DNA of 64,000 bases, taken from assembly GCA_035509415.1 (NCBI GenBank), contig DATJLQ010000001.1:101-64100 (forward strand), given 5' to 3'. A model generated the notes under the pieces. The model was not told the origin of the DNA, did no database searches, and worked only from the letters and a program-made list of their open reading frames with translations. Position 1 is the stretch's first letter. The number at the start of each line of letters is the position of its first letter. The DNA comes from Alphaproteobacteria bacterium (GTDB lineage Bacteria; Pseudomonadota; Alphaproteobacteria; JACZXZ01). Both the position numbers and the translations under genes were made by a program. Below are positions 1 through 64,000 of this stretch, piece after piece.

Positions 1-174
1 AACGTCCGCCAGGGTGTCGACCTGCACCTGGGCGTCAACAACGTCTTCGACCGCCTGCCGCCGACGCTCACCACCAACGCTCTGCCGGTCGGTCCGGGCA
101 ACGACAACACCTTCCCGGGCACCTACGACTCGCTCGGCCGCACCTTCTTCATCGGTGCGTCGATCAAATACTGA
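1..174 (+). CDS. TonB-dependent receptor, C-terminal fragment (gene continues upstream of window)
   Basis: Frame 1 from nt 1 reads ...NVFDRLPPTLTTNALPVGPGNDNTFPGTYDSLGRTFFIGASIKY then stop at 172-174. Typical TBDR C-terminal beta-barrel signature ending in an aromatic residue. Confidence 0.75.
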   Translation, partial: NVRQGVDLHLGVNNVFDRLPPTLTTNALPVGPGNDNTFPGTYDSLGRTFFIGASIKY

Positions 175-267
175 GTTTTGTGCTTGTCAAAACGCGAACG
201 GCGGCCCGGTGGGCCGCCGTTTTGCTTTTCACCTCCCCCTGCGGGGAGGGTCGGATCAATGTCGGAG

Positions 268-807
268 CTATTCTTCTCCGTCGTGGCTCATCTCGAGCAG
301 GAACCAGCTTCTGTGCTCGGTCTGATCGGCGAGCGTGTCGAGGAGATCGATCGTGTGGGCGTCCTTGTAGCGCTCGCAGAGGCTGCGGGTGTGAGCCAGC
401 GCTTCGGCCATCGCCTTGTTGTCGTCGATCAGCTCGCAGAGCATGTCCGTGGGCTGCACGAATGTCCGCTCATGATCGCGCACGCGGCGAAGCTGGCCCA
501 CTTCCGTCAAGGCGGGTTTGCGTCCGCCGATGGCACGCACGCGATCCGCAAGGCGATCCGTCGCCGCGAAAAGCTGCTCTGCGTGTTCGTCGAATTCGAG
601 GCGATAGGAAATCTGATAGGAGCGGAAACGGGGGCCGCCCACCTGCCAGTGAAAATTCTTGGTTTTGAGATAGAGCGCAAAGCTGTCCGCCAGGATGGCA
701 TTGAGCGCGCGGGAGATCGCGACGACACCGGCCGAATCGAACTCGGCAACCGGGGAAGCGTCTACACCTTTGCTTTTGATTGTACGGGAAATCTCTACTT
801 GCGCCAT
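268..807 (-). CDS. dps: Dps (DNA-binding ferritin-like protein from starved cells)
   Basis: 179 aa with Dps/ferritin-like motifs (LYLKTKNFHWQVGGPRFRSYH, ferroxidase-site His/Asp/Glu). GGGAG Shine-Dalgarno upstream of ATG. Confidence 0.9.
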   Translation of the reverse strand: MAQVEISRTIKSKGVDASPVAEFDSAGVVAISRALNAILADSFALYLKTKNFHWQVGGPRFRSYQISYRLEFDEHAEQLFAATDRLADRVRAIGGRKPALTEVGQLRRVRDHERTFVQPTDMLCELIDDNKAMAEALAHTRSLCERYKDAHTIDLLDTLADQTEHRSWFLLEMSHDGEE

Positions 808-976
808 GCCGTTTCACTCCCATGGGTAGTAGTTGGACTTTGATTTTGGTGCAGATATGGAGCCGCGCCGTACACACCCCATTTCCACCACACACCCAAA
901 CGCGCGGTCTATCTAAAGGGTTGCGACAACGAAGCCAAGTATTCCCGGCCCGCGCTTTAATTCTTCCTTGACGAAA

Positions 977-1017
977 CCCTAAAAGCCGGAAAGGGCCGGC
1001 AACCGTGCCGACCCTTT
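977..1017 (-). terminator. Putative rho-independent terminator downstream of the 1044..1382 gene
   Basis: Stem AAGGGCCGGC / GCCGACCCTT around a 6-nt loop, followed on the minus strand by a T-rich run (TTCCGGCTTTTAGGG). Confidence 0.4.
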
Positions 1018-1043
1018 GAATTCATTGCGGAATTGAGCCTCGG

Positions 1044-1382
1044 CTAAAGGTCGGATGCTGCGATGCGGCGCAATTCCTTATCGGCATCGCGTTGAAACAT
1101 CAGTCCGGTGAGGATTCCGAGGCCTGCTGCGCCGGTAAGAAAGAAGGCGAGGTTGAGAAAATTAAGCGCGCCCGCGATCGCGAAATCGGCGATGCCGCCG
1201 ATCATCATGAGCCAGAACAGGGCGGCGAGGACGAGGGCGACGCGGCGGATCTGTGCAAAGTCGGTGCTGCGTTCGCGCCGGGATTCGAGCGCCGTCAGCG
1301 ATGTAACGGTGAAGACGACGAGGGCAGTGAACACGACCGCATCGATCGCGCGCGACGACAGAAGAGTCTGCAGCGTAGTCAT
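1044..1382 (-). CDS. Small integral membrane protein (about 3 TM helices), uncharacterised
   Basis: Internal Met (MTTLQTLLSS...) of the 213-aa ORF. ATGA start/stop overlap with the upstream gene. Strongly hydrophobic segments. Confidence 0.6.
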   Translation of the reverse strand: MTTLQTLLSSRAIDAVVFTALVVFTVTSLTALESRRERSTDFAQIRRVALVLAALFWLMMIGGIADFAIAGALNFLNLAFFLTGAAGLGILTGLMFQRDADKELRRIAASDL

Positions 1383-1711
1383 TTGCTCTCTCCATCCTTG
1401 TTCGGTTGAACCGCTTTCACATCCTTGGCGCCGGCCGCGAGGAGCTTGCGCGCATCGACGAGATCGAGCGAGCCTTCCTCGACCATCTGGCGCACGATGC
1501 GTCTGAGCTCGCTCATCGGCTTCTCCTTCGTGGCGCGCCGCACCTTCTCGATCAGCGCGTCCAGGCGCAGACGAATGGTCGGATAGGACACACCATATTC
1601 TTCGGCCATCTCCTTGAGCGAACCGGACGCAAGCACGAAGCGGCGCACGAAGGCGAGATCCTCCGGCTCCAACGCATCGGTCCAACGCTGCGGCTCTTCG
1701 AATCGGGCCAT
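1379..1711 (-). CDS. Small HTH-containing protein (DUF2089-like / sigma-70 region-4-like), uncharacterised
   Basis: 110 aa, with an HTH-like segment EMAEEYGVSYPTIRLRLDALIEK. Translationally coupled to the membrane protein gene. Confidence 0.5.
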   Translation of the reverse strand: MARFEEPQRWTDALEPEDLAFVRRFVLASGSLKEMAEEYGVSYPTIRLRLDALIEKVRRATKEKPMSELRRIVRQMVEEGSLDLVDARKLLAAGAKDVKAVQPNKDGESK

Positions 1712-1784
1712 TTAATAAAGTTCAATTCACTTGAAGAAAATTAAAACGGAGCGGTCGCGCTGTCAAGCGTGACGCGCATTCCTC

Positions 1785-1905
1785 CCTCGAACGAAGTTCG
1801 GGGGAGGGGGACCGCGAAGCGGTGGAGGGGGCGAAGTCTGCCTAGATGCCCCCTCCGTCGCGCACTTCGTGCGCGCCACCTCCCCCAAACTTCGTTCGGG
1901 GGAGG
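1785..1905. repeat. REP/RIME-like mosaic of GC-rich palindromic units
   Basis: Two near-identical 27-nt self-complementary units (CCTCCCTCGAACGAAGTTCGGGGGAGG and CCTCCCCCAAACTTCGTTCGGGGGAGG) flank inner palindromes GGAGGGGGC-N15-GCCCCCTCC and GCGCAC-TTC-GTGCGC. Non-coding. Confidence 0.55.
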
Positions 1906-1915
1906 ATTATGTCGC

Positions 1916-1952
1916 GAAACAAAAAGGGCCGGAGTTTCCTCCGGCCCTTTCC
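1916..1952 (-). terminator. Rho-independent (bidirectional-type) terminator downstream of groEL
   Basis: GGGCCGGAG-tttc-CTCCGGCCC stem-loop flanked by an A-run on plus (= T-run on minus after the hairpin) and TTTCC on plus. Confidence 0.6.
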
Positions 1953-2040
1953 GTGTGATTGAGGCTGCATGGATCAGCCCTCCTACGCGCTGCGCCCTTC
2001 GGAGGGTTGATTGTTCGCGGAGCTCGCGCTCCGCGCCCAA

Positions 2041-3684
<1,644 letters not shown>

Positions 3685-3720
3685 TTACTCCTTGAATGGG
3701 ATCGTTGCGACGCGCGCGGG

Positions 3721-4035
3721 TCAGGCGGCTTTCTTGCCGGCCTTGGCTCCCTCGATCACGCCCATGATGTCGGACTCCTTCATGATCAGGAGCTCCTCGC
3801 CGTCCATCTTGACCTCGGTGCCGGACCATTTGCCGAACAGCACCCGGTCGCCCGGCTTCACGTCGAGGGGATGGATCTTGCCGTTCTCGTCGCGCGTCCC
3901 GGCACCCACCGCGATGACCTCGCCCTCCTGGGGCTTCTCCTTGGCGGTGTCGGGGATGATGATGCCGCCCGCGGTCTTGTGCTCGGCGTCGATGCGACGC
4001 AAGAGGACGCGGTCGTGCAAGGGCCGGAATTTCAT
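3721..4035 (-). CDS. groS: Co-chaperonin GroES (10 kDa)
   Basis: 104 aa [14 protein letters not shown]... with the mobile-loop motif. Immediately upstream of groL. Confidence 0.98.
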
Positions 4036-4084
4036 GGTCGGACTCCTCCGTGGAATTGGCGCAATGGTGAATTTCGGCGTGTTG

Positions 4085-4111
4085 TTAGCACTCTTGTCGT
4101 TGGAGTGCCAG
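4085..4111 (-). promoter_or_regulatory. CIRCE (HrcA operator) inverted repeat upstream of groES
   Basis: On the coding (minus) strand: CTGGCACTC-N9-GAGTGCTAA versus consensus TTAGCACTC-N9-GAGTGCTAA (2 mismatches). Lies 50-76 nt upstream of the groES start. Confidence 0.8.
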
Positions 4112-4284
4112 GGATTTAGGGAGACCGAAATATCGCTTCAAGGGTAGTAGCGAAAAATCGGCCCTCGCTGGCAGCCCTCTCGGCCGTGGGCTGCTAGAGG
4201 ATTGATAAAGGCCGCAGATTTTATTTTGCAGTTGCGAGATCGAGGCGCAGAATAGTTGCGTCGAGGGGAGCTTGGGAGGCTCGC

Positions 4285-4548
4285 ATGATCCGGATGCGAC
4301 GGGCTTTGGGCGACTGGCGGCTCACGACCGCCGAAATCCTCTACCACCTGCCGGATTTCCCGGCCCTGCTCCAAACCTACATCTGGCAAGCGCCCGACAT
4401 GTCGCCCGACTTCCCGGCCTTGAAGCGCTTCCTCGATTTCTGGGAACGCAATCTCGAGGGCCGGCTCCATTCGGTGCGTATCGCGAGCGCGCGGCTCGTC
4501 GGCCCGCGCGAGCTGCGGTATGCGGGCGTCGAGCTCCGGCTCCACTGA
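4285..4548 (+). CDS. usg: Usg family protein
   Basis: 87 aa with the Usg-like signature LTTAEILYHLPDFPALLQTYIWQ...PDFPALKRFLDFWE...LHSV. Confidence 0.7.
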   Translation: MIRMRRALGDWRLTTAEILYHLPDFPALLQTYIWQAPDMSPDFPALKRFLDFWERNLEGRLHSVRIASARLVGPRELRYAGVELRLH

Positions 4549-4633
4549 AACGGCGCGATCGAAGCGCCGAGCCCCTTGCGGCCCGGCGCTTGGAGCGGCA
4601 CTCTCCCCGCCCCATGATTTTTCCGAACGCGCG

Positions 4634-5752
4634 ATGCCTTCGCTGATCACAGACTCGCCCGCAGCGCCGACGGCGCACGCTCCCGCGACCCTGCGACCGG
4701 ACGCGCGCGCCGGCGATCGGGCGCTCGCCCTGTGGCTCCTCGCCTGCTGCGGCATGATTTTCGTCATGGTGATTCTCGGCGGCGTCACGCGCCTCACGCT
4801 TTCGGGCCTCTCGATCACCCAATGGCAGCCCTTGATGGGCGTGATCCCGCCCCTCGATCACGCGGATTGGATGCGCGAGTTCGCGCATTACAAGGCGACC
4901 ACCCAGTATCAGGTCGTGAACGAGGGCATGAGCCTCGCCGACTTCAAATCGATCTTCTGGTGGGAATACACCCATCGTCTTTGGGGCCGGCTCATCGGCA
5001 TCGCCTTCCTGGTGCCGTTCCTCTATTTCCTCGCGCGCCGGCGCATCGCGCGCCCGCTCGTGCCGCGCCTCGCGATTCTGTTCGCGCTCGGCGCCCTCCA
5101 GGGTGCGGTCGGCTGGTACATGGTGATGAGCGGGCTCGAGGGCCGCACCTCGGTGAGCCAATACCGCCTCGCGGCCCATCTCGGCTTGGCGCTTTTGATC
5201 TACGCCTACATGCTGTGGCTGGCGCTCGACCTGCTTTGGCCGCGCGCGGATTCCTTGCCGCACGACGCCGCGCGCGGCGTCGCGCGATGGGGACGCGCGC
5301 TGGCCGCGTGGATTTACCTCGTGGCCCTCTCGGGCTCGTTCGTCGCGGGGCTCCATGCCGGGCTCATCTACAACACCTTCCCGCTCATGAACGGGCATTT
5401 GATCCCGCCCGGTCTTTATCCGCTCTCGCCCTGGTTCCGAAGCGCCTTCGACGACGTGATGACGGTGCAGTTCGACCACCGCATGCTCGCGATCGCGACC
5501 GTGCTGCTCGTGGTCGCGTTCCGTCTGGCGCTCGCGCGTCTCGAGCTATCGCCGCGCGCCCGGCTCGCGGCCAATCTCATGTGCGGATGGGTGTTCGTGC
5601 AGGTGGCCCTCGGCGTCTCGACTTTGCTGCTCGTGGTGCCGGTGGCGCTCGCCGCCTGCCATCAGGCGGGAGCGCTGGTCCTGTTCAGCCTCGCCATCCT
5701 CGCCGCGCATGAGCTCCCCTCCGCGCGGCGGCGCGGCGGCGCCGAAACCTAA
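4634..5752 (+). CDS. ctaA: Heme A synthase (COX15/CtaA type 2)
   Basis: Internal ATG (MPSLITD...) of the 410-aa ORF. Eight TM segments with conserved His pairs typical of COX15/CtaA. Confidence 0.85.
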   Translation: MPSLITDSPAAPTAHAPATLRPDARAGDRALALWLLACCGMIFVMVILGGVTRLTLSGLSITQWQPLMGVIPPLDHADWMREFAHYKATTQYQVVNEGMSLADFKSIFWWEYTHRLWGRLIGIAFLVPFLYFLARRRIARPLVPRLAILFALGALQGAVGWYMVMSGLEGRTSVSQYRLAAHLGLALLIYAYMLWLALDLLWPRADSLPHDAARGVARWGRALAAWIYLVALSGSFVAGLHAGLIYNTFPLMNGHLIPPGLYPLSPWFRSAFDDVMTVQFDHRMLAIATVLLVVAFRLALARLELSPRARLAANLMCGWVFVQVALGVSTLLLVVPVALAACHQAGALVLFSLAILAAHELPSARRRGGAET

Positions 5753-6294
5753 GCCGCGCAGGCCGGGCACAGGCCGATCGCCTCGACCACCACGTTGCGG
5801 ACCTGGAAGCCGAGCGCCTTCGCATCCGCGCCGATGGCACCCTGGATGCGCCGGTCGTGGAGCTCCGACGCCGCACCGCAACGCGCGCAGATGAGGAACT
5901 GGGTCGCATGGCCGTGCTCGGGGTCGGCGCAACCCAGATAGGCGTTGAGGGACTCGATGCGATGCACGAGCCCCTGCTCGGTCAGGAATTCGAGCGCGCG
6001 ATAGACCGTGGGCGGCGCCGCCGCGCGCCGCTCGCGCCGGAGCGCCGCCAGGATCGCGTAGGCGCCCACGGGATCGTGGCTGCGCCAGACGAGCTCGAGC
6101 ACGCGCCGGCGCAACGGCGTGAGCCGCGCGCCGCGTAGCGCGCACAGGCGCTCGGCCGTGCTCAATGCCGCCGCCTGGCAGCCCGAGTGATTGTGCCGCG
6201 TCTTGCCGAACGGGTCGGCCGTGAGCGCGCCGCGCGGCGTAGCGCCGTCGGCGGATGCCGCTCCTTTGCGCGCGACTCGGGAACTGGGCTTCAT
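5749..6294 (-). CDS. zur: Fur-family transcriptional regulator, Zur-like (zinc uptake regulator)
   Basis: 181 aa with a winged-helix N-terminus and C-terminal CxxC pairs (CARC, CPAC). A canonical Zur box is present elsewhere in the window (12901-12917). 3' end overlaps ctaA convergently by 4 nt. Confidence 0.65.
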   Translation of the reverse strand: MKPSSRVARKGAASADGATPRGALTADPFGKTRHNHSGCQAAALSTAERLCALRGARLTPLRRRVLELVWRSHDPVGAYAILAALRRERRAAAPPTVYRALEFLTEQGLVHRIESLNAYLGCADPEHGHATQFLICARCGAASELHDRRIQGAIGADAKALGFQVRNVVVEAIGLCPACAA

Positions 6295-6571
6295 CGTCCG
6301 AGATTACACGAAGCGCCGCGCGCCCGGAAGCCGCGCGGCGCGCGGGCGGCATTTGACGGCGCCGAGGGGCCGTGCTAGGTCGCACGCCGCCTGGCTCGCT
6401 TCCTCGAACATGCGCGCTGCGGAGCGAATTGGGCCGGGAGGGCATTCGAGTTCGGGTGCGGCGGATTTGCCGAAAAATTGATCGGCGCTCGACGCGCCCG
6501 TAACCACAGATTTGCCACTATTCCTGCTAATCTTCCCCCCTCTAAGTTGTCGTCCCAAAATGGAGAGTAGA

Positions 6572-6913
6572 ATGACGAAGTCGACGATCCGGCTCGCGAC
6601 CCTGGCCGCGGCCCTCATGCTCGGCGCCGCGACCGTGCTGCCGGGTGCGACCCCGGCTTTTGCCCAGACCACCCCGCCCGCCGCGACCGCGCCGGCGAAG
6701 CCCATGCACATGCACAAGCCCATGCACATGGCGCACGGCAGCGCCATGGTCAAGAAGGCGCAGGAGGCTCTCAACAAGGGCGGCGCCAAGCTCGCCGTCG
6801 ACGGCAAGTACGGGCCCAAGACCAAGGCCGCCATCATGGCGTTCCAGAAGGAGCACGGCCTCAAGGCCAACGGCCATCTGGACAAGGCGACCAAGAAGGC
6901 GCTCGGCGTCTAA
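6572..6913 (+). CDS. Exported small protein: signal peptide + Met/His-rich motif + peptidoglycan-binding (PG_binding_1-like) domain
   Basis: GGAGAG Shine-Dalgarno 4 nt before ATG 6572 (alternative ATG at 6560). Signal peptide MTKSTIRLATLAAALMLGAATVLPGATPAFA. Motif PMHMHKPMHMAHGSAM. C-terminus LAVDGKYGPKTKAAIMAFQKEHGLKANGHLDKATKKALG. Confidence 0.7.
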   Translation: MTKSTIRLATLAAALMLGAATVLPGATPAFAQTTPPAATAPAKPMHMHKPMHMAHGSAMVKKAQEALNKGGAKLAVDGKYGPKTKAAIMAFQKEHGLKANGHLDKATKKALGV

Positions 6914-6933
6914 GCGGCGCATTCCCATCGCAA

Positions 6934-6973
6934 CCGGGCCGTTGCGGGCGACCGCGGCGGCCCGTTTCTTTTT
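6934..6973 (+). terminator. Rho-independent terminator after the 6572..6913 gene
   Basis: CGGGCCG...CGGCCCG stem followed by TTTCTTTTT. Confidence 0.55.
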
Positions 6974-7059
6974 CCGCCTGCGCCCAAGTCTCTCGCGCCA
7001 CCTTTTTTCGCCACGTCCCGGCTAGGCGCATCATATCCCAAGGGCTAGATTGGGCGCCG

Positions 7060-7707
7060 ATGGACGGGGCCCGCGAGACGCGCGACGAGACGGTTGGCCG
7101 CCGCGCGCGCTTTCGCGCCGCGGGGCTCGGCGCGCTCGCCTGCGCCGCGGCGTTGCTCGCGAGCCTGCCGGCCGCGCGCGCCCATCCCCATGTCTGGATC
7201 GACAATTCGGTCGTGGTGCGGTTCGAGCACGCGAAGATCGCGGCCCTCGACGTGAGCTGGGTGTTCGACGAGTTCTACAGCGCCGACACGATCCAGGATT
7301 TCGACGAAGGCCACAAAGGGACCTTGGACCAAGCCGAGCTCGGCAAGCTCGCCGCGACCGGGGTCAAGTCGCTCAAGGGCTACAACTACTTCTCCTATCT
7401 CTATCTCGACGGCAAGAAGACGCCGGTCGCCTCGGTTACCCATTTCGCCGTCGGCCTCGAGAAGAATATCCTGGTCTACCGCTTCACCATCCCGGTGAGC
7501 CCGCCCATCGACCCCAAGGCGCGCAAATTCGCCTTCGCCATCTACGACGACAGCTATTTCGTCGACATCGAGCCGGCGAAGACGAATCCGGTGACCTTCG
7601 CGGGCGACGTGCCCAAGGGCTGCGCTGCCCGGGCGGCCGAGGACAAGAACGATCCCTATTATTTCGGCCAGGTCTATCCGCTCGTGGTCTCGGTGACCTG
7701 CCCATGA
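7060..7707 (+). CDS. DUF1007-family periplasmic protein (partner of NicO-type transporter)
   Basis: 215 aa with signal peptide and HPHVWID motif. ATGA overlap with the downstream NicO gene. Confidence 0.75.
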   Translation: MDGARETRDETVGRRARFRAAGLGALACAAALLASLPAARAHPHVWIDNSVVVRFEHAKIAALDVSWVFDEFYSADTIQDFDEGHKGTLDQAELGKLAATGVKSLKGYNYFSYLYLDGKKTPVASVTHFAVGLEKNILVYRFTIPVSPPIDPKARKFAFAIYDDSYFVDIEPAKTNPVTFAGDVPKGCAARAAEDKNDPYYFGQVYPLVVSVTCP

Positions 7708-8642
7708 GCCGCGTCGCGTCCCTCGTCACCGCGTTGCTCGCGGGGCTCCTCGCACTCGCCATCTGGGCGACCCTCGAGCGCACGCCGTGGCTCGAGGTCG
7801 GCTGGATGCACGAGCTGATGCGCGCCGTGTTCCTCGCCCAGCGCGAGCTCTACCGCGACATGGCGCAGGCGGTCGGCGATTACCGCGATCGTGCCGCGCG
7901 CGCGCCGCTTCTGTGGCTCATGGGTCTCTCGTTCGTTTACGGCGTGTTCCACGCGGTCGGCCCCGGCCACGGCAAGCTCGTGATCTCGTCCTACCTGGTC
8001 GCGCGCGGGAGCCGGATGCGGCGCGGGCTTTGGATCACCCTCGCCTCGGCGCTCGCCCAGGCCGCGAGTGCGGTGGCGCTGGTGGGCACCCTCGCGATCG
8101 GCCTCCACGTCACCGGGCGGCGCATCGAGGCCCAGACCCAGACTCTCGAGATCGCGAGCTACGCGCTCATCGTCCTGGTCGGATTCTGGATGCTCTACGG
8201 CGCGTTGCGCCGCGCGCAGCCCCATGCCCACGGACCCGCGCACAGCTTCGACCCGCTCGGCGTCGGCGACGAGACGCATTACCCGCCCGGCGCGGGCTTC
8301 CTCGCCTTCGCGCGGCGCCATCATGTCGCGGCCGTGGTGCTCGCGGTCGGCATCCGGCCCTGCAGCGGCGCGATCCTGGTGCTGCTCTTCACCCTCGGCC
8401 AGGGGATTTTCGCCGTCGGCATCGCGGCCGCCGTGGTGATGGCGCTCGGCACCGCGCTCACGGTCGCGAGCTTGGCGCTCTTCACCGTCGTCTCGCGTGC
8501 GGCCGCGGTGCGCCTCGCGCGCCGGAAGTCGCGTTGGGAGGGACTGCTCGAGCGCGCGCTCGAGCTCCTGGGCTCGCTCGCCGTGCTCGCGGGCGGCTCG
8601 CTCTTCCTGCTCGTGGCATTGCAACAGCCGGTCCCGCTCTGA
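7704..8642 (+). CDS. NicO/RcnA-family metal (Ni/Co/Zn-type) transporter membrane protein
   Basis: 312 aa, multi-TM, with the RcnA/NicO signature FHAVGPGHGK and a His-rich loop HAHGPAHSFD. Lies in frame within the fused 7050..8642 ORF. Confidence 0.8.
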   Translation: MSRVASLVTALLAGLLALAIWATLERTPWLEVGWMHELMRAVFLAQRELYRDMAQAVGDYRDRAARAPLLWLMGLSFVYGVFHAVGPGHGKLVISSYLVARGSRMRRGLWITLASALAQAASAVALVGTLAIGLHVTGRRIEAQTQTLEIASYALIVLVGFWMLYGALRRAQPHAHGPAHSFDPLGVGDETHYPPGAGFLAFARRHHVAAVVLAVGIRPCSGAILVLLFTLGQGIFAVGIAAAVVMALGTALTVASLALFTVVSRAAAVRLARRKSRWEGLLERALELLGSLAVLAGGSLFLLVALQQPVPL

Positions 8643-8667
8643 GGCGTCCCCGAATGCCGGGGTCGCC

Positions 8668-9375
8668 TTATCGCACCGAGATCGGGATGCGCAGATCGAG
8701 GGTGCTTGCGACCGGCCTGCCGCTCCGAATCGCGGGAAAGAAGCGCCAGCGCCGAAGCGCATCCAGCAATAAGCGATTGACGCGCGGCTCGGCCGTCGGC
8801 TCGATCAGCTCGACGGTCGCGCTGCCGTCGGGCTCGATGTGGAAGCGCGCGACCGCGATCCATTCGACGTTGCGGCGGCGGAGGTCGTCGGGCAGCTCGG
8901 GCATCGGCTTGAAGATCGCGCGCGGCGCGACACTGTCGCCGAACGATGGGTGCGCAGGGACCGGCGTCGAAGGCGCGCGGGGTGCCGGCTCCGTATTCGC
9001 GGGCGAAGCCGGAGCCGGAGATGGGCGAGGCGGCGTGGGTCTGGGCGGCGGCGGCGCCGGTTTGGGCACGGGCATGGGTGCCAGCAGGGGGGCTCGCTCC
9101 GGCTGGGGCGCCTCCTGTGGCGGCGGCGGTTCCAGCACGGGCGGTGGCGGCGTCGCCGCTCGAGGTGCGGGGGTCGGCGTCGGCGCCTCGACCGGGTGCA
9201 GTTCGACCAATTGCACCACGAGCGGCGCCGGGCGGGGTGTCGGAGGAGCCAGGACCAGGACGCTCAGAAATGCGCCGACCGCGGCCGACGTCGCGAGCAA
9301 GGCCGCCGGCAGGAGCCAATAGAGCCGCGGCCATGGATCGTCCCGAAACGTGGACCGCAGCGGGGCCTGGCGCAC
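8668..9375 (-). CDS. tonB: Energy transducer TonB
   Basis: N-terminal TM anchor, long Pro-rich spacer (PTPRPAPL...PPPPRPTPPRPSPAP) and C-terminal TonB domain. Confidence 0.85.
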   Translation of the reverse strand: MRQAPLRSTFRDDPWPRLYWLLPAALLATSAAVGAFLSVLVLAPPTPRPAPLVVQLVELHPVEAPTPTPAPRAATPPPPVLEPPPPQEAPQPERAPLLAPMPVPKPAPPPPRPTPPRPSPAPASPANTEPAPRAPSTPVPAHPSFGDSVAPRAIFKPMPELPDDLRRRNVEWIAVARFHIEPDGSATVELIEPTAEPRVNRLLLDALRRWRFFPAIRSGRPVASTLDLRIPISVR

Positions 9376-9387
9376 GGCGCCGCAAGC

Positions 9388-9789
9388 CTATTCCGGCTTG
9401 ATCGCGAACAGGAAATGCTCGACGCCCGCCGCGCGCGCCTTGAGCATCGCCTCGACCACGATGCCGTTCGGCGCGGCGCTGTCGGCATTGACCACGAGGC
9501 TCGTGGCACCGCCGGGTGCGAGGCGCATAAGCGTCGGTCCGATCGTCTCGAGCGTCACCGGCGTGCGGTCGAGTGCCAAATCGCCCGCGCGCGTGACCGT
9601 GAGCGTCACCGACGCTTTGGGCGGCGCCGCCAGCGCCTGTCCGCGCGGGAGGTCGACCGGAAGGGAGTGGAGGTTCTCGAGCGAGAGCGAGGCGAGCATG
9701 AAGGTCGCGAGCAAAAAGAACATCACATCGATCATCGGGATGATCTCGATGCGTCCCTTGCGCCGGGCGCGCGCCCTACGCAGCTTCAT
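9388..9789 (-). CDS. exbD: ExbD/TolR biopolymer transport protein
   Basis: 133 aa, IPMIDVMFFLL TM segment plus periplasmic domain. Confidence 0.9.
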   Translation of the reverse strand: MKLRRARARRKGRIEIIPMIDVMFFLLATFMLASLSLENLHSLPVDLPRGQALAAPPKASVTLTVTRAGDLALDRTPVTLETIGPTLMRLAPGGATSLVVNADSAAPNGIVVEAMLKARAAGVEHFLFAIKPE

Positions 9790-10414
9790 CGCCCGCTCCT
9801 TCCCGGTCCAGGCGCACGCGATCGATCATGCGGGTGCCCAAGCGCTCCATCTCGTCCATGATCCGGGCCTGGCGTTGGGAGAAGTAATTGAAGGCGAACA
9901 GCGCAATAAGCGCCACGAACAGGCCGAGCGCGGTCGCGATCAACGCCTCGGCGACGCCCCCGGTGACGCCCGCGGGATCGACCAGGCCCTGGCTGCCGAA
10001 CAGGCGGAATGCGCGGATCATGCCCGTGATGGTGCCGAGGAGCCCGAGCAAGGGTGCGGCGGTGACGATGGTCTCGAGCATCCAGAGCCAGCGCCCGAGC
10101 GATTTCTCGATCAGGCTCGCCTCGTCGCCCGCGCGCGATTCGAGCCACCAGGGCGGCTGGGCGCGGCCTGCGGCGAGCGTCGACAGGAAGGCGCCGAAAT
10201 AGTTGCGCGATCCGAGCGAGGCGAGCCCGCTCTCGAGCTCGGCCCACGAATACCGGTACGTCTCGATCAGCCCGCGCAGGGGTTCGGGCAGCCGCGTGCG
10301 CGCCCAGAAGACGAATCCCTTCTCAAGCACGATGATCGCGGCCAGGAGGGCGAGCGCCAGCAAGGGGTAGACCATCGCACCCCCGGCTTGAAGCGTCGCG
10401 AGAACGTTCTGCAT
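9776..10414 (-). CDS. exbB: ExbB (MotA/TolQ/ExbB proton channel)
   Basis: 212 aa with 3 TM segments and the conserved C-terminal MotA/TolQ region. Overlaps exbD by 14 nt. Confidence 0.9.
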   Translation of the reverse strand: MQNVLATLQAGGAMVYPLLALALLAAIIVLEKGFVFWARTRLPEPLRGLIETYRYSWAELESGLASLGSRNYFGAFLSTLAAGRAQPPWWLESRAGDEASLIEKSLGRWLWMLETIVTAAPLLGLLGTITGMIRAFRLFGSQGLVDPAGVTGGVAEALIATALGLFVALIALFAFNYFSQRQARIMDEMERLGTRMIDRVRLDREGAGDEAA

Positions 10415-10470
10415 GCAAGCTCCGTTAGTCGCCGATCCCGATCCCGACCCCGATTCGTGTCGCCGCTCGG

Positions 10471-12867
10471 CTAGAATTCCTTGGTGATGCCGGCGAAGAA
10501 GGCGCGCCGAGGTCCGTACTGGGGCGCGAACACGCCGACGCCGGTGCCGCTACGGATTTGATAGGTCCGGTCGAACAGGTTGATGACGGTGAATTTGATC
10601 TCGAACGTGCCGAAGCTCTCGGTTGCGATCTTGTCCGAGGCGCCGACGTTCATCTGCCAATAGGGCGTCACGGTCGCGCCATTGGGCGTGTCGCCGTCCT
10701 CGCGCAGGCCGCTGCCGTAGAGCAAATCCGAGCTGAACCGGACCCCGTGCCATTTGTAGGCGGCGCCGCTCGAGGCGGTGATGAACTGGTCGTGGTCGAG
10801 CGGGATGAAGTGGGTCTGGATGTAGGCGAGATCGGACGCGGAGAAATTATACTGTCCCGAGACGATGTCCTTGCCCACCGCGTGGGAGAACGCGACGTTG
10901 CCGTAGGCCGAGAAATCGCCCTGGGTGTAGTTGGTCGTGAGCTCGACGCCGTATTGCCGCCCTTCGCGATAGTTGAACGGCGTGAGGATGACCGGCGCGC
11001 CGAACTGGCCCTCGTCGATCAAGTCGTGGGATTTCTTGAAGTAGGAATCGATGCCGGCGTCTAGGCCCGGCAGGATCTTCTGGGTGACGCCGCCATCGAA
11101 GTAGTGGGAGCGCTCGGCCTTGATCGACGAATCCTCCGTCACCTCGGGTGCTGCCGAAGTGTTGGCGAAGCTCGCCACGCTGGCGGCCGAGAACAGCTCG
11201 AAGGGCGGGGGCGTGAAGTAGCGCGCGTAGCCGACATGAAGCGTGGTCGCATCGATCGGCCGCCACACCACGTTGATGCGCGGGCTCAACTGATCGGCAT
11301 GGGTCACCGTGTCCACGCGGTCGGCGCGCCCGCCGTAATTGATCGTGAGGCGCGGGAACAGCCGCCATTCGTCCTGGAGATAGATGCTCTCGGTCCAGCC
11401 GGTCTTGCCTTCCTCGTCGAAGATGCTCTCGGGCGCGGTGCCGATCTGATTGCCGTTCGCGTCGGTCGGCACCACCGACGAGATCGTCTTCGAGATGCTG
11501 CGCTCGCCGGTCAGGAGGAAGCCGGAGCGCAAGGTATGGTCGTCGGCGATCCGGTAGCTGCCGTCGGTCTGGATGCCGCTCGCCTGGTCCTGGCGGTAGG
11601 CTTGCTGGGCGATGCCGTTATAGAGGAGATCGCCGACCTCGTCGGGAACGAAGTTCAGGCTGCTGTAACGGGTGAAGAAGGCGGTCTGGACGTCGACTTT
11701 GTCCCACGATTTCTGCAGCGCTGCGATGCCGAATTGCGTGATCTCGCGCTGGTTCTCGTCGAGCTGCGAGGAATCGAAGGTGGTCTGGCCGTTGACGTTC
11801 CATCCGAGGCTCGGCATCTGGCCCGGCGTGTTGGGAATCTCGAACTGGCTGCGCTCGGTGCCGAGCATCGCGCTGATGCGGCTGGTCGGATCGAGGATCG
11901 CCGAGAAATAGGCGAAGCCGTGGCCCTGCTCCGATTGGTCGTGAAGCGGGTTCGCGCCCGGCGTCGGCGATTCGATGCCGAGATCGTTCTGGAGATAGTC
12001 GCCCGTGACGTAGTAGTCGACCCGGCCGTAGGAGCCGCCATATTCGGCGCTCGGATGCAACGTCGAGCGGCTGCCGCCTTCCATGCTTACGCTGCCGCCC
12101 GGCTCGAACGCGCCGCTCTTGGTCCGGATGTCGATGATGCCGGCCGTGTCGAGGCCGTATTCGGCCGGCAAGGCGCCGGTGACGAGCTGGACCTGGTCGG
12201 CGAAGCGCGCGCTCAGCGCCTGGCCGAACACGCTCATCCCCTCGGGCAGGATGAAGCCGTTGATGCGGTACTGGAGCGCATTGTGCTCGCCCCGGATATG
12301 GAGCTGGCCGAAGGAATCCATGGCGACGCCGGGCGCTTGCAGCACGATCTGGTCCAAGGGATTGTCGGCGCCGAGCGGCTCCGCCGAAATCGCCTCCCGC
12401 GAGATCGTGTAGGTCGAAGCGCCGATCTGCGGCTCGATCCCCGCGCGCGCCTCGTCGAGGCGCTTTTCGGTGACGGCCAGATCGAGCGCTTGCTGCGCCG
12501 ACAGCACGAGCTCCACGCTTGCGACGCCGGAAGCGCTCACGGTCACGATCGTCGTCGCGGGCTCGAAGCCGGCCTTGCTGCCGACGACCGAGAGCACGCC
12601 GGGGGCGATACCGGAGACGCGGGCGGAGCCCTCCGGATCGGTCGCGGCGCGGCCCACGACCGCGCCGTCCGCCGATTGCACCTCGGTCTCGACGCCCGCA
12701 AGCGGCCGCCCGAGCGAATCCCGAGCCTCGATCTGGATCGCGCCGGTGGACCCCGGGCCGGCCGAGGCCCCGGGCGCCGCGCCGACAAGCCCCGCCGCCA
12801 AAAACACACACGCCGCGATCGTCCGCACCATCGGCATCGCGGCCACGCTCCCGCTCGTCGCTTTCAT
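10471..12867 (-). CDS. TonB-dependent outer-membrane receptor with N-terminal carboxypeptidase-regulatory-like extension (Zur-regulated, ZnuD-like candidate)
   Basis: 798 aa with signal peptide, an extra N-terminal beta-sandwich-like domain before the plug, a 22-strand barrel and C-terminal ...AGITKEF. GGGGGAG Shine-Dalgarno. Zur box 34 bp upstream. Confidence 0.9.
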   Translation of the reverse strand: MKATSGSVAAMPMVRTIAACVFLAAGLVGAAPGASAGPGSTGAIQIEARDSLGRPLAGVETEVQSADGAVVGRAATDPEGSARVSGIAPGVLSVVGSKAGFEPATTIVTVSASGVASVELVLSAQQALDLAVTEKRLDEARAGIEPQIGASTYTISREAISAEPLGADNPLDQIVLQAPGVAMDSFGQLHIRGEHNALQYRINGFILPEGMSVFGQALSARFADQVQLVTGALPAEYGLDTAGIIDIRTKSGAFEPGGSVSMEGGSRSTLHPSAEYGGSYGRVDYYVTGDYLQNDLGIESPTPGANPLHDQSEQGHGFAYFSAILDPTSRISAMLGTERSQFEIPNTPGQMPSLGWNVNGQTTFDSSQLDENQREITQFGIAALQKSWDKVDVQTAFFTRYSSLNFVPDEVGDLLYNGIAQQAYRQDQASGIQTDGSYRIADDHTLRSGFLLTGERSISKTISSVVPTDANGNQIGTAPESIFDEEGKTGWTESIYLQDEWRLFPRLTINYGGRADRVDTVTHADQLSPRINVVWRPIDATTLHVGYARYFTPPPFELFSAASVASFANTSAAPEVTEDSSIKAERSHYFDGGVTQKILPGLDAGIDSYFKKSHDLIDEGQFGAPVILTPFNYREGRQYGVELTTNYTQGDFSAYGNVAFSHAVGKDIVSGQYNFSASDLAYIQTHFIPLDHDQFITASSGAAYKWHGVRFSSDLLYGSGLREDGDTPNGATVTPYWQMNVGASDKIATESFGTFEIKFTVINLFDRTYQIRSGTGVGVFAPQYGPRRAFFAGITKEF

Positions 12868-12900
12868 GATCTCCCCCGGAAGGAATGCCCAACGACCGGG

Positions 12901-12917
12901 ATGTTATAGTATAACAT
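12901..12917. promoter_or_regulatory. Zur box (perfect 8-1-8 palindrome ATGTTATAgTATAACAT)
   Basis: Exact match to the widely conserved Zur operator ATGTTATAnTATAACAT. Lies between the divergent TBDR operon and the znuA-like operon. Confidence 0.8.
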
Positions 12918-12936
12918 TTTGCATCGGCAAGAGCTT

Positions 12937-12953
12937 TGTTATATTATTACACA
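12937..12953. promoter_or_regulatory. Possible second, degenerate Zur box
   Basis: TTGTTATATTATTACAC matches 14/17 of the Zur-box consensus. About 70 bp upstream of the znuA-like ATG. Confidence 0.4.
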
Positions 12954-13023
12954 TCAAGTCGCGCGCGCCGCTCGGAGGCGAGCGCACGGCACCAAACTTA
13001 TCGGCGTCCACAGGAGGGGCACG

Positions 13024-13935
13024 ATGCGACATTTCATCTTCGCAGCACTGGCCGGCGCGGTTATGATCGTCTCGACCGCGGTCGTCACGACGGCCGCGGC
13101 GCAGCCGGTCAACGCCGTCGGCGTGGAAAACGAATATGCCGACGTGATCGAGCAGATCGGCGGCAGTTATGTTAAGGTGAGCGCGATCGAAACCGATCCC
13201 AACACCGATCCGCACACCTTCGAGGCAAGCCCCAAGGTCGCGACCCAGATTTCGTCGGCTCAATTGATCGTCGAGAACGGCCTCGGCTACGATTCCTGGG
13301 CGGACAAGATCATCGCCGCGGCGCCCAACGCCAACCGCAAGGTGATCGTCGTCCAGCAATTGCTCGGTCTCCCCGACAGCACGCCGAACCCCCATTTGTG
13401 GTACGATCCGAAAGCGATGCCGGCCGTGGCGCAGGCAGTGGCGCAGGCCCTCGCAGCCCAACGGCCGGCGCAAGCGGCCTACTTCAAATCCAACGCGGAC
13501 AAATTCGTGGCATCGCTCAAGCCTTGGATGGCGGCCATCGCTTCGTTCAAGGCGGCGTACGGGCATACGCCGGTCGCGGTCACCGAGCCGGTTGCCGACT
13601 ACATGCTCGAAGCCATCGGCTGCGACATCCTGACGCCCTTCACGCTCCAGGCGGCGATCATGAACGGAACCGACCCCTCGCCCCAGGACGTGACCACGCA
13701 GAACGCCCTTTTCAACGAACACAAGGTCAAGGTCTTCGTCTATAATCAGCAGGTCACGGACACGCTGACCCAGGCGTTCCTCAACCTCGCCAAGAAGAAC
13801 GGCATACCCGTCGTCGGCGTCTACGAGACGATGCCGACCCCCGGCTACAACTACCAATCCTGGATGCTTGCGGAGGTCGTCGCCCTGCGCAAGGCGGTGA
13901 CCCTCAAAGCATCCACCGAGACGCTGATCAAGTGA
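13024..13935 (+). CDS. Metal ABC transporter substrate-binding protein (ZnuA/TroA/AztC cluster-9 family)
   Basis: Internal ATG (MRHFIFAALAGAVMIVS...) preceded by AGGAGG. Signal peptide and TroA-like fold motifs. No long His-rich loop. The six-frame ORF begins at a TTG at 12919 that overlaps the Zur box. Confidence 0.85.
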   Translation: MRHFIFAALAGAVMIVSTAVVTTAAAQPVNAVGVENEYADVIEQIGGSYVKVSAIETDPNTDPHTFEASPKVATQISSAQLIVENGLGYDSWADKIIAAAPNANRKVIVVQQLLGLPDSTPNPHLWYDPKAMPAVAQAVAQALAAQRPAQAAYFKSNADKFVASLKPWMAAIASFKAAYGHTPVAVTEPVADYMLEAIGCDILTPFTLQAAIMNGTDPSPQDVTTQNALFNEHKVKVFVYNQQVTDTLTQAFLNLAKKNGIPVVGVYETMPTPGYNYQSWMLAEVVALRKAVTLKASTETLIK

Positions 13936-14771
13936 AACCGGCAATCCTACATGATGGAGGCGAGATCCTCGCCGTCGACCGGGTGGGGGTCTCGCTCTCG
14001 GGGCGACAAATCCTCCAGGATGTGAGCTTCAAGTTAAGGCCCGGCGAGTTCTGCGGTCTGATCGGCATGAATGGCTCGGGCAAGACCACGCTCCTGCGCG
14101 CCATTCTCGGCTTTCTGACTCTGAGCGCGGGCAAAGTCAGGATCGACGGTCGCGGCGACGGCCCGGTCTCGGTCGGCTACGTTCCCCAGAAGATCTCGTT
14201 CGATTCCCACGTACCGCTGCGCGCGCGCGATCTGGTCGCGCTCGGCCTCGACGGTCATCGGCTCGGCATCCCGCTCCCCTCGAAGGCGCGCCGACGGCTG
14301 GTCGATGAGGCATTGCAGGAGGTGAACGCGGAGAGCTTCGCCGACCGTCGAGTCGGCAATCTCTCCGGCGGCGAGCAGCAACGGGTGCTGATCGCGCATG
14401 CCTTGATTCGCCGTCCGCGCCTGCTGTTGCTGGACGAGCCGCTCGCCAATCTCGACATTCGGGGTGTCGCCGAAATCGTCGCGGTCCTGCGCCGCCTATC
14501 CGTGGAGCACAAGATCGCGGTGCTGCTTTCCGCCCACGACATGAATCCGCTGCTCCCGGTCATGGATCGCATCGTGTATTTGGCCAGCGGCCGTGCGGCG
14601 AGCGGCCGGACGGACGAGGTCGTGCGAACCGAGGTGCTCAGCAAGCTCTACGGCTACCATATCGACGTCGTCCGCGTGCATGGCCGGGTCCTGGTGATCG
14701 CCGCCGGGGGCGCCGACGACATCCTCACGGCGGTCGCGGAAAATCCCGCGCACGTCGCCCAGATTCCGTGA
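13932..14771 (+). CDS. Metal ABC transporter ATP-binding protein (ZnuC-like)
   Basis: Walker A GMNGSGKTT, ABC signature LSGGEQQR, Walker B LLLLDEP. GTGA overlap with the SBP gene. Confidence 0.9.
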   Translation: MKPAILHDGGEILAVDRVGVSLSGRQILQDVSFKLRPGEFCGLIGMNGSGKTTLLRAILGFLTLSAGKVRIDGRGDGPVSVGYVPQKISFDSHVPLRARDLVALGLDGHRLGIPLPSKARRRLVDEALQEVNAESFADRRVGNLSGGEQQRVLIAHALIRRPRLLLLDEPLANLDIRGVAEIVAVLRRLSVEHKIAVLLSAHDMNPLLPVMDRIVYLASGRAASGRTDEVVRTEVLSKLYGYHIDVVRVHGRVLVIAAGGADDILTAVAENPAHVAQIP

Positions 14772-14777
14772 TCGGCC

Positions 14778-15689
14778 ATGAAATTCCTGCTCACGATGAT
14801 CTTCGCCCCAGGCTTCCTCACGAGCGAGCCCGTGCAAACCGCGATGATCGTCGGAGGCGGCGCCGCGCTCGTGTCGGGCGTGGTCGGCGTATTCGCGGTC
14901 ATGAGGGGTCAGTCCTTCGCCGGCCACGCGCTCGCCGACGTGACCAGCGCCGGCGGCGCGGCCTCGTTCCTCCTTGGCATCAATCCGCTGCTCGGATTCT
15001 TGTGCATGGCCGTGCTTGCCGCCGGAGGAATGGAGGCGGCCGGGGTTCGTCGCATCCGAGAGCGCGACCTCGTGACCGGCATCGTCCTGGGCGCAGGGCT
15101 CGGCGTTACCGCGCTGTTCTTGTACTTGGACGTCACCTTGGGGAGCACCACCGGAGCGGCAAACATGGTGATGTTCGGCTCGATGTTCGCCATCCCCGCC
15201 GAGACAATCCCGCTCGCCCTCGGAGTCGGCCTATGCGCGCTGGCGTCGGTCGCCGTCCTCTACCGCCCGTTGCTTCTGAGCTCGCTCAATCCGGAACTCG
15301 CCGAGGCCCGGGGGCTGCCGCTTCGGCTGATCGGATTCCTCCAGTTGCTGGCATTGGCCCTGGCCGTGTCGCTCTCCGCGATGACGATCGGCGCCATTCT
15401 GTCCACAGCGTTGTTGATCGGGCCGGCTGCGACGGCCTTGCGCGTGGCGCGGCGGCCTGGCTGGGCAATCGTGATCGCCGCCCTGGTCGGCCTCGGCGCC
15501 ACTTGGGGCGGGATTCTTCTCGCCTATGACAGTTTCTATTGGACGCCCGGGCACGGCTGGCCCGTGAGCTTCTTCGTCGTCACGCTCGTTTTCCTGGCCT
15601 ACCTGCTCGCGAGCCTCTCCGGGAGAAGGGGCGAACGGACGCGGGACGCGCCGAGCCACTCGGCACCCGGCGCGATGGGCAAGGCCTGA
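14778..15689 (+). CDS. Metal ABC transporter permease (ZnuB/TroC-like)
   Basis: 303 aa, 8-9 TM segments, ABC-3 family. Confidence 0.9.
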   Translation: MKFLLTMIFAPGFLTSEPVQTAMIVGGGAALVSGVVGVFAVMRGQSFAGHALADVTSAGGAASFLLGINPLLGFLCMAVLAAGGMEAAGVRRIRERDLVTGIVLGAGLGVTALFLYLDVTLGSTTGAANMVMFGSMFAIPAETIPLALGVGLCALASVAVLYRPLLLSSLNPELAEARGLPLRLIGFLQLLALALAVSLSAMTIGAILSTALLIGPAATALRVARRPGWAIVIAALVGLGATWGGILLAYDSFYWTPGHGWPVSFFVVTLVFLAYLLASLSGRRGERTRDAPSHSAPGAMGKA

Positions 15690-15691
15690 CC

Positions 15692-16513
15692 ATGTTCTCG
15701 GGCTTCATGATCAACACTTGGGTCGTGGCGAGCATCGTTGCGGCCGTTGCCGGCTGCGTCGGCTTCTTTGTGGTCATCCGGGGTTCCGCGTTCGCCGCTC
15801 ATGCATTGCCGCTCGGCGCCTTCCCCGGCGCAGCGGCGGCGAGCTTCATCGGCGTCAATCAATTCTTCGGGCTGATCGTGTTCGCCGGTCTCGGGATCGT
15901 CGGAATTCTCCAGCTCGGCCGCCGGGGACGGCCCGATGTCGCGACGGCACTTTCCCTGGTGACGCTCCTCGGGCTGGGAACGCTGTTCCTGAGCATGACC
16001 CGGGAATATTCTCAGGAAGTCTACGCCCTTCTCTTCGGGCAGGTCCTCGGCATCGGCGCCAAGGACTTCGCGCCGGTCGCGGCGGTGGGCGCGATCTCGG
16101 TCGCGGCCATCGTGACGCTGTTCCGGCCCCTCCTGCTCAACTCCCTATCGCCCGAGCTGGGGAATGCCAGGGGAGTGTCGGACCGCCGCTCGGAGCTCTG
16201 CTTTTTGATTATTCTGGCGCTCGCCACGACCGTGACGCTCCCGGTGGTGGGCGCACTCCTCGTTTTCAGCCTGATGGTCGGCCCGGCTTCCGCCGCGCGT
16301 TTCTTTACCGATCGGCCGCTCCACGCAATGCTCATCTCCATGGGCGTGGCGCTGGTCACTATGTGGTCTGCGATCGCCCTCTCTTACGTCTCGAACTGGC
16401 CCATAGGCTTTTTCGTCGGAAGCATGAGTGCCGTTTGCTACGGCGTCGGGCGAACCTGGGCCTGGGTCAGATTGAGCAAGCGGCAAGCGACGTTAGCGGC
16501 CGATCTGTCGTAA
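15692..16513 (+). CDS. Metal ABC transporter permease, second subunit (TroD-like)
   Basis: Internal ATG (MFSGFMINTWVVASIVAAV...) 3 nt after the previous stop. ABC-3 family, paralogous to the preceding permease. Confidence 0.85.
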   Translation: MFSGFMINTWVVASIVAAVAGCVGFFVVIRGSAFAAHALPLGAFPGAAAASFIGVNQFFGLIVFAGLGIVGILQLGRRGRPDVATALSLVTLLGLGTLFLSMTREYSQEVYALLFGQVLGIGAKDFAPVAAVGAISVAAIVTLFRPLLLNSLSPELGNARGVSDRRSELCFLIILALATTVTLPVVGALLVFSLMVGPASAARFFTDRPLHAMLISMGVALVTMWSAIALSYVSNWPIGFFVGSMSAVCYGVGRTWAWVRLSKRQATLAADLS

Positions 16514-16569
16514 ATCGAGGAAAGCGCCCGTCTAAAGACGCATGCCCGCGTCCACGCCGACGCTCGCCC

Positions 16570-17931
16570 TCACACCACCTTGGTCGCCGGCTTGCCTTGG
16601 AGATTTTCCTCCTCGGCGTAGGTGCGGCTCATGATCACGATCGCGACGCAGGCGAGCGCCAGCGGCAGCCCGCCCAGGAGGAAGATCGAGGCGGTCGGCC
16701 ATTTGAGCGAGATCAGGAACGCGGCCACGAGCGGCCCGACGATCGCACCCACGCGCCCGATGCCGAGGCACCAGCCGACCCCGGTCGAGCGCATCGCGGT
16801 CGGATAGAAGATGGCCGAGAGCGCGTTGGCGCAGTTCTGGCCGCCGATCACGCAGAAGCCGGCGCCGAAGGTGAGCAGCATCAGGACCGGCACGTCGGTG
16901 CCCGCGTGGCCGAGCACGATCACGAACACGCAGCCGAGCCCGAACATGAGCGGCAGCACGCGGAACGCGCCGTAGCGGTCCATCGGCATGCCGATAAGGA
17001 AGCTCGCGACGATGCCGCCGATCTGGAACAGCGTGCCGATGATGACCGCGGTCTGGACCGGCACGCCGGCGCCCGTGGTGATCGCGGGAATCCAGTTCTG
17101 CAGGAAGAAGAGATCGAGCAAATTCATGAAGAAGATGATCCACAGCAGGACCGTGCCGGCGCCGCGCGCGTTGCGGAACAGGTGTGCCACGGGCACGCCC
17201 GTGATGTTCGTCTCGCCGATGGTGAAGCGCGCGTCGGCGGCGAGCGCCAGGCGGGGATCGATGCGGCGCACGAGGGAGGCGATGCGCTCGCGCGCGGCGT
17301 TGGTCACCATGAGGAAGCGGATCGATTCCGGCAGTGCCGCGAATTGGAGCGGCAGCGTGATGAGCGGCAGGATTCCCCCCACGTACCAGACCACGCGCCA
17401 GCCATGCGTCGGGATCGCGTGGGCCGCGATGGCGCCCGCGGCGGCGGCGCCGAACGAGAAGCCGGTGAACATGATCATCACGAGGGTCGCGCGCCGGCGC
17501 TCGGGGCAATATTCGGCGGTGAGCGCGATGCAGTTGGGCATCGCCCCGCCGAGCCCGAAGCCGGTCAGGAGCCGGTAGATCAGGAGCTGGGTCAAATTGT
17601 CGGATGTCGCCGTGAGCAGCGTGAAGACGCCGAAGATCGCGGTGCAGATCAGGATCACCTTGCGCCGGCCGATCTTGTCGGCGACCACGCCGAACAGAAG
17701 CGCCCCCACGAGGAGACCCACCAGGCTCGCGGTGAAGACCGGCCCGAGGGTGAACTTGTCGAGGTGCCATTCCTTCGCGATCGACGGGGCGACGAAGGCG
17801 ATCGACTGGGCGTCGTACCCGTCGAGGAGCACGGTGAAGCCGCAGATGAGCACCACCCAAAGCTGGAAGCGCCCGAGCTTGCGCTCGTTGATGAAAGACG
17901 GAATGTCGATGACCGCGCCGTCGGCCGCCAT
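16570..17931 (-). CDS. MFS transporter, aromatic acid:H+ symporter (AAHS) family
   Basis: 454 aa from internal ATG (MAADGAVIDIPSF...), 12 TM segments, MFS motifs GRRKV and DRYG. Resembles PcaK/MhpT-type hydroxybenzoate transporters. Confidence 0.8.
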   Translation of the reverse strand: MAADGAVIDIPSFINERKLGRFQLWVVLICGFTVLLDGYDAQSIAFVAPSIAKEWHLDKFTLGPVFTASLVGLLVGALLFGVVADKIGRRKVILICTAIFGVFTLLTATSDNLTQLLIYRLLTGFGLGGAMPNCIALTAEYCPERRRATLVMIMFTGFSFGAAAAGAIAAHAIPTHGWRVVWYVGGILPLITLPLQFAALPESIRFLMVTNAARERIASLVRRIDPRLALAADARFTIGETNITGVPVAHLFRNARGAGTVLLWIIFFMNLLDLFFLQNWIPAITTGAGVPVQTAVIIGTLFQIGGIVASFLIGMPMDRYGAFRVLPLMFGLGCVFVIVLGHAGTDVPVLMLLTFGAGFCVIGGQNCANALSAIFYPTAMRSTGVGWCLGIGRVGAIVGPLVAAFLISLKWPTASIFLLGGLPLALACVAIVIMSRTYAEEENLQGKPATKVV

Positions 17932-18059
17932 GATCGCCTCCCCCAGTCGCGCCGGCGGCCCGTGGCCGATCCGGCTGCCATTGAGGCGCGCCTGCGCGCG
18001 CCCGTTTTGGAGCATTGTCGGCGATTAGGCGAGCGCGATCAAGCGCGCCGCGCGCACCC

Positions 18060-18977
18060 TCACGCCATCTTGTTCTCGAGCGTGCCGATGCCCTCGATCC
18101 AGAGCTTGACCGTGTCGCCGGGCTTCAGGAACTCGCGCCGCGCGGCGCCCACGCCCGACGGCGTGCCGGTCAAGATCAGGTCGCCCGGATAGAGTGTCAC
18201 GTAGGTCGAGAGCTGGGAGAGCTGCTCGGCGAGGGTGAAGATCATCTTCGCGGTGTTCGAATCCTGCTTGATCGCGCCGTTGACCCAGAGCTTGAGGTCG
18301 AGCGTCTGCGGATCGGCGATCGCGCGCGCGGGCACGATCCAGGGCCCGAGCGGGCACGCGCCGTCGAAGCATTTCTGCGCGACCCAGTCGTACTTGAAGG
18401 GCGAGCTGTCGGGGAGCGGATCGCGCTTCATCACGTCGCGCGCCGAAAGATCGTTCGCGATCGTGTAGCCCGCGACGTGGTCGAGGGCGCGCTCGAGCGG
18501 CACGCGCGTCGCGATGCGTCCGATCACCGCCACGAGCTCGACCTCCCAATCGACCGCCTTCGAGTGGGGCGGCAGCTTCACTTCCGCGCCCGGCCCGACG
18601 ATGGCGCGCGGCGACTTGATGAAATGCCAGGGCTTGAGGCCCACCTGGTGCGGATCGGGCGCCGGCGCGATCTTGTGCAGGTTCGCCATCTCCAGCATGT
18701 GGTCGGTGTAGTTGGCGCCGGCGCAATAGACGCACGAGGGGTAGAGCACGGGCGCGAGCAACGCCGCCTCGGTGAGCGGGATCGCCTTCCCCTTGGGCTT
18801 GGCGGCGGCGGCCGAAAGGCGCCCCTCGGCGCGGGCCCAATCCTCGAGGATGGCGAGCACGCTCGCGTCGGCCCCATTCCCGGTCGCGGCCGCCGCGTCG
18901 TAGACCGTGTCCCCCAGAACGAGGCCCGCGCGCGGGCCGGACGAGGTGCCGTAGGTCGCGAGCTTGTAGCTGGTCAT
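18060..18977 (-). CDS. Fumarylacetoacetate hydrolase (FAH) family protein
   Basis: 305 aa with an FAH-fold C-terminal domain and metal-binding motifs (WEVELVAVIG, FTLAEQLS...YPGDLILTGTPSGVG). Confidence 0.9.
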   Translation of the reverse strand: MTSYKLATYGTSSGPRAGLVLGDTVYDAAAATGNGADASVLAILEDWARAEGRLSAAAAKPKGKAIPLTEAALLAPVLYPSCVYCAGANYTDHMLEMANLHKIAPAPDPHQVGLKPWHFIKSPRAIVGPGAEVKLPPHSKAVDWEVELVAVIGRIATRVPLERALDHVAGYTIANDLSARDVMKRDPLPDSSPFKYDWVAQKCFDGACPLGPWIVPARAIADPQTLDLKLWVNGAIKQDSNTAKMIFTLAEQLSQLSTYVTLYPGDLILTGTPSGVGAARREFLKPGDTVKLWIEGIGTLENKMA

Positions 18978-19196
18978 GGGCGGGGCTCCTGGTTCGGGGC
19001 GGACTGGGGCGATGGGCGGAGGCGCGAGCCTATCCGCGCCCGCCGCTCCCGGTCAATCGCGCGGGGTGCCCAGCCGAACCCCCTCGAACCCGTTCCGCGG
19101 TTGGAGTAGTCTCGGCCTCCCGGGCGGCTCCCAGAACAACAACGAACGCGCCGCCTCGGAACGGACGCAAACCGCACTCGGGCGAAGGATCCTTCC

Positions 19197-20459
19197 ATGA
19201 CCATCTACGGCGGACCCGTTTTCGAGATGGCGCGCCAGCAATTCGTTGCCGTCGCCGACCATCTCGCCATTCCGGCCGACGAGCGCGACCGGCTCCTCTA
19301 TCCGAAGCGCGCGGTCGCGGTCGCGATCCCGATTCACGCCGACGACGGCTCGACGCGCGTGTTCGAAGGCTATCGCGTGCAGCACCACCTGACCCTCGGA
19401 CCGACCAAGGGCGGGACGCGCTTCGCGCCCACGCTCGACATCGGCGAGGTGGGGGCGCTCGCGATCTGGATGAGCTGGAAATGCGCGCTCGCGGGCCTGC
19501 CCTACGGCGGCGCCAAGGGCGGGGTCGCGTGCGACCCGTTGAAGCTCTCGCCGCGCGAGCTCGAGGCGGTGTCGCGCCGCTACATGCAGGAAATGATCCC
19601 CTTCGTCGGCCCGCACACCGACATCATGGCGCCGGACATGGGCACCAACGAGCAGGTCATGGCCTGGTTCATGGACACCTACTCCATGCATCACGGCCAC
19701 GCGATCACCGAGATCGTGACCGGGAAGCCGGTCTCGGTCGGCGGCACGGTCGGGCGGCGCGAGGCGACCGGGCGCGGCGTCGCCTATCTCGCCTCGCGCG
19801 CGCTCCAGAAGCTCAACCTGCGCTCGACCGACTGCACCGCGATCGTGCAGGGCTTCGGCAATGTCGGGAGCTACGCGGCCCTCATCCTCGCGCGCCAGCA
19901 CGGGCTCAAGATTCTCGGCGTGTCCGACCACACGGCCGCCTATTTCGACGCGCGCGGCCTGCCGCTCGACGACATCGAGCGCCACGTCGCGAAGAACCGC
20001 GTGCTCGCGGGCTGGTCCAAGGAGGCGCTCGCCGATCCCGCCGAGTTGCTTACGCGCGAATGCGACGTGCTGGTGCCGGCGGCGGTCGAGCAGGTGATTA
20101 CCGGCAAGAACGCCGGCCAGCTCAAATGCCGCGTGCTCGCCGAGGGAGCAAACGGACCCACCACACCCGAGGCGGACGCCGTCCTCGCCCAGCGCAACGA
20201 CGAGATCTTCGTCATCCCGGACATATTGTGCAATTCGGGCGGCGTGATCGTGTCCTATTTCGAATGGGTGCAGGATCTCCAACAGCTGTTCTGGACCGAG
20301 GTCGAGGTCAACAGCCGGCTCGAGCGTCTCCTCGAGATGGCGTTCCAGCAGGTGGTGAAGCGCGCGGCCGCCGAGCGGATCGCGAACCGCACCGCCGCGA
20401 TGTCGATCGGCGTCGAGAAGGTGTGGGCCGGGAAGCGCCTTCGGGGGCTGTTCCCGTGA
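19197..20459 (+). CDS. gdhA: Glu/Leu/Phe/Val-family glutamate dehydrogenase
   Basis: 420 aa with the catalytic Lys region KGGTRF and Rossmann motif GFGNVG. Confidence 0.92.
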   Translation: MTIYGGPVFEMARQQFVAVADHLAIPADERDRLLYPKRAVAVAIPIHADDGSTRVFEGYRVQHHLTLGPTKGGTRFAPTLDIGEVGALAIWMSWKCALAGLPYGGAKGGVACDPLKLSPRELEAVSRRYMQEMIPFVGPHTDIMAPDMGTNEQVMAWFMDTYSMHHGHAITEIVTGKPVSVGGTVGRREATGRGVAYLASRALQKLNLRSTDCTAIVQGFGNVGSYAALILARQHGLKILGVSDHTAAYFDARGLPLDDIERHVAKNRVLAGWSKEALADPAELLTRECDVLVPAAVEQVITGKNAGQLKCRVLAEGANGPTTPEADAVLAQRNDEIFVIPDILCNSGGVIVSYFEWVQDLQQLFWTEVEVNSRLERLLEMAFQQVVKRAAAERIANRTAAMSIGVEKVWAGKRLRGLFP

Positions 20460-21259
20460 GACGCGGCGCCGGGTTGCGCGCCGCTTTCGGCGCCGCGGCG
20501 GCGCTGGCGCTCGTCGCCGGCGCGGGCGCCGCGCGGGCGCAGGTGCGCACCTATTCCTTCCCCGAGACGCGCGTCGAGCAGCCGCGCGAGGAGAACGGCT
20601 GCGAGATCAAGCCCTACACCCAATGCATCAACGCCAATTTGCACGGCGTCGATTACTCGAACGCGAACCTGCAGCAGGCAAGCTTCCAGAACAGCAACCT
20701 GGAGCAAGCCAACCTGACCGGCGCCAACCTCGAGAGCGCCGATTTCCGCGGCGCGGACCTGACCGACGCCAATTTGACGCAGGCCGACCTCACCTTCGCG
20801 AGCTTCCAGGGCGCCAACCTCACCCACGCGAATTTCAACAGCGCCACGCTCGACTCGGCCAATTTCACCGGCGCCACCCTGTTCAAGACCGACTTCCGCT
20901 TCGCCCACATGCTGCGCGCGAAGCTCGCCGACCTCGATCTGCGCCAGACGCTGCTCTCGAACGTGAAGCTCGGCGCCGCCGATCTCGAGCGCGTCCGGCT
21001 CTCCGACGCGGACATCTCGTCGAGCTCGTTCGACCAGTCCGACTTCACGGACGCCGACCTGACGCGCGCCAACGCCAACGGCTCGAGCTTCCAGGGCGCC
21101 AATCTCTCGGGCGTCAAGCTGACCTCGGCCATCCTGACCGGCTGCGACTTCACCGGCGCGATCCTGGCCGGTGCCGATTTGACCAAGGCCAATCTCTCGG
21201 GCGCGACCTGGATCGACGGCCGCGTGTGCGCCGAGCAGTCGATCGGCACCTGCAAATAG
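20456..21259 (+). CDS. Secreted pentapeptide-repeat protein
   Basis: GTG start overlapping the gdhA stop (GTGA). Signal peptide (...ALALVAGAGAARA) followed by >30 consecutive A(D/N)LxX pentapeptide repeats. Confidence 0.7.
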   Translation: MRRGAGLRAAFGAAAALALVAGAGAARAQVRTYSFPETRVEQPREENGCEIKPYTQCINANLHGVDYSNANLQQASFQNSNLEQANLTGANLESADFRGADLTDANLTQADLTFASFQGANLTHANFNSATLDSANFTGATLFKTDFRFAHMLRAKLADLDLRQTLLSNVKLGAADLERVRLSDADISSSSFDQSDFTDADLTRANANGSSFQGANLSGVKLTSAILTGCDFTGAILAGADLTKANLSGATWIDGRVCAEQSIGTCK

Positions 21260-21323
21260 CCCCGCGGGCGCCGGACGCGACGGTCCGGTCCCGCCCAACA
21301 TCCGTTCCGGAAGGGAGGAGTCC

Positions 21324-22565
21324 ATGGAGCCGCATGCGCGCGGACTGACCGAGGAGCAGCGCCTGATGCGCGCGAGCTGCCGCGCCTTCGTCGACCAGGT
21401 GGTCACGCCCTTCATGCGCCGCGACTGGCAGCGCGAATGGCTCATGGATCCGGACGCGCGCCTGCCGCCCGAAATCCTCGAGGCGGCCGACAAGGTCGGC
21501 GTACGCACCCTCGGCGTGCCCGAGGCGTTCGGCGGCATCGAGCTCGAGCCCGCGACCGAGGTGCGGAGCTTCGCCGTGATCGCGGAGGAGATCGCGCGCG
21601 GCGATTCCGGCCTCGCCGACAAGCTGGTGCAGAACTGGAAGGTCGCGGTGCTGCTGCGGAACCTGGCGCCGCGCCATCTCCAGGAGCGCTGGTTCAAGCG
21701 CCTCGTGGCCGAGCCCGGGTTCCTCCTCGCCCATTGCCTCACCGAGCCGCGCGGGGCGTCGGACCGCTGGCTGCCCTACGACGTGCCCGAGGCCGCGATG
21801 CACACGCGCGCCGTCCTCGAGGGCGACGAATGGGTCATCAACGGACGGAAGCAGTTCATCAGCAACGGCTACGACGCGGGCCTGTTCGTCGTCTACGCCA
21901 ACACGAACCCGAAGACCGGCATGATGCGCGGCACCTCGAGCTTCGTGGTGCCGCGCGATACGCCGGGCCTCACGATCGCGCGTTGCAACGAGACCATCGG
22001 CTGCCGCTTCATGAACAACGGCGAGCTGGTGTTCGAGGATTGCCGCGTGCCGCGCGACCATCTCCTGGTCGAGGGCGAGGCGCTGGGGAAGGCCGCGGTC
22101 TATTTCCGGCCCGGGAAGATCATCCAGGCGGCGAAGAATCTCGGCGTCGGGGTGGCAGCGTTCGAGCGCACGGCGGACTACGTCCAGACCTACGTCCAGG
22201 GCGGGCGCATCCTGATCAAGCACCAGGCGGTCGCGTTGCGGCTCGCCGAGATGGCGACCAAGCTCGCGGCCGTGCGCGCCCTTCTCGGCGAGGCCGCGCG
22301 CGCGGTCGACGAGCAGGCGCCCGACGCCGACCAGCTCTGCAACATGGTGAAGCTGTTCGCGTCCGAGGAGGTGTTCAAGGTGAGCCAACACGCCATGGAG
22401 CTCCATGGCGGCAACGGGGCCATGCTCGATTTCGGCATCGAGAAGCTGATGCGCGACGCGTCCATCTTCCTCCACATGGACGCGACCACGGACATTTCGC
22501 GCTTCAAGATCGTGAAGGCGATGTTCCCCGCGACCGCGGGGAAATACGCAGGGCCGGAGGCGTGA
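21324..22565 (+). CDS. Acyl-CoA dehydrogenase family protein
   Basis: 413 aa with ACAD N-terminal, middle and C-terminal domain motifs. Confidence 0.9.
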   Translation: MEPHARGLTEEQRLMRASCRAFVDQVVTPFMRRDWQREWLMDPDARLPPEILEAADKVGVRTLGVPEAFGGIELEPATEVRSFAVIAEEIARGDSGLADKLVQNWKVAVLLRNLAPRHLQERWFKRLVAEPGFLLAHCLTEPRGASDRWLPYDVPEAAMHTRAVLEGDEWVINGRKQFISNGYDAGLFVVYANTNPKTGMMRGTSSFVVPRDTPGLTIARCNETIGCRFMNNGELVFEDCRVPRDHLLVEGEALGKAAVYFRPGKIIQAAKNLGVGVAAFERTADYVQTYVQGGRILIKHQAVALRLAEMATKLAAVRALLGEAARAVDEQAPDADQLCNMVKLFASEEVFKVSQHAMELHGGNGAMLDFGIEKLMRDASIFLHMDATTDISRFKIVKAMFPATAGKYAGPEA

Positions 22566-22571
22566 CGGCGC

Positions 22572-23372
22572 TCAGTCGCAGCGCGCGGCCATGCCGCCAT
22601 CGACCAGGATCTCGGCGCCGGTGACGAAGCGCGCCTCGTCGGACGCGAGATAGAGGGCGGCAAAGGCCGTGTCGCGCCCGTCGCCCATGAAGCCGAGCGG
22701 AATGCGCTTCAGGCGCTCGGCCAAGAGCGTCTCGACGTCGCCGCCGGTGCGCTCGCGCGCGAGACGCGCCTCGACCATGGGCGTATGGAGCTGGCCCGGA
22801 ATCACGCAATTCGCGCGGATGCGCTTCGGTGCGTACTGGACCGCGGTCACGCGCGTGAGCTGAAGCACGCCCGCCTTCGACGCCGCGTAGCCGACTTGGG
22901 GATTGCCCGAGAAGCGGATGCCCGAGGTCGAGGCGACGTTCACGATCGCCCCGCCGCCCGCATCGATCATCGCCGGGATGGCGTGCTTCGTCGCGAGGAA
23001 CACGCTCGTGAGGTTGAGCTCGAGCTGGGCGTGCCACGCGGCCTCGCTCAGCTCGGCGGCACCGCCGGGTGCGGAGCCGCCCACATTGTTGACCAATATG
23101 TCGACGCGGCCGAAACGCTCGCGGCAGGCCGCGACCATTTCTTCGACCGCGTCCGCATCCGTGAGGTCGGCCAGATGGCGCACGAGCGTGCCGCCCTCCG
23201 CCGCGACCAGCGAACCGGTCTCCTCCATGCGCCCGGCGTCGCGGTCGACCGCGAACACGGAGGCGCCCTCGCGCGCGAACAGCGCCGCGATCGCGCGCCC
23301 GTTGCCCCAGCCGGGCCCGACCGAGCCAGCACCGGTCACGATCGCAACCTTGCCTTGGAGCCGTCCGGCCAT
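22572..23372 (-). CDS. SDR-family oxidoreductase
   Basis: 266 aa with TGAGSGxG, the YxxxK catalytic motif and NNVG. Confidence 0.9.
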   Translation of the reverse strand: MAGRLQGKVAIVTGAGSVGPGWGNGRAIAALFAREGASVFAVDRDAGRMEETGSLVAAEGGTLVRHLADLTDADAVEEMVAACRERFGRVDILVNNVGGSAPGGAAELSEAAWHAQLELNLTSVFLATKHAIPAMIDAGGGAIVNVASTSGIRFSGNPQVGYAASKAGVLQLTRVTAVQYAPKRIRANCVIPGQLHTPMVEARLARERTGGDVETLLAERLKRIPLGFMGDGRDTAFAALYLASDEARFVTGAEILVDGGMAARCD

Positions 23373-23396
23373 GCCGTCCCTCTCTCGATGCGGGCT

Positions 23397-23945
23397 CTAG
23401 GGCTCGAGCTCGGTGGCAGCACCCTCGGGCAGCTTCACCTCGAAGACGTTGAGGGTCATCGAGACCAGCGTGTAATAGCCGAGAATGCCGACCAGCTCGA
23501 CCAGTCCCTGGTCGCCGAGAGCCGCCGCCGCGGCATCATAGAGTGCCTCGTCGACTTGGTGCCCCTCATGAAGCGATTTCGCGAAGCGATAGACGGTGCG
23601 CTCCTCGTCGGCCGCGAAGCGCGGCTCGCGGCGCGTGCGGATGGCCTCGACGATCGCGGGGTCGAGCCCGGCGGCGAGCGCCTCCTTCTTGTGCGCATGC
23701 CACTCGTAATGGGAGGTCCAATGGCGCGCGGTCACCAGGATCGCGAGCTCGGAAAGGCGTTTCGGCAGCGAGGTCTGGTAACGCGCGAACTCGCCGAGGC
23801 GCTCGGCGCGGCGCGCGAGCTCGGGCGAGGTGAGCCACAACGCCGTCGGCGCCGGCACGCGGCCGCGGCGTGCGGTAACGTCGTCATGCACCGCGCGTTG
23901 GGCGGTGCTCATGGTCTCGGGCTTGGGCGGGGTGAGACGCGGCAT
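23397..23945 (-). CDS. Carboxymuconolactone decarboxylase (CMD/AhpD-like) family protein
   Basis: About 182 aa from internal Met (MPRLTPPKPETMSTAQR...), CMD fold. Divergent from the PcaD-like hydrolase. Confidence 0.7.
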   Translation of the reverse strand: MPRLTPPKPETMSTAQRAVHDDVTARRGRVPAPTALWLTSPELARRAERLGEFARYQTSLPKRLSELAILVTARHWTSHYEWHAHKKEALAAGLDPAIVEAIRTRREPRFAADEERTVYRFAKSLHEGHQVDEALYDAAAAALGDQGLVELVGILGYYTLVSMTLNVFEVKLPEGAATELEP

Positions 23946-24092
23946 GGATCGCTCCTCGAGGCGGCGGTCCCGTCCTGTAGCGGCTTCCGCCGGGCGGCGC
24001 AACGGCCTCGCGTGGCCGGCCAGGCTCAGGCGATTGACAGGCGCTGTGCCCCCATGGCCTATACGGCGCATGAGGACGGGCGGGGCACGCGC

Positions 24093-24902
24093 ATGATGGT
24101 CGACGCCAATGGCAGCCGCTTCCATTGCCGCGTCGACGGGCCGGACCGCGTCGACGGGCCGGCGGGAGCGCCCTGGATCGCGTTCAGCAATTCGCTTGCG
24201 ACCGATCTTTCCATGTGGGACGACCAGGCGGCTTTTTTCGCGCGCCGTTACCGCGTGCTGCGTTACGACCAACGCGGCCACGGCTTGAGCGCAGCCCCCG
24301 AGGGCGATTACGATTTCGCGCTCCTGGTCGCGGACGCGCTCGCCCTTCTCGACGCGCACGGGATCGAGCGTTGCCATTTCGTCGGATTGTCCATGGGCGG
24401 CGTCACGGCCCTCGGCCTCGCCGAGCGGCATGGCGCGCGGCTTCTCTCGGTCGCGGTGTGCGACGCGAACGGCGCCTCGAGCCCCGAGGGTGCGCGTGCC
24501 TGGAGCGAGCGCTGCACCCTCGCGCGCGCCCAAGGTATCGAGGCGCTGGTCGAGCCGACGGTGAAGCGCTGGTTCCATCCCGATTATTACGCGCGCAATC
24601 CCGCGGGGCTCGAGAAGGTACGCGGGATGATCCGAACGACCCCGCTCGCGGGCTTTCTCGGCTGCGCCGCGGCGCTCTCGGATTACGACTACAAGACGGA
24701 TTTGGGCCGCATCCGCGTGCCGACGCTGTTTCTCGCAGGTGCCGAGGACGGTGCCGTGCCCCAAGGCATGCGCGCGATGGCGGCGTCCGTCCCGGGTGCG
24801 CGTTATGCCGAGGTCTCGCCCGCGGGCCATATCTCCAACATCGAGCAGCCCGAAGCCTTCACCGAGGCGCTCGGCGATTTCATCGCGAGCGTCGCGTCAT
24901 GA
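24093..24902 (+). CDS. Alpha/beta hydrolase, 3-oxoadipate enol-lactonase (PcaD)-like
   Basis: Internal Met-Met (MMVDANG...), PcaD signature AFSNSLATDLSMWD, nucleophile elbow GLSMGG. ATGA overlap with the downstream transaminase gene. Confidence 0.8.
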   Translation: MMVDANGSRFHCRVDGPDRVDGPAGAPWIAFSNSLATDLSMWDDQAAFFARRYRVLRYDQRGHGLSAAPEGDYDFALLVADALALLDAHGIERCHFVGLSMGGVTALGLAERHGARLLSVAVCDANGASSPEGARAWSERCTLARAQGIEALVEPTVKRWFHPDYYARNPAGLEKVRGMIRTTPLAGFLGCAAALSDYDYKTDLGRIRVPTLFLAGAEDGAVPQGMRAMAASVPGARYAEVSPAGHISNIEQPEAFTEALGDFIASVAS

Positions 24903-26221
24903 GCGCCGGGATCGAGCGGCCCAACGACCTCGCCGCCTATTGGATGCCGTTCACGGCCAACCGGCGCTTCAAGGCCGATCCCGTGATGCTGGTCGGAGCC
25001 GAGGGCATGTATTACCGCGCGGCCGACGGCCGCGAGATCCTCGACGGCTCGGCCGGGCTCTGGTGCGTGAACGCGGGCCATGGGCGGAAGGAAATCGTCG
25101 ACGCGGTGCATGGCGCGATGTCGACCCTCGATTACGCGCCCTCGTTCCAGGTCGGCCATCCCTTGGCCTTCACCGCCGCGAGCCGCCTCGCCGCGATCGC
25201 GCCCGCCGATTTGAGCCGCGTCTTCTTCACGAACTCCGGCTCGGAATCGGTCGATACCGCGCTCAAGATCGCCCTCGCCTATCACCGCGCGCGCGGCGAG
25301 GGGCAACGCACGCGCTTCGTCGGACGCGAGCGCGGCTATCACGGCGTCGGCTTCGGCGGCATTTCCGTGGGCGGCATTGCGGCGAACCGCAAGGCGTTCG
25401 GCACCCTCCTGCCCGGCATCGACCATCTGCCCCACACCCATTTGCCCGAGCAAAACGCCTTCGCGCGCGGCCAGCCCGCTTACGGCGCCGAGCTCGCCGA
25501 TGCGCTCGAGCGTATCGTGGCGTTGCACGATCCCTCGACCGTCGCGGCCGTGATCGTCGAGCCCGTCGCGGGCTCGACCGGCGTGCTCATCCCGCCCAAG
25601 GGCTATCTCGAGCGTCTGCGCGCGATCTGCGACAAGCACGGCATTCTCCTCATCTTCGACGAGGTGATCACCGGCTTCGGGCGTTTGGGCTCCGCCTTCG
25701 CCGCGACGCGCTTCGGCATCGCCCCCGACCTCATCGCCTGCGCCAAGGGCTTGACCAACGGCGCCATCCCCATGGGGGCCGTGCTGGTGCGCGAGCCGAT
25801 CCACGCTTCCCTCATGACCGGGCCCGAGGAGACGATCGAGCTCTTCCACGGCTACACCTATTCGGGCCATCCCGCGGCAGCGGCGGCGGCGATTGCGACC
25901 CTCGACATTTACGCCAAGGAAAAGCTGTTCGAGCGCGCGGCGTCGCTCGAGAAGACATGGGAAGACGCGGTCCACGGGCTCAAAGGCCTGCCGCACGTGA
26001 TCGACATCCGCAATCTCGGCCTCGTGGCGGGCATCGAGCTCGAGTCTGCCCCCGGAAAGCCGGGTGCGCGCGGCTATGCCGCGTTCCGGCAATGCTTCGA
26101 GCGCGGGCTGTTCCTGCGTTTCACCGGCGACATCCTCGCCCTCTCGCCGCCGCTCGTGATCTCGGCGGCCGAGATCGAGCGCATCTTCGCGATCGTCGCC
26201 CAGGTGTTGAAATCGCTCTAG
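24899..26221 (+). CDS. Class III (omega) aminotransferase, beta-alanine/omega-amino acid:pyruvate type
   Basis: 440 aa, PLP-dependent with catalytic Lys in ACAKGLTNG, and DEVITGFGR. Confidence 0.9.
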   Translation: MSAGIERPNDLAAYWMPFTANRRFKADPVMLVGAEGMYYRAADGREILDGSAGLWCVNAGHGRKEIVDAVHGAMSTLDYAPSFQVGHPLAFTAASRLAAIAPADLSRVFFTNSGSESVDTALKIALAYHRARGEGQRTRFVGRERGYHGVGFGGISVGGIAANRKAFGTLLPGIDHLPHTHLPEQNAFARGQPAYGAELADALERIVALHDPSTVAAVIVEPVAGSTGVLIPPKGYLERLRAICDKHGILLIFDEVITGFGRLGSAFAATRFGIAPDLIACAKGLTNGAIPMGAVLVREPIHASLMTGPEETIELFHGYTYSGHPAAAAAAIATLDIYAKEKLFERAASLEKTWEDAVHGLKGLPHVIDIRNLGLVAGIELESAPGKPGARGYAAFRQCFERGLFLRFTGDILALSPPLVISAAEIERIFAIVAQVLKSL

Positions 26222-26268
26222 GCTATGCGACCCAACGACGGACGCATCAACGCAAGGGAAGACGCGAC

Positions 26269-27237
26269 ATGGACGGCAAGATCGGGCTCGAGGAGCATTT
26301 CGCGACGGAGGAAACGATCGGCGATTCGGCGGGCTTCGTCGACGATGCGACCTGGGTCGATCTCAAGGCGCGTCTCCTCGATTTCCAGGAGAAGCGCGTC
26401 GCGATCATGGACCAGCTCGGCATCGAGCGCATGATCCTCTCACTCAACGCGCCCGCGATCCAGCGCATCGACGACGCCAAGAAGGCGGCCGAGGTCGCGC
26501 GTCGCGCCAACGACTTGCTCGCGCAGCAGATCGCGAAGCGGCCTCATCGATTCTCGGGCTTCGCGGCGCTTGCGATGCAGGACCCCGAGGGGGCCGCGCG
26601 CGAGCTCGAGCGCTCGGTCGAGCAATACGGCTTCAAGGGTGCCCTGGTGAACGGCTATTCCCAGCTCGGCAATCCCGAGAACTGCCTCTATTACGACGTG
26701 AAGAGCTACTGGCCGTTCTGGGCCGCGGTCGAGGAGATCGGCGTTCCCTTCTATCTCCATCCGCGCGAGCCGAGCCAGCGCCGCGCCTATGAGGGCCATC
26801 CCTGGCTGGTCGGTCCCGCCTACGGCTTCGCGGCCGAGACCGGGCTCCACGCGTTGCGCCTCATGGGCTCGGGCCTGTTCGACAAGTATCCGCGGCTCAC
26901 CATCATCCTCGGCCACATGGGCGAGAACCTGCCCTTCACGCTTCATCGCACCGATGGGCGCATCGCCTGGTCGCCCATGGGCTATCCGGCAAAGCACCCG
27001 ATCTCCCACTACTTCCGCAACAACTTCTACATCACCACCGCCGGCAATTTCCGTACCCAGTCTCTCGTCTCCTCGATGCTCGAGGTGGGTGCCGACCGCA
27101 TCCTGTTCTCGACCGACTATCCTTTCGAGCAGGCGGCGGAGGCGGCGCACTGGTTCGACGCCGCCTCGATCAGCGAGGCCGACCGGCTCAAGATCGGCCG
27201 CACCAATGCGCTGAAGCTGTTCAAGCTCGGCGCGTGA
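26269..27237 (+). CDS. Amidohydrolase-2 family non-oxidative decarboxylase (ACMSD / gamma-resorcylate decarboxylase-like)
   Basis: 322 aa MDGKIGLEEHFATEE...HPREP...HMGE...STDYPFE metal-ligand pattern of the ACMSD/RSD/LigW family. AAGGGAAG Shine-Dalgarno upstream. Confidence 0.85.
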   Translation: MDGKIGLEEHFATEETIGDSAGFVDDATWVDLKARLLDFQEKRVAIMDQLGIERMILSLNAPAIQRIDDAKKAAEVARRANDLLAQQIAKRPHRFSGFAALAMQDPEGAARELERSVEQYGFKGALVNGYSQLGNPENCLYYDVKSYWPFWAAVEEIGVPFYLHPREPSQRRAYEGHPWLVGPAYGFAAETGLHALRLMGSGLFDKYPRLTIILGHMGENLPFTLHRTDGRIAWSPMGYPAKHPISHYFRNNFYITTAGNFRTQSLVSSMLEVGADRILFSTDYPFEQAAEAAHWFDAASISEADRLKIGRTNALKLFKLGA

Positions 27238-27259
27238 CGCGCGGCGCGGGAGGACATCC

Positions 27260-28291
27260 ATGGAGCCCGTGAGATTGGCGCTCGCCGGGGCCGGGATCAT
27301 CGGCCGCGCCCATGCCGGCGTGATCGCGCGCGACCCCGGGGCGACGCTGGTCGCGATCGCGGATCCGGCACCCGCCGCCGCGGATTATGCGCGCGAGCTC
27401 GGGGTCGCCCATTTCGCCGACGTGGCGGACATGCTCGACGATGCCAAGCCCGAGGGCCTGGTGGTCGCGTCCCCCAATGCGCTTCACCTTCCCCACGCAC
27501 TCGCCGCGATCGAGCGCCGCATTCCGGCGCTCGTCGAGAAGCCGATCGCCGACACGCTCGAGGCGGCCGCGTCGCTGGTCGCGGCGTCGGATGCCGCGCG
27601 CGTCCCCGTCCTGGTCGGCCACCACCGGCGCCACAGCCCGACGATCGCCGCGGCGCGCGACGCGGTGCGCGCGGGGCGCATCGGGCGCGTGGTCTCGGTC
27701 GCAGCCCTCTGCCAGTACCTGAAGCCCGACGCCTATTTCGACATTGCCTGGCGCCGCGCCCCCGGCGGCGGGCCGGTCCTCATCAATCTCATCCACGACA
27801 TCGACAGCCTGCGCCACGTCGTGGGCGAGATCGCGAGCGTGCAGGCCGCGACCTCGAACGCGGTGCGCGGCTTTCCGGTCGAGGACACCGCCGCCCTCGT
27901 GCTGCGCTTCGCCGAGGGTGCCATCGGCACGGTCGCGATCACGGACGCGGCCGCCGCCCCCTGGAACTGGGAGCACGATTCGGGCGAGAATCCGTTCTAC
28001 CCGCATGTCGCGGAGAATTGCTATTACCTCGCGGGCACCGAGGGGGCGCTCGCGTTGCCGCGCCTCGACCTCTGGCGCTACGAAGGGGCGCGCGGCTGGA
28101 CCGAGCCCTTCGCCCGTTCGCGCCTCGAGATCGTGCGCGCCGATCCGCTCGTCGTGCAGATGCGCCATTTCTGCCGCGTCGCGCGCGGAGAAGAGGCGCC
28201 GCTCGTCTCGGCCGAGGACGCGGCGCGCACCCTTGCCGCGACGCTTGCGGCACGCCGCTCGGCCGAGACCGGCGCGCGCATCGATTTGTGA
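27260..28291 (+). CDS. Gfo/Idh/MocA-family NAD(P)-dependent oxidoreductase
   Basis: 343 aa with an N-terminal Rossmann LAGAGIIGRAH and C-terminal alpha/beta domain. Confidence 0.9.
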   Translation: MEPVRLALAGAGIIGRAHAGVIARDPGATLVAIADPAPAAADYARELGVAHFADVADMLDDAKPEGLVVASPNALHLPHALAAIERRIPALVEKPIADTLEAAASLVAASDAARVPVLVGHHRRHSPTIAAARDAVRAGRIGRVVSVAALCQYLKPDAYFDIAWRRAPGGGPVLINLIHDIDSLRHVVGEIASVQAATSNAVRGFPVEDTAALVLRFAEGAIGTVAITDAAAAPWNWEHDSGENPFYPHVAENCYYLAGTEGALALPRLDLWRYEGARGWTEPFARSRLEIVRADPLVVQMRHFCRVARGEEAPLVSAEDAARTLAATLAARRSAETGARIDL

Positions 28292-28300
28292 GAGCTGCCC

Positions 28301-29176
28301 TCAGCCGCCGAACATCGGCTCCGGCACGCCGCGCACGCCGACCTCGAGCCTGAAGAGGCTGCCCGCCTCGGGCTCGGCCGCGCGCTGGGCCGCGTCGAGG
28401 GCGAAGGATGCCGAAGTGACGTAGAGACAGTCCAGGCGCTCGCCGCCGAAAGCGCAGCAGGTGGGACAGCTCACCGGCAATTCGACCTCGCGGTCGACCC
28501 GCCCGTCGGGCGCATAGCGCACGATGCGGCCGCCGGCATATTCGGCGTTCCAGAGAAACCCCTCCGCGTCGACGCAGGAGCCATCGGGCCGGCCGCGTCG
28601 GCCCGCAAGGTCGGCGAAGACGCGCCGGTTCGAGATCGCACCCGAGGCGAGGTCGAGATCGAAGGTCCAGATCGCGAAGCGCCGCGTGTCGGCGAAGAAG
28701 AGACGCCGGTCGTCGAGGTCGAAGGCGAGGGAGTTCGGGATTGCGATGCCGCCGAGGACGCGCGCCGCGCGCCCGCTTGGCTCGACGCGATAGAGCGCTC
28801 CCGTGACACCGCGGTCCGCGGCATCCATCGAGCCGACCCAGAAGCGTCCGCGCCGGTCGCACTTCCCGTCATTGAGCCGGTTTCCCGGCCGGTCCGGCTC
28901 GAGCTCGACGAGCGGCGTCGCCTCGCCACGTCCGGGCTCGAAGCCGAGCAGTCCCCGCTCGGTCGCGAGCACGAACCCGCCCGAGGCGCGTAGCGCGATC
29001 GAGCCGAGCGTCTCAGCCGGCACGCGCTCGATCCGATGCTCGCCCGTCGCGGGATCGTAGGATTGGAGCGCCGGGCGCAGGATGTCGACCCACCAGAGGC
29101 GCTTGGTGCGCGCGCACCAGAGGGGCGATTCGCCGAGCCGATCCCGGCTCGGCACGATGCACTCGATGTCGGTCAT
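28301..29176 (-). CDS. SMP-30/gluconolactonase/LRE-family lactonase
   Basis: 291 aa from internal Met (MTDIECIV...), six-bladed beta-propeller motifs. Convergent with the preceding operon. Confidence 0.85.
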   Translation of the reverse strand: MTDIECIVPSRDRLGESPLWCARTKRLWWVDILRPALQSYDPATGEHRIERVPAETLGSIALRASGGFVLATERGLLGFEPGRGEATPLVELEPDRPGNRLNDGKCDRRGRFWVGSMDAADRGVTGALYRVEPSGRAARVLGGIAIPNSLAFDLDDRRLFFADTRRFAIWTFDLDLASGAISNRRVFADLAGRRGRPDGSCVDAEGFLWNAEYAGGRIVRYAPDGRVDREVELPVSCPTCCAFGGERLDCLYVTSASFALDAAQRAAEPEAGSLFRLEVGVRGVPEPMFGG

Positions 29177-29295
29177 GCCGCACGCGGTCCCGGGCGGCGG
29201 GCGCCCCTGCCTCTCTGTGGCCGATCGCGCGCCCGATTGCAACCGCGCGCGGCGTCAGAGCGCCGGAGCCTCCGGCGCGTCAGAGCGTCTTGGCG

Positions 29296-31212
29296 TCAGA
29301 GCGTCCGGGCGAGCACCTCGAACGAGGAGGCGGCGCGGGCATTGGCTTGGGCGGCCAAACGCACCGGCGTGTTGGCGGCGCCGAACAGGTCGTAGTTGCG
29401 CCGCTCGACGATCTCGAAGAAGAAGCGGTCCTCGAAGGTCGCGGTGTAGGCGTGGAAGAACTCGCCGCCGGCCTGGCCGCGGTCGTAGAGCACGTTGAGC
29501 TCGCGCATGCGCTCGAGCGCGGGTGCTGGAATGTCGAAGCGCGCGCCGAGGTCTTCGTAGTAGTTCTTCGGGATGTCGAGGAAGGAGACGCCGCGGTCGC
29601 GCGCGCGCTCGACGAAATCGAGCAGGTTCGCGGTTTCGAGCGCGATCTGCTGGATGCCGGCGCCGCCGAATGCGCCCATGAAGCTCACGGCCGCGGTCGA
29701 TCCGCCCTCGGCGACGTTGAGCGGGATGCGGATCTGGCCGTCGCGCGAGCGCACGACGCGGCTCGAGAGGGCGCCGTAGGGATCGGCGAGCTCGATCTGG
29801 GGCTCGCTCACGAAGCCGAACATGGCCTTGTAGAACAAGAGCCAGGTGAGGAATTCGCCGCGCCGCACGACGTTGGAGAAATGGTCGATGCGCGTGAGCG
29901 GACCCGGCACCGTGGGCCCCAGGGGCACGAAATCGCGCTCCCAGATCGACGGGCCCGAGCGCGCGCCGGGCGCGGGCACGAAATAGATCAGGCTGTTCTC
30001 GATTCCCGCGATCGCCGGGATCAGCGTCTCGCCCTGGCCGATGCGCCCGTAATAGGTGCTCGAGCCGAGCGCGTTGGCGCGCTCGAGCGCGCGCTCCGGC
30101 TCGTCGAAGCGCAGCGCCATGGCGCACACCGAGGTCCCGTGCACCAAAAAGAAGGAATGGGCGAAGCTGTCGGTCTCGCGGTTGACCACGATGTTAACGT
30201 CGTTCTGGCGGTAGAGATCGATGTCCTTGCTGCGATGATGGCCCGCGCGCGCGAAGCCGAGCCCCTCGAGAAGCTTGGCGAGCCGCCCGGCCTCCTTGCC
30301 GCCCGAGGCGAACTCGACGAACTCGATGCCGCGGACCTGGGCGGGTGGCGGCATCGGCGCCCCCGACGGCGTCGCCGGCACCGTCACGGACGGATGCGCG
30401 CGCCGCAGCGCCTCGCCGCACAGCTCGAGCGAGCGCATGCCGTCGAGGGCGATGCCCGAGACCGAGGCGCCGCGGAACTGGTCGTTGAAGATCACGAGCG
30501 AAACCGGCCCGCTGTAGCCCGTGCGCACGACCGCCTCGAGGAACGGCTCGATCGGCCAGTCGCCCTGGCCGGGAAAGCAGCGGTGATGCCGGCTCAAGGA
30601 CATCGGGTCCATCACCAGCGCCGGCGCGTCCGCGATTTGGACCAGCGCGATGCGGTCGCCCGGCAACGACGAGATCGTCTCGATCGGGCCGTTGCGCACC
30701 AAAGTGTGGAAGCTGTCGAGCACGAGGCCGAGATTGGGCCGGTCGGCGAGACGCACGATGTCCCACGCCTGGGTCCATTCGCGCACGTGGGTGCCCCAGG
30801 CGAGCGCCTGGTAGCCGATGCGCAGCCCGCGCGCCTGGGCGCGGTCGGCGAGCAGCGCCAGGTCCGCGGCGGCGCGCTCCACCCCGTCGAGCGCCTCGGG
30901 TGCGACGTTCGAGCACACGCAGAGAAGCCGCGTGCCGAGCTCGTCCATCAGGTCGAGCTTGCGGCTCGCGCGCTCGAGGTTGCGCGCGCGTTGCGGCTCG
31001 GGCATGGCCTCGAAGTCGCGCAGCGGCTGGAGGGCCACGATCTCGAGCCCGAGGCCCTCGGCCATGCGGCGCACGTCGCGCGGCGAGCCGTTGAAGAAGG
31101 TCAGGTCGTTCTCGAACAGCTCGACGGCGCGGAAGCCGGCCTTGGCGACCGCCATCAGCTTGGCCTCGAGGGTCCCGCCCAGGGACGCCGTCGAGATCGA
31201 CCATTTGAGCAT
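29296..31212 (-). CDS. quiC: 3-dehydroshikimate dehydratase, fused QuiC1 type (sugar-phosphate isomerase/TIM-barrel N-domain + HPPD/VOC-like C-domain)
   Basis: 638 aa. The N-terminal 280 aa are xylose-isomerase-like TIM barrel (AsbF-like). The C-terminal 350 aa are 4-hydroxyphenylpyruvate-dioxygenase-like. Same architecture as Pseudomonas QuiC1. Confidence 0.8.
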   Translation of the reverse strand: MLKWSISTASLGGTLEAKLMAVAKAGFRAVELFENDLTFFNGSPRDVRRMAEGLGLEIVALQPLRDFEAMPEPQRARNLERASRKLDLMDELGTRLLCVCSNVAPEALDGVERAAADLALLADRAQARGLRIGYQALAWGTHVREWTQAWDIVRLADRPNLGLVLDSFHTLVRNGPIETISSLPGDRIALVQIADAPALVMDPMSLSRHHRCFPGQGDWPIEPFLEAVVRTGYSGPVSLVIFNDQFRGASVSGIALDGMRSLELCGEALRRAHPSVTVPATPSGAPMPPPAQVRGIEFVEFASGGKEAGRLAKLLEGLGFARAGHHRSKDIDLYRQNDVNIVVNRETDSFAHSFFLVHGTSVCAMALRFDEPERALERANALGSSTYYGRIGQGETLIPAIAGIENSLIYFVPAPGARSGPSIWERDFVPLGPTVPGPLTRIDHFSNVVRRGEFLTWLLFYKAMFGFVSEPQIELADPYGALSSRVVRSRDGQIRIPLNVAEGGSTAAVSFMGAFGGAGIQQIALETANLLDFVERARDRGVSFLDIPKNYYEDLGARFDIPAPALERMRELNVLYDRGQAGGEFFHAYTATFEDRFFFEIVERRNYDLFGAANTPVRLAAQANARAASSFEVLARTL

Positions 31213-31219
31213 TGCAGTA

Positions 31220-31298
31220 ATCTCCTATATTTCGGAGATAATCATATAACTACGCAATTTGAAAATAAAGCGGATTTGACGTAGGGTCGCCGGGCGAC
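31220..31298. promoter_or_regulatory. quiC/gntR divergent control region with palindromes and AT-rich box
   Basis: ATCTCC-N8-GGAGAT (31220-31239). AT-rich AATCATATAACT (-10-like for both directions). GTCGCCgGGCGAC palindrome (31286-31298). Confidence 0.35.
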
Positions 31299-31321
31299 TC
31301 TTTCCGAGCGGATGGGCGGCA

Positions 31322-32071
31322 ATGAGCGACGGAGCGGAACGGGCTGCCGGTTCGGCGACGCTGACGGAGGCGCTCCAGGAGCGTATCCGCCAGGATATCA
31401 TCTTGGGCGCGCTCGAGCCAGGCGCCAAGCTCCGGCTCGAGCGTCTGCGCAAGATTTACGGCGCGAGCGTCAACACGCTGCGCGAGACGCTCTCGCGCCT
31501 CGCCTCGGAGGGGCTGGTCGTGGCCGAGGGCCAACGCGGCTTCGCGGTGCTGCCGGTCTCGCTCGAGGATTTGCGCGACATCACCTACATGCGCCAGCTT
31601 CTCGAGTGCCATGCGCTCCGGGTCTCGATCGAGCATGCCGACCTCGACTGGGAGGCGCGCGTGGTGGGCGCCTACCACAAGCTTTCCAAGATCGACAACC
31701 TGGTCGAGGATCGCCCCGACGAATTCGGCGACGCGTGGGAGAAGTACAATCAGGAATTCCACGAGGCGCTGATCTCGAATTGCGGCTCGCGTTGGCTCGC
31801 GTTGTTCCACCGGGCCATGTACGACCACAGCCGGCGCTACCGCATGCTCTCGCTCAAGACCAAGCCGTTCCCGCGCTCGCAATCGGCCGAGGAGCACAAG
31901 GCTATTCTCGAGGCCGCGATCGCGCGCGACGCGGACCGGGCTTGCGCGATCCTCCAGGCTCACATCCTCAAGGGTGCCGATCTCGATCAGCCCGGCGAAG
32001 TGGCGGCCAAGGCGCAAAAGCGCGGCGCCGCGCGCCGGCGCCAGGGCAACGCGAGTGCCAAGCAGAAATAG
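31322..32071 (+). CDS. GntR-family (FadR/FCD subfamily) transcriptional regulator
   Basis: 249 aa with N-terminal wHTH (LRLERLRKIYGASVNTLRETLSRLASEGLV) and C-terminal FCD domain. Divergent from quiC. Confidence 0.9.
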   Translation: MSDGAERAAGSATLTEALQERIRQDIILGALEPGAKLRLERLRKIYGASVNTLRETLSRLASEGLVVAEGQRGFAVLPVSLEDLRDITYMRQLLECHALRVSIEHADLDWEARVVGAYHKLSKIDNLVEDRPDEFGDAWEKYNQEFHEALISNCGSRWLALFHRAMYDHSRRYRMLSLKTKPFPRSQSAEEHKAILEAAIARDADRACAILQAHILKGADLDQPGEVAAKAQKRGAARRRQGNASAKQK

Positions 32072-32098
32072 CGCCGCGCCGAGGAGCGCCGTCCGCGC

Positions 32099-33859
32099 TC
32101 ACACGGTCGCGACGTGGGAAATGCCCTTTCCCGGCGAATAGATGTCCAGAATGTTCCAGTGGCCGGCGGTCGGCGTCGGGTTGTTGACCATCGCGACGTC
32201 GATCACCGAAGGCCGGCCCGAAGCGATCGCCTCCGCGAGCGCGGGCTTGAACTCGGACGCCTTGCGGATGCGGATGCCGTGGACGCCGTAGCCGCGCGCG
32301 ATCGCGGCATAGTCGGGCATGAAGGGCCCGCCCGTCTCCGGGAAGGTCGTGCCGTAGGTCAGGCCGAAATGCGCCTTCTGCAGGCCCGCGATCGTGCCGA
32401 AGGCGTTGTTGTTCATGACCACCCAGATCACCGCGAGATTTTCCTCGGCCGCGGTCGCGAGCGTCGCGGGGTTCTGGCCGAAGCCGCCGTCGCCGACGAG
32501 CGAGACCACCACCCGGTCCGGCCGCGCGATCTTGGCGCCGAGCGCCGCGGGCGGGCCGAATCCCATGGTCGCGTAGCCGCCGGGGGTCAAGATGCTGCCG
32601 GGCGTATAGATGGGGAATTGCTGGCCGACGCCGTTCTTGTTCCAGCCCACGTCGGTCGTGACGATGGCGTCGCGCGGCAGCACCTCGCGCACTTCGGCGA
32701 GGATGCGCTCGGGCATCATCGGGAACGCCTCGCTCCGCACCATCTCGAGATTGGCCCGACGCTGCTCGGCGCGATAGGCCGCGATCTCGCGCTCGAGCGC
32801 CTCGTTGCGGCGCGCGCGCGGCACGAGCTCGCGCGCGATCCGGTTGAGCGTCTTGAGCGCCTGCTTCAAGTCCGCGACCGCGCCGATCGCGGTCGGGAAA
32901 TTGCGCCCGATCTCGCTCGGCTCGATGTCGATGTGGATGAGCTTCGAGGGCGGGAAGCTGAAGGTGTATTTGGGCTCCCAGGAGCTGCTGTCGGCCTCCT
33001 TGAAGCGCGTGCCGAGGCCGAGCATCCAATCGGCGCCGAGGCACTTCGCGTTGATGAACTTGGTACCCCAGAAGCCGGTCATGCCGAGGACGAGCGGATG
33101 GTCGTCGGGCAAGGCGCCCTTGCCCATGAGGCTGTGGGCGACCGGGATCGCGAGATGGTCGACCAAGGCGCGTAGCTCCTCCGCCGCCTGGGCCAGCACG
33201 ACGCCGCCGCCGACATAGATCACCGGCCGCTTCGCCGCGGCGAGCGTGCGCACGATCTCGGCCGCGACCGCGGCGTCGATGTCCGGCTTCGCGATCGACT
33301 TCGCGTTGAGGGCCAGCCGGTCGAAGCGCTCGACGTCCACCTCGCGCGAGAAAATGTCCATCGGCACGTCGACCAGGACCGGTCCCGGCTGACCCGATTC
33401 CGCGAGCTGGAACGCCTTCTCGATGATCTCGGGGAACAGCTCCGGGCTCTCGACGCGCCAGGCGCGCTTCACGAACGGGCGATAGATCTCGAACTGGGTC
33501 GCGTCGCCGTGGAGGTTGACCTCCTGGTGCGGATGCTTGCCGTAGTAATGGCTCGGGATGTCGCCCGCGATCACCACCATGGGAATGCAGTCGAGGGCCG
33601 CGTTGGCGACCCCGGTCGCGGCGTTGGTCAGGCCCGGGCCGAGATGGGTCAGGAGCACCGAGGCCTTCCCGGTCACGCGCGCGTAGCCGTCGGCGGCGTG
33701 CGCCGCGATCTGCTCGTGCCGCACGGTGACGAACTGGATCTTGCTGTTCGCCATCGCCGAGAGCACCGCGATGTTGGTGTGGCCGCACAGCCCGAAGACG
33801 TGGGTGATGCCGCGGCCTTCGAGGTAGCGGACCAGCTGATGGGAGACGAGATCGCGCAT
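32099..33859 (-). CDS. Thiamine-diphosphate-dependent enzyme (acetolactate-synthase-like; sulfoacetaldehyde acetyltransferase / oxo-acid lyase-type candidate)
   Basis: 586 aa from internal Met (MRDLVSHQL...) of the 1101-aa fused ORF. TPP motif GDGGFGQN-X22-NNNAFG and a central FAD/ADP-like domain. Confidence 0.85.
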   Translation of the reverse strand: MRDLVSHQLVRYLEGRGITHVFGLCGHTNIAVLSAMANSKIQFVTVRHEQIAAHAADGYARVTGKASVLLTHLGPGLTNAATGVANAALDCIPMVVIAGDIPSHYYGKHPHQEVNLHGDATQFEIYRPFVKRAWRVESPELFPEIIEKAFQLAESGQPGPVLVDVPMDIFSREVDVERFDRLALNAKSIAKPDIDAAVAAEIVRTLAAAKRPVIYVGGGVVLAQAAEELRALVDHLAIPVAHSLMGKGALPDDHPLVLGMTGFWGTKFINAKCLGADWMLGLGTRFKEADSSSWEPKYTFSFPPSKLIHIDIEPSEIGRNFPTAIGAVADLKQALKTLNRIARELVPRARRNEALEREIAAYRAEQRRANLEMVRSEAFPMMPERILAEVREVLPRDAIVTTDVGWNKNGVGQQFPIYTPGSILTPGGYATMGFGPPAALGAKIARPDRVVVSLVGDGGFGQNPATLATAAEENLAVIWVVMNNNAFGTIAGLQKAHFGLTYGTTFPETGGPFMPDYAAIARGYGVHGIRIRKASEFKPALAEAIASGRPSVIDVAMVNNPTPTAGHWNILDIYSPGKGISHVATV

Positions 33860-33900
33860 GGGATCCTCGCAATCGGTGCGCGCCGAGGCGCGCCCCGCGA

Positions 33901-35307
33901 CTAAAGAGCGTCGGTGCCGAAGAACTCGCCGAACAGCTCCTGCTCCGTCGGCCGGTCCTCGGCGATCGGTCGGCTGACCCAGGTGACGTTCATGTAGTGG
34001 CGCAGGTTGATGTTCTCGTTGGTGATGTTGCCGCCCCAGATGCCGCAGCCGAGGCTCGAGGTCATCGGCATGCCGTTGTTGAAGGCGCCCGCGTTCGCCT
34101 TCGACTGGGGTTGGCGCACCATGATGCGGCTGACCGGGGCCACGCGCGCGAGCCGGTCGACATGGTCGTCGTCGAACGAGTAGATGCCGCACGAGTGGCC
34201 CTTGCCGCCGACCTCGTAGATATCGTGCACCATCTGGAGCGCTTCGTCGAAGGTCCGGTACTTGAAGACCGCGAGCACGACGCACAGCTTCTCGCTCGAG
34301 AACCGGTGCTGCTTGCCGATCGCGTCCTGGCGTACGAACAGGAACACGCGGTCGGCCGGAATCGCGAAGCCGGCGCGCTCGGCGATGCGTTGCGCGGAGA
34401 TCGCGATGGTGTCGGGCCGGCGATGGCCCTCCTCGTCCCACAGCGCCTTCTCGAGCAGCGCCTTTTCGCGCTCGTCGCAGAGGTAGCCGCCCTCCTTCTG
34501 GAGCTGCGCGATCATCGCGTCGTAGAGCTTGGCGTCGACCAGCATGTTGCCGTCCGCCGAGCAGCCCGAGCCGAAATCGGAGGTCTTGCTGATGCGCGTG
34601 TTGCGCGCCGCATCCGCCACGTCCGCGGTCTCGTCGACCAGGACGGTCGAGTTCCCGGCCCCGACCCCGAAGGCGGGCCGGCCCGAGCTGTAGGCGGCCT
34701 CGACCATGGGCCGTCCGCCGGTCGCCATGGTAAGGTCGCAGGTCGACATCAGCTCGGCCGTGAGCGGGATGCTGGGCTTCCACACGCATTGGAACAGGTC
34801 CTCGGGGGCGCCCAGGCTCTTGAGCGTCTTGCGCATCACCTCGACCATCTCGTAGGTCGTCTGCCGGCTGCGCGGGTGCGGCGAGAAGATCACCGCGTCC
34901 TTGCATTTGAGCGCGTAGATCGCGGTCACCGGCGGCGTGAGCTCGGGATTGGTGGTCGGCACCAGCGAGACGATCACGCCCGCGGGCTTCGCGTACTTGA
35001 CCAGCCCTTTGGCTTCGTCGACCTCGATCACGCCCATGCTTTTCTGGCGCAACGCGTCGCGCAGCACGCCCTGGATCTTGAAGCGCTTGGCGCCGCGGCC
35101 GGCGCGGTCGCCGATGCCGCTCTCGTCGACGCCCATCTGGGCGATGCGCAGGAAGGTCTTCTCGTTGCCGGTCGCCCAGCCGATCGCCCGGCACAGCCGG
35201 TCGATCCGGGCCTGATCGTAATCCGCGACCGCGGCCATTGCCGCGCGCGCCTTGGCGAGAAGCTCGTGCGCGAGCACCCGCTCCTCGGGCGTGATGTCCC
35301 TGGCCAT
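33901..35307 (-). CDS. Aldehyde dehydrogenase, CoA-acylating type (EutE/PduP/SauS/SucD-like)
   Basis: 468 aa, ALDH superfamily, of the short (~470 aa) acylating subclass. Catalytic Cys in SDFGSGCSADGN. Confidence 0.75.
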   Translation of the reverse strand: MARDITPEERVLAHELLAKARAAMAAVADYDQARIDRLCRAIGWATGNEKTFLRIAQMGVDESGIGDRAGRGAKRFKIQGVLRDALRQKSMGVIEVDEAKGLVKYAKPAGVIVSLVPTTNPELTPPVTAIYALKCKDAVIFSPHPRSRQTTYEMVEVMRKTLKSLGAPEDLFQCVWKPSIPLTAELMSTCDLTMATGGRPMVEAAYSSGRPAFGVGAGNSTVLVDETADVADAARNTRISKTSDFGSGCSADGNMLVDAKLYDAMIAQLQKEGGYLCDEREKALLEKALWDEEGHRRPDTIAISAQRIAERAGFAIPADRVFLFVRQDAIGKQHRFSSEKLCVVLAVFKYRTFDEALQMVHDIYEVGGKGHSCGIYSFDDDHVDRLARVAPVSRIMVRQPQSKANAGAFNNGMPMTSSLGCGIWGGNITNENINLRHYMNVTWVSRPIAEDRPTEQELFGEFFGTDAL

Positions 35308-35355
35308 GATCGACGCGTCCTCCGCTCGATGCCGCCGACGCGGCGGCGGCGCGCG

Positions 35356-35739
35356 CTAGCGGGTCGGCAGGAATCCGGGCGGCGCGTAGCACCACAGCAG
35401 CCACAACGGCTCGTTGCCGTCGTTGTAGTGGACGTGCGCGTTGCCGGCGGGGATGAAGATCCAGTCGTTCTGCTTGAAGCGCATCTCGGTGCCGGCGGTG
35501 CGGTCGTAGGCGATGCCGCCGCCGCGGATCGCGACGTTGATTTCCTCGGAGCCCGGGTGATTGTGCTCGGCGCAGCGCTCGCCGGGCTCGAACACGGTCA
35601 GGCCGGCAACCATCTGCGAAGCGCCCACGCGGTCCTTGTCGATGAGCCTGAAGACCTTGCGCCGCAACCCCTCCTCGCCGAGGCCGAGCCAGATTTCCTT
35701 GGCGTCCTTGAAGGGGTCGAGGATTTGAATCTTGTTCAT
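35356..35739 (-). CDS. Cupin-domain protein (cupin_2), small
   Basis: 127 aa with metal-binding His motif HNHPGSEE...H. First gene of the cupin-ALDH-TPP operon. Confidence 0.8.
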   Translation of the reverse strand: MNKIQILDPFKDAKEIWLGLGEEGLRRKVFRLIDKDRVGASQMVAGLTVFEPGERCAEHNHPGSEEINVAIRGGGIAYDRTAGTEMRFKQNDWIFIPAGNAHVHYNDGNEPLWLLWCYAPPGFLPTR

Positions 35740-35837
35740 CGAGGTTCCTCCCTGACGCGCGCGGCGCCTCTTCTCGGGTTCCGATCGCCGCGCGGCCGCA
35801 TTACCGCCGATCGGCCCGCGCGCCGCAATCGATGGAG

Positions 35838-35889
35838 CGTAAACATCCTATGTTTCGCGTTTACGCCAAAAATGTACCATTTTGTACAT
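35838..35889. promoter_or_regulatory. Operator-like palindromes upstream of the cupin operon
   Basis: Nested palindromes CGTAAAC-N14-GTTTACG and AAACAT-cct-ATGTTT (35838-35865). ATGTAC-N6-GTACAT with A/T flanks (35872-35889). An AT-rich ATCATATAT box follows at about 35911. Confidence 0.45.
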
Positions 35890-36019
35890 CTCGGCGCCGA
35901 ACCGTGTCAATGGCAGGAACATCATATATTTTTCGAAATATGGAAAAGCATTCGGAATCCGTCGCGTACGCGACGCGGCGCGTCGGCGCCCGGGCCAAGC
36001 CGGCCCGGAGTCGCAACCG

Positions 36020-37210
36020 CTAGCGGCCCGCGCCGAGCACGCCGATCCGCACCAGCTCGTCGATCTCGCTGCGCTCGAGACCGAGCTCCTCGGCAACCGC
36101 CTTGCTGTGCTCACCCGCGCGCGGCACGTCGAGACGCCGGCCCAAGCGCGCGCCGCCGAGCTCGAGCGGCAACGCCGGAAGCCGCGTGGATCCGCCGTCG
36201 GGCAGGCTCACCTCGATCATGGCCCCTTGCGTGTCGAGCTGCGGGTCGTCGAACAATTCGTCCGGCCGCGCGATGGGCGCGAACGGCAGCCCGACGCGCT
36301 CGCATTTCCGCGCGATCTCGGCGCGGCTCATGGTCTTGAACAGCGTGCGCAAGTGCGGGATCAGCCGCTCGCGCGCGGCGACGCGTCGATTGTTCGTGGC
36401 GAGCGCCGCGTCGGCCGCGAGGTCGGCCGCGTCGAACTCGCCGCAGAAGGCGCGCCACTGGGTGTCGGTGACGACGCCGACGAAAATCTGCAGCGCGTCC
36501 GCGGTATCGAACACGTCGTAGACGCCCCAGGCGGAGATGCGCGCGGGCATCGGCTGGGCCGGCTGGCCGGTCACGGCATATTGCGCCATCGAGGTCGAGA
36601 CCAGGAACGCGACGTTCTCGAACAACGCGCTCCTGACGCATTGGCCGCGCCCGGTCCGGTCGCGCTCGCGCAACGCCGCGAGCACGCCGATCGCGGCGAA
36701 CAGGCCGCCCATCATGTCGTTGACCGGCGCACCGGCGCGTAGCGGCCGGCCCGGCGGCCCGGTCATGTAGGCGAGGCCGCCCATCATCTGCACCACCTCG
36801 TCGAGGGCGGCGCGATGCTCGTAGGGGCCGGAGAGGAATCCCTTGAGCGAGCAATAGACGAGGCGCGGGTTGAGCGGCTCGAGGGTCTCATAGCCCAGGC
36901 CCATCGCGTCCATCGCCCCGGGCCGGAAATTCTCGATCAGCACGTCGGCGCGCGCGATCAGCCGGCGCGCGAGATCGAGCCCGCGCGGCGCTTTCATGTC
37001 GAGCGCCAAGCTGCGCTTGTTGCGGTTGAAGCTGATGAAGAATCCGGCACCCGAGCCCGGGAGATTCCGCGTGTTGTCGCCGCCCTTGGCGGGCTCGACC
37101 TTGACCACGTCGGCACCCAGGTCCGCGAGGACCAGGCCGCAGCTCGGGCCCATCACCATATGGGAGAATTCCACCACGCGCACGCCGTCGAGGGGAAGGC
37201 GCGTCGTCAT
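36020..37210 (-). CDS. CaiB/BaiF-family (class III) CoA-transferase
   Basis: 396 aa from internal Met (MTTRLPLDGVRVVEFSHMVMGP...) with the class III CoA-transferase signature. Confidence 0.9.
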   Translation of the reverse strand: MTTRLPLDGVRVVEFSHMVMGPSCGLVLADLGADVVKVEPAKGGDNTRNLPGSGAGFFISFNRNKRSLALDMKAPRGLDLARRLIARADVLIENFRPGAMDAMGLGYETLEPLNPRLVYCSLKGFLSGPYEHRAALDEVVQMMGGLAYMTGPPGRPLRAGAPVNDMMGGLFAAIGVLAALRERDRTGRGQCVRSALFENVAFLVSTSMAQYAVTGQPAQPMPARISAWGVYDVFDTADALQIFVGVVTDTQWRAFCGEFDAADLAADAALATNNRRVAARERLIPHLRTLFKTMSRAEIARKCERVGLPFAPIARPDELFDDPQLDTQGAMIEVSLPDGGSTRLPALPLELGGARLGRRLDVPRAGEHSKAVAEELGLERSEIDELVRIGVLGAGR

Positions 37211-37253
37211 GCGGGTCGCTTCGTCATGCCGGGCGCGTTCCCATGCCGGCGCG

Positions 37254-38201
37254 TTACGCCGGGTGCGGAGTCGTATGGGCGAATCCCTTCGGCAGGCCCG
37301 CGTCGGAGACGAAGCCGTAGATCGGCTCGTCCGGCAGCGACGCGGCGAGCAGCCTGCGCGCGGCGAACAGCGCGTCGAAGTCGATGCCGGTCCTGAGCCC
37401 CATGGATTCGAGGAGGAAGACGAGATCCTCGGTGACGATGTTGCCGCTCGCCCCCGGCGCATAGGGGCAGCCGCCGATCCCGCCTTGGGACGAATCGAAG
37501 GTCCGCACGCCGACCTCGAGCGCCGCCACGACGTTGGCGAGCCCTTGGCCGCGCGTGTTGTGGAGATGGGCACCCCCGGTCCGCTCGCCGATCGCGGCGC
37601 GCACCGCGGTGAACAGGCGCCGCACCTGGACCGGGTTGGCATAGCCCACCGTGTCCGCGAGATTGACCGAATCGACGCCCGCCTCGGCCATGGCGAGTGC
37701 GAGGCGCACGGTGTCGCTTTCCGGCACCACGCCCTGGATGGTGCAGCCGAACGCGGTCGAGAGCCCGGTTTCGACCTTGACGCTCGGGTAGCGCTCGTTG
37801 CGCAAGGCGACGATCGCCTTCACCTCGGCCAGCATCTGCTCGTGGGTCATGCGCACGTTGCGCATGAGATGCGCGGCACTCACCGAGACCGGGATCGTGA
37901 TCATGTGCGCGCCGGCCTCGAGCGCGAGGCGCGCATATTTGAGGTTCGGCACCAGGACCGCGACGCGCAGGCGCGGGATGGTCAGCGCATGGGCCACGAC
38001 CGCGCCGATATCGGCCATCTGCGGCAAGATCTTGGGCGAGACGAACGAGCCGACTTCGATTTCGCGGAGGCCGGCCGCCGCGAGCGCCGAGATCCAGCGA
38101 TTCTTGTCCTCGGTCCGCATGGCGTGCTTGGCGCTTTGCAGGCCGTCGCGCGGGCCGACCTCGCTCACCAGGACGTCGATGTCGCTGTCGCTGCCGGTCA
38201 T
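37254..38201 (-). CDS. HMG-CoA-lyase-like (DRE-TIM metallolyase) family protein
   Basis: 316 aa from internal Met (MTGSDSDIDVLVSEVGPRDGLQS...). DRE-TIM motifs PRDGLQ and GGCPYAPGASGN. Confidence 0.85.
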   Translation of the reverse strand: MTGSDSDIDVLVSEVGPRDGLQSAKHAMRTEDKNRWISALAAAGLREIEVGSFVSPKILPQMADIGAVVAHALTIPRLRVAVLVPNLKYARLALEAGAHMITIPVSVSAAHLMRNVRMTHEQMLAEVKAIVALRNERYPSVKVETGLSTAFGCTIQGVVPESDTVRLALAMAEAGVDSVNLADTVGYANPVQVRRLFTAVRAAIGERTGGAHLHNTRGQGLANVVAALEVGVRTFDSSQGGIGGCPYAPGASGNIVTEDLVFLLESMGLRTGIDFDALFAARRLLAASLPDEPIYGFVSDAGLPKGFAHTTPHPA

Positions 38202-38351
38202 GGCCGATCTCCTCGCGCTCGCGCCGGCCGCGCGCGGCCGACGCCGCCTTGCCATGTCGCGCCGAAATCGCGCGCGGCGCCGCGTGCGGAGCCGTGATTG
38301 ATAATCTCGGGTCGGTTGACTGTCAACTCGCGGCCAAGTGCGCGCGGCTCC

Positions 38352-38807
38352 TCAGGCCGATGGCGCGCGCGCGGCGATGAGGCGCGCGATCGCGTCGACG
38401 GCGAGGACGTAGCCCTGCGGCCCGAAGCCCGCGAGCACGGCGGTCGCCGCCTGCGACACCAGCGAATGACGACGGAACGCGTCGCGCCGGTGGATGTTGG
38501 TGACGTGGATCTCGACGATCGGCCCGCCGAACGCGAGCAGCGCGTCGAGCACCGCGACCGAGGTCGTCGTCCAGCCCGCCGGGTTGATGACGATGCCGGC
38601 CGCGCGCTTCGACGCCTCCTGGATCCAGTCGACCAGCTTGCCCTCGCTGTTGGTCTGGCGGAACACGGCCGTGAGGCCGTGCTCCGCCGCGCGCCGCGCG
38701 CACTGCGCCGCCACCTCGGGCAGCGTGGTCGAGCCGTAGAGATGGGGCTCGCGCGTCCCGAGCAGGTTGAGGTTCGATCCGTTCAGGATATAGAGGCGCT
38801 TCGGCAT
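38352..38807 (-). CDS. aroQ: Type II 3-dehydroquinate dehydratase
   Basis: 151 aa MPKRLYILNGSNLNLLGTREP...NPAGWTTTS...IEIHVTNIHRRDAFR, the canonical type II DHQase. Confidence 0.9.
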   Translation of the reverse strand: MPKRLYILNGSNLNLLGTREPHLYGSTTLPEVAAQCARRAAEHGLTAVFRQTNSEGKLVDWIQEASKRAAGIVINPAGWTTTSVAVLDALLAFGGPIVEIHVTNIHRRDAFRRHSLVSQAATAVLAGFGPQGYVLAVDAIARLIAARAPSA

Positions 38808-39072
38808 GTTCGCTCTCCCTCGGATTCGGGCGCCCGGCGCCGGCACGCTCGGCGCTCGCGGCCGCCGGCCATCCCTAGGCCCGACGGCCCCGCTTGTCAA
38901 TTCGAGGCGGCCGGTTCGCCGGTGCCGCGACCGCTCGAAGCTTGGCGTGCCATGATTTGCATTTCGCGCCCGCACAGAGCATCCTGTGCCTCGGTCCATG
39001 GCGCTTCCCGCCTGCGTCGCGCGCGCCTCGGCGCCCCGCGACCGCCCGGGCCGCCCGCCGGAGATTTCCCCC

Positions 39073-39729
39073 ATGAGCCGCACGCACGCCGAGAAACACA
39101 AGCCGCGCCGGCGGCGCGTCAACGATCCCGAGGGGACCAAGCGCAACATCATCGAGGTCGCGACGCGCGAGTTCGCCGACAAGGGCTATGGCGGCGCCCG
39201 CGTCGACCAGATCGCGGCGCGCACCCGGACCAGCAAGCGCATGATCTATTACTATTTCGGCGGCAAGGAGGGCCTCTACATCGCCGTGCTCGAGGAGGCC
39301 TACCGCAGCATCCGCAGCATCGAATCGACCCTCGATCTCGGCCGGCGCGGACCCGAGGAGGCGCTCCGCAAGCTGGTCGCCTTCACCTTCGACTACCAGA
39401 ATGCGCACCCCAAGTTCGTGCGCCTGGTGATGAACGAGAACATCCTCAACGGCGCCCACGTCGCGCGCTCGACCGCGATCCAGCGCCTCAACACCGTCGT
39501 CATCGACACGTTGCGCGAGCTGCTCGCCCGGGGCCGGGCCGAGGGCGTGTTCCGGCGCGACATCGACCCGGTCGAGCTTCATATGTCGATCAGCGCGCTG
39601 TGCATCTTCAACGTCGCGAACCGCGCCACCTTCTCGACCATCTTCAAGCGCGACATGACGTCCGCCGCGGCCCTGGCCGCGCGCCGCACCCAGGTCGTCG
39701 ACCTGATCATCCGGTACGTGATGCGCTGA
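39073..39729 (+). CDS. TetR/AcrR-family transcriptional regulator
   Basis: 218 aa with N-terminal HTH (TKRNIIEVATREFADKGYGGARVDQIAARTRTSKRMIYYYFGGKEGLY). Located between aroQ and the TRAP operon. Confidence 0.9.
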   Translation: MSRTHAEKHKPRRRRVNDPEGTKRNIIEVATREFADKGYGGARVDQIAARTRTSKRMIYYYFGGKEGLYIAVLEEAYRSIRSIESTLDLGRRGPEEALRKLVAFTFDYQNAHPKFVRLVMNENILNGAHVARSTAIQRLNTVVIDTLRELLARGRAEGVFRRDIDPVELHMSISALCIFNVANRATFSTIFKRDMTSAAALAARRTQVVDLIIRYVMR

Positions 39730-39779
39730 GCGGCGCGGACCGCGGTCTCCCTCCGGGGCGGCGCCGCTGTTTTGGCTCG

Positions 39780-39809
39780 TTGACAAAATGAACCAACTGG
39801 TACATTTTG
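39780..39809 (+). promoter_or_regulatory. Promoter (-35 TTGACA) overlapping a 26-bp palindromic operator upstream of the TRAP operon
   Basis: TTGACA, then CAAAATGAACCAACTGGTACATTTTG (22/26 self-complementary; core ATGAAC-N6-GTACAT). Lies 80 nt upstream of the dctP ATG. Confidence 0.55.
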
Positions 39810-39891
39810 GCGCCCGATAAAGAGCCGCAAGAGCCCCTGCCGACGGGCGCGCCGCGCGACCCGGGCAGAATCGATCATGGGAGGATGAAAA

Positions 39892-40878
39892 ATGAAGTCG
39901 ATCAAACGTCGCACCGTTTTGGCCGCCGGCGCCTCGATCGTCGCGCTCGGCATGGCGGGCGTGCCGCGCGCGCGCGCCAAGACCAAGCTTCGCTTCTCCG
40001 GCGCGTTCACCGAGCAGGACCCTCGGGCCGACGCCTACAAGGCGCTCGCGCAGGCGGTCAAGGACGAGTTCGAGATCGAGCTTTACTTCAACAACACGCT
40101 CTTCAAGCAGGGCACCGAGCTCGTCGCCATGGAGCGCGGCAATCTCGAGATGTGCAACCTCGCCCCGCAGGACATCGCGAAGCAGGTGCCGGCCTGGACG
40201 CTCATGACCTCGGCCTATCTCTTCCGCGGCATCGACCACCTCGAGAAGACGTACAAGAGCGCTCCCGGCAAGGAGATGATCAAGCTCGCCAAGGACAAGC
40301 TCGGCGTCCAGGTCATCACGCCGGTCTATTTCGGCACGCGCCAGGTGAACCTGAAGCCCGACCGCAAGATCGAGACGCCGAAGGACATGGCGGGGATCAA
40401 GCTGCGCATGCCGCCGGGCGAGGTGTGGCAATTCCTCGGCGAGGCGATCGGCGCCAACCCGACGCCGGTTGCGTTCTCCGAGGTCTACACCGCGCTCCAG
40501 ACCGGCGCCATCGACGGCCAGGACAATCCGCTGGTGCTGAGCAAGCTGATGAAGTTCTACGAGGTCACCACCCAGTTCGTGCTCACCAGCCACCTGGTCG
40601 GCCACGACGTGATGGCGATGGATTCCAAGGTCTGGAACGCCATGACGCCGGCGCAGCAGGCGCGCTTCCAGTCGGCGGCGGAGAAGTCGATCAAGATCTC
40701 CACCTCGGCGTTCAACGGCCAGGAGCAGGACGCGGCGGCCTTCTTCAAGGCGCAAGGCCTGAAGCTCTACAAGCCCGACGTGGCCGCGTTCCGCACCTAC
40801 GCCCAGAAGAAGTACCTCGACAAGTACGGCGCGGATTGGCCCAAGGGCATGCTCGAGCGCATCAACGCGATCGCCTGA
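39892..40878 (+). CDS. TRAP transporter substrate-binding protein (DctP family)
   Basis: 328 aa with signal peptide and DctP-family fold motifs. Confidence 0.9.
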   Translation: MKSIKRRTVLAAGASIVALGMAGVPRARAKTKLRFSGAFTEQDPRADAYKALAQAVKDEFEIELYFNNTLFKQGTELVAMERGNLEMCNLAPQDIAKQVPAWTLMTSAYLFRGIDHLEKTYKSAPGKEMIKLAKDKLGVQVITPVYFGTRQVNLKPDRKIETPKDMAGIKLRMPPGEVWQFLGEAIGANPTPVAFSEVYTALQTGAIDGQDNPLVLSKLMKFYEVTTQFVLTSHLVGHDVMAMDSKVWNAMTPAQQARFQSAAEKSIKISTSAFNGQEQDAAAFFKAQGLKLYKPDVAAFRTYAQKKYLDKYGADWPKGMLERINAIA

Positions 40879-40998
40879 GCCGCACCCGCCGATTGCGGCA
40901 CGCAAGCGAATCCAGGCGGCCGTCCGCGGACGGTCGCCTGGACGCACGAACGGGATAGCGGCGCGCCGCCTTCGGCGCGCTGCGAGGGGATCCTGCCG

Positions 40999-41517
40999 AT
41001 GAGAGGGGAATCCGCCTTGACGCACTGGGGCCGGTGGCTGCGGCGGCGCGCGGAGAACGTCGCGGTGGCCCTCCTCGCGACCATGTTCGTCGCCTTCATC
41101 GTCCAGATCGTCTTCCGCTACGTGTTCGATTACCCGGTCGGCTGGACCGTCGAGGTCAGCACCGTCACGTGGCTCTGGACCGTGCTGTGGGGGGCCGCGT
41201 TCGTGCTCTCCGAGCGCGACGAGATCCGCTTCGACATCGTCTACGGCAGCGTGCCCGAGCGCTGGCGGCGCCGCTTCACGATCGTCACCGGGATCGCGCT
41301 CGTGGCACTCTACGGCGCGTCGCTGCCGGCCGCCTACCGCTACGTCGCCTTCATGAAGATCGAGACCTCGACCTATCTCCACATTCCGATCGATTACCTC
41401 TACTCGATCTACATCATCTTCGCCGTCGCCTGCATTTGCCGCTACGGCTGGCTGGTCTGGCGCGCGCTCCATAGGGCGAAGTCGCCGGTCACCGACCCCG
41501 CCAGGCTGGCGGACTGA
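40999..41517 (+). CDS. TRAP transporter small permease (DctQ family)
   Basis: 172 aa, 4 TM. Confidence 0.8.
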   Translation: MRGESALTHWGRWLRRRAENVAVALLATMFVAFIVQIVFRYVFDYPVGWTVEVSTVTWLWTVLWGAAFVLSERDEIRFDIVYGSVPERWRRRFTIVTGIALVALYGASLPAAYRYVAFMKIETSTYLHIPIDYLYSIYIIFAVACICRYGWLVWRALHRAKSPVTDPARLAD

Positions 41518-41519
41518 CC

Positions 41520-42818
41520 ATGACGATCACGCCCTTCGAGGTCTGCGTCGGCACCATCGTCGGCCTGGGCATCCTCGGCCTCCCGATCGGCCATTCGATG
41601 ATCGCCGCCTCGATCCTCTACCTGTTCCTCGCCCATCTCGATCCGGGCACCGCGGCCGAGCAGATCCTGAACGGCATCAACGACAGCTACGTGCTGATCG
41701 CGGTGCCGTTGTTCATCGTCGCGGCCGACATCATGAACGCCGGCAGCCTGACCGACCGGCTGCTCAATTTCTGCCTCGCCCTGGTCGGCCGGTTCCGCGG
41801 CGGCCTCGGCCACGTGAACGTCGTGGCCAACGTGATTTTCGCCGGCATGTCGGGCTCGGCGATCGCGGACGCGGTCGGCATCGGCCGCATCATCATCGGC
41901 ATGATGACCAAGGAGAACCGCTACCCCGCCGCGTATGCGGGCGCCATTACCGCCGCCTCCGCCGTGATCGGGCCGATCATCCCGCCCTCGATCCCGATGG
42001 TGGTTTACGCGCTCATCTCGGACGCCTCGATCGGCTACCTCTTCCTCGGCGGCGTGGTGCCCGGCCTGCTCTTGGGCGTCGCCTACATGGTGACCAACGC
42101 CGTCATCTCCCGCCGCCGGCGCTATCCCGTCGAGGCGCCGGTGCCGCTGCGCGAATTCCCCAAGATCACGATGCGCGCGTTCCCCGCGCTGATGCTGCCG
42201 GTGATCCTGCTGTTCGGCATCTATGGCGGGGTCACGACGCCGACCGAGGGTGCCGCGCTCGCCGCCGCCTACGCGCTCTTCGCCTCGACCGTGATCTACC
42301 GCGCGGTCACTTGGAAGCAGCTCTACGCCGCGTTCCTCACGAGCTTCAAGTCGGCCTCCTCGGTCGGCATCCTGATCGCCGGCGCCCTCGCCTTCAATTA
42401 CGTCGTAACGATCGAGAACGTGCCGACCGGGCTCCAGCATTTCATGAGCGGCTTCCATCTCTCGGCCTGGGGCTTCCTGCTGCTGGTGAACATCCTGCTC
42501 CTGATTCTCGGCTGCCTGCTCGAGGGCACCACCATCCTGCTCGTCATCGTTCCGATCTTCATTCCGACCGCGAAGTCGCTCGGCATCGATCTCGTCTATT
42601 TCGGCGTCGTGGTCGTGGTCAACATCATGATCGGCCTGGTGACGCCGCCCTACGGCCTGCTGCTGTTCGTCATCGCCAACATGACCAAAGAGCCGCTGGC
42701 CAAGATCGTGCGCGAGGCAGCACCCTTCATCGTCGCGGCGGTCGTGGTCCTGATCCTGATCACGGCCGTACCCGACCTGGTGCTCTGGCTGCCGCGCGAA
42801 ATCGGCTACAAGGGATAG
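41520..42818 (+). CDS. TRAP transporter large permease (DctM family)
   Basis: 432 aa, 12+ TM, DctM motifs. Confidence 0.92.
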   Translation: MTITPFEVCVGTIVGLGILGLPIGHSMIAASILYLFLAHLDPGTAAEQILNGINDSYVLIAVPLFIVAADIMNAGSLTDRLLNFCLALVGRFRGGLGHVNVVANVIFAGMSGSAIADAVGIGRIIIGMMTKENRYPAAYAGAITAASAVIGPIIPPSIPMVVYALISDASIGYLFLGGVVPGLLLGVAYMVTNAVISRRRRYPVEAPVPLREFPKITMRAFPALMLPVILLFGIYGGVTTPTEGAALAAAYALFASTVIYRAVTWKQLYAAFLTSFKSASSVGILIAGALAFNYVVTIENVPTGLQHFMSGFHLSAWGFLLLVNILLLILGCLLEGTTILLVIVPIFIPTAKSLGIDLVYFGVVVVVNIMIGLVTPPYGLLLFVIANMTKEPLAKIVREAAPFIVAAVVVLILITAVPDLVLWLPREIGYKG

Positions 42819-42822
42819 CGCC

Positions 42823-43755
42823 GTGAACGGACCCTTCCCCGCGCAGCACGGCACGCCGTCCGGCAGGACAGCCGCGACGGGGAGCGCGCTCGTGGGCCTC
42901 ATCGGCGCCAATATCAAGAGCTCGCTCTCGCCAGCGCTCCACGAGGATGCGTTCGCGGCGGCGGGCCTGCGCGGCCATTACCATCTCATGGATCTCGATC
43001 TTCTCCCCGGCCGCACGCTCGCCGAGCTGCTCGCTTCCGTGCGCGCCGCGGGCTTCGCCGGCGTCAACGTCACCTATCCCTGCAAGGAGGCGGTGCTACC
43101 GCTGCTCGACGCGGTGTCGGCGGAGGCGCGCGACATCGGCGCCGTCAACACGGTCACGATCGCGCCCGACCGCTCGACCGTGGGCTACAACACCGACCGG
43201 ATCGGATTTCGGCGCGCCTTCGAGGAGACGTTCGGGCGCGGCCCGGTCGAGGGGGCGACGGCGCTTCTCATCGGCGCGGGCGGCGCCGGCCGCGCGGTCG
43301 CGTTCTCGCTCTTCGATCTCGGCGTCGCGACCCTCCTGGTCCACGACCTCGCTCGGACGCGCGCGGTCGCCCTTGCCGACGAGCTCGCGCAGCGCTTCGG
43401 CCCGGGCCGCGCGCGCGCGGCGAGCGATGCCGCCGCCGCTCTCGCCGAGGCCGCTGGCGTGGTGAACGCGACGCCGGTGGGCATGCTCGGCATCCCCGGC
43501 AACCCCGTGCCCATGGCGGCGCTCGAGCCGCGCCACTGGGTCGCGGACGTGATCTACACGCCGCTCGAGACCCAGCTCGTCACGGGTGCCCGCGCGATCG
43601 GCGCCCGCGCCATGGGCGGGTCCGCGATGTGCGTGCACCAGGCGGCGGAATCGTTCCGCCTCTTCACCGGCCTCGTCCCCGACATCGCGCGTATGCGCCG
43701 CACCTTCGCCGACGCCGCCGCCGCGCGCGAAGCCACGCTCGCGCGCGCGGGCTGA
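42823..43755 (+). CDS. Shikimate/quinate 5-dehydrogenase family protein (AroE-like paralog)
   Basis: GTG start 4 nt after the dctM stop. Substrate-binding N-domain (SLSPALHE) and Rossmann GAGGAGRAV. Confidence 0.85.
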   Translation: MNGPFPAQHGTPSGRTAATGSALVGLIGANIKSSLSPALHEDAFAAAGLRGHYHLMDLDLLPGRTLAELLASVRAAGFAGVNVTYPCKEAVLPLLDAVSAEARDIGAVNTVTIAPDRSTVGYNTDRIGFRRAFEETFGRGPVEGATALLIGAGGAGRAVAFSLFDLGVATLLVHDLARTRAVALADELAQRFGPGRARAASDAAAALAEAAGVVNATPVGMLGIPGNPVPMAALEPRHWVADVIYTPLETQLVTGARAIGARAMGGSAMCVHQAAESFRLFTGLVPDIARMRRTFADAAAAREATLARAG

Positions 43756-44113
43756 GCGCGGCCCCGGCACGTTTTCAGCGTTTCCGCGTTATGGAGCGTC
43801 GGGCGGCCGCGCGACCGCGCACGGCGTTGCGCGCAGCCTTGCCCGCGCATCGTCCCGCCCGCGCGCGCCCCGGCTTGGGCGCCGCAAGGCCTGAAGCCCC
43901 GCTTTCCCAATGAAATAGGAGATTTTCTTGAATATCATATAATCGCGTTGATTTCTCCGCGCGTGCCACTTAGGCTCCGATGCCGAGCCCGGCGGAACGG
44001 GCGGGCGCTTCGGCGCCTTCCGCCCGCCGGGCCCGGATGCTACAAAAGCTGCCCGGGTCGCGGGCCACCGCCGGTTCCGGGCAACAACGACAACGAGACC
44101 CAAACGGGAGGAA

Positions 44114-45265
44114 ATGATCATGAAATCGTTCGTCGCGGGCGTCGCCATCGCGGGCGCCGCCCTCATCCTGTCGCCCATCGCCGCGCGCGCCGCGGATACG
44201 GTGCTCATCCCCTATGTGGGCGAGCTGTCCGGGCCCGGCGCCGTCTCCGGCACCAACTTCCGCGACGGCATCGTCCTGGCCGAAGAGGAGATCAACGCCA
44301 AGGGCGGCATTCTCGGCAAGAAGATCGACACGCCGATGTACGACACCCAGAGCGACGCGAGCGTCTCGCGCGCCCAGATCCAGAAGGTGCTCGACGAGCA
44401 TCCCTACGTGATCCTGGGCCCGGTCTATTCCGGCTCGGTCGTGGTCGACATGAAGCTGACCCAGGCGGCCGAAATCCCCGAGATCGTCGGCGGCGAGGCG
44501 GGCAACATCACGACCCAGGGCGACCCCTACGTGTTCCGCACCTCGTTCGGCCAGCAGTTCAGCATGCCGATCATCGCGAACTACATGGCCGACCAGCTCA
44601 AGATCAAGTCGGTCGCGGTGGTGTGGGTCAACAACGATTTCGGCAAGGGCGGGCGCGACGCCTTCGACAAGGAGATGGCCAAGCGCGGCATCAAGGTGGT
44701 CGTCGACGATTCGACCGAATCGGGCCAGACCGACTTCTCGGCCGACGTGGTCAAGGTCAAGGCGGCCAACCCGGACGCGGTGTTCGTCTATCTCAACGAG
44801 GAGGAAAGCGCGCGCTTCCTGCGTGAGGCCAAGAAGCAGGGCCTCCATAAGCCGCTCATCGGCGAGACCACGCTCCTGGGCCAGATCGTGATCAAGCTCG
44901 CCGGCGACGCCGCCAACGGCGTGCGCGGACATGTCGGCCTCACGATCGACGCGCCGATTCCGGCGGTCAAGGCGTTCGCCGAGCGCTTCCACAAGCGCTT
45001 CGGCTATTACTGCGATCATAACGGCATCAAGGGCTATACGGCCGTCTACATGATCAAGTACGTGACCGAGAAGATGGGCAAGTTCGATTCGAAGCTGTTT
45101 GCCACCACCCTCCATGGGCTCACCATCACGCCCAAGGAGGAGCCGAACATCCTGATGACGGCGACCTGGGACAAGAACGGCGACATCTACCGCGAGAGCT
45201 TCCTCGGCGAGGTCGTCGACGGCAAGCAGAAGATCGTGCAGATTCTGCCCGCGCTCAAGCCCTAG
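44114..45265 (+). CDS. ABC transporter substrate-binding protein, Liv (branched-chain amino acid / aromatic acid) family
   Basis: 383 aa with signal peptide and periplasmic binding protein type I fold. Confidence 0.9.
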   Translation: MIMKSFVAGVAIAGAALILSPIAARAADTVLIPYVGELSGPGAVSGTNFRDGIVLAEEEINAKGGILGKKIDTPMYDTQSDASVSRAQIQKVLDEHPYVILGPVYSGSVVVDMKLTQAAEIPEIVGGEAGNITTQGDPYVFRTSFGQQFSMPIIANYMADQLKIKSVAVVWVNNDFGKGGRDAFDKEMAKRGIKVVVDDSTESGQTDFSADVVKVKAANPDAVFVYLNEEESARFLREAKKQGLHKPLIGETTLLGQIVIKLAGDAANGVRGHVGLTIDAPIPAVKAFAERFHKRFGYYCDHNGIKGYTAVYMIKYVTEKMGKFDSKLFATTLHGLTITPKEEPNILMTATWDKNGDIYRESFLGEVVDGKQKIVQILPALKP

Positions 45266-45329
45266 GCACGGCCCGACCGCTCAAGGGCCCGGCGTCCTCG
45301 CAGGGGCGCCGGGCCGCCGAGGGATAATA

Positions 45330-46208
45330 ATGGTCGCGCTCATTCAGCTTCTGGTCTCCGGGCTCGCGACGGGCGCCATCTACGCGCTCGCCGCGGTCGG
45401 CTTCACCCTGCTTTGGCAGACCTCGCAGACGATCAACTTCGCCCAGGGCGAGTTCGTCATGCTGCCCGCCTTCTTCGTGCTCGCGGCGATGAAGTTCCTC
45501 GGCCTCGGCTTCTGGCCGGCGTCCCTCCTGGGCGTGCTGCTCTCGGTCCTGGTGCTCGGCCTCCTGTTCAAGCGCCTGGTGGTCGACCCGATGCTGCGCC
45601 ACGGCCTCCTGCCGCTCGTGATCTCGACCATCGCGCTCTCGCTCCTTCTCAAGGAGTCGGTCAAGGATTTCTACAGCCCGCAGGCCCAATCCTTCCCCTC
45701 GATGGTCGAGGCGCGCGACCTCCATGTGCTGGGGGCGGCGATCTCGACCCAGAGTATCGCCGTGATCGGCGCCGCGGTCATTGCGATCGCGGCGTTGCAC
45801 GTCTTCCTCCACTCGACGCGCGTCGGCCGCGCGATGCAGGCGACGGCGCAGAACCCGACGGTCGCGCGCATTCTCGGGATTCCGGTCGAGCGCATGATCC
45901 TCTACACCTTCCTGATCAACGCGGTCCTCGTGGCTCTCGCCTCGCTCCTGGTGAGCCCGATCTATCTCGCAAAATTCACCAACGGCGAGACGCTCGGCCT
46001 CGCGGCCTTCATCGCCGCCATCGTGGGCGGCTTCAACCAGGTGCGCGGCGCCATCCTCGGCGGCGTCATCCTCGGCATCCTCGACAACCTGACCGCGGCC
46101 TATCTCTCGGCCCAGTATCGCGGCGCGATTCCGCTCGTGCTGCTCATCGTCGTGATCCTGTTCCGGCCCCAGGGCATCTTGGGCCGGGTCGAGGAGCGCA
46201 CGGTATGA
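45330..46208 (+). CDS. ABC transporter permease (LivH-like)
   Basis: 292 aa, 8 TM. Confidence 0.9.
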   Translation: MVALIQLLVSGLATGAIYALAAVGFTLLWQTSQTINFAQGEFVMLPAFFVLAAMKFLGLGFWPASLLGVLLSVLVLGLLFKRLVVDPMLRHGLLPLVISTIALSLLLKESVKDFYSPQAQSFPSMVEARDLHVLGAAISTQSIAVIGAAVIAIAALHVFLHSTRVGRAMQATAQNPTVARILGIPVERMILYTFLINAVLVALASLLVSPIYLAKFTNGETLGLAAFIAAIVGGFNQVRGAILGGVILGILDNLTAAYLSAQYRGAIPLVLLIVVILFRPQGILGRVEERTV

Positions 46209-47191
46209 CGCGCCTCGGCGTGCTGTGCGCGGCCCTCGTCCTTGGGGCCGCCTGCGTGCTCCCCTTCTTCCTCGAGCCCTACGGCATCTATCTCCTGAGT
46301 GTCTGGGCGGTGACCTCGATCGCGGCCCTCGGGCTCAATCTCACCCTCGGCTATGCGGGCCAAATCTCGCTCGCCCAAGGTGCGTTCGTCGGCATCGGCG
46401 CCTATGTGGTGGCGCTCCTGACCAAGGGTGGGGTGCCGTTTCCGATCGCCTTCGCGGCCGCGGGTGCGGCCGCCTTCGCGGTCGGCTGGTGCTTGGGATA
46501 TCCGGCCCTCCGGGTCCAGCACCACTATCTCGCCTTCGTGACCCTCGCCTTCACCACCCTCGTGTTCCTGGTTTTGCGCAACGAGGAATGGCTCACGGGC
46601 GGCACCTACGGAATCAACGGCATCGCGCGGCCCGACGTCCTCGGCTGGTCGACCGAGCCCGCGCGCGCCTATTACTTTTTTTGCCTGGCGCTCATGGTGG
46701 TCGCGGCGGCGGCGTTCTGGGCCATGCTGCGCTCGCCCTGGGGCCGCGCCTTCGTCGCCTTGCGCGAGAACCCGGTGCGGGCACTCTCGCTCGGCGTCGA
46801 CACGCGGCGCTACACGCTCATGGCGTTCGCGATCGGCTCGGCCTTCGGCGGCATCGCGGGCGCGCTCGACGCGCCGCTGGTCCAGTTCATCGAGCCCAAC
46901 TCCTTCGCGCTCGGCCTCTCCTTCAACCTGCTGCTGATGGTGATCGTGGGCGGCGCCGGCACCTTCTTCGGGCCGTTCGTCGGCGCCATGGTCGCGGTAT
47001 TGCTGCCGGAATGGTTGCGCATCGCCCAGGCCTATTACCTGATCCTCTACGCGCTCGCGGTGATGGTGCTGATGGCGTTCTGTCCGTCGGGCATCCTGGG
47101 CCTGGTACGGCGCATCGGCGACGCGGCGCGCGCCCGGCGCACCGCGCTCGCGCGCGCGGCGGCGGCGAACGCGGCCGGGGGCTCGAAATGA
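46205..47191 (+). CDS. ABC transporter permease (LivM-like)
   Basis: Internal ATG overlapping the previous stop (ATGA). MTRLGVLCAALVLGAAC..., multi-TM. Confidence 0.88.
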   Translation: MTRLGVLCAALVLGAACVLPFFLEPYGIYLLSVWAVTSIAALGLNLTLGYAGQISLAQGAFVGIGAYVVALLTKGGVPFPIAFAAAGAAAFAVGWCLGYPALRVQHHYLAFVTLAFTTLVFLVLRNEEWLTGGTYGINGIARPDVLGWSTEPARAYYFFCLALMVVAAAAFWAMLRSPWGRAFVALRENPVRALSLGVDTRRYTLMAFAIGSAFGGIAGALDAPLVQFIEPNSFALGLSFNLLLMVIVGGAGTFFGPFVGAMVAVLLPEWLRIAQAYYLILYALAVMVLMAFCPSGILGLVRRIGDAARARRTALARAAAANAAGGSK

Positions 47192-47931
47192 GCGCGGTGC
47201 TCGAGGTCTCGGCGCTCAAGAAATCCTTCGGCGGCATCCTCGCGGTCGACGGCGTCTCCTTCTCGGTCGAGGAAGGCGAAATCCTCGGCATCATCGGCCC
47301 GAACGGCTCGGGGAAATCGACGCTCTTCAACTGCGTCCTCGGCCAGATGCGCCCCAGTGCCGGCGAGGTGCGGGTCGACGGGCGCCGGGTCACGGGCATG
47401 CGTCCCTGCGATCTCAACCGGCTCGGGGTCAGCCGCACCTTCCAGCTCTTGCAGGTGTTCCCCGAGCTCTCGGTGCGCGATAATCTGATCCTCGCGGGCC
47501 AGGAGCATCGCGGCACCATGCTCTCGCGCCTCCTCGGCCACCCCGACGCGGGCCTCGGCGCGGCGGCGGAGCGCATGATCGCGTTCTTCGCCCTCGGCCA
47601 CCTCGAAAACGAGAAGGCGGGCCGCTTGAGCTACGGCCAGCAGAAGCTGCTCGATGCCGCGATGGCGTTCATGGCGGGCCCGCGCCTGGTGCTCCTCGAC
47701 GAGCCCGCGGGCGGCGTCAATCCGAGCATGCTCGGCCAGCTGGCCGAGCGCTTGCGCGCGATCAACGCGGAGCAAGGGGCGACTTTCGTCGTGATCGAGC
47801 ACAACATGGACTTCGTCATGTCGCTGTGCAGCCGGATCCTGGTGCTCGCCGAAGGGAAGATCATCGCCGAGGGGACGCCCGAAGCGGTGCGCCGCGATGC
47901 CCTCGTGATGGAGGCCTATCTTGGCCGCTGA
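47188..47931 (+). CDS. ABC transporter ATP-binding protein (LivG-like)
   Basis: Walker A GPNGSGKST and signature LSYGQQK. ATGA overlap. Confidence 0.9.
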   Translation: MSAVLEVSALKKSFGGILAVDGVSFSVEEGEILGIIGPNGSGKSTLFNCVLGQMRPSAGEVRVDGRRVTGMRPCDLNRLGVSRTFQLLQVFPELSVRDNLILAGQEHRGTMLSRLLGHPDAGLGAAAERMIAFFALGHLENEKAGRLSYGQQKLLDAAMAFMAGPRLVLLDEPAGGVNPSMLGQLAERLRAINAEQGATFVVIEHNMDFVMSLCSRILVLAEGKIIAEGTPEAVRRDALVMEAYLGR

Positions 47932-48679
47932 CGCCGCAGCGCCCGACGCTACGCCGATCCTCGAGCTCGACGGGATCGTCGCGGGCTACGGGGCCATGAC
48001 CATCCTCCACGGCACCTCGTTCAAGGTGCGGCGCGGCGCGATCACCACCGTGATCGGGCCCAACGGCGCGGGGAAGTCGACCGTATTCAAGACCGTGTTC
48101 GGCCTGCTCAAGGCGCGCGCGGGGCGCGTGCTGTTCGACGGCGCCGACGTCACCAACGCGAGCCCGCGCCGCCTTCTCGATCTCGGCATGTGCTACGTGC
48201 CCCAGGGACGCAACATCTTCCCCGAGCTCAGCGTGCGTCATAACATCGAGCTCGGCGCGGTGTCGGCGCGCCGCGACGTCGACGTGGGCGCGCGCGTCGA
48301 CGCGGCGATGGAGCGGTTTCCGGTCTTGAAGCGCAAGGCGGGCCACCAGGCGTCGACCTTGAGCGGCGGCGAGCAGAAGCTGCTCGAGATCGCGCGCGGC
48401 CTGTTGCTCGATCCGAAGCTCATCCTGATCGACGAGCCCTCGATCGGCCTCTCGCCCATCATGGCGGCGGAGACTTTCGCGATCCTCAAGGAGCTGCGCG
48501 CCCAGGGTCGCTCGATCCTCATGGTCGAGCAGAACGCGAAGAGTGCCCTCGGCATTTCGGACGACGGGCTGGTGCTCGAGCTCGGGCGCGCGCGCCTGGC
48601 GGCACCCGCCGCCGCCATGCTCGCCGACCCGCGGGTCGGCCATCTGTTCCTGGGCGGCGCCATGGAGGGGACGGCGTGA
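47921..48679 (+). CDS. ABC transporter ATP-binding protein (LivF-like)
   Basis: Walker A GPNGAGKST and signature LSGGEQK. Confidence 0.9.
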   Translation: MAADAAAPDATPILELDGIVAGYGAMTILHGTSFKVRRGAITTVIGPNGAGKSTVFKTVFGLLKARAGRVLFDGADVTNASPRRLLDLGMCYVPQGRNIFPELSVRHNIELGAVSARRDVDVGARVDAAMERFPVLKRKAGHQASTLSGGEQKLLEIARGLLLDPKLILIDEPSIGLSPIMAAETFAILKELRAQGRSILMVEQNAKSALGISDDGLVLELGRARLAAPAAAMLADPRVGHLFLGGAMEGTA

Positions 48680-49428
48680 GCGGGACCGGCCCGGCATCGG
48701 GGGGAATGGCGGGCCAGGTCGCGATCGTGACCGGCGGAGCGCGCGGCATCGGGCTCGGCATCGCGCGGCGGCTCGCGGCCGAGGGATGCAAGGTCGCGGT
48801 GTGGGACTGGAACCTCGAGCCGCTCGCGGCGGGGGGATACGCGCCCGAGGGCGCGTGGCAGGTCGACGTCACGGACTATGCCGCGGTCGAGCGCGCGGCG
48901 GGCGAGGTTGCGGCGCGGTTCGGCGCCATCCAGATCCTGATCAACAATGCGGGCGTGAACGGGCCGGTCCTGCCGGCCTGGGAATACCCGCTCGGGGAAT
49001 GGCAACGCGTGCTCGCGGTCGACCTGACGGGCGTGTTCCATTGCTGCCGCGCGGTGGTGCCCCATATGCGGAGGAAAGGCTACGGCCGCATCGTCAACAT
49101 CGCCTCCATCGCGGGGAAGGAGGGCATGCCCGGCATTGCCGCCTACTCCGCGGCCAAGGCGGGTGTCATCGGCTTCGCCAAGGCGCTCGCGCGCGAGCTC
49201 GTGACCGCCGGCATCACGGTCAATTGCCTGACGCCGGGGATCACCGAGACCGAGCTGTTCCGCGAGATGACCGAGGAGCACATCGCGAGCGCCAAGAGCC
49301 GCATCCCCATGGGCCGCTTCTGCACGGTTGACGAAATCGCGGCGATGACGGCCTATGTCGCGAGCCCGGAATGCAGCTTTACCACGGGTGCCGTGTTTGA
49401 TCTTTCGGGCGGGCGCGCGACGTATTAA
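48676..49428 (+). CDS. SDR-family oxidoreductase (FabG-like)
   Basis: 250 aa with TGGARGIG and the YSAAK catalytic motif. Translationally coupled to the ABC operon. Confidence 0.9.
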   Translation: MSGTGPASGGMAGQVAIVTGGARGIGLGIARRLAAEGCKVAVWDWNLEPLAAGGYAPEGAWQVDVTDYAAVERAAGEVAARFGAIQILINNAGVNGPVLPAWEYPLGEWQRVLAVDLTGVFHCCRAVVPHMRRKGYGRIVNIASIAGKEGMPGIAAYSAAKAGVIGFAKALARELVTAGITVNCLTPGITETELFREMTEEHIASAKSRIPMGRFCTVDEIAAMTAYVASPECSFTTGAVFDLSGGRATY

Positions 49429-49490
49429 ATAGGCGCTCGGCCGCTCGGCCGTCCCGCCTGTCCGCCGCCCCGCCCCAAGGAGACCCGTGC

Positions 49491-50333
49491 ATGTCCCACC
49501 CCGATCGCTTTCTGCTCGCCGGCGTCATGGGCTGGCCGGTGATGCATTCGCGTTCGCCGAAGCTCCATAATTTCTGGCTTGCCGAGCACAATCTCGCGGG
49601 CGCGTACCTGCCGCTCGCGATCAAGGTCGAGCGGCTCGGGCCCGCGTTGCGCGCCTTGCCGGCGCTCGGCTTTTCCGGCTGCAACCTCACCATCCCCCAC
49701 AAGGTCGCGGCCCTCGACATCGTCGATCGGATCGACCCCGCGGCGAAGCACATGGGCGCGATCAATTGCGTCGTGGTGGAAGCGGACGGCTCGCTCTCCG
49801 GGTTCAACTACGACAGCTTCGGCTACACCCAATGCCTCCGCGAGGCGCACCCCGAGTGGCGCGCGGATGCGGGCCCGATCGCCGTCATGGGCGCCGGCGG
49901 CGGGGCGCGCGCGGTGCTCACCAGCCTCATCGAGCGCGGCGCCAGGGAGATCCGCCTCGCGAACCGCACGCCGTCGCATGCCGAAGCGCTCGCGCGCGAT
50001 CTCGGCGGGCCGATCCGCATCGTCCCATGGTCCGAACGTCACGCAGCACTCGACGGCGCAACGCTCCTGGTCAACGCGACGAGCCAGGGCATGGTCGGAA
50101 ACCCGCCTCTCGATCTCAAGCTCGACAAGCTGCCGAAGGCGGCGCTCGTCTCCGACATCATCTACATTCCGCTCGAGACGCCGCTCCTCGCCGCCGCGCG
50201 CGCGCGCGGCAACATGACGGTCAACGGACTCGGCATGCTGCTCAATCAGGCGCGGCCCGCGTTCAACGCCTGGTTCGGCGTGATGCCCGAGGTGACGCCT
50301 GCGTTGCGCAAGATGATCGAAGCCACGATCTGA
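49491..50333 (+). CDS. aroE: Shikimate dehydrogenase
   Basis: 280 aa with MHSRSPKLHN, NLTIPHK and GAGGGARAV, the classic AroE. Confidence 0.88.
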   Translation: MSHPDRFLLAGVMGWPVMHSRSPKLHNFWLAEHNLAGAYLPLAIKVERLGPALRALPALGFSGCNLTIPHKVAALDIVDRIDPAAKHMGAINCVVVEADGSLSGFNYDSFGYTQCLREAHPEWRADAGPIAVMGAGGGARAVLTSLIERGAREIRLANRTPSHAEALARDLGGPIRIVPWSERHAALDGATLLVNATSQGMVGNPPLDLKLDKLPKAALVSDIIYIPLETPLLAAARARGNMTVNGLGMLLNQARPAFNAWFGVMPEVTPALRKMIEATI

Positions 50334-50357
50334 AGCCCGCGATCTGATGCTCGCGCG

Positions 50358-51983
50358 CTAATGCGCGTCCCGCGGCGGGCCCGCCGTGGACGCCACCTTG
50401 CGTAGGAGCGGCACGAGCGCGGTCGCGAGCGCGAAACAGAGGGCGAGCGCGAAGAACGCGTCGGCATAAGTCTGGGTCTGGGCCTCGCGCCACGTTATTT
50501 GCCAGAGCTGGGCGAGCGCGGCATGGTGCGCGCGCACCGGATCGCCGCCGAGGAACGTCGCATCGTGCGCGGCAAGCGTCGCGAGATAGCGCGCGAGCGC
50601 CGCGTTGGTCGCGTTCAGATGCTCGGCCAGGCGGAGGAAATGGAGGTTGGCGCGGTCGTTGAGGATGGTGCCCGAAAGCGCGATCCCGATCGCACCGCCC
50701 AAATTGCGCATCAGGTTGAACAGGCCCGAGGCGAGCCTCAGGCGCTCGGGCGCCAGGCCGCCGAGCGTCAACGTCACCGCGGGCGCCACCGCGAAGAGCT
50801 GGGCGAAGCCGCGGAACGCCTGGGGCAAAAGCAGCTCGTGCCAGCCCCATTGGCTGGTGATCGAGGTGAAGTCCCACATGCCGATGCCGAAACAGGCAAG
50901 GCCGAACATCATCAGCCATCGGAGATCGACGTAGCGCGTGAGCGTCGTGTAGACCGGGATCGCGACGACCTGGAACAAGCCGGTCGAGAACACGGCGAAG
51001 CCGATGTCGAGGGCGCTCATGCCGCGCACGCGGCCAAGGAAGAGCGGCGTCAGATAGATGGTCGCGAAGATGCCGATGCCGGTCACGAACGAGAAGAAGC
51101 AGCCGAGCGCGAAGTTGCGGCTCTTGAGCGCCCGGAGATCGACCACGGGCTGCGCGTAGGAGAGGCTTCGCAGCACGAACGCGACGCCCGCGATGCCCGA
51201 GATCCACGCGGTCGTCAGGATGGTTCGGTCGCCGAACCAGCCCCAACGCGGCCCTTCTTCCAACGTGTATTCGAGGCAGCCGAGGAAAAGCGCCATGAGC
51301 GCCATGCCGGGATAGTCGGCGCCGCGCAGCAGCCCCCAATTGGGCCGGTCGACGCGCACCAGCGCCGGCACCGCGAAGGTCACGAACAGCCCCGGCACGA
51401 GGTTCACGTAGAACAGCCAGTGCCAGGAATAATGGTCGGTGATCCAGCCGCCGATCGTGGGGCCGAGGGTCGGGGCCAGGGACGCGATGCAGCCGATGAC
51501 CGCGGCCGAAATCACGCGCTGCGGCCCGCGGAAATAGAGGAACGAGGTGGTGAACACGGTCGGGATCATCGAGCCGCCGAGGAAGCCCTGCAACGCGCGG
51601 AACAGGATCATGCTCTCGATGTTCCAGGCCCAGCCGCACAACATGCTGGTCGCCGTGAAGCCCGCGGCCGAAACCGCGAACAGCCAACGCGTGGACATGA
51701 CGCGGCTGAGCCAGCCCGAAAGCGGAATCACCACGATCTCGGCGATGAGATAGCTGGTCTGGACCCAGGCGATTTCGTCGGGCCCGGCCGAGAGGCCGCC
51801 CGCGATGTCGGACAGCGAGGCAGCGACGATCTGGATGTCGAGGAGGGCGATGAAGAAGCCCACGCACATGGCCGAGAAGGCGAATATCTTGGCCGCGGTC
51901 GAAAGCTCGGGCTCGGCCGCGGGCTCGACGCCCACGGGCGCGCGCGGCGCCGCGAGCTTCCCGGCGAGGGTCGCGGCAGTCAT
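50358..51983 (-). CDS. MFS multidrug efflux transporter, DHA2 (EmrB/QacA) family, 14 TM
   Basis: 541 aa with DHA2 motifs. Translationally coupled to the HlyD-family gene. Confidence 0.88.
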   Translation of the reverse strand: MTAATLAGKLAAPRAPVGVEPAAEPELSTAAKIFAFSAMCVGFFIALLDIQIVAASLSDIAGGLSAGPDEIAWVQTSYLIAEIVVIPLSGWLSRVMSTRWLFAVSAAGFTATSMLCGWAWNIESMILFRALQGFLGGSMIPTVFTTSFLYFRGPQRVISAAVIGCIASLAPTLGPTIGGWITDHYSWHWLFYVNLVPGLFVTFAVPALVRVDRPNWGLLRGADYPGMALMALFLGCLEYTLEEGPRWGWFGDRTILTTAWISGIAGVAFVLRSLSYAQPVVDLRALKSRNFALGCFFSFVTGIGIFATIYLTPLFLGRVRGMSALDIGFAVFSTGLFQVVAIPVYTTLTRYVDLRWLMMFGLACFGIGMWDFTSITSQWGWHELLLPQAFRGFAQLFAVAPAVTLTLGGLAPERLRLASGLFNLMRNLGGAIGIALSGTILNDRANLHFLRLAEHLNATNAALARYLATLAAHDATFLGGDPVRAHHAALAQLWQITWREAQTQTYADAFFALALCFALATALVPLLRKVASTAGPPRDAH

Positions 51984-53038
51984 TGCGCCGTGCCTTGGTC
52001 GGCGCGCGGCCGCGTATCGACCTCGACCGTGACCGAGAGCCCCGGGCGCAAAGCGCCCAAGAGCGCGCCCTCGCCGGTCAAGCGGATGCGTACCGGCACG
52101 CGCTGCACGATCTTGGTGAAGTTGCCGGTGGCATTCTCCGGCGGCAGCAAGCTGAAGAGAGCACCGCTCGCCGGCGCGAAGCTCTCGACATAGCCGCGCA
52201 GCGTCTTGCCCGGCAAAGCATCGACGGTGACGCTGACCGGCTGCCCCGGCCGGATGCCGGCGAGCTGCGTCTCCTTGAAGTTGGCGACGACATAGACGTT
52301 GGGCAGCGGCACCAGCGCCAGCAGCAAGGTGCCGGGCTTGACCAGCTGGCCGATCTCGACGCCCTTATTGCCGACGACGCCGTCGATCGGCGCGCGGATC
52401 ACGGTGTCGTCGAGATCGTTCTTCGCCAGCTGCAACGCCGCCTCCGCCTGCTTTACCTTCGCCTGATCCTGCACGCGCTCGGCATCCAGCACGGCGAGCT
52501 GATCGCGCTCGGCGGCGAGCGCGGCGCGGGCGCGATTCATGCCGGCATCGGCCTTCTCGGCATCGGCCTCGGCGGATTCGAATTTCTGCCGGCTCGCCAC
52601 ATCCATCTTGCTGAGATTGCGCTGGCGCGTCAGCTCGAGCTGAGAGCGGTGCAGCTCCGCCTCGGCGCTCGCCACCGCGGCAGCGGCCTGCTCGATCACC
52701 GCCTTTTGCCAGTTGCGGCGGGTTTCGAGCATGGCGAGCGCGGCGTGCGCGGCATCGCGGCTGCCGCGCGCCTGATCGGCGCGCGCGGTGAAATCGCGAT
52801 CGTCGATCACCACCAGGACATCGCCGGCCTTCACCTGCTGATTGTCGGTGACGTGCACCTCGCGCACATAGCCTTCGACCTTGGGGCTGATGGCAGAGAT
52901 ATCGGCCTGCACGAAAGCGTCGTCGGTCGATTCGATGAAGCGCCCCACGCGCCACCAATAGGCGGCGCCCGCCGTGCCGGCGGCGATGAGCGCGACCAGG
53001 ACCAGAATCCCCCAGGGCTTCCGCATGTGCGACTTCAA
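51980..53038 (-). CDS. HlyD/EmrA-family membrane fusion protein
   Basis: 352 aa with N-terminal TM, coiled-coil and lipoyl/beta-barrel domains. Confidence 0.88.
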   Translation of the reverse strand: MKSHMRKPWGILVLVALIAAGTAGAAYWWRVGRFIESTDDAFVQADISAISPKVEGYVREVHVTDNQQVKAGDVLVVIDDRDFTARADQARGSRDAAHAALAMLETRRNWQKAVIEQAAAAVASAEAELHRSQLELTRQRNLSKMDVASRQKFESAEADAEKADAGMNRARAALAAERDQLAVLDAERVQDQAKVKQAEAALQLAKNDLDDTVIRAPIDGVVGNKGVEIGQLVKPGTLLLALVPLPNVYVVANFKETQLAGIRPGQPVSVTVDALPGKTLRGYVESFAPASGALFSLLPPENATGNFTKIVQRVPVRIRLTGEGALLGALRPGLSVTVEVDTRPRADQGTAQ

Positions 53039-53206
53039 CCTCCCGCCGATGCCCGGCCGCTGTCCGCGGCTCTTGGACCCACGTCACAATGGGGCACGGG
53101 ATGAAATCCCGTCAAGGTAGTGTGGCGAAAGACTGACTCCCGATTTATAGCTTTCGAGATATCGGCCGAAACACCTCAACCCTTACGCGCTAAAGGCGAC
53201 CGCAGA

Positions 53207-54082
53207 TCAATCGGCGTCGCCCTGCGTCGCGCTGCGGCGGAAGGGATGGCCGGGATAAACCCCGAGAATGCGCACCTCGCGCGAGAAGAAGCGCAGCTCC
53301 TCGAGTGCGAGCTTCAGCGGCCGATCCTCCGGATGCGCTTCGACATCGGCGTAGAACTGCGTGGCGGTGAAGCGGCCGCCCAGCATGTAGCTTTCGAGCT
53401 TGGTCATGTTGACGCCGTTGGTGGCGAAGCCGCCCAACGCCTTGTAGAGCGCCGCCGGCACGTTGCGCACGCGAAAGACGAAGGTGGTGACGATGAGGCC
53501 GCTGCCGGGCTTCGCCAGCTTCGGCGCGCGCGACATGACCAGAAAGCGGGTGGTGTTGTGCTCGGCATCCTCGATATTCGCCTTGAGCGAAACCAGGCCA
53601 TAGATCTTGCCGGCCAGCGCCGAGGCGATCGCGGCTTCGCTGGGATCGCCGCGCTCGGCCACCTCGGCGGCAGCGCCGGCCGTATCGGCGGCGACCACCG
53701 CTTTGATCCCGAGCTCGCGGATGAGCTTGCGACATTGCGACAGCGCGTGGACATGGCTGCGCACCACCTTCAGTCCTTTGAGCGTCGCGCCCTTCGGCGC
53801 CAGCAGGTGATGGTTCACGCGCTGGAAATGCTCGCCGATGATGTGCAGGCCCGATTCCGGCATCAGGTGATGGATGTCGGCGACGCGCCCAGCCACCGAG
53901 TTCTCGATCGGCAGCATGCCGTAGCGCGCGCGGCCGCGCCGCACCGCCGCGATCGCCGCTTCGAAATCGACGCAAGGCAGCGTCGTGAGGCGCGGAAAGA
54001 CCTCGCGGCAGGCGAGATCGGAATAAGCGCCCCACGCACCTTGAAAGGCGATCAGCGAAGCCGGGTTCTGGCGAGAGGTCAT
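53207..54082 (-). CDS. pheA: Prephenate dehydratase
   Basis: 291 aa with a PDT domain (TRF, ESRP-like motifs) and C-terminal ACT domain. Confidence 0.9.
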   Translation of the reverse strand: MTSRQNPASLIAFQGAWGAYSDLACREVFPRLTTLPCVDFEAAIAAVRRGRARYGMLPIENSVAGRVADIHHLMPESGLHIIGEHFQRVNHHLLAPKGATLKGLKVVRSHVHALSQCRKLIRELGIKAVVAADTAGAAAEVAERGDPSEAAIASALAGKIYGLVSLKANIEDAEHNTTRFLVMSRAPKLAKPGSGLIVTTFVFRVRNVPAALYKALGGFATNGVNMTKLESYMLGGRFTATQFYADVEAHPEDRPLKLALEELRFFSREVRILGVYPGHPFRRSATQGDAD

Positions 54083-54882
54083 TCTGGACGAGGCGGGAAG
54101 CCGACCGGCGCGAGCAGCTCACGCGCGCGGGCAAGCTCGGCCGGAGTATCGACACCGAAGGGAAAGGTGTCAACGAGCGCGAGGTCGATGCGCATGCCCG
54201 CCTGCAGCGCACGCAGCTGCTCGAGGTTCTCGCGCTGCTCCAGCAGCGCGGCCGGCAGCGCAACGAAGCGCTCGAGCGCGGCACGGCGATAGGCGTAGAT
54301 GCCGATATGGTGGTAGTGGTCGCCCGCGCCCGAGGGCACCGGCAGTCGGCTGAAATAGAGCGCGCGGGCGATGCGCTGCCCGGCGGCGAAACCGGCGGCG
54401 GCCTTCACCGCATTCGGGTTGTCGCGCTCATCCGCGTCGCGAATCCGGCAGGCGAGCGTGGCGATATCGACCTCGGGATCGGCAAGCGGCGCCAGCACGG
54501 CGCGGATCGCCGCGGGATCGATCATGGGAAAATCACCCTGGAGATTGACGACGACGTCGTGGCGGCGGTCGGGGTCGCTCTGCGCCAGCGCTTCGAAAAT
54601 CCGGTCGGAGCCCGAGGCGTGATCGGGCCGAGTCAGCACCGCCCTGCCGCCGGCGCGCTCGACCGCGGCCTTGATCTCGGCCTCGGCGCAAGCGACCAGC
54701 ACCGGACCGATCGCCGCCGCCTCGGCGCGACGCAACACATGGACGATCATCGGCTGCCCAGCGATATCGGCGAGCGGCTTGCCCGGAAGCCGCTTCGCGG
54801 CCATGCGCGCGGGGATCACCACGATCGGTCGAAAGCTCGGCACGGGAAGGCTCAAAGGGCTCCTTTTCTCGGCCCGACCCAA
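54079..54882 (-). CDS. kdsB: 3-deoxy-manno-octulosonate cytidylyltransferase (CMP-KDO synthetase)
   Basis: 267 aa with IVVIPARMAAKRLPGKPL. ATGA overlap with pheA. Confidence 0.9.
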   Translation of the reverse strand: MGRAEKRSPLSLPVPSFRPIVVIPARMAAKRLPGKPLADIAGQPMIVHVLRRAEAAAIGPVLVACAEAEIKAAVERAGGRAVLTRPDHASGSDRIFEALAQSDPDRRHDVVVNLQGDFPMIDPAAIRAVLAPLADPEVDIATLACRIRDADERDNPNAVKAAAGFAAGQRIARALYFSRLPVPSGAGDHYHHIGIYAYRRAALERFVALPAALLEQRENLEQLRALQAGMRIDLALVDTFPFGVDTPAELARARELLAPVGFPPRPE

Positions 54883-54941
54883 CGCCTCGTTGCGGCGTTA
54901 TGCCGCACGAAAACCGGGGCGGGCAGCGCATCGGGCAAGCT

Positions 54942-54977
54942 ATTGTCCGGCCGCTTCAATTGTCCCGCCGCTTCAAT
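54942..54977 (+). repeat. Tandem direct repeat (2 x about 17-18 bp) upstream of the cytochrome c gene
   Basis: ATTGTCCGGCCGCTTCAAT followed by ATTGTCCCGCCGCTTCAAT (1 mismatch). Lies 75-110 nt upstream of ATG 55053. Confidence 0.45.
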
Positions 54978-55052
54978 CACATTTCGTTTGAGTTGTCAGC
55001 GAAATTCCGTTTTTCTCCGCCGCTGGAACAGCTTGCCCGAGGGATAGGGGGA

Positions 55053-55601
55053 ATGTCGTCTTTCGATTGGAACAAAGTCATCGGTGCGGTCCTCGCCTCG
55101 ATGATCCTGGCCATGGTCTCGGGCATCATTGCCGGCAATCTGGTCAAGCCGACCATTCCGGCAAAGCCCGCCTATGTCGTCGCCGGCGCGGCGCAGCCGG
55201 CTGAGACGCAGGCCGCCGCTCCCGCGGAAGCCGGACCCGAGCCGATCGCGCCGCTGCTGGCCAAGGCCGATCCCAAGCAGGGTGAGGCGGAGACGAAGCC
55301 GTGCCAGGTCTGCCATACCTTCAACAAGGGCGGCCCCAACCGCATCGGCCCCAACCTCTACGCGGTTTTCGACCAGCCGATCGCCGAGGACCGCAATGGC
55401 TACGAGTTCTCGGAAGCGCTCTCCAAGCACAAGGGCGACAAATGGACGGTCGACAACCTGAACAAGTGGCTGTTTAAACCGTCGGGCTTCGCTCCGGGGA
55501 CCAAGATGACCTTCGTCGGCCTGCCCAAGGCGCAGGACCGTGCGGACGTCGTCGCCTATCTCAATACGCTGAGCGACAAGCCAGAGACTCTCGGCAAGTA
55601 G
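55053..55601 (+). CDS. Membrane-anchored cytochrome c (CycM-like, class I)
   Basis: N-terminal TM anchor, heme-binding CQVCH, and distal Met in MTFVGL. Confidence 0.8.
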   Translation: MSSFDWNKVIGAVLASMILAMVSGIIAGNLVKPTIPAKPAYVVAGAAQPAETQAAAPAEAGPEPIAPLLAKADPKQGEAETKPCQVCHTFNKGGPNRIGPNLYAVFDQPIAEDRNGYEFSEALSKHKGDKWTVDNLNKWLFKPSGFAPGTKMTFVGLPKAQDRADVVAYLNTLSDKPETLGK

Positions 55602-55615
55602 CGCGGACGGGCGGC

Positions 55616-56401
55616 ATGACGGAAGAGGTCAGCGCCGCCCATATCGCCCTCGCCGAGGCGCTGGCAGACGCGGCGGGCGCGATCATCCGCGGCCATTTCC
55701 GCCAGCCGATCGCGGTCGACGAAAAGAGCGACCAAACCCCCGTCACCATCGCCGACCGCGCGGCGGAAGCGGCGATGCGCGCGCTCATCGAGCAGCGCTT
55801 CCCCGAGCACGGCATCATCGGCGAGGAGCATGGCAGCACGCGCGCAGAAGCCGAGCATGTCTGGGTGCTCGATCCCATCGACGGCACCAAATCCTTCATC
55901 AGCGGCATCCCGCTGTTCGGCACGCTTATCGCCTTGACCCGCCGCGGGCGGCCGGTGCTCGGCGTCATCGACCAGCCGATCCTGCGCGAGCGTTGGCTCG
56001 GCGCCGAAGGGCGCGCGACCACGCTGAACGGCGCCCCGGTGCGCGCGCGCGCCTGCGCCGCGCTCGACCGGGCGACGCTGTTCTCGACCGCGCCCGAGCT
56101 CATGTTCCAGGGCGCCGACGCGGCGGGGTTCGCGCGGCTGCGCGCCGCGGTGAAGCTGGTCCGCGCCGGCGGCGATTGCTACGCCTACGCGCAGCTCGCG
56201 AGCGGCTTCATCGATCTCGTCGTCGAGGCGCAGCTCAAGCCATACGATTATTGCGCGCTGGCGCCGGTGATTGCCGGCGCGGGCGGCACGATCACCGATT
56301 GGCAGGGGCGCACGCTCGATCTTGCCGCCGATGGCCGCGTGATCGCCTGCGGCGACCCTGCCCTCGCCGCGCCGGCGCGGGCGCTGCTCGCCGGCGGTTG
56401 A
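55616..56401 (+). CDS. Inositol-monophosphatase-family protein (histidinol-phosphatase HisN-like)
   Basis: 261 aa with IMPase motifs (WVLDPIDGT, GGDCYAY). Confidence 0.8.
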   Translation: MTEEVSAAHIALAEALADAAGAIIRGHFRQPIAVDEKSDQTPVTIADRAAEAAMRALIEQRFPEHGIIGEEHGSTRAEAEHVWVLDPIDGTKSFISGIPLFGTLIALTRRGRPVLGVIDQPILRERWLGAEGRATTLNGAPVRARACAALDRATLFSTAPELMFQGADAAGFARLRAAVKLVRAGGDCYAYAQLASGFIDLVVEAQLKPYDYCALAPVIAGAGGTITDWQGRTLDLAADGRVIACGDPALAAPARALLAGG

Positions 56402-56482
56402 ACGACCGCGCCTCGCAATCGCGCTGTCGCGGCCGGCGCTTTCCACTAAAGTGTCACGCAACGAGATTCGAAGGAACGCTTC

Positions 56483-58357
56483 ATGCGCGTCGTGCTCGCC
56501 GCTCTCATCGCCTTGATCTTTGCCCTGCCGGCCGCCGCGGCCGATCCCGGTGGGCCCAGCTACGGCATGTCGCTCTTCGGCGACCCGCTCAAATATCCGC
56601 CCAACTTCACCCATTTCGACTACGTCAACCCCGACGCGCCCAAGGGCGGCAGCGTGCGCTTCGGCGATCTCGGCACCTTCGACAATCTCAACCCCTTCAT
56701 CCTGCGCGGCGTTTCTTATATTCGCTTTGCCGATTCCATGGTCGGCGTCGGCGCAATGTACGACAGCCTGATGGCCGGCGCTTTGGACGAGCCCAACGCC
56801 GCTTACGGCCTCATCGCCGAGACCGTCGAGCTGGCGCCGGACCGCAGCTCGATCATCTTCAACCTGCGCCCTGAGGCTCGCTTCCAGGACGGCAGCCCGA
56901 TCACCGCCGCGGATGTCTGCTGGACCTACGACACGCTGATCAGCAAAGGCGCGCCGGTGTTTCGCATCGAATTCGCCAATGTCGACAAATGCCAGGTGCA
57001 GGGCCCGCACCGCGTCGAATTCTTGTTCAAGAACGGCAGTGACCGCGATCTGCCGATGCAGGTCGCGGGGCTTCCCGTGCTGCCGCAGAAATGGTGGCAG
57101 GGGCGCGATTTCAGCCAGCCGACGCTCGACATCCCGCTCGGCAGCGGCGCCTACCGCATCACGGCCGTCGATCCCGGCCGCTCCATCACCTATGAGCGGG
57201 TGAAGGATTACTGGGCCAAGGATCTGCCGGTGAACAAGGGCTCGAACAATTTCGACACCATCCGCGTCGACTACTACCGCGACATGTCGGTGATGTTCGA
57301 GGCTCTGAAAGCCGGGCAGATCGACGTGCGCGGCGAGTACACGGCCAAGGATTGGGAGACGCTCTACGATTTCCCGGCGGTCAAGGACGGCATGGTGATC
57401 AAGGCGCAGGTGCATCACGAAGTACCGCAGGGCATGCAAGGCTTCATCTTCAACACCAGGCGGCCGATCTTCAGCGACCGCCGCGTGCGCCGCGCCATCG
57501 GCTATCTCTTCGATTTCGAATGGACCAACAAGAACATCCTCTACGACGCCTATAAGCGCACCAAGAGCTATTGGGAGAATTCCGATCTCGCCGCGCGGGG
57601 CCTGCCGCAGGGCGAGGAGCTGAAGCTGCTCGAGGGCTATCGCGGCCGGATTCCGGACGAGATCTTCACCACCGCCTACGAGCCGCCCGTCTATGACGGC
57701 AGCGGCGACATCCGCCCCGGCATCCGCGAGGCGCTGAAGCTCTTCCAGGAGGCGGGCTGGAGCATCAAGAACGGCAGGCTGGTCAACGACAAGACCGGGC
57801 AGCCCTTCACCTTCGAGTTCCTGAGCGACGAGCCGCGGATGGAGAAGGTGGTTCTGCCCTTCCTCGACAATTTGAAGCGCGTCGGCATCTTCGCGCAGCT
57901 GCGCAACATCGACGCGGCGCAGTACGAGAACCGCCGACGCAACTACGATTTCGACATGATCAGCGTGCGCTACAACGCGTCGCTGTCGCCCGGCACCGAG
58001 CTGCGCGAGTTTTTCGGCAGCGCGGCCGCCGACGAGCCGGACAGCGCCAATACCTCAGGCATCAAGGATCCCGTCGTCGACGACCTCGTCGAGCGGGCGA
58101 TCAAGGCGAAGTCGCGCGCCGCGCTGGTGCCGATCATCCACGCGCTCGACCGCGTCCTGCTGTTCGGCTACTACGTCGTGCCGAACTGGTATTCGGATTA
58201 TTACCGCGTCGCCTATTGGAACAAGTTCGGCATGCCCAAGGTGCAGCCGAAATATGCCAGCTCCGCCGCCGCGGTGATCAACGACTGGTGGATCGACCCG
58301 AGCAAGGAGCAGCAGGTCTCCGCGCGCCAGGCGCACGCCGGACCCGCGGCGCATTAG
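56483..58357 (+). CDS. yejA: ABC transporter substrate-binding protein, family 5 (YejA-like peptide/microcin C binding protein)
   Basis: 624 aa with signal peptide and SBP_bac_5 architecture. Confidence 0.8.
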
Positions 58358-58370
58358 GCGCGACGGGCCG

Positions 58371-59444
58371 ATGCTCGCCTATATCGTCAGGCGCCTGCTG
58401 CTGGTGATACCGACGCTGTTCGGCATCATGCTGGTCAATTTCGTCATCGTGCAAGCGGCGCCGGGCGGCCCGATCGACCAGGTCATCGCCCAGATCCGCG
58501 GCGCGCAGGGCGGTGCTTTGGCACGGATCAGCGGCGGCGGCCAGGGCGAGGCCGGCACGCCGCAGACGCGCGCCGGGCGCGGCATCGATCCCAAGCTCAT
58601 CGCCGATCTGCAGCATCAATTCGGCTTCGACAAGCCGCCGGGCGAACGCTTCCTGCTGATGATGGGCAACTATCTCCGCTTCGATTTCGGCAACAGCTTC
58701 TTCGAGAACGGCACCGTCGCCCAGCTCGTCGCCCAGCGCCTGCCGGTGTCGATCTCGCTCGGCATCTGGACGACGCTGCTGGGCTATCTCATCTCGATTC
58801 CGCTCGGCATCCGCAAGGCGGTGCGCGACGGCTCGAGCTTCGACGTCTGGACCAGCGCCGTGATCATCATCGGCTATGCCATACCGTCGTTCCTCTTCGC
58901 CATCCTGCTGATCGTGGTGTTCGCCGGCGGCAGCTACGTTCAGTGGTTCCCGCTGCGCGGCCTCGTCTCGGATAATTGGGCGAGCCTCGCCTGGCCGCAG
59001 CGCATCCTCGATTACTTCTGGCATCTGGCGCTGCCGGTCACGGCGATGATCATCGGCAGCTTCGCCAACCTCACCATGCTGACCAAGAATTCCTTCCTCG
59101 ACGAGATCAACAAGCAATACGTGGTCACCGCGCGCGCCAAGGGGCTGGGCGCGCGGCGCGTGCTCTACCGCCACGTCTTCCGCAACGCCATGCTGATCAT
59201 CGTCGCCAATTTCCCCGCCGCCTTCGTCAGCGTCCTGTTCACCAGCGCGTTGCTGATCGAGGTGATCTTCTCGCTGAACGGCCTCGGCCTCCTGGGATTC
59301 GAGGCCGTGCTCAACCGCGACTACCCCATCATCTTCGGCACGCTCTACATCTATACGCTGGTCGGCATCGCGCTCAACCTGGTGCGGGACATCACCTACA
59401 TGCTGGTCGATCCCCGCATCGATTTCGCGACGCGCCAGGCATGA
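58371..59444 (+). CDS. yejB: ABC transporter permease (YejB-like)
   Basis: 357 aa, DppB/OppB-type permease. Confidence 0.85.
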
Positions 59445-60514
59445 GCGCCGCCGAGACGATTGGCGCGCGCCGGGCCGACCGCGTGCTGGGCCTGCGCGTG
59501 AGCCCGCTCACGCGCCGGCGCCTCGCCAATTTCCGCGCCAACCGCCGCGGCTTCTGGTCGCTGTGGATTTTTCTCGCGCTCTTCGTCGTGAGCCTCTTCG
59601 CCGAGTTCATTGCCAACGACCGGCCGATCGTCGTCTCCTATGCCGGTCATCTCTATTTCCCGATCTTCGCCAACTATCCCGAGACCACCTTCGGCGGCGA
59701 GTTTCCGACCGAGGCGGATTATCGCGACCCCTACGTCAAAAAGCGCATCGAGGCGAAGGGCTGGATCGTCTGGCCGCCGATCCCGTTCCACTACGATACG
59801 ATCAACTACGCGCTGAAGACGCCGGCGCCCTCGCCGCCCGATTCCGTCGATTGGCTCGGCACCGACGATCAGGGGCGCGATGTGCTGGCGCGGCTCATCT
59901 ACGGCTTCCGCATCTCGACGCTGTTCGGGCTGACACTCACCATCCTGAGCTCGATCATCGGCATCGCCGCCGGCGCCATCCAGGGCTATTACGGCGGCCT
60001 CGTCGACCTCTCCTTCCAGCGCTTCATCGAGCTCTGGTCGAACATCCCGACCCTTTTCCTGCTCATCATCCTGTCGAGCTTCGTCCAGCCGAACTTCTGG
60101 TGGCTCCTCGGCATCATGCTCGCCCTCTCCTGGATGCAGCTCGTCGATCTCGTGCGCGCCGAGTTCCTGCGCGCGCGGAACTTCGACTATGTCCGGGCGG
60201 CGCGCGCGCTCGGCGTGCGCAATCCCGTGATCATCGTCCGCCATGTCCTGCCCAACGCCATGGTCTCGACGCTGACCTTCATGCCGTTCATCCTGAACGG
60301 CTCCATCACCACCCTCACCTCGCTCGACTTTCTCGGTTTCGGGCTGCCGCCGGGCTCGCCGTCGCTCGGCGAATTGCTGCTGCAAGGCAAGAACAACATC
60401 ACCGCCCCCTGGCTCGGCCTCACCGGCTTCTTCGTCCTCGCCCTGATGCTGAGCCTCCTTACTTTTATCGGCGAAGCCGTTCGCGATGCGTTCGATCCGA
60501 GGAAGGTAAGATAA
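59441..60514 (+). CDS. yejE: ABC transporter permease (YejE-like)
   Basis: Internal ATG, ATGA overlap with yejB. DppC/OppC-type permease. Confidence 0.85.
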
Positions 60515-60517
60515 GGG

Positions 60518-60554
60518 AGTTGTCAGTTGTCAGTTCTCAGCTATCAGTCGTCAG
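60518..60554 (+). repeat. Left array of 5 tandem heptamers (TTGTCAG-like), inverted relative to the right array
   Basis: TTGTCAG TTGTCAG TTCTCAG CTATCAG TCGTCAG, immediately after the yejE stop. Confidence 0.6.
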
Positions 60555-60567
60555 ACTGGAGCCGGCC

Positions 60568-60933
60568 ATGCAGAACTTTCGGGATCTCAGAGTTTGGCGC
60601 AAGGCACATGACGTGGCGCTTTCCGTCTACAAAATGTCCGACGGCTTCCCGTCCGCTGAACGTTATGGCATCACCAGCCAAATGCGGCGCGCCGCTTTCT
60701 CGGTGCCATCGAATATCGCAGAAGGTTGTGGCAGATCGAGCGGTGCCGACTTTGCCCGATTTCTCGACATCGCCTTCGGGTCGGCCAGCGAGCTCGAATA
60801 CCTGCTCCTCCTCGCCGTCGACCTGGGCATTCTCGAATCTGCGACATATGACGCTATGCTCGCCGAGCTGCAGGAGGTCAAGCGCATGCTGACCGCGCTG
60901 ATTGGCCGCGTGAGGTCAGGCACTGAGAACTGA
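60568..60933 (+). CDS. Four-helix-bundle protein (23S rRNA intervening-sequence / IVS protein family)
   Basis: 121 aa MQNFRDLRVWRKAHDVALSVYKMSDGFPSAERYGITSQMRRAAFSVPSNIAEGCGR..., the hallmark of the PF05635/TIGR02436 family. Nested between yejE and yejF. Confidence 0.8.
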   Translation: MQNFRDLRVWRKAHDVALSVYKMSDGFPSAERYGITSQMRRAAFSVPSNIAEGCGRSSGADFARFLDIAFGSASELEYLLLLAVDLGILESATYDAMLAELQEVKRMLTALIGRVRSGTEN

Positions 60934-60978
60934 GAACTGACGACTGAGAACTGACAACTCACAACTGAGAACTGACAA
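60923..60978 (+). repeat. Right array of 8 tandem heptamers (CTGAVAA), reverse complement of the left array
   Basis: CTGAGAA CTGAGAA CTGACGA CTGAGAA CTGACAA CTCACAA CTGAGAA CTGACAA. Overlaps the last 4 codons of the IVS gene and ends 11 nt before the yejF ATG. Confidence 0.6.
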
Positions 60979-60989
60979 CCAACCCCGCC

Positions 60990-62615
60990 ATGCCCCTCCT
61001 CTCCGTCCGCAATCTCCACGTCACCTTTGCCGTTCCCGGCGGCGCGGTCGAGGCGGTGAAAGGGGTTTCGTTCGATCTCGACAAGGGCGGCACGCTGGCG
61101 CTGGTCGGTGAATCCGGCTCGGGCAAGTCGGTCACCGCGCTCTCGGTTCTGCAGCTCCTGCCCTATCCCATGGCGCGTCACGCGGCGGGCAGCAGCATCG
61201 TTTTCGACGGCGCCGAGCTGGTCGGCGCGCCCGAATCGCAGCTGCGCGACATTCGCGGCAACCGCATCGCGATGGTGTTCCAGGAGCCGATGACCTCGCT
61301 GAACCCGCTCCATACCATCGAAAAACAAATCGCCGAAACGCTTTATCTGCACAAGCACATGGCGCCCAGCGCGGCGCGCGCCCGGGTACTCGAGCTGCTG
61401 CGGCTGGTCGGGCTGTCCGAGGCCGAGAAGCGGCTCGGCGCCTATCCGCACCAGCTCTCCGGCGGGCAGCGCCAGCGCGTGATGATCGCCATGGCGCTCG
61501 CCAACGAGCCCGACATCCTCATCGCCGACGAGCCGACGACGGCGCTCGACGTCACCATCCAGGCCCAGATCCTGAAGCTGCTGAAGGAGCTGCAGGCGCG
61601 CTTCGGCATGGCGCTGCTGCTCATCACCCACGATCTCGGCGTCGTCCGCAAGATGGCCGACACGGTGCTGGTGATGACCAAGGGCGAGGTCGTCGAGGCG
61701 GGTCCGGTCGGCGATGTGTTCGCCCGGCCGCAGCATGCCTATACGCGTCATCTGCTGGCGGCCGAGCCCAAGGGCGCGCCGCCGCCGGCTGATCCCGCGG
61801 CGCCGGTGCTCGTCGCCGCCGACGGCCTCAAAGTGTGGTTCCCGATCCGCAGCGGCGTGCTCCGCCGCGTCACCGACCATGTCAAGGCGGTGGACGGCGT
61901 CGGCTTCGAGCTGCGCCAGGGCGAGACGCTCGGCGTCGTCGGCGAGAGCGGCTCGGGCAAGACGACGCTCGGCCTGGCCCTGCTTCGGCTCATCGCCAGC
62001 GAAGGCGCGATCTCCTTCGACGGCAAGCGGCTCGACGACCTCTCCGAGGGCCGCATGCGGCCGCTCCGCCGCGCGCTGCAGATCGTCTTCCAGGACCCCT
62101 TCTCCAGCCTTTCGCCGCGTCTCTCGGTGGCGCAGATCGTCGAGGAAGGGCTCAAGGTGCATCGCATCGGACGAAACGCGCAGGAGCGCCGCGCCATCAT
62201 CGACCAGGCGCTCGTCGAGGTCGGGCTCGATCCCGACTCCGCCGAGCGCTACCCGCATGAATTCTCGGGCGGGCAGCGCCAGCGTGTCGCCATTGCCCGC
62301 GCCACGGTGCTGAAGCCGCGCTTCGTCGTGCTGGACGAGCCGACCTCGGCGCTCGACATGTCGGTGCAGGCGCAAGTGGTCGAGCTGCTGCGCGAGCTGC
62401 AGCGGCGCCACGGCCTCTCCTATCTCTTCATCAGCCATGATTTGCGCGTGGTGCGCGCGCTCGCGCATCAGGTGATGGTGATGAAGGACGGCAAGATCGT
62501 CGAGGCCGGCCCGGCGCAGGAGCTGTTCCAGCGGCCGCGCCATCCCTATACGCGCGCGCTGATGGCCGCGGCCTTCGAACTCGAGGTGGTGGAGGGCGCC
62601 GCGACGACGCAGTAG
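60990..62615 (+). CDS. yejF: ABC transporter ATP-binding protein with duplicated ATPase domains (YejF-like)
   Basis: 541 aa with two Walker A motifs (GESGSGKS twice) and two LSGGQRQR signatures. Confidence 0.9.
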
Positions 62616-62626
62616 AGTGGCCGAGT

Positions 62627-63556
62627 ATGGCTCTTCTCTTCCTCTCCGACGTTGACAGCGCCCGTGACTGGCGGAAGGAGCTGGCAAAGCACCTCCCCGG
62701 TCTGGAGATGCGCGTCTGGCCTGAGCTCGGCGATCCCGGCGAGATCGACGCGGCGCTGGTCTGGCGCCCGCCGGCGGGACTCTGGGACCGGCTGCCCAAT
62801 CTGAAGCTGATCGCGTCGCTCGGCGCCGGCGTCGATCACATCTTTGCCGATCCGTCGCTGCCGCCCGGCGTCCCGATCGTGCGTCTCGTCGATCCCTACC
62901 TGACGACGGCGATGAGCGAATATGTGCAGCTTCAGGTGCTGCGCCTCCATCGCAACGATCCCGTCTATCGCGCCCAGCAGCAAGCGCGGGTATGGCGGCC
63001 ATGGCCGCAGCCGAATGCCGCCGAGCGCCGCGTCGGCGTGCTCGGGTTGGGCGTGCTCGGCCGCGACGCGGCCTCGAAACTCGAAGTGCTGGGCTTCGAC
63101 GTTGCCGGCTGGAGCCGCCGCGAGAAGCGGCTGCCGGGAATTCCAAGCTTCCACGGCGCCCAGGGTCTCGAGGCGCTGCTCCAGCGCTCGGAGATCCTGG
63201 TCTGTCTGCTACCGCTGACGCCGGCGACGGAGAACATCCTCGACACCAGGCTCTTCACCCGGTTACCGCGCGGCGCCGCGATCATCAATTGCGGGCGCGG
63301 CCGGCATCTCGTCGAAGCCGATCTCCTCGCCGCGCTCGACAGCGGCACGCTCTCCGCCGCGGCGCTCGACGTGTTCCGCGACGAGCCGCTGCCGCCGCAG
63401 CATCCGTTCTGGCGCCATGAGCGTATCCTGGTGACGCCGCATGTCGCGGCCGCAACCAATCCGCCGACCGCCGCCTTGGCGGTGGTGGACAATCTCCGCC
63501 GGCTGCGCGACGGCAGGCCGCTGCGCAACCGCGTCGACGGTTCAGAGCGCTATTGA
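62627..63556 (+). CDS. D-isomer-specific 2-hydroxyacid dehydrogenase (glyoxylate/hydroxypyruvate reductase A-like)
   Basis: 309 aa with NAD-binding GVLGLGVLG and the catalytic His in VTPHVAA. Confidence 0.88.
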   Translation: MALLFLSDVDSARDWRKELAKHLPGLEMRVWPELGDPGEIDAALVWRPPAGLWDRLPNLKLIASLGAGVDHIFADPSLPPGVPIVRLVDPYLTTAMSEYVQLQVLRLHRNDPVYRAQQQARVWRPWPQPNAAERRVGVLGLGVLGRDAASKLEVLGFDVAGWSRREKRLPGIPSFHGAQGLEALLQRSEILVCLLPLTPATENILDTRLFTRLPRGAAIINCGRGRHLVEADLLAALDSGTLSAAALDVFRDEPLPPQHPFWRHERILVTPHVAAATNPPTAALAVVDNLRRLRDGRPLRNRVDGSERY

Positions 63557-63931
63557 CCGCTCGTAAGGGATGAGGGTGTCGCGCTGCTGCTCGAGCCGGC
63601 GGCTCGCCGCCGCGACGCTTTCGGCGAAATCGCTCAGGAACACCGAGCCCTTCACCGTACGCTGCACCAACACCGAGCGGCGATCCTGATCATCGCGCCG
63701 GCGCCGCGCCAGGCCGAGCATGCCGAGCCGGTCGAGCGCGCGGGTGACGGCAGGCTTCGAGATGCGCAACAGGGCCGCAAGCCCGCGCACCGTGTGCGGC
63801 GGCGGCGTCAGATAGACGGTGAGGACGATGGCGAGCTGGCGTGCCGAGAGGTCGGGTCCGGCGCTGCGCACGGTCTCGATCAACACGTCCCGCCAGAGAT
63901 CCAGCGCCTGGGTCGGCTTAAGCTCGGCCAT
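63542..63931 (-). CDS. MarR-family transcriptional regulator
   Basis: 129 aa with wHTH (LAALLRISKPAVTRALDRLGMLGLARRRRDDQDRR). Convergent 15-nt overlap with the dehydrogenase gene. Confidence 0.88.
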   Translation of the reverse strand: MAELKPTQALDLWRDVLIETVRSAGPDLSARQLAIVLTVYLTPPPHTVRGLAALLRISKPAVTRALDRLGMLGLARRRRDDQDRRSVLVQRTVKGSVFLSDFAESVAAASRRLEQQRDTLIPYERSIAL

Positions 63932-64000
63932 CCCCGTCCTCGCCTTGGGCTGCCATAGCCGCCCATTCTCGGCGACGCAGGGTTGAGGAAACGTAAAGGG

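Follow-up and report, generated by a model that had tools for sequence, protein, structure and literature searches.

The closest described counterparts of the element examined here are the intervening sequences (IVSs) of 23S rRNA. In Leptospira and Coxiella burnetii, these IVSs share with the present element an ORF of about 120 amino acids of the PF05635 family, enclosed by terminal inverted repeats, and a sporadic pattern of presence and absence. The 23S IVS of C. burnetii contains two to three tandem heptamers upstream of its S23p ORF, in a number that varies between strains, and is bounded by a 28-bp terminal stem (four heptamers) that is cut by RNase III at the first repeat (PMC4990558). 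A search of the literature for a link between heptamer repeats and the four-helix-bundle, S23 or TIGR02436 family found nothing, with the Coxiella paper alone mentioning heptamers beside the ORF (PMC4990558).

Tandem heptamers have also been described in their own right. TAACTGA repeats, of which 169 arrays were counted in a single Beggiatoaceae genome (MacGregor 2015; PMC4679880), occur in Beggiatoaceae, Cyanobacteria and Bacteroidetes; like the arrays described below, they repeat in tandem a 7-nt unit that has CTGA at its core, are intergenic, have a patchy cross-phylum distribution, and end just before a start codon without a Shine-Dalgarno motif, providing stops in three frames (PMC4679880). 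They differ in having been described as direct repeats only, with a single inverted case and no link to a gene family (PMC4679880). In Geobacter metallireducens, paired arrays of five MTYCTGA heptamers, one array on either strand, were found between neighbouring operon genes, for example proB-proA and moaA-mosC (PMC2700814).

The locus studied here is a 475-bp insert (60515-60989) that separates the yejE stop (60514) from the yejF start (60990), within a window of 64 kb, which is the whole stretch of DNA analysed. The initial annotation had compared its topology to that of ribosomal IVSs, and this comparison was upheld, as the same ingredients, heptamers beside an S23p ORF and a 28-bp stem, are present in the Coxiella 23S IVS (PMC4990558). 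The two differ in location, the Coxiella IVS lying within a 23S rRNA helix and the yej insert between protein genes of an ABC-transporter operon; an assignment to the ribosomal IVS sites (23S helix 9, 25 or 45) was accordingly rejected. The yej arrays are also longer, and they differ in size (5 versus 8 units). The ORF at the yej site is clearly under purifying selection, whereas that of Coxiella was considered to be in decay, and RNase III processing, shown for the Coxiella IVS, is for the yej cassette an analogy.

The right array of the insert agrees with the TAACTGA repeats in its unit (SAACTGA, matching at 6/7 positions) and in ending 11 nt from the yejF ATG without a Shine-Dalgarno motif, but it has an inverted partner on the other side of the gene. 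Unlike the TAACTGA repeats, arrays of the yej type form an inverted pair that brackets a specific gene and moves with that gene. The cyanobacterial STRR heptamers can be grouped with the TAACTGA-type direct repeats. Small inverted-repeat insertions of the Correia/NEMIS and ERIC types likewise lie in operons and are co-transcribed into mRNAs, where their hairpins become targets of RNase III or RNase E and change the expression of flanking genes; unlike the yej cassette, they have terminal repeats of unique sequence instead of heptamer arrays, carry no ORF, and are associated with a defined target duplication.

Anatomy of the yejE-yejF insert

The host operon was identified from the domains of its genes (an SBP_bac_5 gene, two BPD_transp_1 permeases and a double ABC_tran ATPase), and homologues of the permease matching yejE are annotated by JGI as microcin C (Yej) transport permease. 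The start of yejE shares 4 nt with the end of yejB, and its stop codon is TAA (60512-60514). Direct reading of the sequence confirmed in every detail the earlier description of five heptamers, a 121-aa gene and eight heptamers between yejE and yejF (Table 1). A point absent from that description is that the ORF stop, TGA (60931-60933), sits within heptamer 2 of the right array, and that this array provides TGA in all three frames.

Table 1. Features of the yejE-yejF junction and its host genes (positions in the 64-kb window)
Feature	Position	Strand	Basis
yejE-type ABC permease gene, upstream host gene	59441..60514	+	PF00528, E=6.5e-27; translation begins MSAAETIG
GGGAG purine-rich junction, left edge of cassette	60515..60519	+	Direct sequence reading; predicted duplex
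Left array, 5 tandem NNNTCAG heptamers	60520..60554	+	Tandem Repeats Finder, period 7, 5.3 copies at 60518-60554, 80% matches; inverted repeat of right array
Spacer holding a separate ribosome-binding site for the cassette gene (GGAG, 60558-60561)	60555..60567	+	Direct sequence reading
ORF, gene for 121-aa four-helix-bundle protein of the 23S rRNA intervening-sequence protein family	60568..60933	+	PF05635, TIGR02436, PDB 2gsc
Right array, 8 tandem CTGAVAA (CTGANNN) heptamers, one of them CTCACAA	60923..60978	+	Tandem Repeats Finder, period 7, 8.3 copies at 60922-60979; reverse complement of left array
C-rich 11-nt stretch from right array to yejF ATG, without Shine-Dalgarno motif	60979..60989	+	Direct sequence reading
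yejF-type double ABC ATPase gene, downstream host gene	60990..62615	+	Two ABC_tran domains, E=4.6e-60, plus oligo_HPY

The left array reads TTGTCAG, TTGTCAG, TTCTCAG, CTATCAG and TCGTCAG, and the right array CTGAGAA (twice), CTGACGA, CTGAGAA, CTGACAA, CTCACAA, CTGAGAA and CTGACAA. Within the duplex, the GGG of GGGAG is predicted to pair with the C-rich stretch past the right array, and its AG with that array itself; the counterpart of this motif in other cassettes at the yej site is GAAGA, GAGAG or AGAAAA. A GGAG-type motif occupies the matching spacer position in five orthologous loci (L005, L006, L225, L228 and L231) and is weak in L008, while the stretch from right array to yejF is 4 to 12 nt long in orthologous loci, likewise without a Shine-Dalgarno motif. 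The only other period-7 rows returned by Tandem Repeats Finder in the window were short runs of C and G alone, and no second IVS-family gene or further heptamer array was found in the 64 kb, so that the cassette is a single copy there. Rfam searches gave only two chance-level, sub-threshold matches for the insert at E<=10 and nothing, including no rRNA, for the window at gathering scores, and no tRNAs were found in the scan. A scan of 60300-61200 revealed no promoter-like or terminator-like sites; because the insert lacks such sites, it is presumed to be co-transcribed with yejABEF.

The ability of the two arms to pair, as proposed in the initial annotation for inverted heptamer arrays around an IVS-family gene, was supported by predicted folding. 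Over 37 nt, complementarity between the arms reaches 86%, in keeping with the terminal stem of an IVS, and their duplex has a predicted dG of -59 kcal/mol, compared to -28 +/- 4 kcal/mol for shuffled sequences, a value that 0/300 shuffles reached. In five orthologues, the duplex dG ranged from -49 to -69 kcal/mol (-15 to -30 for shuffles). The fold of the whole insert gave z=-3.84, with the arrays paired in the MFE structure.

The encoded protein matched PF05635 with E=2.4e-39 and 134.3 bits (cut-off 33.8), covering 105/106 model positions, and TIGR02436 with E=1.6e-38 and 131.2 bits (cut-off 24), placing it within the IVS protein family. Its four-helix-bundle fold was assigned by sequence comparison only, to PDB 2gsc (E=5.7e-23 over residues 7-116) and 2rld (E=1.6e-5), each of which was deposited with five chains. 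Among cassettes at the yej site, the dN/dS of the ORF was 0.07-0.19, which indicates that the gene is kept by purifying selection. The composition of the cassette is foreign or atypical for its host: GC3 is 0.705 in the ORF versus 0.89-0.91 in the yej genes, and the arrays have 45% GC in a window of 67.5%. The protein is acidic to neutral, not basic (pI 5.8). No recombinase, nuclease or transposase signature was detected in it, the profile matches being PF05635 and TIGR02436, with Avd matched weakly, and none of the PADLOC defence models matched. Avd, the accessory protein of diversity-generating retroelements (DGRs), has a homologous four-helix-bundle fold (bAvd, PDB 4DWL), and the cassette protein, a homologue of Avd, could be the element's own nucleic-acid-binding factor.

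Junction states in relatives and the wider class

Among Stellaceae relatives, the yejE-yejF junction was found in four states: empty, reduced to a gene-less remnant, occupied with a varying number of array copies, and filled by another cassette, a pattern that recalls the sporadic presence of IVS elements. The empty junction (L094, YejE 87% identical) consists of a TGATG stop/start overlap. The remnant (L092/L093, YejE 90% identical) is 58 nt long and lacks the gene, reading TTTTCAGTTGTCAG ... CTGAGAG. Occupied junctions (L005, L006, L008, L095, L229 and L231) carry 4-10 left and 4-5 right heptamers, and in L229 the called yejF ATG falls within the array. In L225-L228, yejE and yejF are 94-96% identical to the window at the nucleotide level, but the cassette is only 64-66% identical (62-64% in amino acids) and is built from a different repeat unit (AGCTGTC/GCTGACR); identity falls exactly at the yejE stop and returns exactly at the yejF start. 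The left end is duplicated in L225, where the array is repeated together with the first 21 nt of the ORF. Poribacteria show the converse, with flanks 84-86% identical and a gene 96% identical.

These comparisons of close relatives show that the cassette is a discrete unit: at this junction it has come and gone, has shrunk to a remnant without the gene, and has been exchanged whole for a different cassette. They also support the mobile cassette suggested in the initial annotation. The replacement could stem from recombination between strains with old cassette lineages, through homology of the flanking genes. The cassette at the yej site is otherwise characterised by vertical inheritance over long periods, and the IVS-type gene occurs there over a broad clade, down to YejE proteins about 80% identical. 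No target-site duplication was visible at the junctions, where empty and occupied sequences are too diverged for one to be read, and no recombinase or transposase for the cassette was seen. Near-identical cassettes at unrelated sites were likewise absent among 81 copies, the best cross-locus pairs being orthologous sites and paralogues being at most 83% identical, and active transposition is for this reason not demonstrated. Two known element types were considered and rejected: an integron gene cassette, on account of the two arrays in place of one attC site and of the yej genes as neighbours, and a MITE or transposon-like element, given the missing target duplication and the lack of near-identical copies at unrelated sites in the sampled loci.

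The same architecture recurs well beyond this operon. In a sample of 80 homologous gene loci from many phyla, with arrays counted within 150 nt of the gene, period-7 arrays were present at 3.17 per kb, compared to 0.077 per kb elsewhere, an enrichment of about 40-fold; 51/80 loci were positive, the remaining 29 had no clear array at the threshold used, and periods 5, 6, 8 and 9 were essentially absent near the IVS-type genes. The repeat units vary by locus, and the left and right arms co-vary. Within a locus, the left unit agreed with the reverse-complemented right unit at 5.69 of 7 positions, while permuted loci gave 4.57 +/- 0.11 (maximum 5.0 in 2000 permutations), and the co-variation holds for units without CTGA or a stop codon (TAAGCCG, GCAATCG and CCAGCCG). 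This array-gene-array class, as it is defined in the present analysis, includes the window cassette, which has inverted period-7 arrays with matching units within 150 nt on both sides. The unit was found in unrelated operons of many phyla and also on contigs classed as viral, and its proteins are 50-62% identical between very distant phyla, including one MAG labelled archaeal. The genes were co-oriented with both neighbours in 39/61 cases (median gaps of 76 and 48 nt), which is only modestly above the control (45/91). A one-off transplant of an IVS into an mRNA, as first envisaged for the yej insert, was not supported, tight placement between protein-coding genes being usual for the subfamily. 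The two findings that the initial annotation had named as counting against it, relatives with the gene but without repeats and an absence of such arrays and genes elsewhere, were not encountered: relatives keep the repeats, and both arrays and IVS-family genes are abundant elsewhere.

The arrays were also found apart from the gene. In a metagenome scan for five TCAG-core heptamers, an IVS-family gene lay within 200 nt of only 2/132 arrays, and the idea that the arrays are exclusive to this gene was dropped. The arrays recovered included probable eukaryotic satellites and many gene-less hairpins, and array pairs surrounded other ORFs, one a DUF2007 gene (supported by Pfam) and one HicB-like but below the Pfam cut-off. 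Gene-less pairs with gaps of 0-130 nt made up 28/37 of the inverted pairs. Such pairs (for example L056, L070 and L086), as well as the L092 remnant, resemble the MTYCTGA pairs of G. metallireducens, which are gene-less; the latter differ from the array-gene-array cassettes in having been read as IHF/HU or regulator sites, with no link to IVS proteins or mobility (PMC2700814).

Alternative explanations

The insert is probably best explained as an IVS-type exchangeable cassette of a widespread class, co-transcribed with its operon, whose arms form a long duplex that is a probable RNase III substrate. Alternatively, the arms could act mainly at the DNA level, as terminal recognition or recombination structures (a hairpin or cruciform, comparable to integron attC sites or MITE ends), with the four-helix-bundle protein as a recognition or mobility factor and the RNA duplex as a by-product. 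Mismatches between the arms were examined for RNA-level selection by comparing G-U with A-C pairs; across 45 loci, 29 G-U and 32 A-C mismatches were counted, giving no G-U excess and no RNA-specific signal. Because G-U is not in excess of A-C, it may be at the DNA level that the complementarity is maintained or arises, and not through selection on the sense transcript. A DNA-level role also fits the replacement of whole cassettes with breaks at the array edges, the commonness of gene-less inverted pairs, which resemble non-autonomous derivatives, the protein identity retained across very distant phyla, the foreign composition, and the duplicated left end in L225. On the other hand, the protein is without a recombinase, nuclease or transposase signature, target-site duplication was not seen, the sample contains no recent multi-site copies, and the yej-site cassette has otherwise long been inherited vertically. 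Such a role is therefore considered unlikely as the main function of the arms, although it is compatible with, and not exclusive of, the RNA-duplex cassette.

The resemblance to TAACTGA repeats raises a further explanation, in which the arrays are cis-acting repeats for translation control or regulator binding, the forward array providing a three-frame stop and a loading site without a Shine-Dalgarno motif (bound by S1, Csp or CsrA-type proteins) for the next gene, here yejF, and in which the complementarity of the arms is secondary. Most of the Beggiatoaceae arrays are forward and stop a few nucleotides short of a start codon; a Shine-Dalgarno motif is usually absent there, and the arrays give three-frame stops (PMC4679880), and the paired MTYCTGA arrays of G. 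metallireducens were annotated as putative global-regulator sites between operon genes (PMC2700814). The unit and spacing of the right array in the window, the missing Shine-Dalgarno motif in all orthologues, and the yejF ATG within the array in L229 agree with these precedents. However, the left array is reverse-oriented relative to the gene that follows it, the arms co-vary even where units contain neither CTGA nor a stop, and replacement of the cassette carries the arrays along with the gene, which together make this explanation quite improbable. It is far less plausible still that the ORF is nothing more than an accessory gene fixed long ago in the yej operon, with chance, slippage-prone microsatellites on either side. 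Its broad distribution at the yej site and its purifying selection would be expected of such a gene, but the empty and remnant junctions, the recurrence of the array-gene-array unit in unrelated operons of many phyla, the inverted and co-varying arms, the exchange of cassettes between flanks about 95% identical, and the atypical composition all speak against it. Almost no weight is given to an Avd accessory gene, or remnant, of a DGR. The weak similarity to Avd (NCBIfam DivGenRetAVD, E=4.3e-6; PF22296, E=0.001; PHROG 3206, E=3.4e-6) is far under the cut-offs (27 versus 80 bits for NF033474 and 20 versus 40 bits for PF22296), the protein is not basic as Avd is, its neighbours are yejE and yejF, and no reverse-transcriptase family was called among the genes around the L001 copy, over about 10 kb on the upstream and 4 kb on the downstream side. 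The PHROGs likewise gave only a weak Avd match, and a DGR origin was rejected.

Proposed processing and significance

For the co-transcribed cassette that we favour, the array arms would pair in the operon transcript to form a duplex of about 22-37 bp, with the ORF and its own ribosome-binding site looped out. By analogy with the heptamer-repeat stem of the Coxiella IVS, RNase III may cut this duplex, which would free a stem-capped monocistronic cassette mRNA and part yejABE from yejF. The translational coupling provided by the TGATG overlap of the empty site would be lost for yejF. Since yejF starts 11 nt past the array without a Shine-Dalgarno motif, its expression would require the array sequence to be processed or unpaired.

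The classical ORF-bearing 23S rRNA IVSs probably represent a special case of the array-gene-array class. A bolder proposal, which is possible but rather doubtful, is that the IVS-type gene and its inverted arrays constitute an autonomous mobile element of an unrecognised kind, in which the Avd-like protein, by recognising the hairpin or duplex of the arrays, would guide the element precisely, as an insertion or an exchange, to sites between the stop and start codons of adjacent genes and into rRNA helices. The abundant gene-less hairpins, among them the Geobacter "class 3 sites", the TAACTGA arrays and perhaps the cyanobacterial STRRs, would then be non-autonomous derivatives, and the ribosomal IVSs would be copies that landed in rRNA.

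Since the early 1990s it has been an unanswered question where the ORF-bearing rRNA IVSs come from and what the S23p/four-helix-bundle protein does. Several reports of intergenic heptamer arrays have likewise come without an explanation, as TAACTGA repeats and as Geobacter "global regulator sites", and the cyanobacterial STRRs are another unexplained array of this sort. The yej locus and its relatives join these two sets of observations into one array-gene-array architecture, a class that is widespread and has so far barely been described, and whose unit behaves as discrete and replaceable. At the Stellaceae yejE-yejF junction, nature has supplied a series of alleles (an empty site, a remnant, occupied sites that differ in array length, and two types of cassette between flanks about 95% identical), which makes it possible to test the cutting of the arms by RNase III, the tolerance or exploitation of the insertion by the operon, and the ligand of the protein. 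If the protein is a mobility factor, the cassette would represent a new class of mobile element; if it is not, the cassette would still be a widespread post-transcriptional module for splitting operons.

Anatomy of the insert and identity of its gene

The layout described in the initial annotation, with five heptamers, a 121-aa gene, and eight complementary heptamers between yejE and yejF, proved correct when read from the sequence and analyzed with Tandem Repeats Finder, which detected a period of 7 in both arrays (5.3 and 8.3 copies); the other period-7 rows in the 64 kb were short C/G-only runs. The stop codon of the ORF, TGA, lies inside the second heptamer of the right array and, as a period of 7 is not divisible by 3, this array contains TGA in all three frames. 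Promoter-like and terminator-like sites were looked for in the insert and none were found, nor did it match any Rfam family. Across the 64-kb window, no tRNA gene was found, no Rfam family reached the gathering threshold, and no second gene of the intervening-sequence protein (IVP) family was found, making this cassette copy the sole one there. A 30-nt period, repeated three times, was also observed at 20757-20846 of the window.

Features of the yejE-yejF insert in window coordinates
Feature	Position	Strand	Basis
yejE-type permease gene stop TAA	60512-60514	+	read from sequence
GGGAG	directly after yejE stop	+	read from sequence
Left array, five heptamers (TTGTCAG, TTGTCAG, TTCTCAG, CTATCAG, TCGTCAG)	60520-60554	+	
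13-nt spacer with GGAG ribosome-binding motif	between left array and ORF	+	
IVP ORF, 121 codons	60568-60933	+	
Right array, eight heptamers (CTGAGAA twice, CTGACGA, CTGAGAA, CTGACAA, CTCACAA, CTGAGAA, CTGACAA)	60923-60978	+	
11 C-rich bases	right array to yejF ATG	+	
yejF ATG	60990	+	

The ORF was found to be a full-length PF05635 member (E=2.4e-39) that also matches TIGR02436, "four helix bundle protein" (E=1.6e-38), bearing out its assignment to the 23S rRNA intervening-sequence (IVS) family; the nearest solved relative is Xanthomonas XCC0516 (PDB 2gsc, E=5.7e-23). Matches to models of Avd, the accessory protein of diversity-generating retroelements (DGRs), fell far under the model cut-offs, which contradicts a DGR remnant. 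The flanking genes encode a family-5 solute-binding protein, two BPD_transp_1 permeases, and a double ABC ATPase, and the JGI annotation assigns homologues of the yejE-matching permease to the microcin C (Yej) transport system, as its permease. The composition of the IVP gene is atypical, with a GC3 of 0.705 where the yej genes have 0.89-0.91; GC content is 45% for the arrays and 67.5% for the window. Among occupied yejE-yejF sites, the dN/dS of the ORF was 0.07-0.19, as low as that of yejE and yejF, indicating that the protein is functional.

States of the yejE-yejF junction in relatives

Four metagenome contigs encode a protein identical to that of the window, in the same context and with nearly identical arrays. 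Orthologues in Stellaceae MAGs (loci L005, L006/7, and L008-11; 95%, 77%, and 76% identical, respectively) occupy the same junction, with arrays of the window's type that differ in length (10/5, 4/4, and 4/5 units). The gene is also present at this junction in the more distant loci L095, L229, L231, and L079. In the last of these, from a MAG labelled Rhizobiaceae, it lies at 3001-3357 with homologues of yejE and yejF on either side (YejE E=1e-185); either insertion at this site extends beyond Stellaceae, or the bin carries a wrong label. In L095 (4130-4462), a tandem duplication of 7 nt (CTTCTTG CTTCTTG) shifts the reading frame close to the 3′ end of the ORF, leaving 110 aa; this could be a pseudogene or an assembly error. 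In L229, the called yejF start codon lies inside the right heptamer array (ACTGATGACTGA, 4340-4380); thus, an array can supply ATG as well as stops.

Other relatives lack the gene. In L094 (YejE 87% identical), the site is empty and canonical, with a TGATG in which the stop of yejE overlaps the start of yejF. A gene-less 58-nt spacer separates yejE and yejF in L092/L093 (4075-4132; YejE 90% identical), and contains two clean left-type units (TTTTCAG TTGTCAG) and one right-type unit (CTGAGAG), consistent with either the remnant of a cassette deletion or a miniature gene-less derivative.

A further state was revealed by L225-L227 and L228, whose yejE and yejF are 94-96% identical to those of the window at the nucleotide level, whereas the gene between them is 64-66% identical (62-64% aa) and the array unit is AGCTGTC / GCTGACR, compared to AGTTGTC / ACTGAVA in the window. 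In 40-nt windows, identity was 0.88-1.00 up to the yejE stop, fell to 0.1-0.85 (mostly 0.35-0.75) over exactly the yejE-yejF interval, and had recovered to 0.95-1.00 no more than about 20 nt from the yejF start. Gene and arrays thus behave as a single replaceable unit, bounded by the array edges. Replacement might have occurred by site-specific exchange, or by homologous recombination in the flanks between strains with old cassette lineages. The left end of the cassette is duplicated in L225 (5556-5680), L226, and L227, in the order array plus first 21 nt of the ORF, then array again plus full ORF, so that the ORF has 142 aa, of which residues 8-23 derive from translation of the array; this resembles an insertion that was aborted or nested, or else a recombination event in the conserved 5′ part of the ORF.

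The empty, gene-less, occupied, and replaced states agree with the mobile cassette originally proposed, and show a discrete unit. An ordinary fixed gene of the yej operon is contradicted by gain, loss, and replacement at one site.

Array-gene-array units in other genomes

A homologue-alignment scan with one genome per species confirmed at least 594 IVP loci, of which the best 80 were analyzed; these encode the closest relatives of the window protein (50-62% identical) rather than an unbiased PF05635 sample. Their hosts are Acidobacteriota, Planctomycetota, Chloroflexota, Bacteroidota, Poribacteria, Cyanobacteriota, Proteobacteria, and one MAG labelled Bathyarchaeia. Arrays were present at 51 of these 80 best loci. 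The density of period-7 arrays was 3.17 per kb up to 150 nt from the gene and 0.077 per kb in the remaining flanks, and arrays of period 5, 6, 8, or 9 were essentially absent around the 80 loci. The commonest units are NNNTCAG upstream and CTGANNN downstream of the gene; TAAGCCG, GCAATCG, CCAGCCG, and AGTAAGC also occur. Within every locus the left unit has its complement in the right one, matching at 5.69 of 7 positions, compared to 4.57 ± 0.11 (maximum 5.0) in 2000 permuted pairings. In many loci the right array begins before the stop codon. Copies in viral-classed contigs have the same architecture, with still other units.

The IVP genes are tightly wedged between their neighbours (median gaps of 76 and 48 nt, arrays included) and, with gene calls from a simple longest-ORF heuristic, 39 of 61 were co-oriented with both, compared to 45 of 91 control triplets. 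The idea of an IVS topology transplanted into an mRNA stands as regards an IVS-type cassette in mRNA, but residence between protein-coding genes is usual rather than special to this insert. The reverse of the pattern in L225-L228 is seen in two Poribacteria (L059 versus L073, gene 3001-3351), with 96.4% identity in the IVP gene, 84-86% in the orthologous flanks, and arrays that cannot be aligned; the gene is either of more recent origin than the surrounding sequence or under tighter constraint. The paralogues L031, L055, and L069, which lie at unrelated sites, have only the gene in common (81-83%).

A scan of metagenomes for five TCAG-core heptamers recovered arrays mostly without an IVP gene, and 28 of 37 inverted pairs in the sample had a gap of 0-130 nt, forming gene-less hairpins. 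Hairpins with little or no sequence between the arrays lie at L056 5136-5182, L070 419-501, L086 4808-4971, L164 1019-1131, and L098 3364-3431, and often share contigs with IVP cassettes. Inverted arrays also surround small non-IVP ORFs (L102 419-976; L128 1692-2171), one encoding a Pfam-supported DUF2007 protein (E=4e-8) and the other 72 aa with a HicB/UPF0150-like match below the Pfam cut-off; arrays may carry other cargo. Some array contigs are probably eukaryotic satellites. L117 (metagenome contig Ga0163179_10008697, 6.6 kb), which consists almost entirely of dozens of short heptamer arrays with many units, may be eukaryotic.

Pairing of the arms and level of action

The pairing potential recognized in the initial annotation was substantiated: the arms are reverse complements (86% over 37 nt, with several possible registers), and the energy predicted for their duplex is -59 kcal/mol for the window sequence and between -49 and -69 kcal/mol for four orthologues. 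Shuffled arms gave -15 to -30 kcal/mol, and no shuffle reached the native value. The minimum free energy fold of the whole insert pairs the arrays (z=-3.84), and in this model the paired arms would present RNase III substrate geometry, looping out the ORF and its ribosome-binding site. Selection on a stem in the sense transcript should leave more G-U than A-C mismatches. No such excess was found between the arms of 45 loci (29 G-U, 32 A-C, and a further 78 that were neither), and therefore the complementarity may be generated or maintained at the DNA level; alternatively, in a repeat stem with several registers, selection on any single pair may be too weak to show.

In the Coxiella burnetii IVS, the S23p ORF is closely preceded by tandem GACAGAT heptamers, two or three in number, with a copy number that differs between strains; this IVS has a 28-bp terminal stem that RNase III cleaves at the start of the first repeat (PMC4990558); an old proposal, cited in the same work, holds the IVS ORF to be a mobility factor. 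Abundant TAACTGA direct repeats, which contain stops in three frames, end just upstream of start codons without a Shine-Dalgarno sequence, and have an unexplained distribution across Beggiatoaceae, Cyanobacteria, and Bacteroidetes (MacGregor 2015, PMC4679880). In Geobacter metallireducens, MTYCTGA heptamers, in eight pairs of five located between genes of operons, were considered putative regulator sites (PMC2700814). There are thus earlier descriptions of the gene family, of ribosomal IVSs, and of heptamer arrays in isolation. A general link between heptamer arrays and the IVS-protein family is made in none of these three papers and was not found in the literature, of which coverage was partial, and an earlier description is possible. 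What appears to be new is the array-gene-array architecture across the family, the fact that it usually resides between protein-coding genes, the way its arms co-vary, and the allelic series at the yejE-yejF junction, including whole-cassette replacement.

The description that best fits the insert is that of an IVS-type cassette carried within an mRNA. It is a discrete unit gained, lost, and replaced at one site, its arms co-vary and stay complementary, and it has no transcription signals of its own. The main rivals are that the arms are primarily DNA-level recombination structures, which is compatible with an IVS-type cassette rather than exclusive of it, or that the arrays are primarily translation-control repeats. 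For the IVS-type cassette, by analogy with Coxiella, RNase III would cut the arms and separate yejABE, the cassette mRNA, and yejF. The yejF gene would no longer have the TGATG coupling present at the empty site, and it lacks a Shine-Dalgarno motif, so that its translation would depend on the array sequence directly upstream, to which the literature on TAACTGA repeats is relevant.
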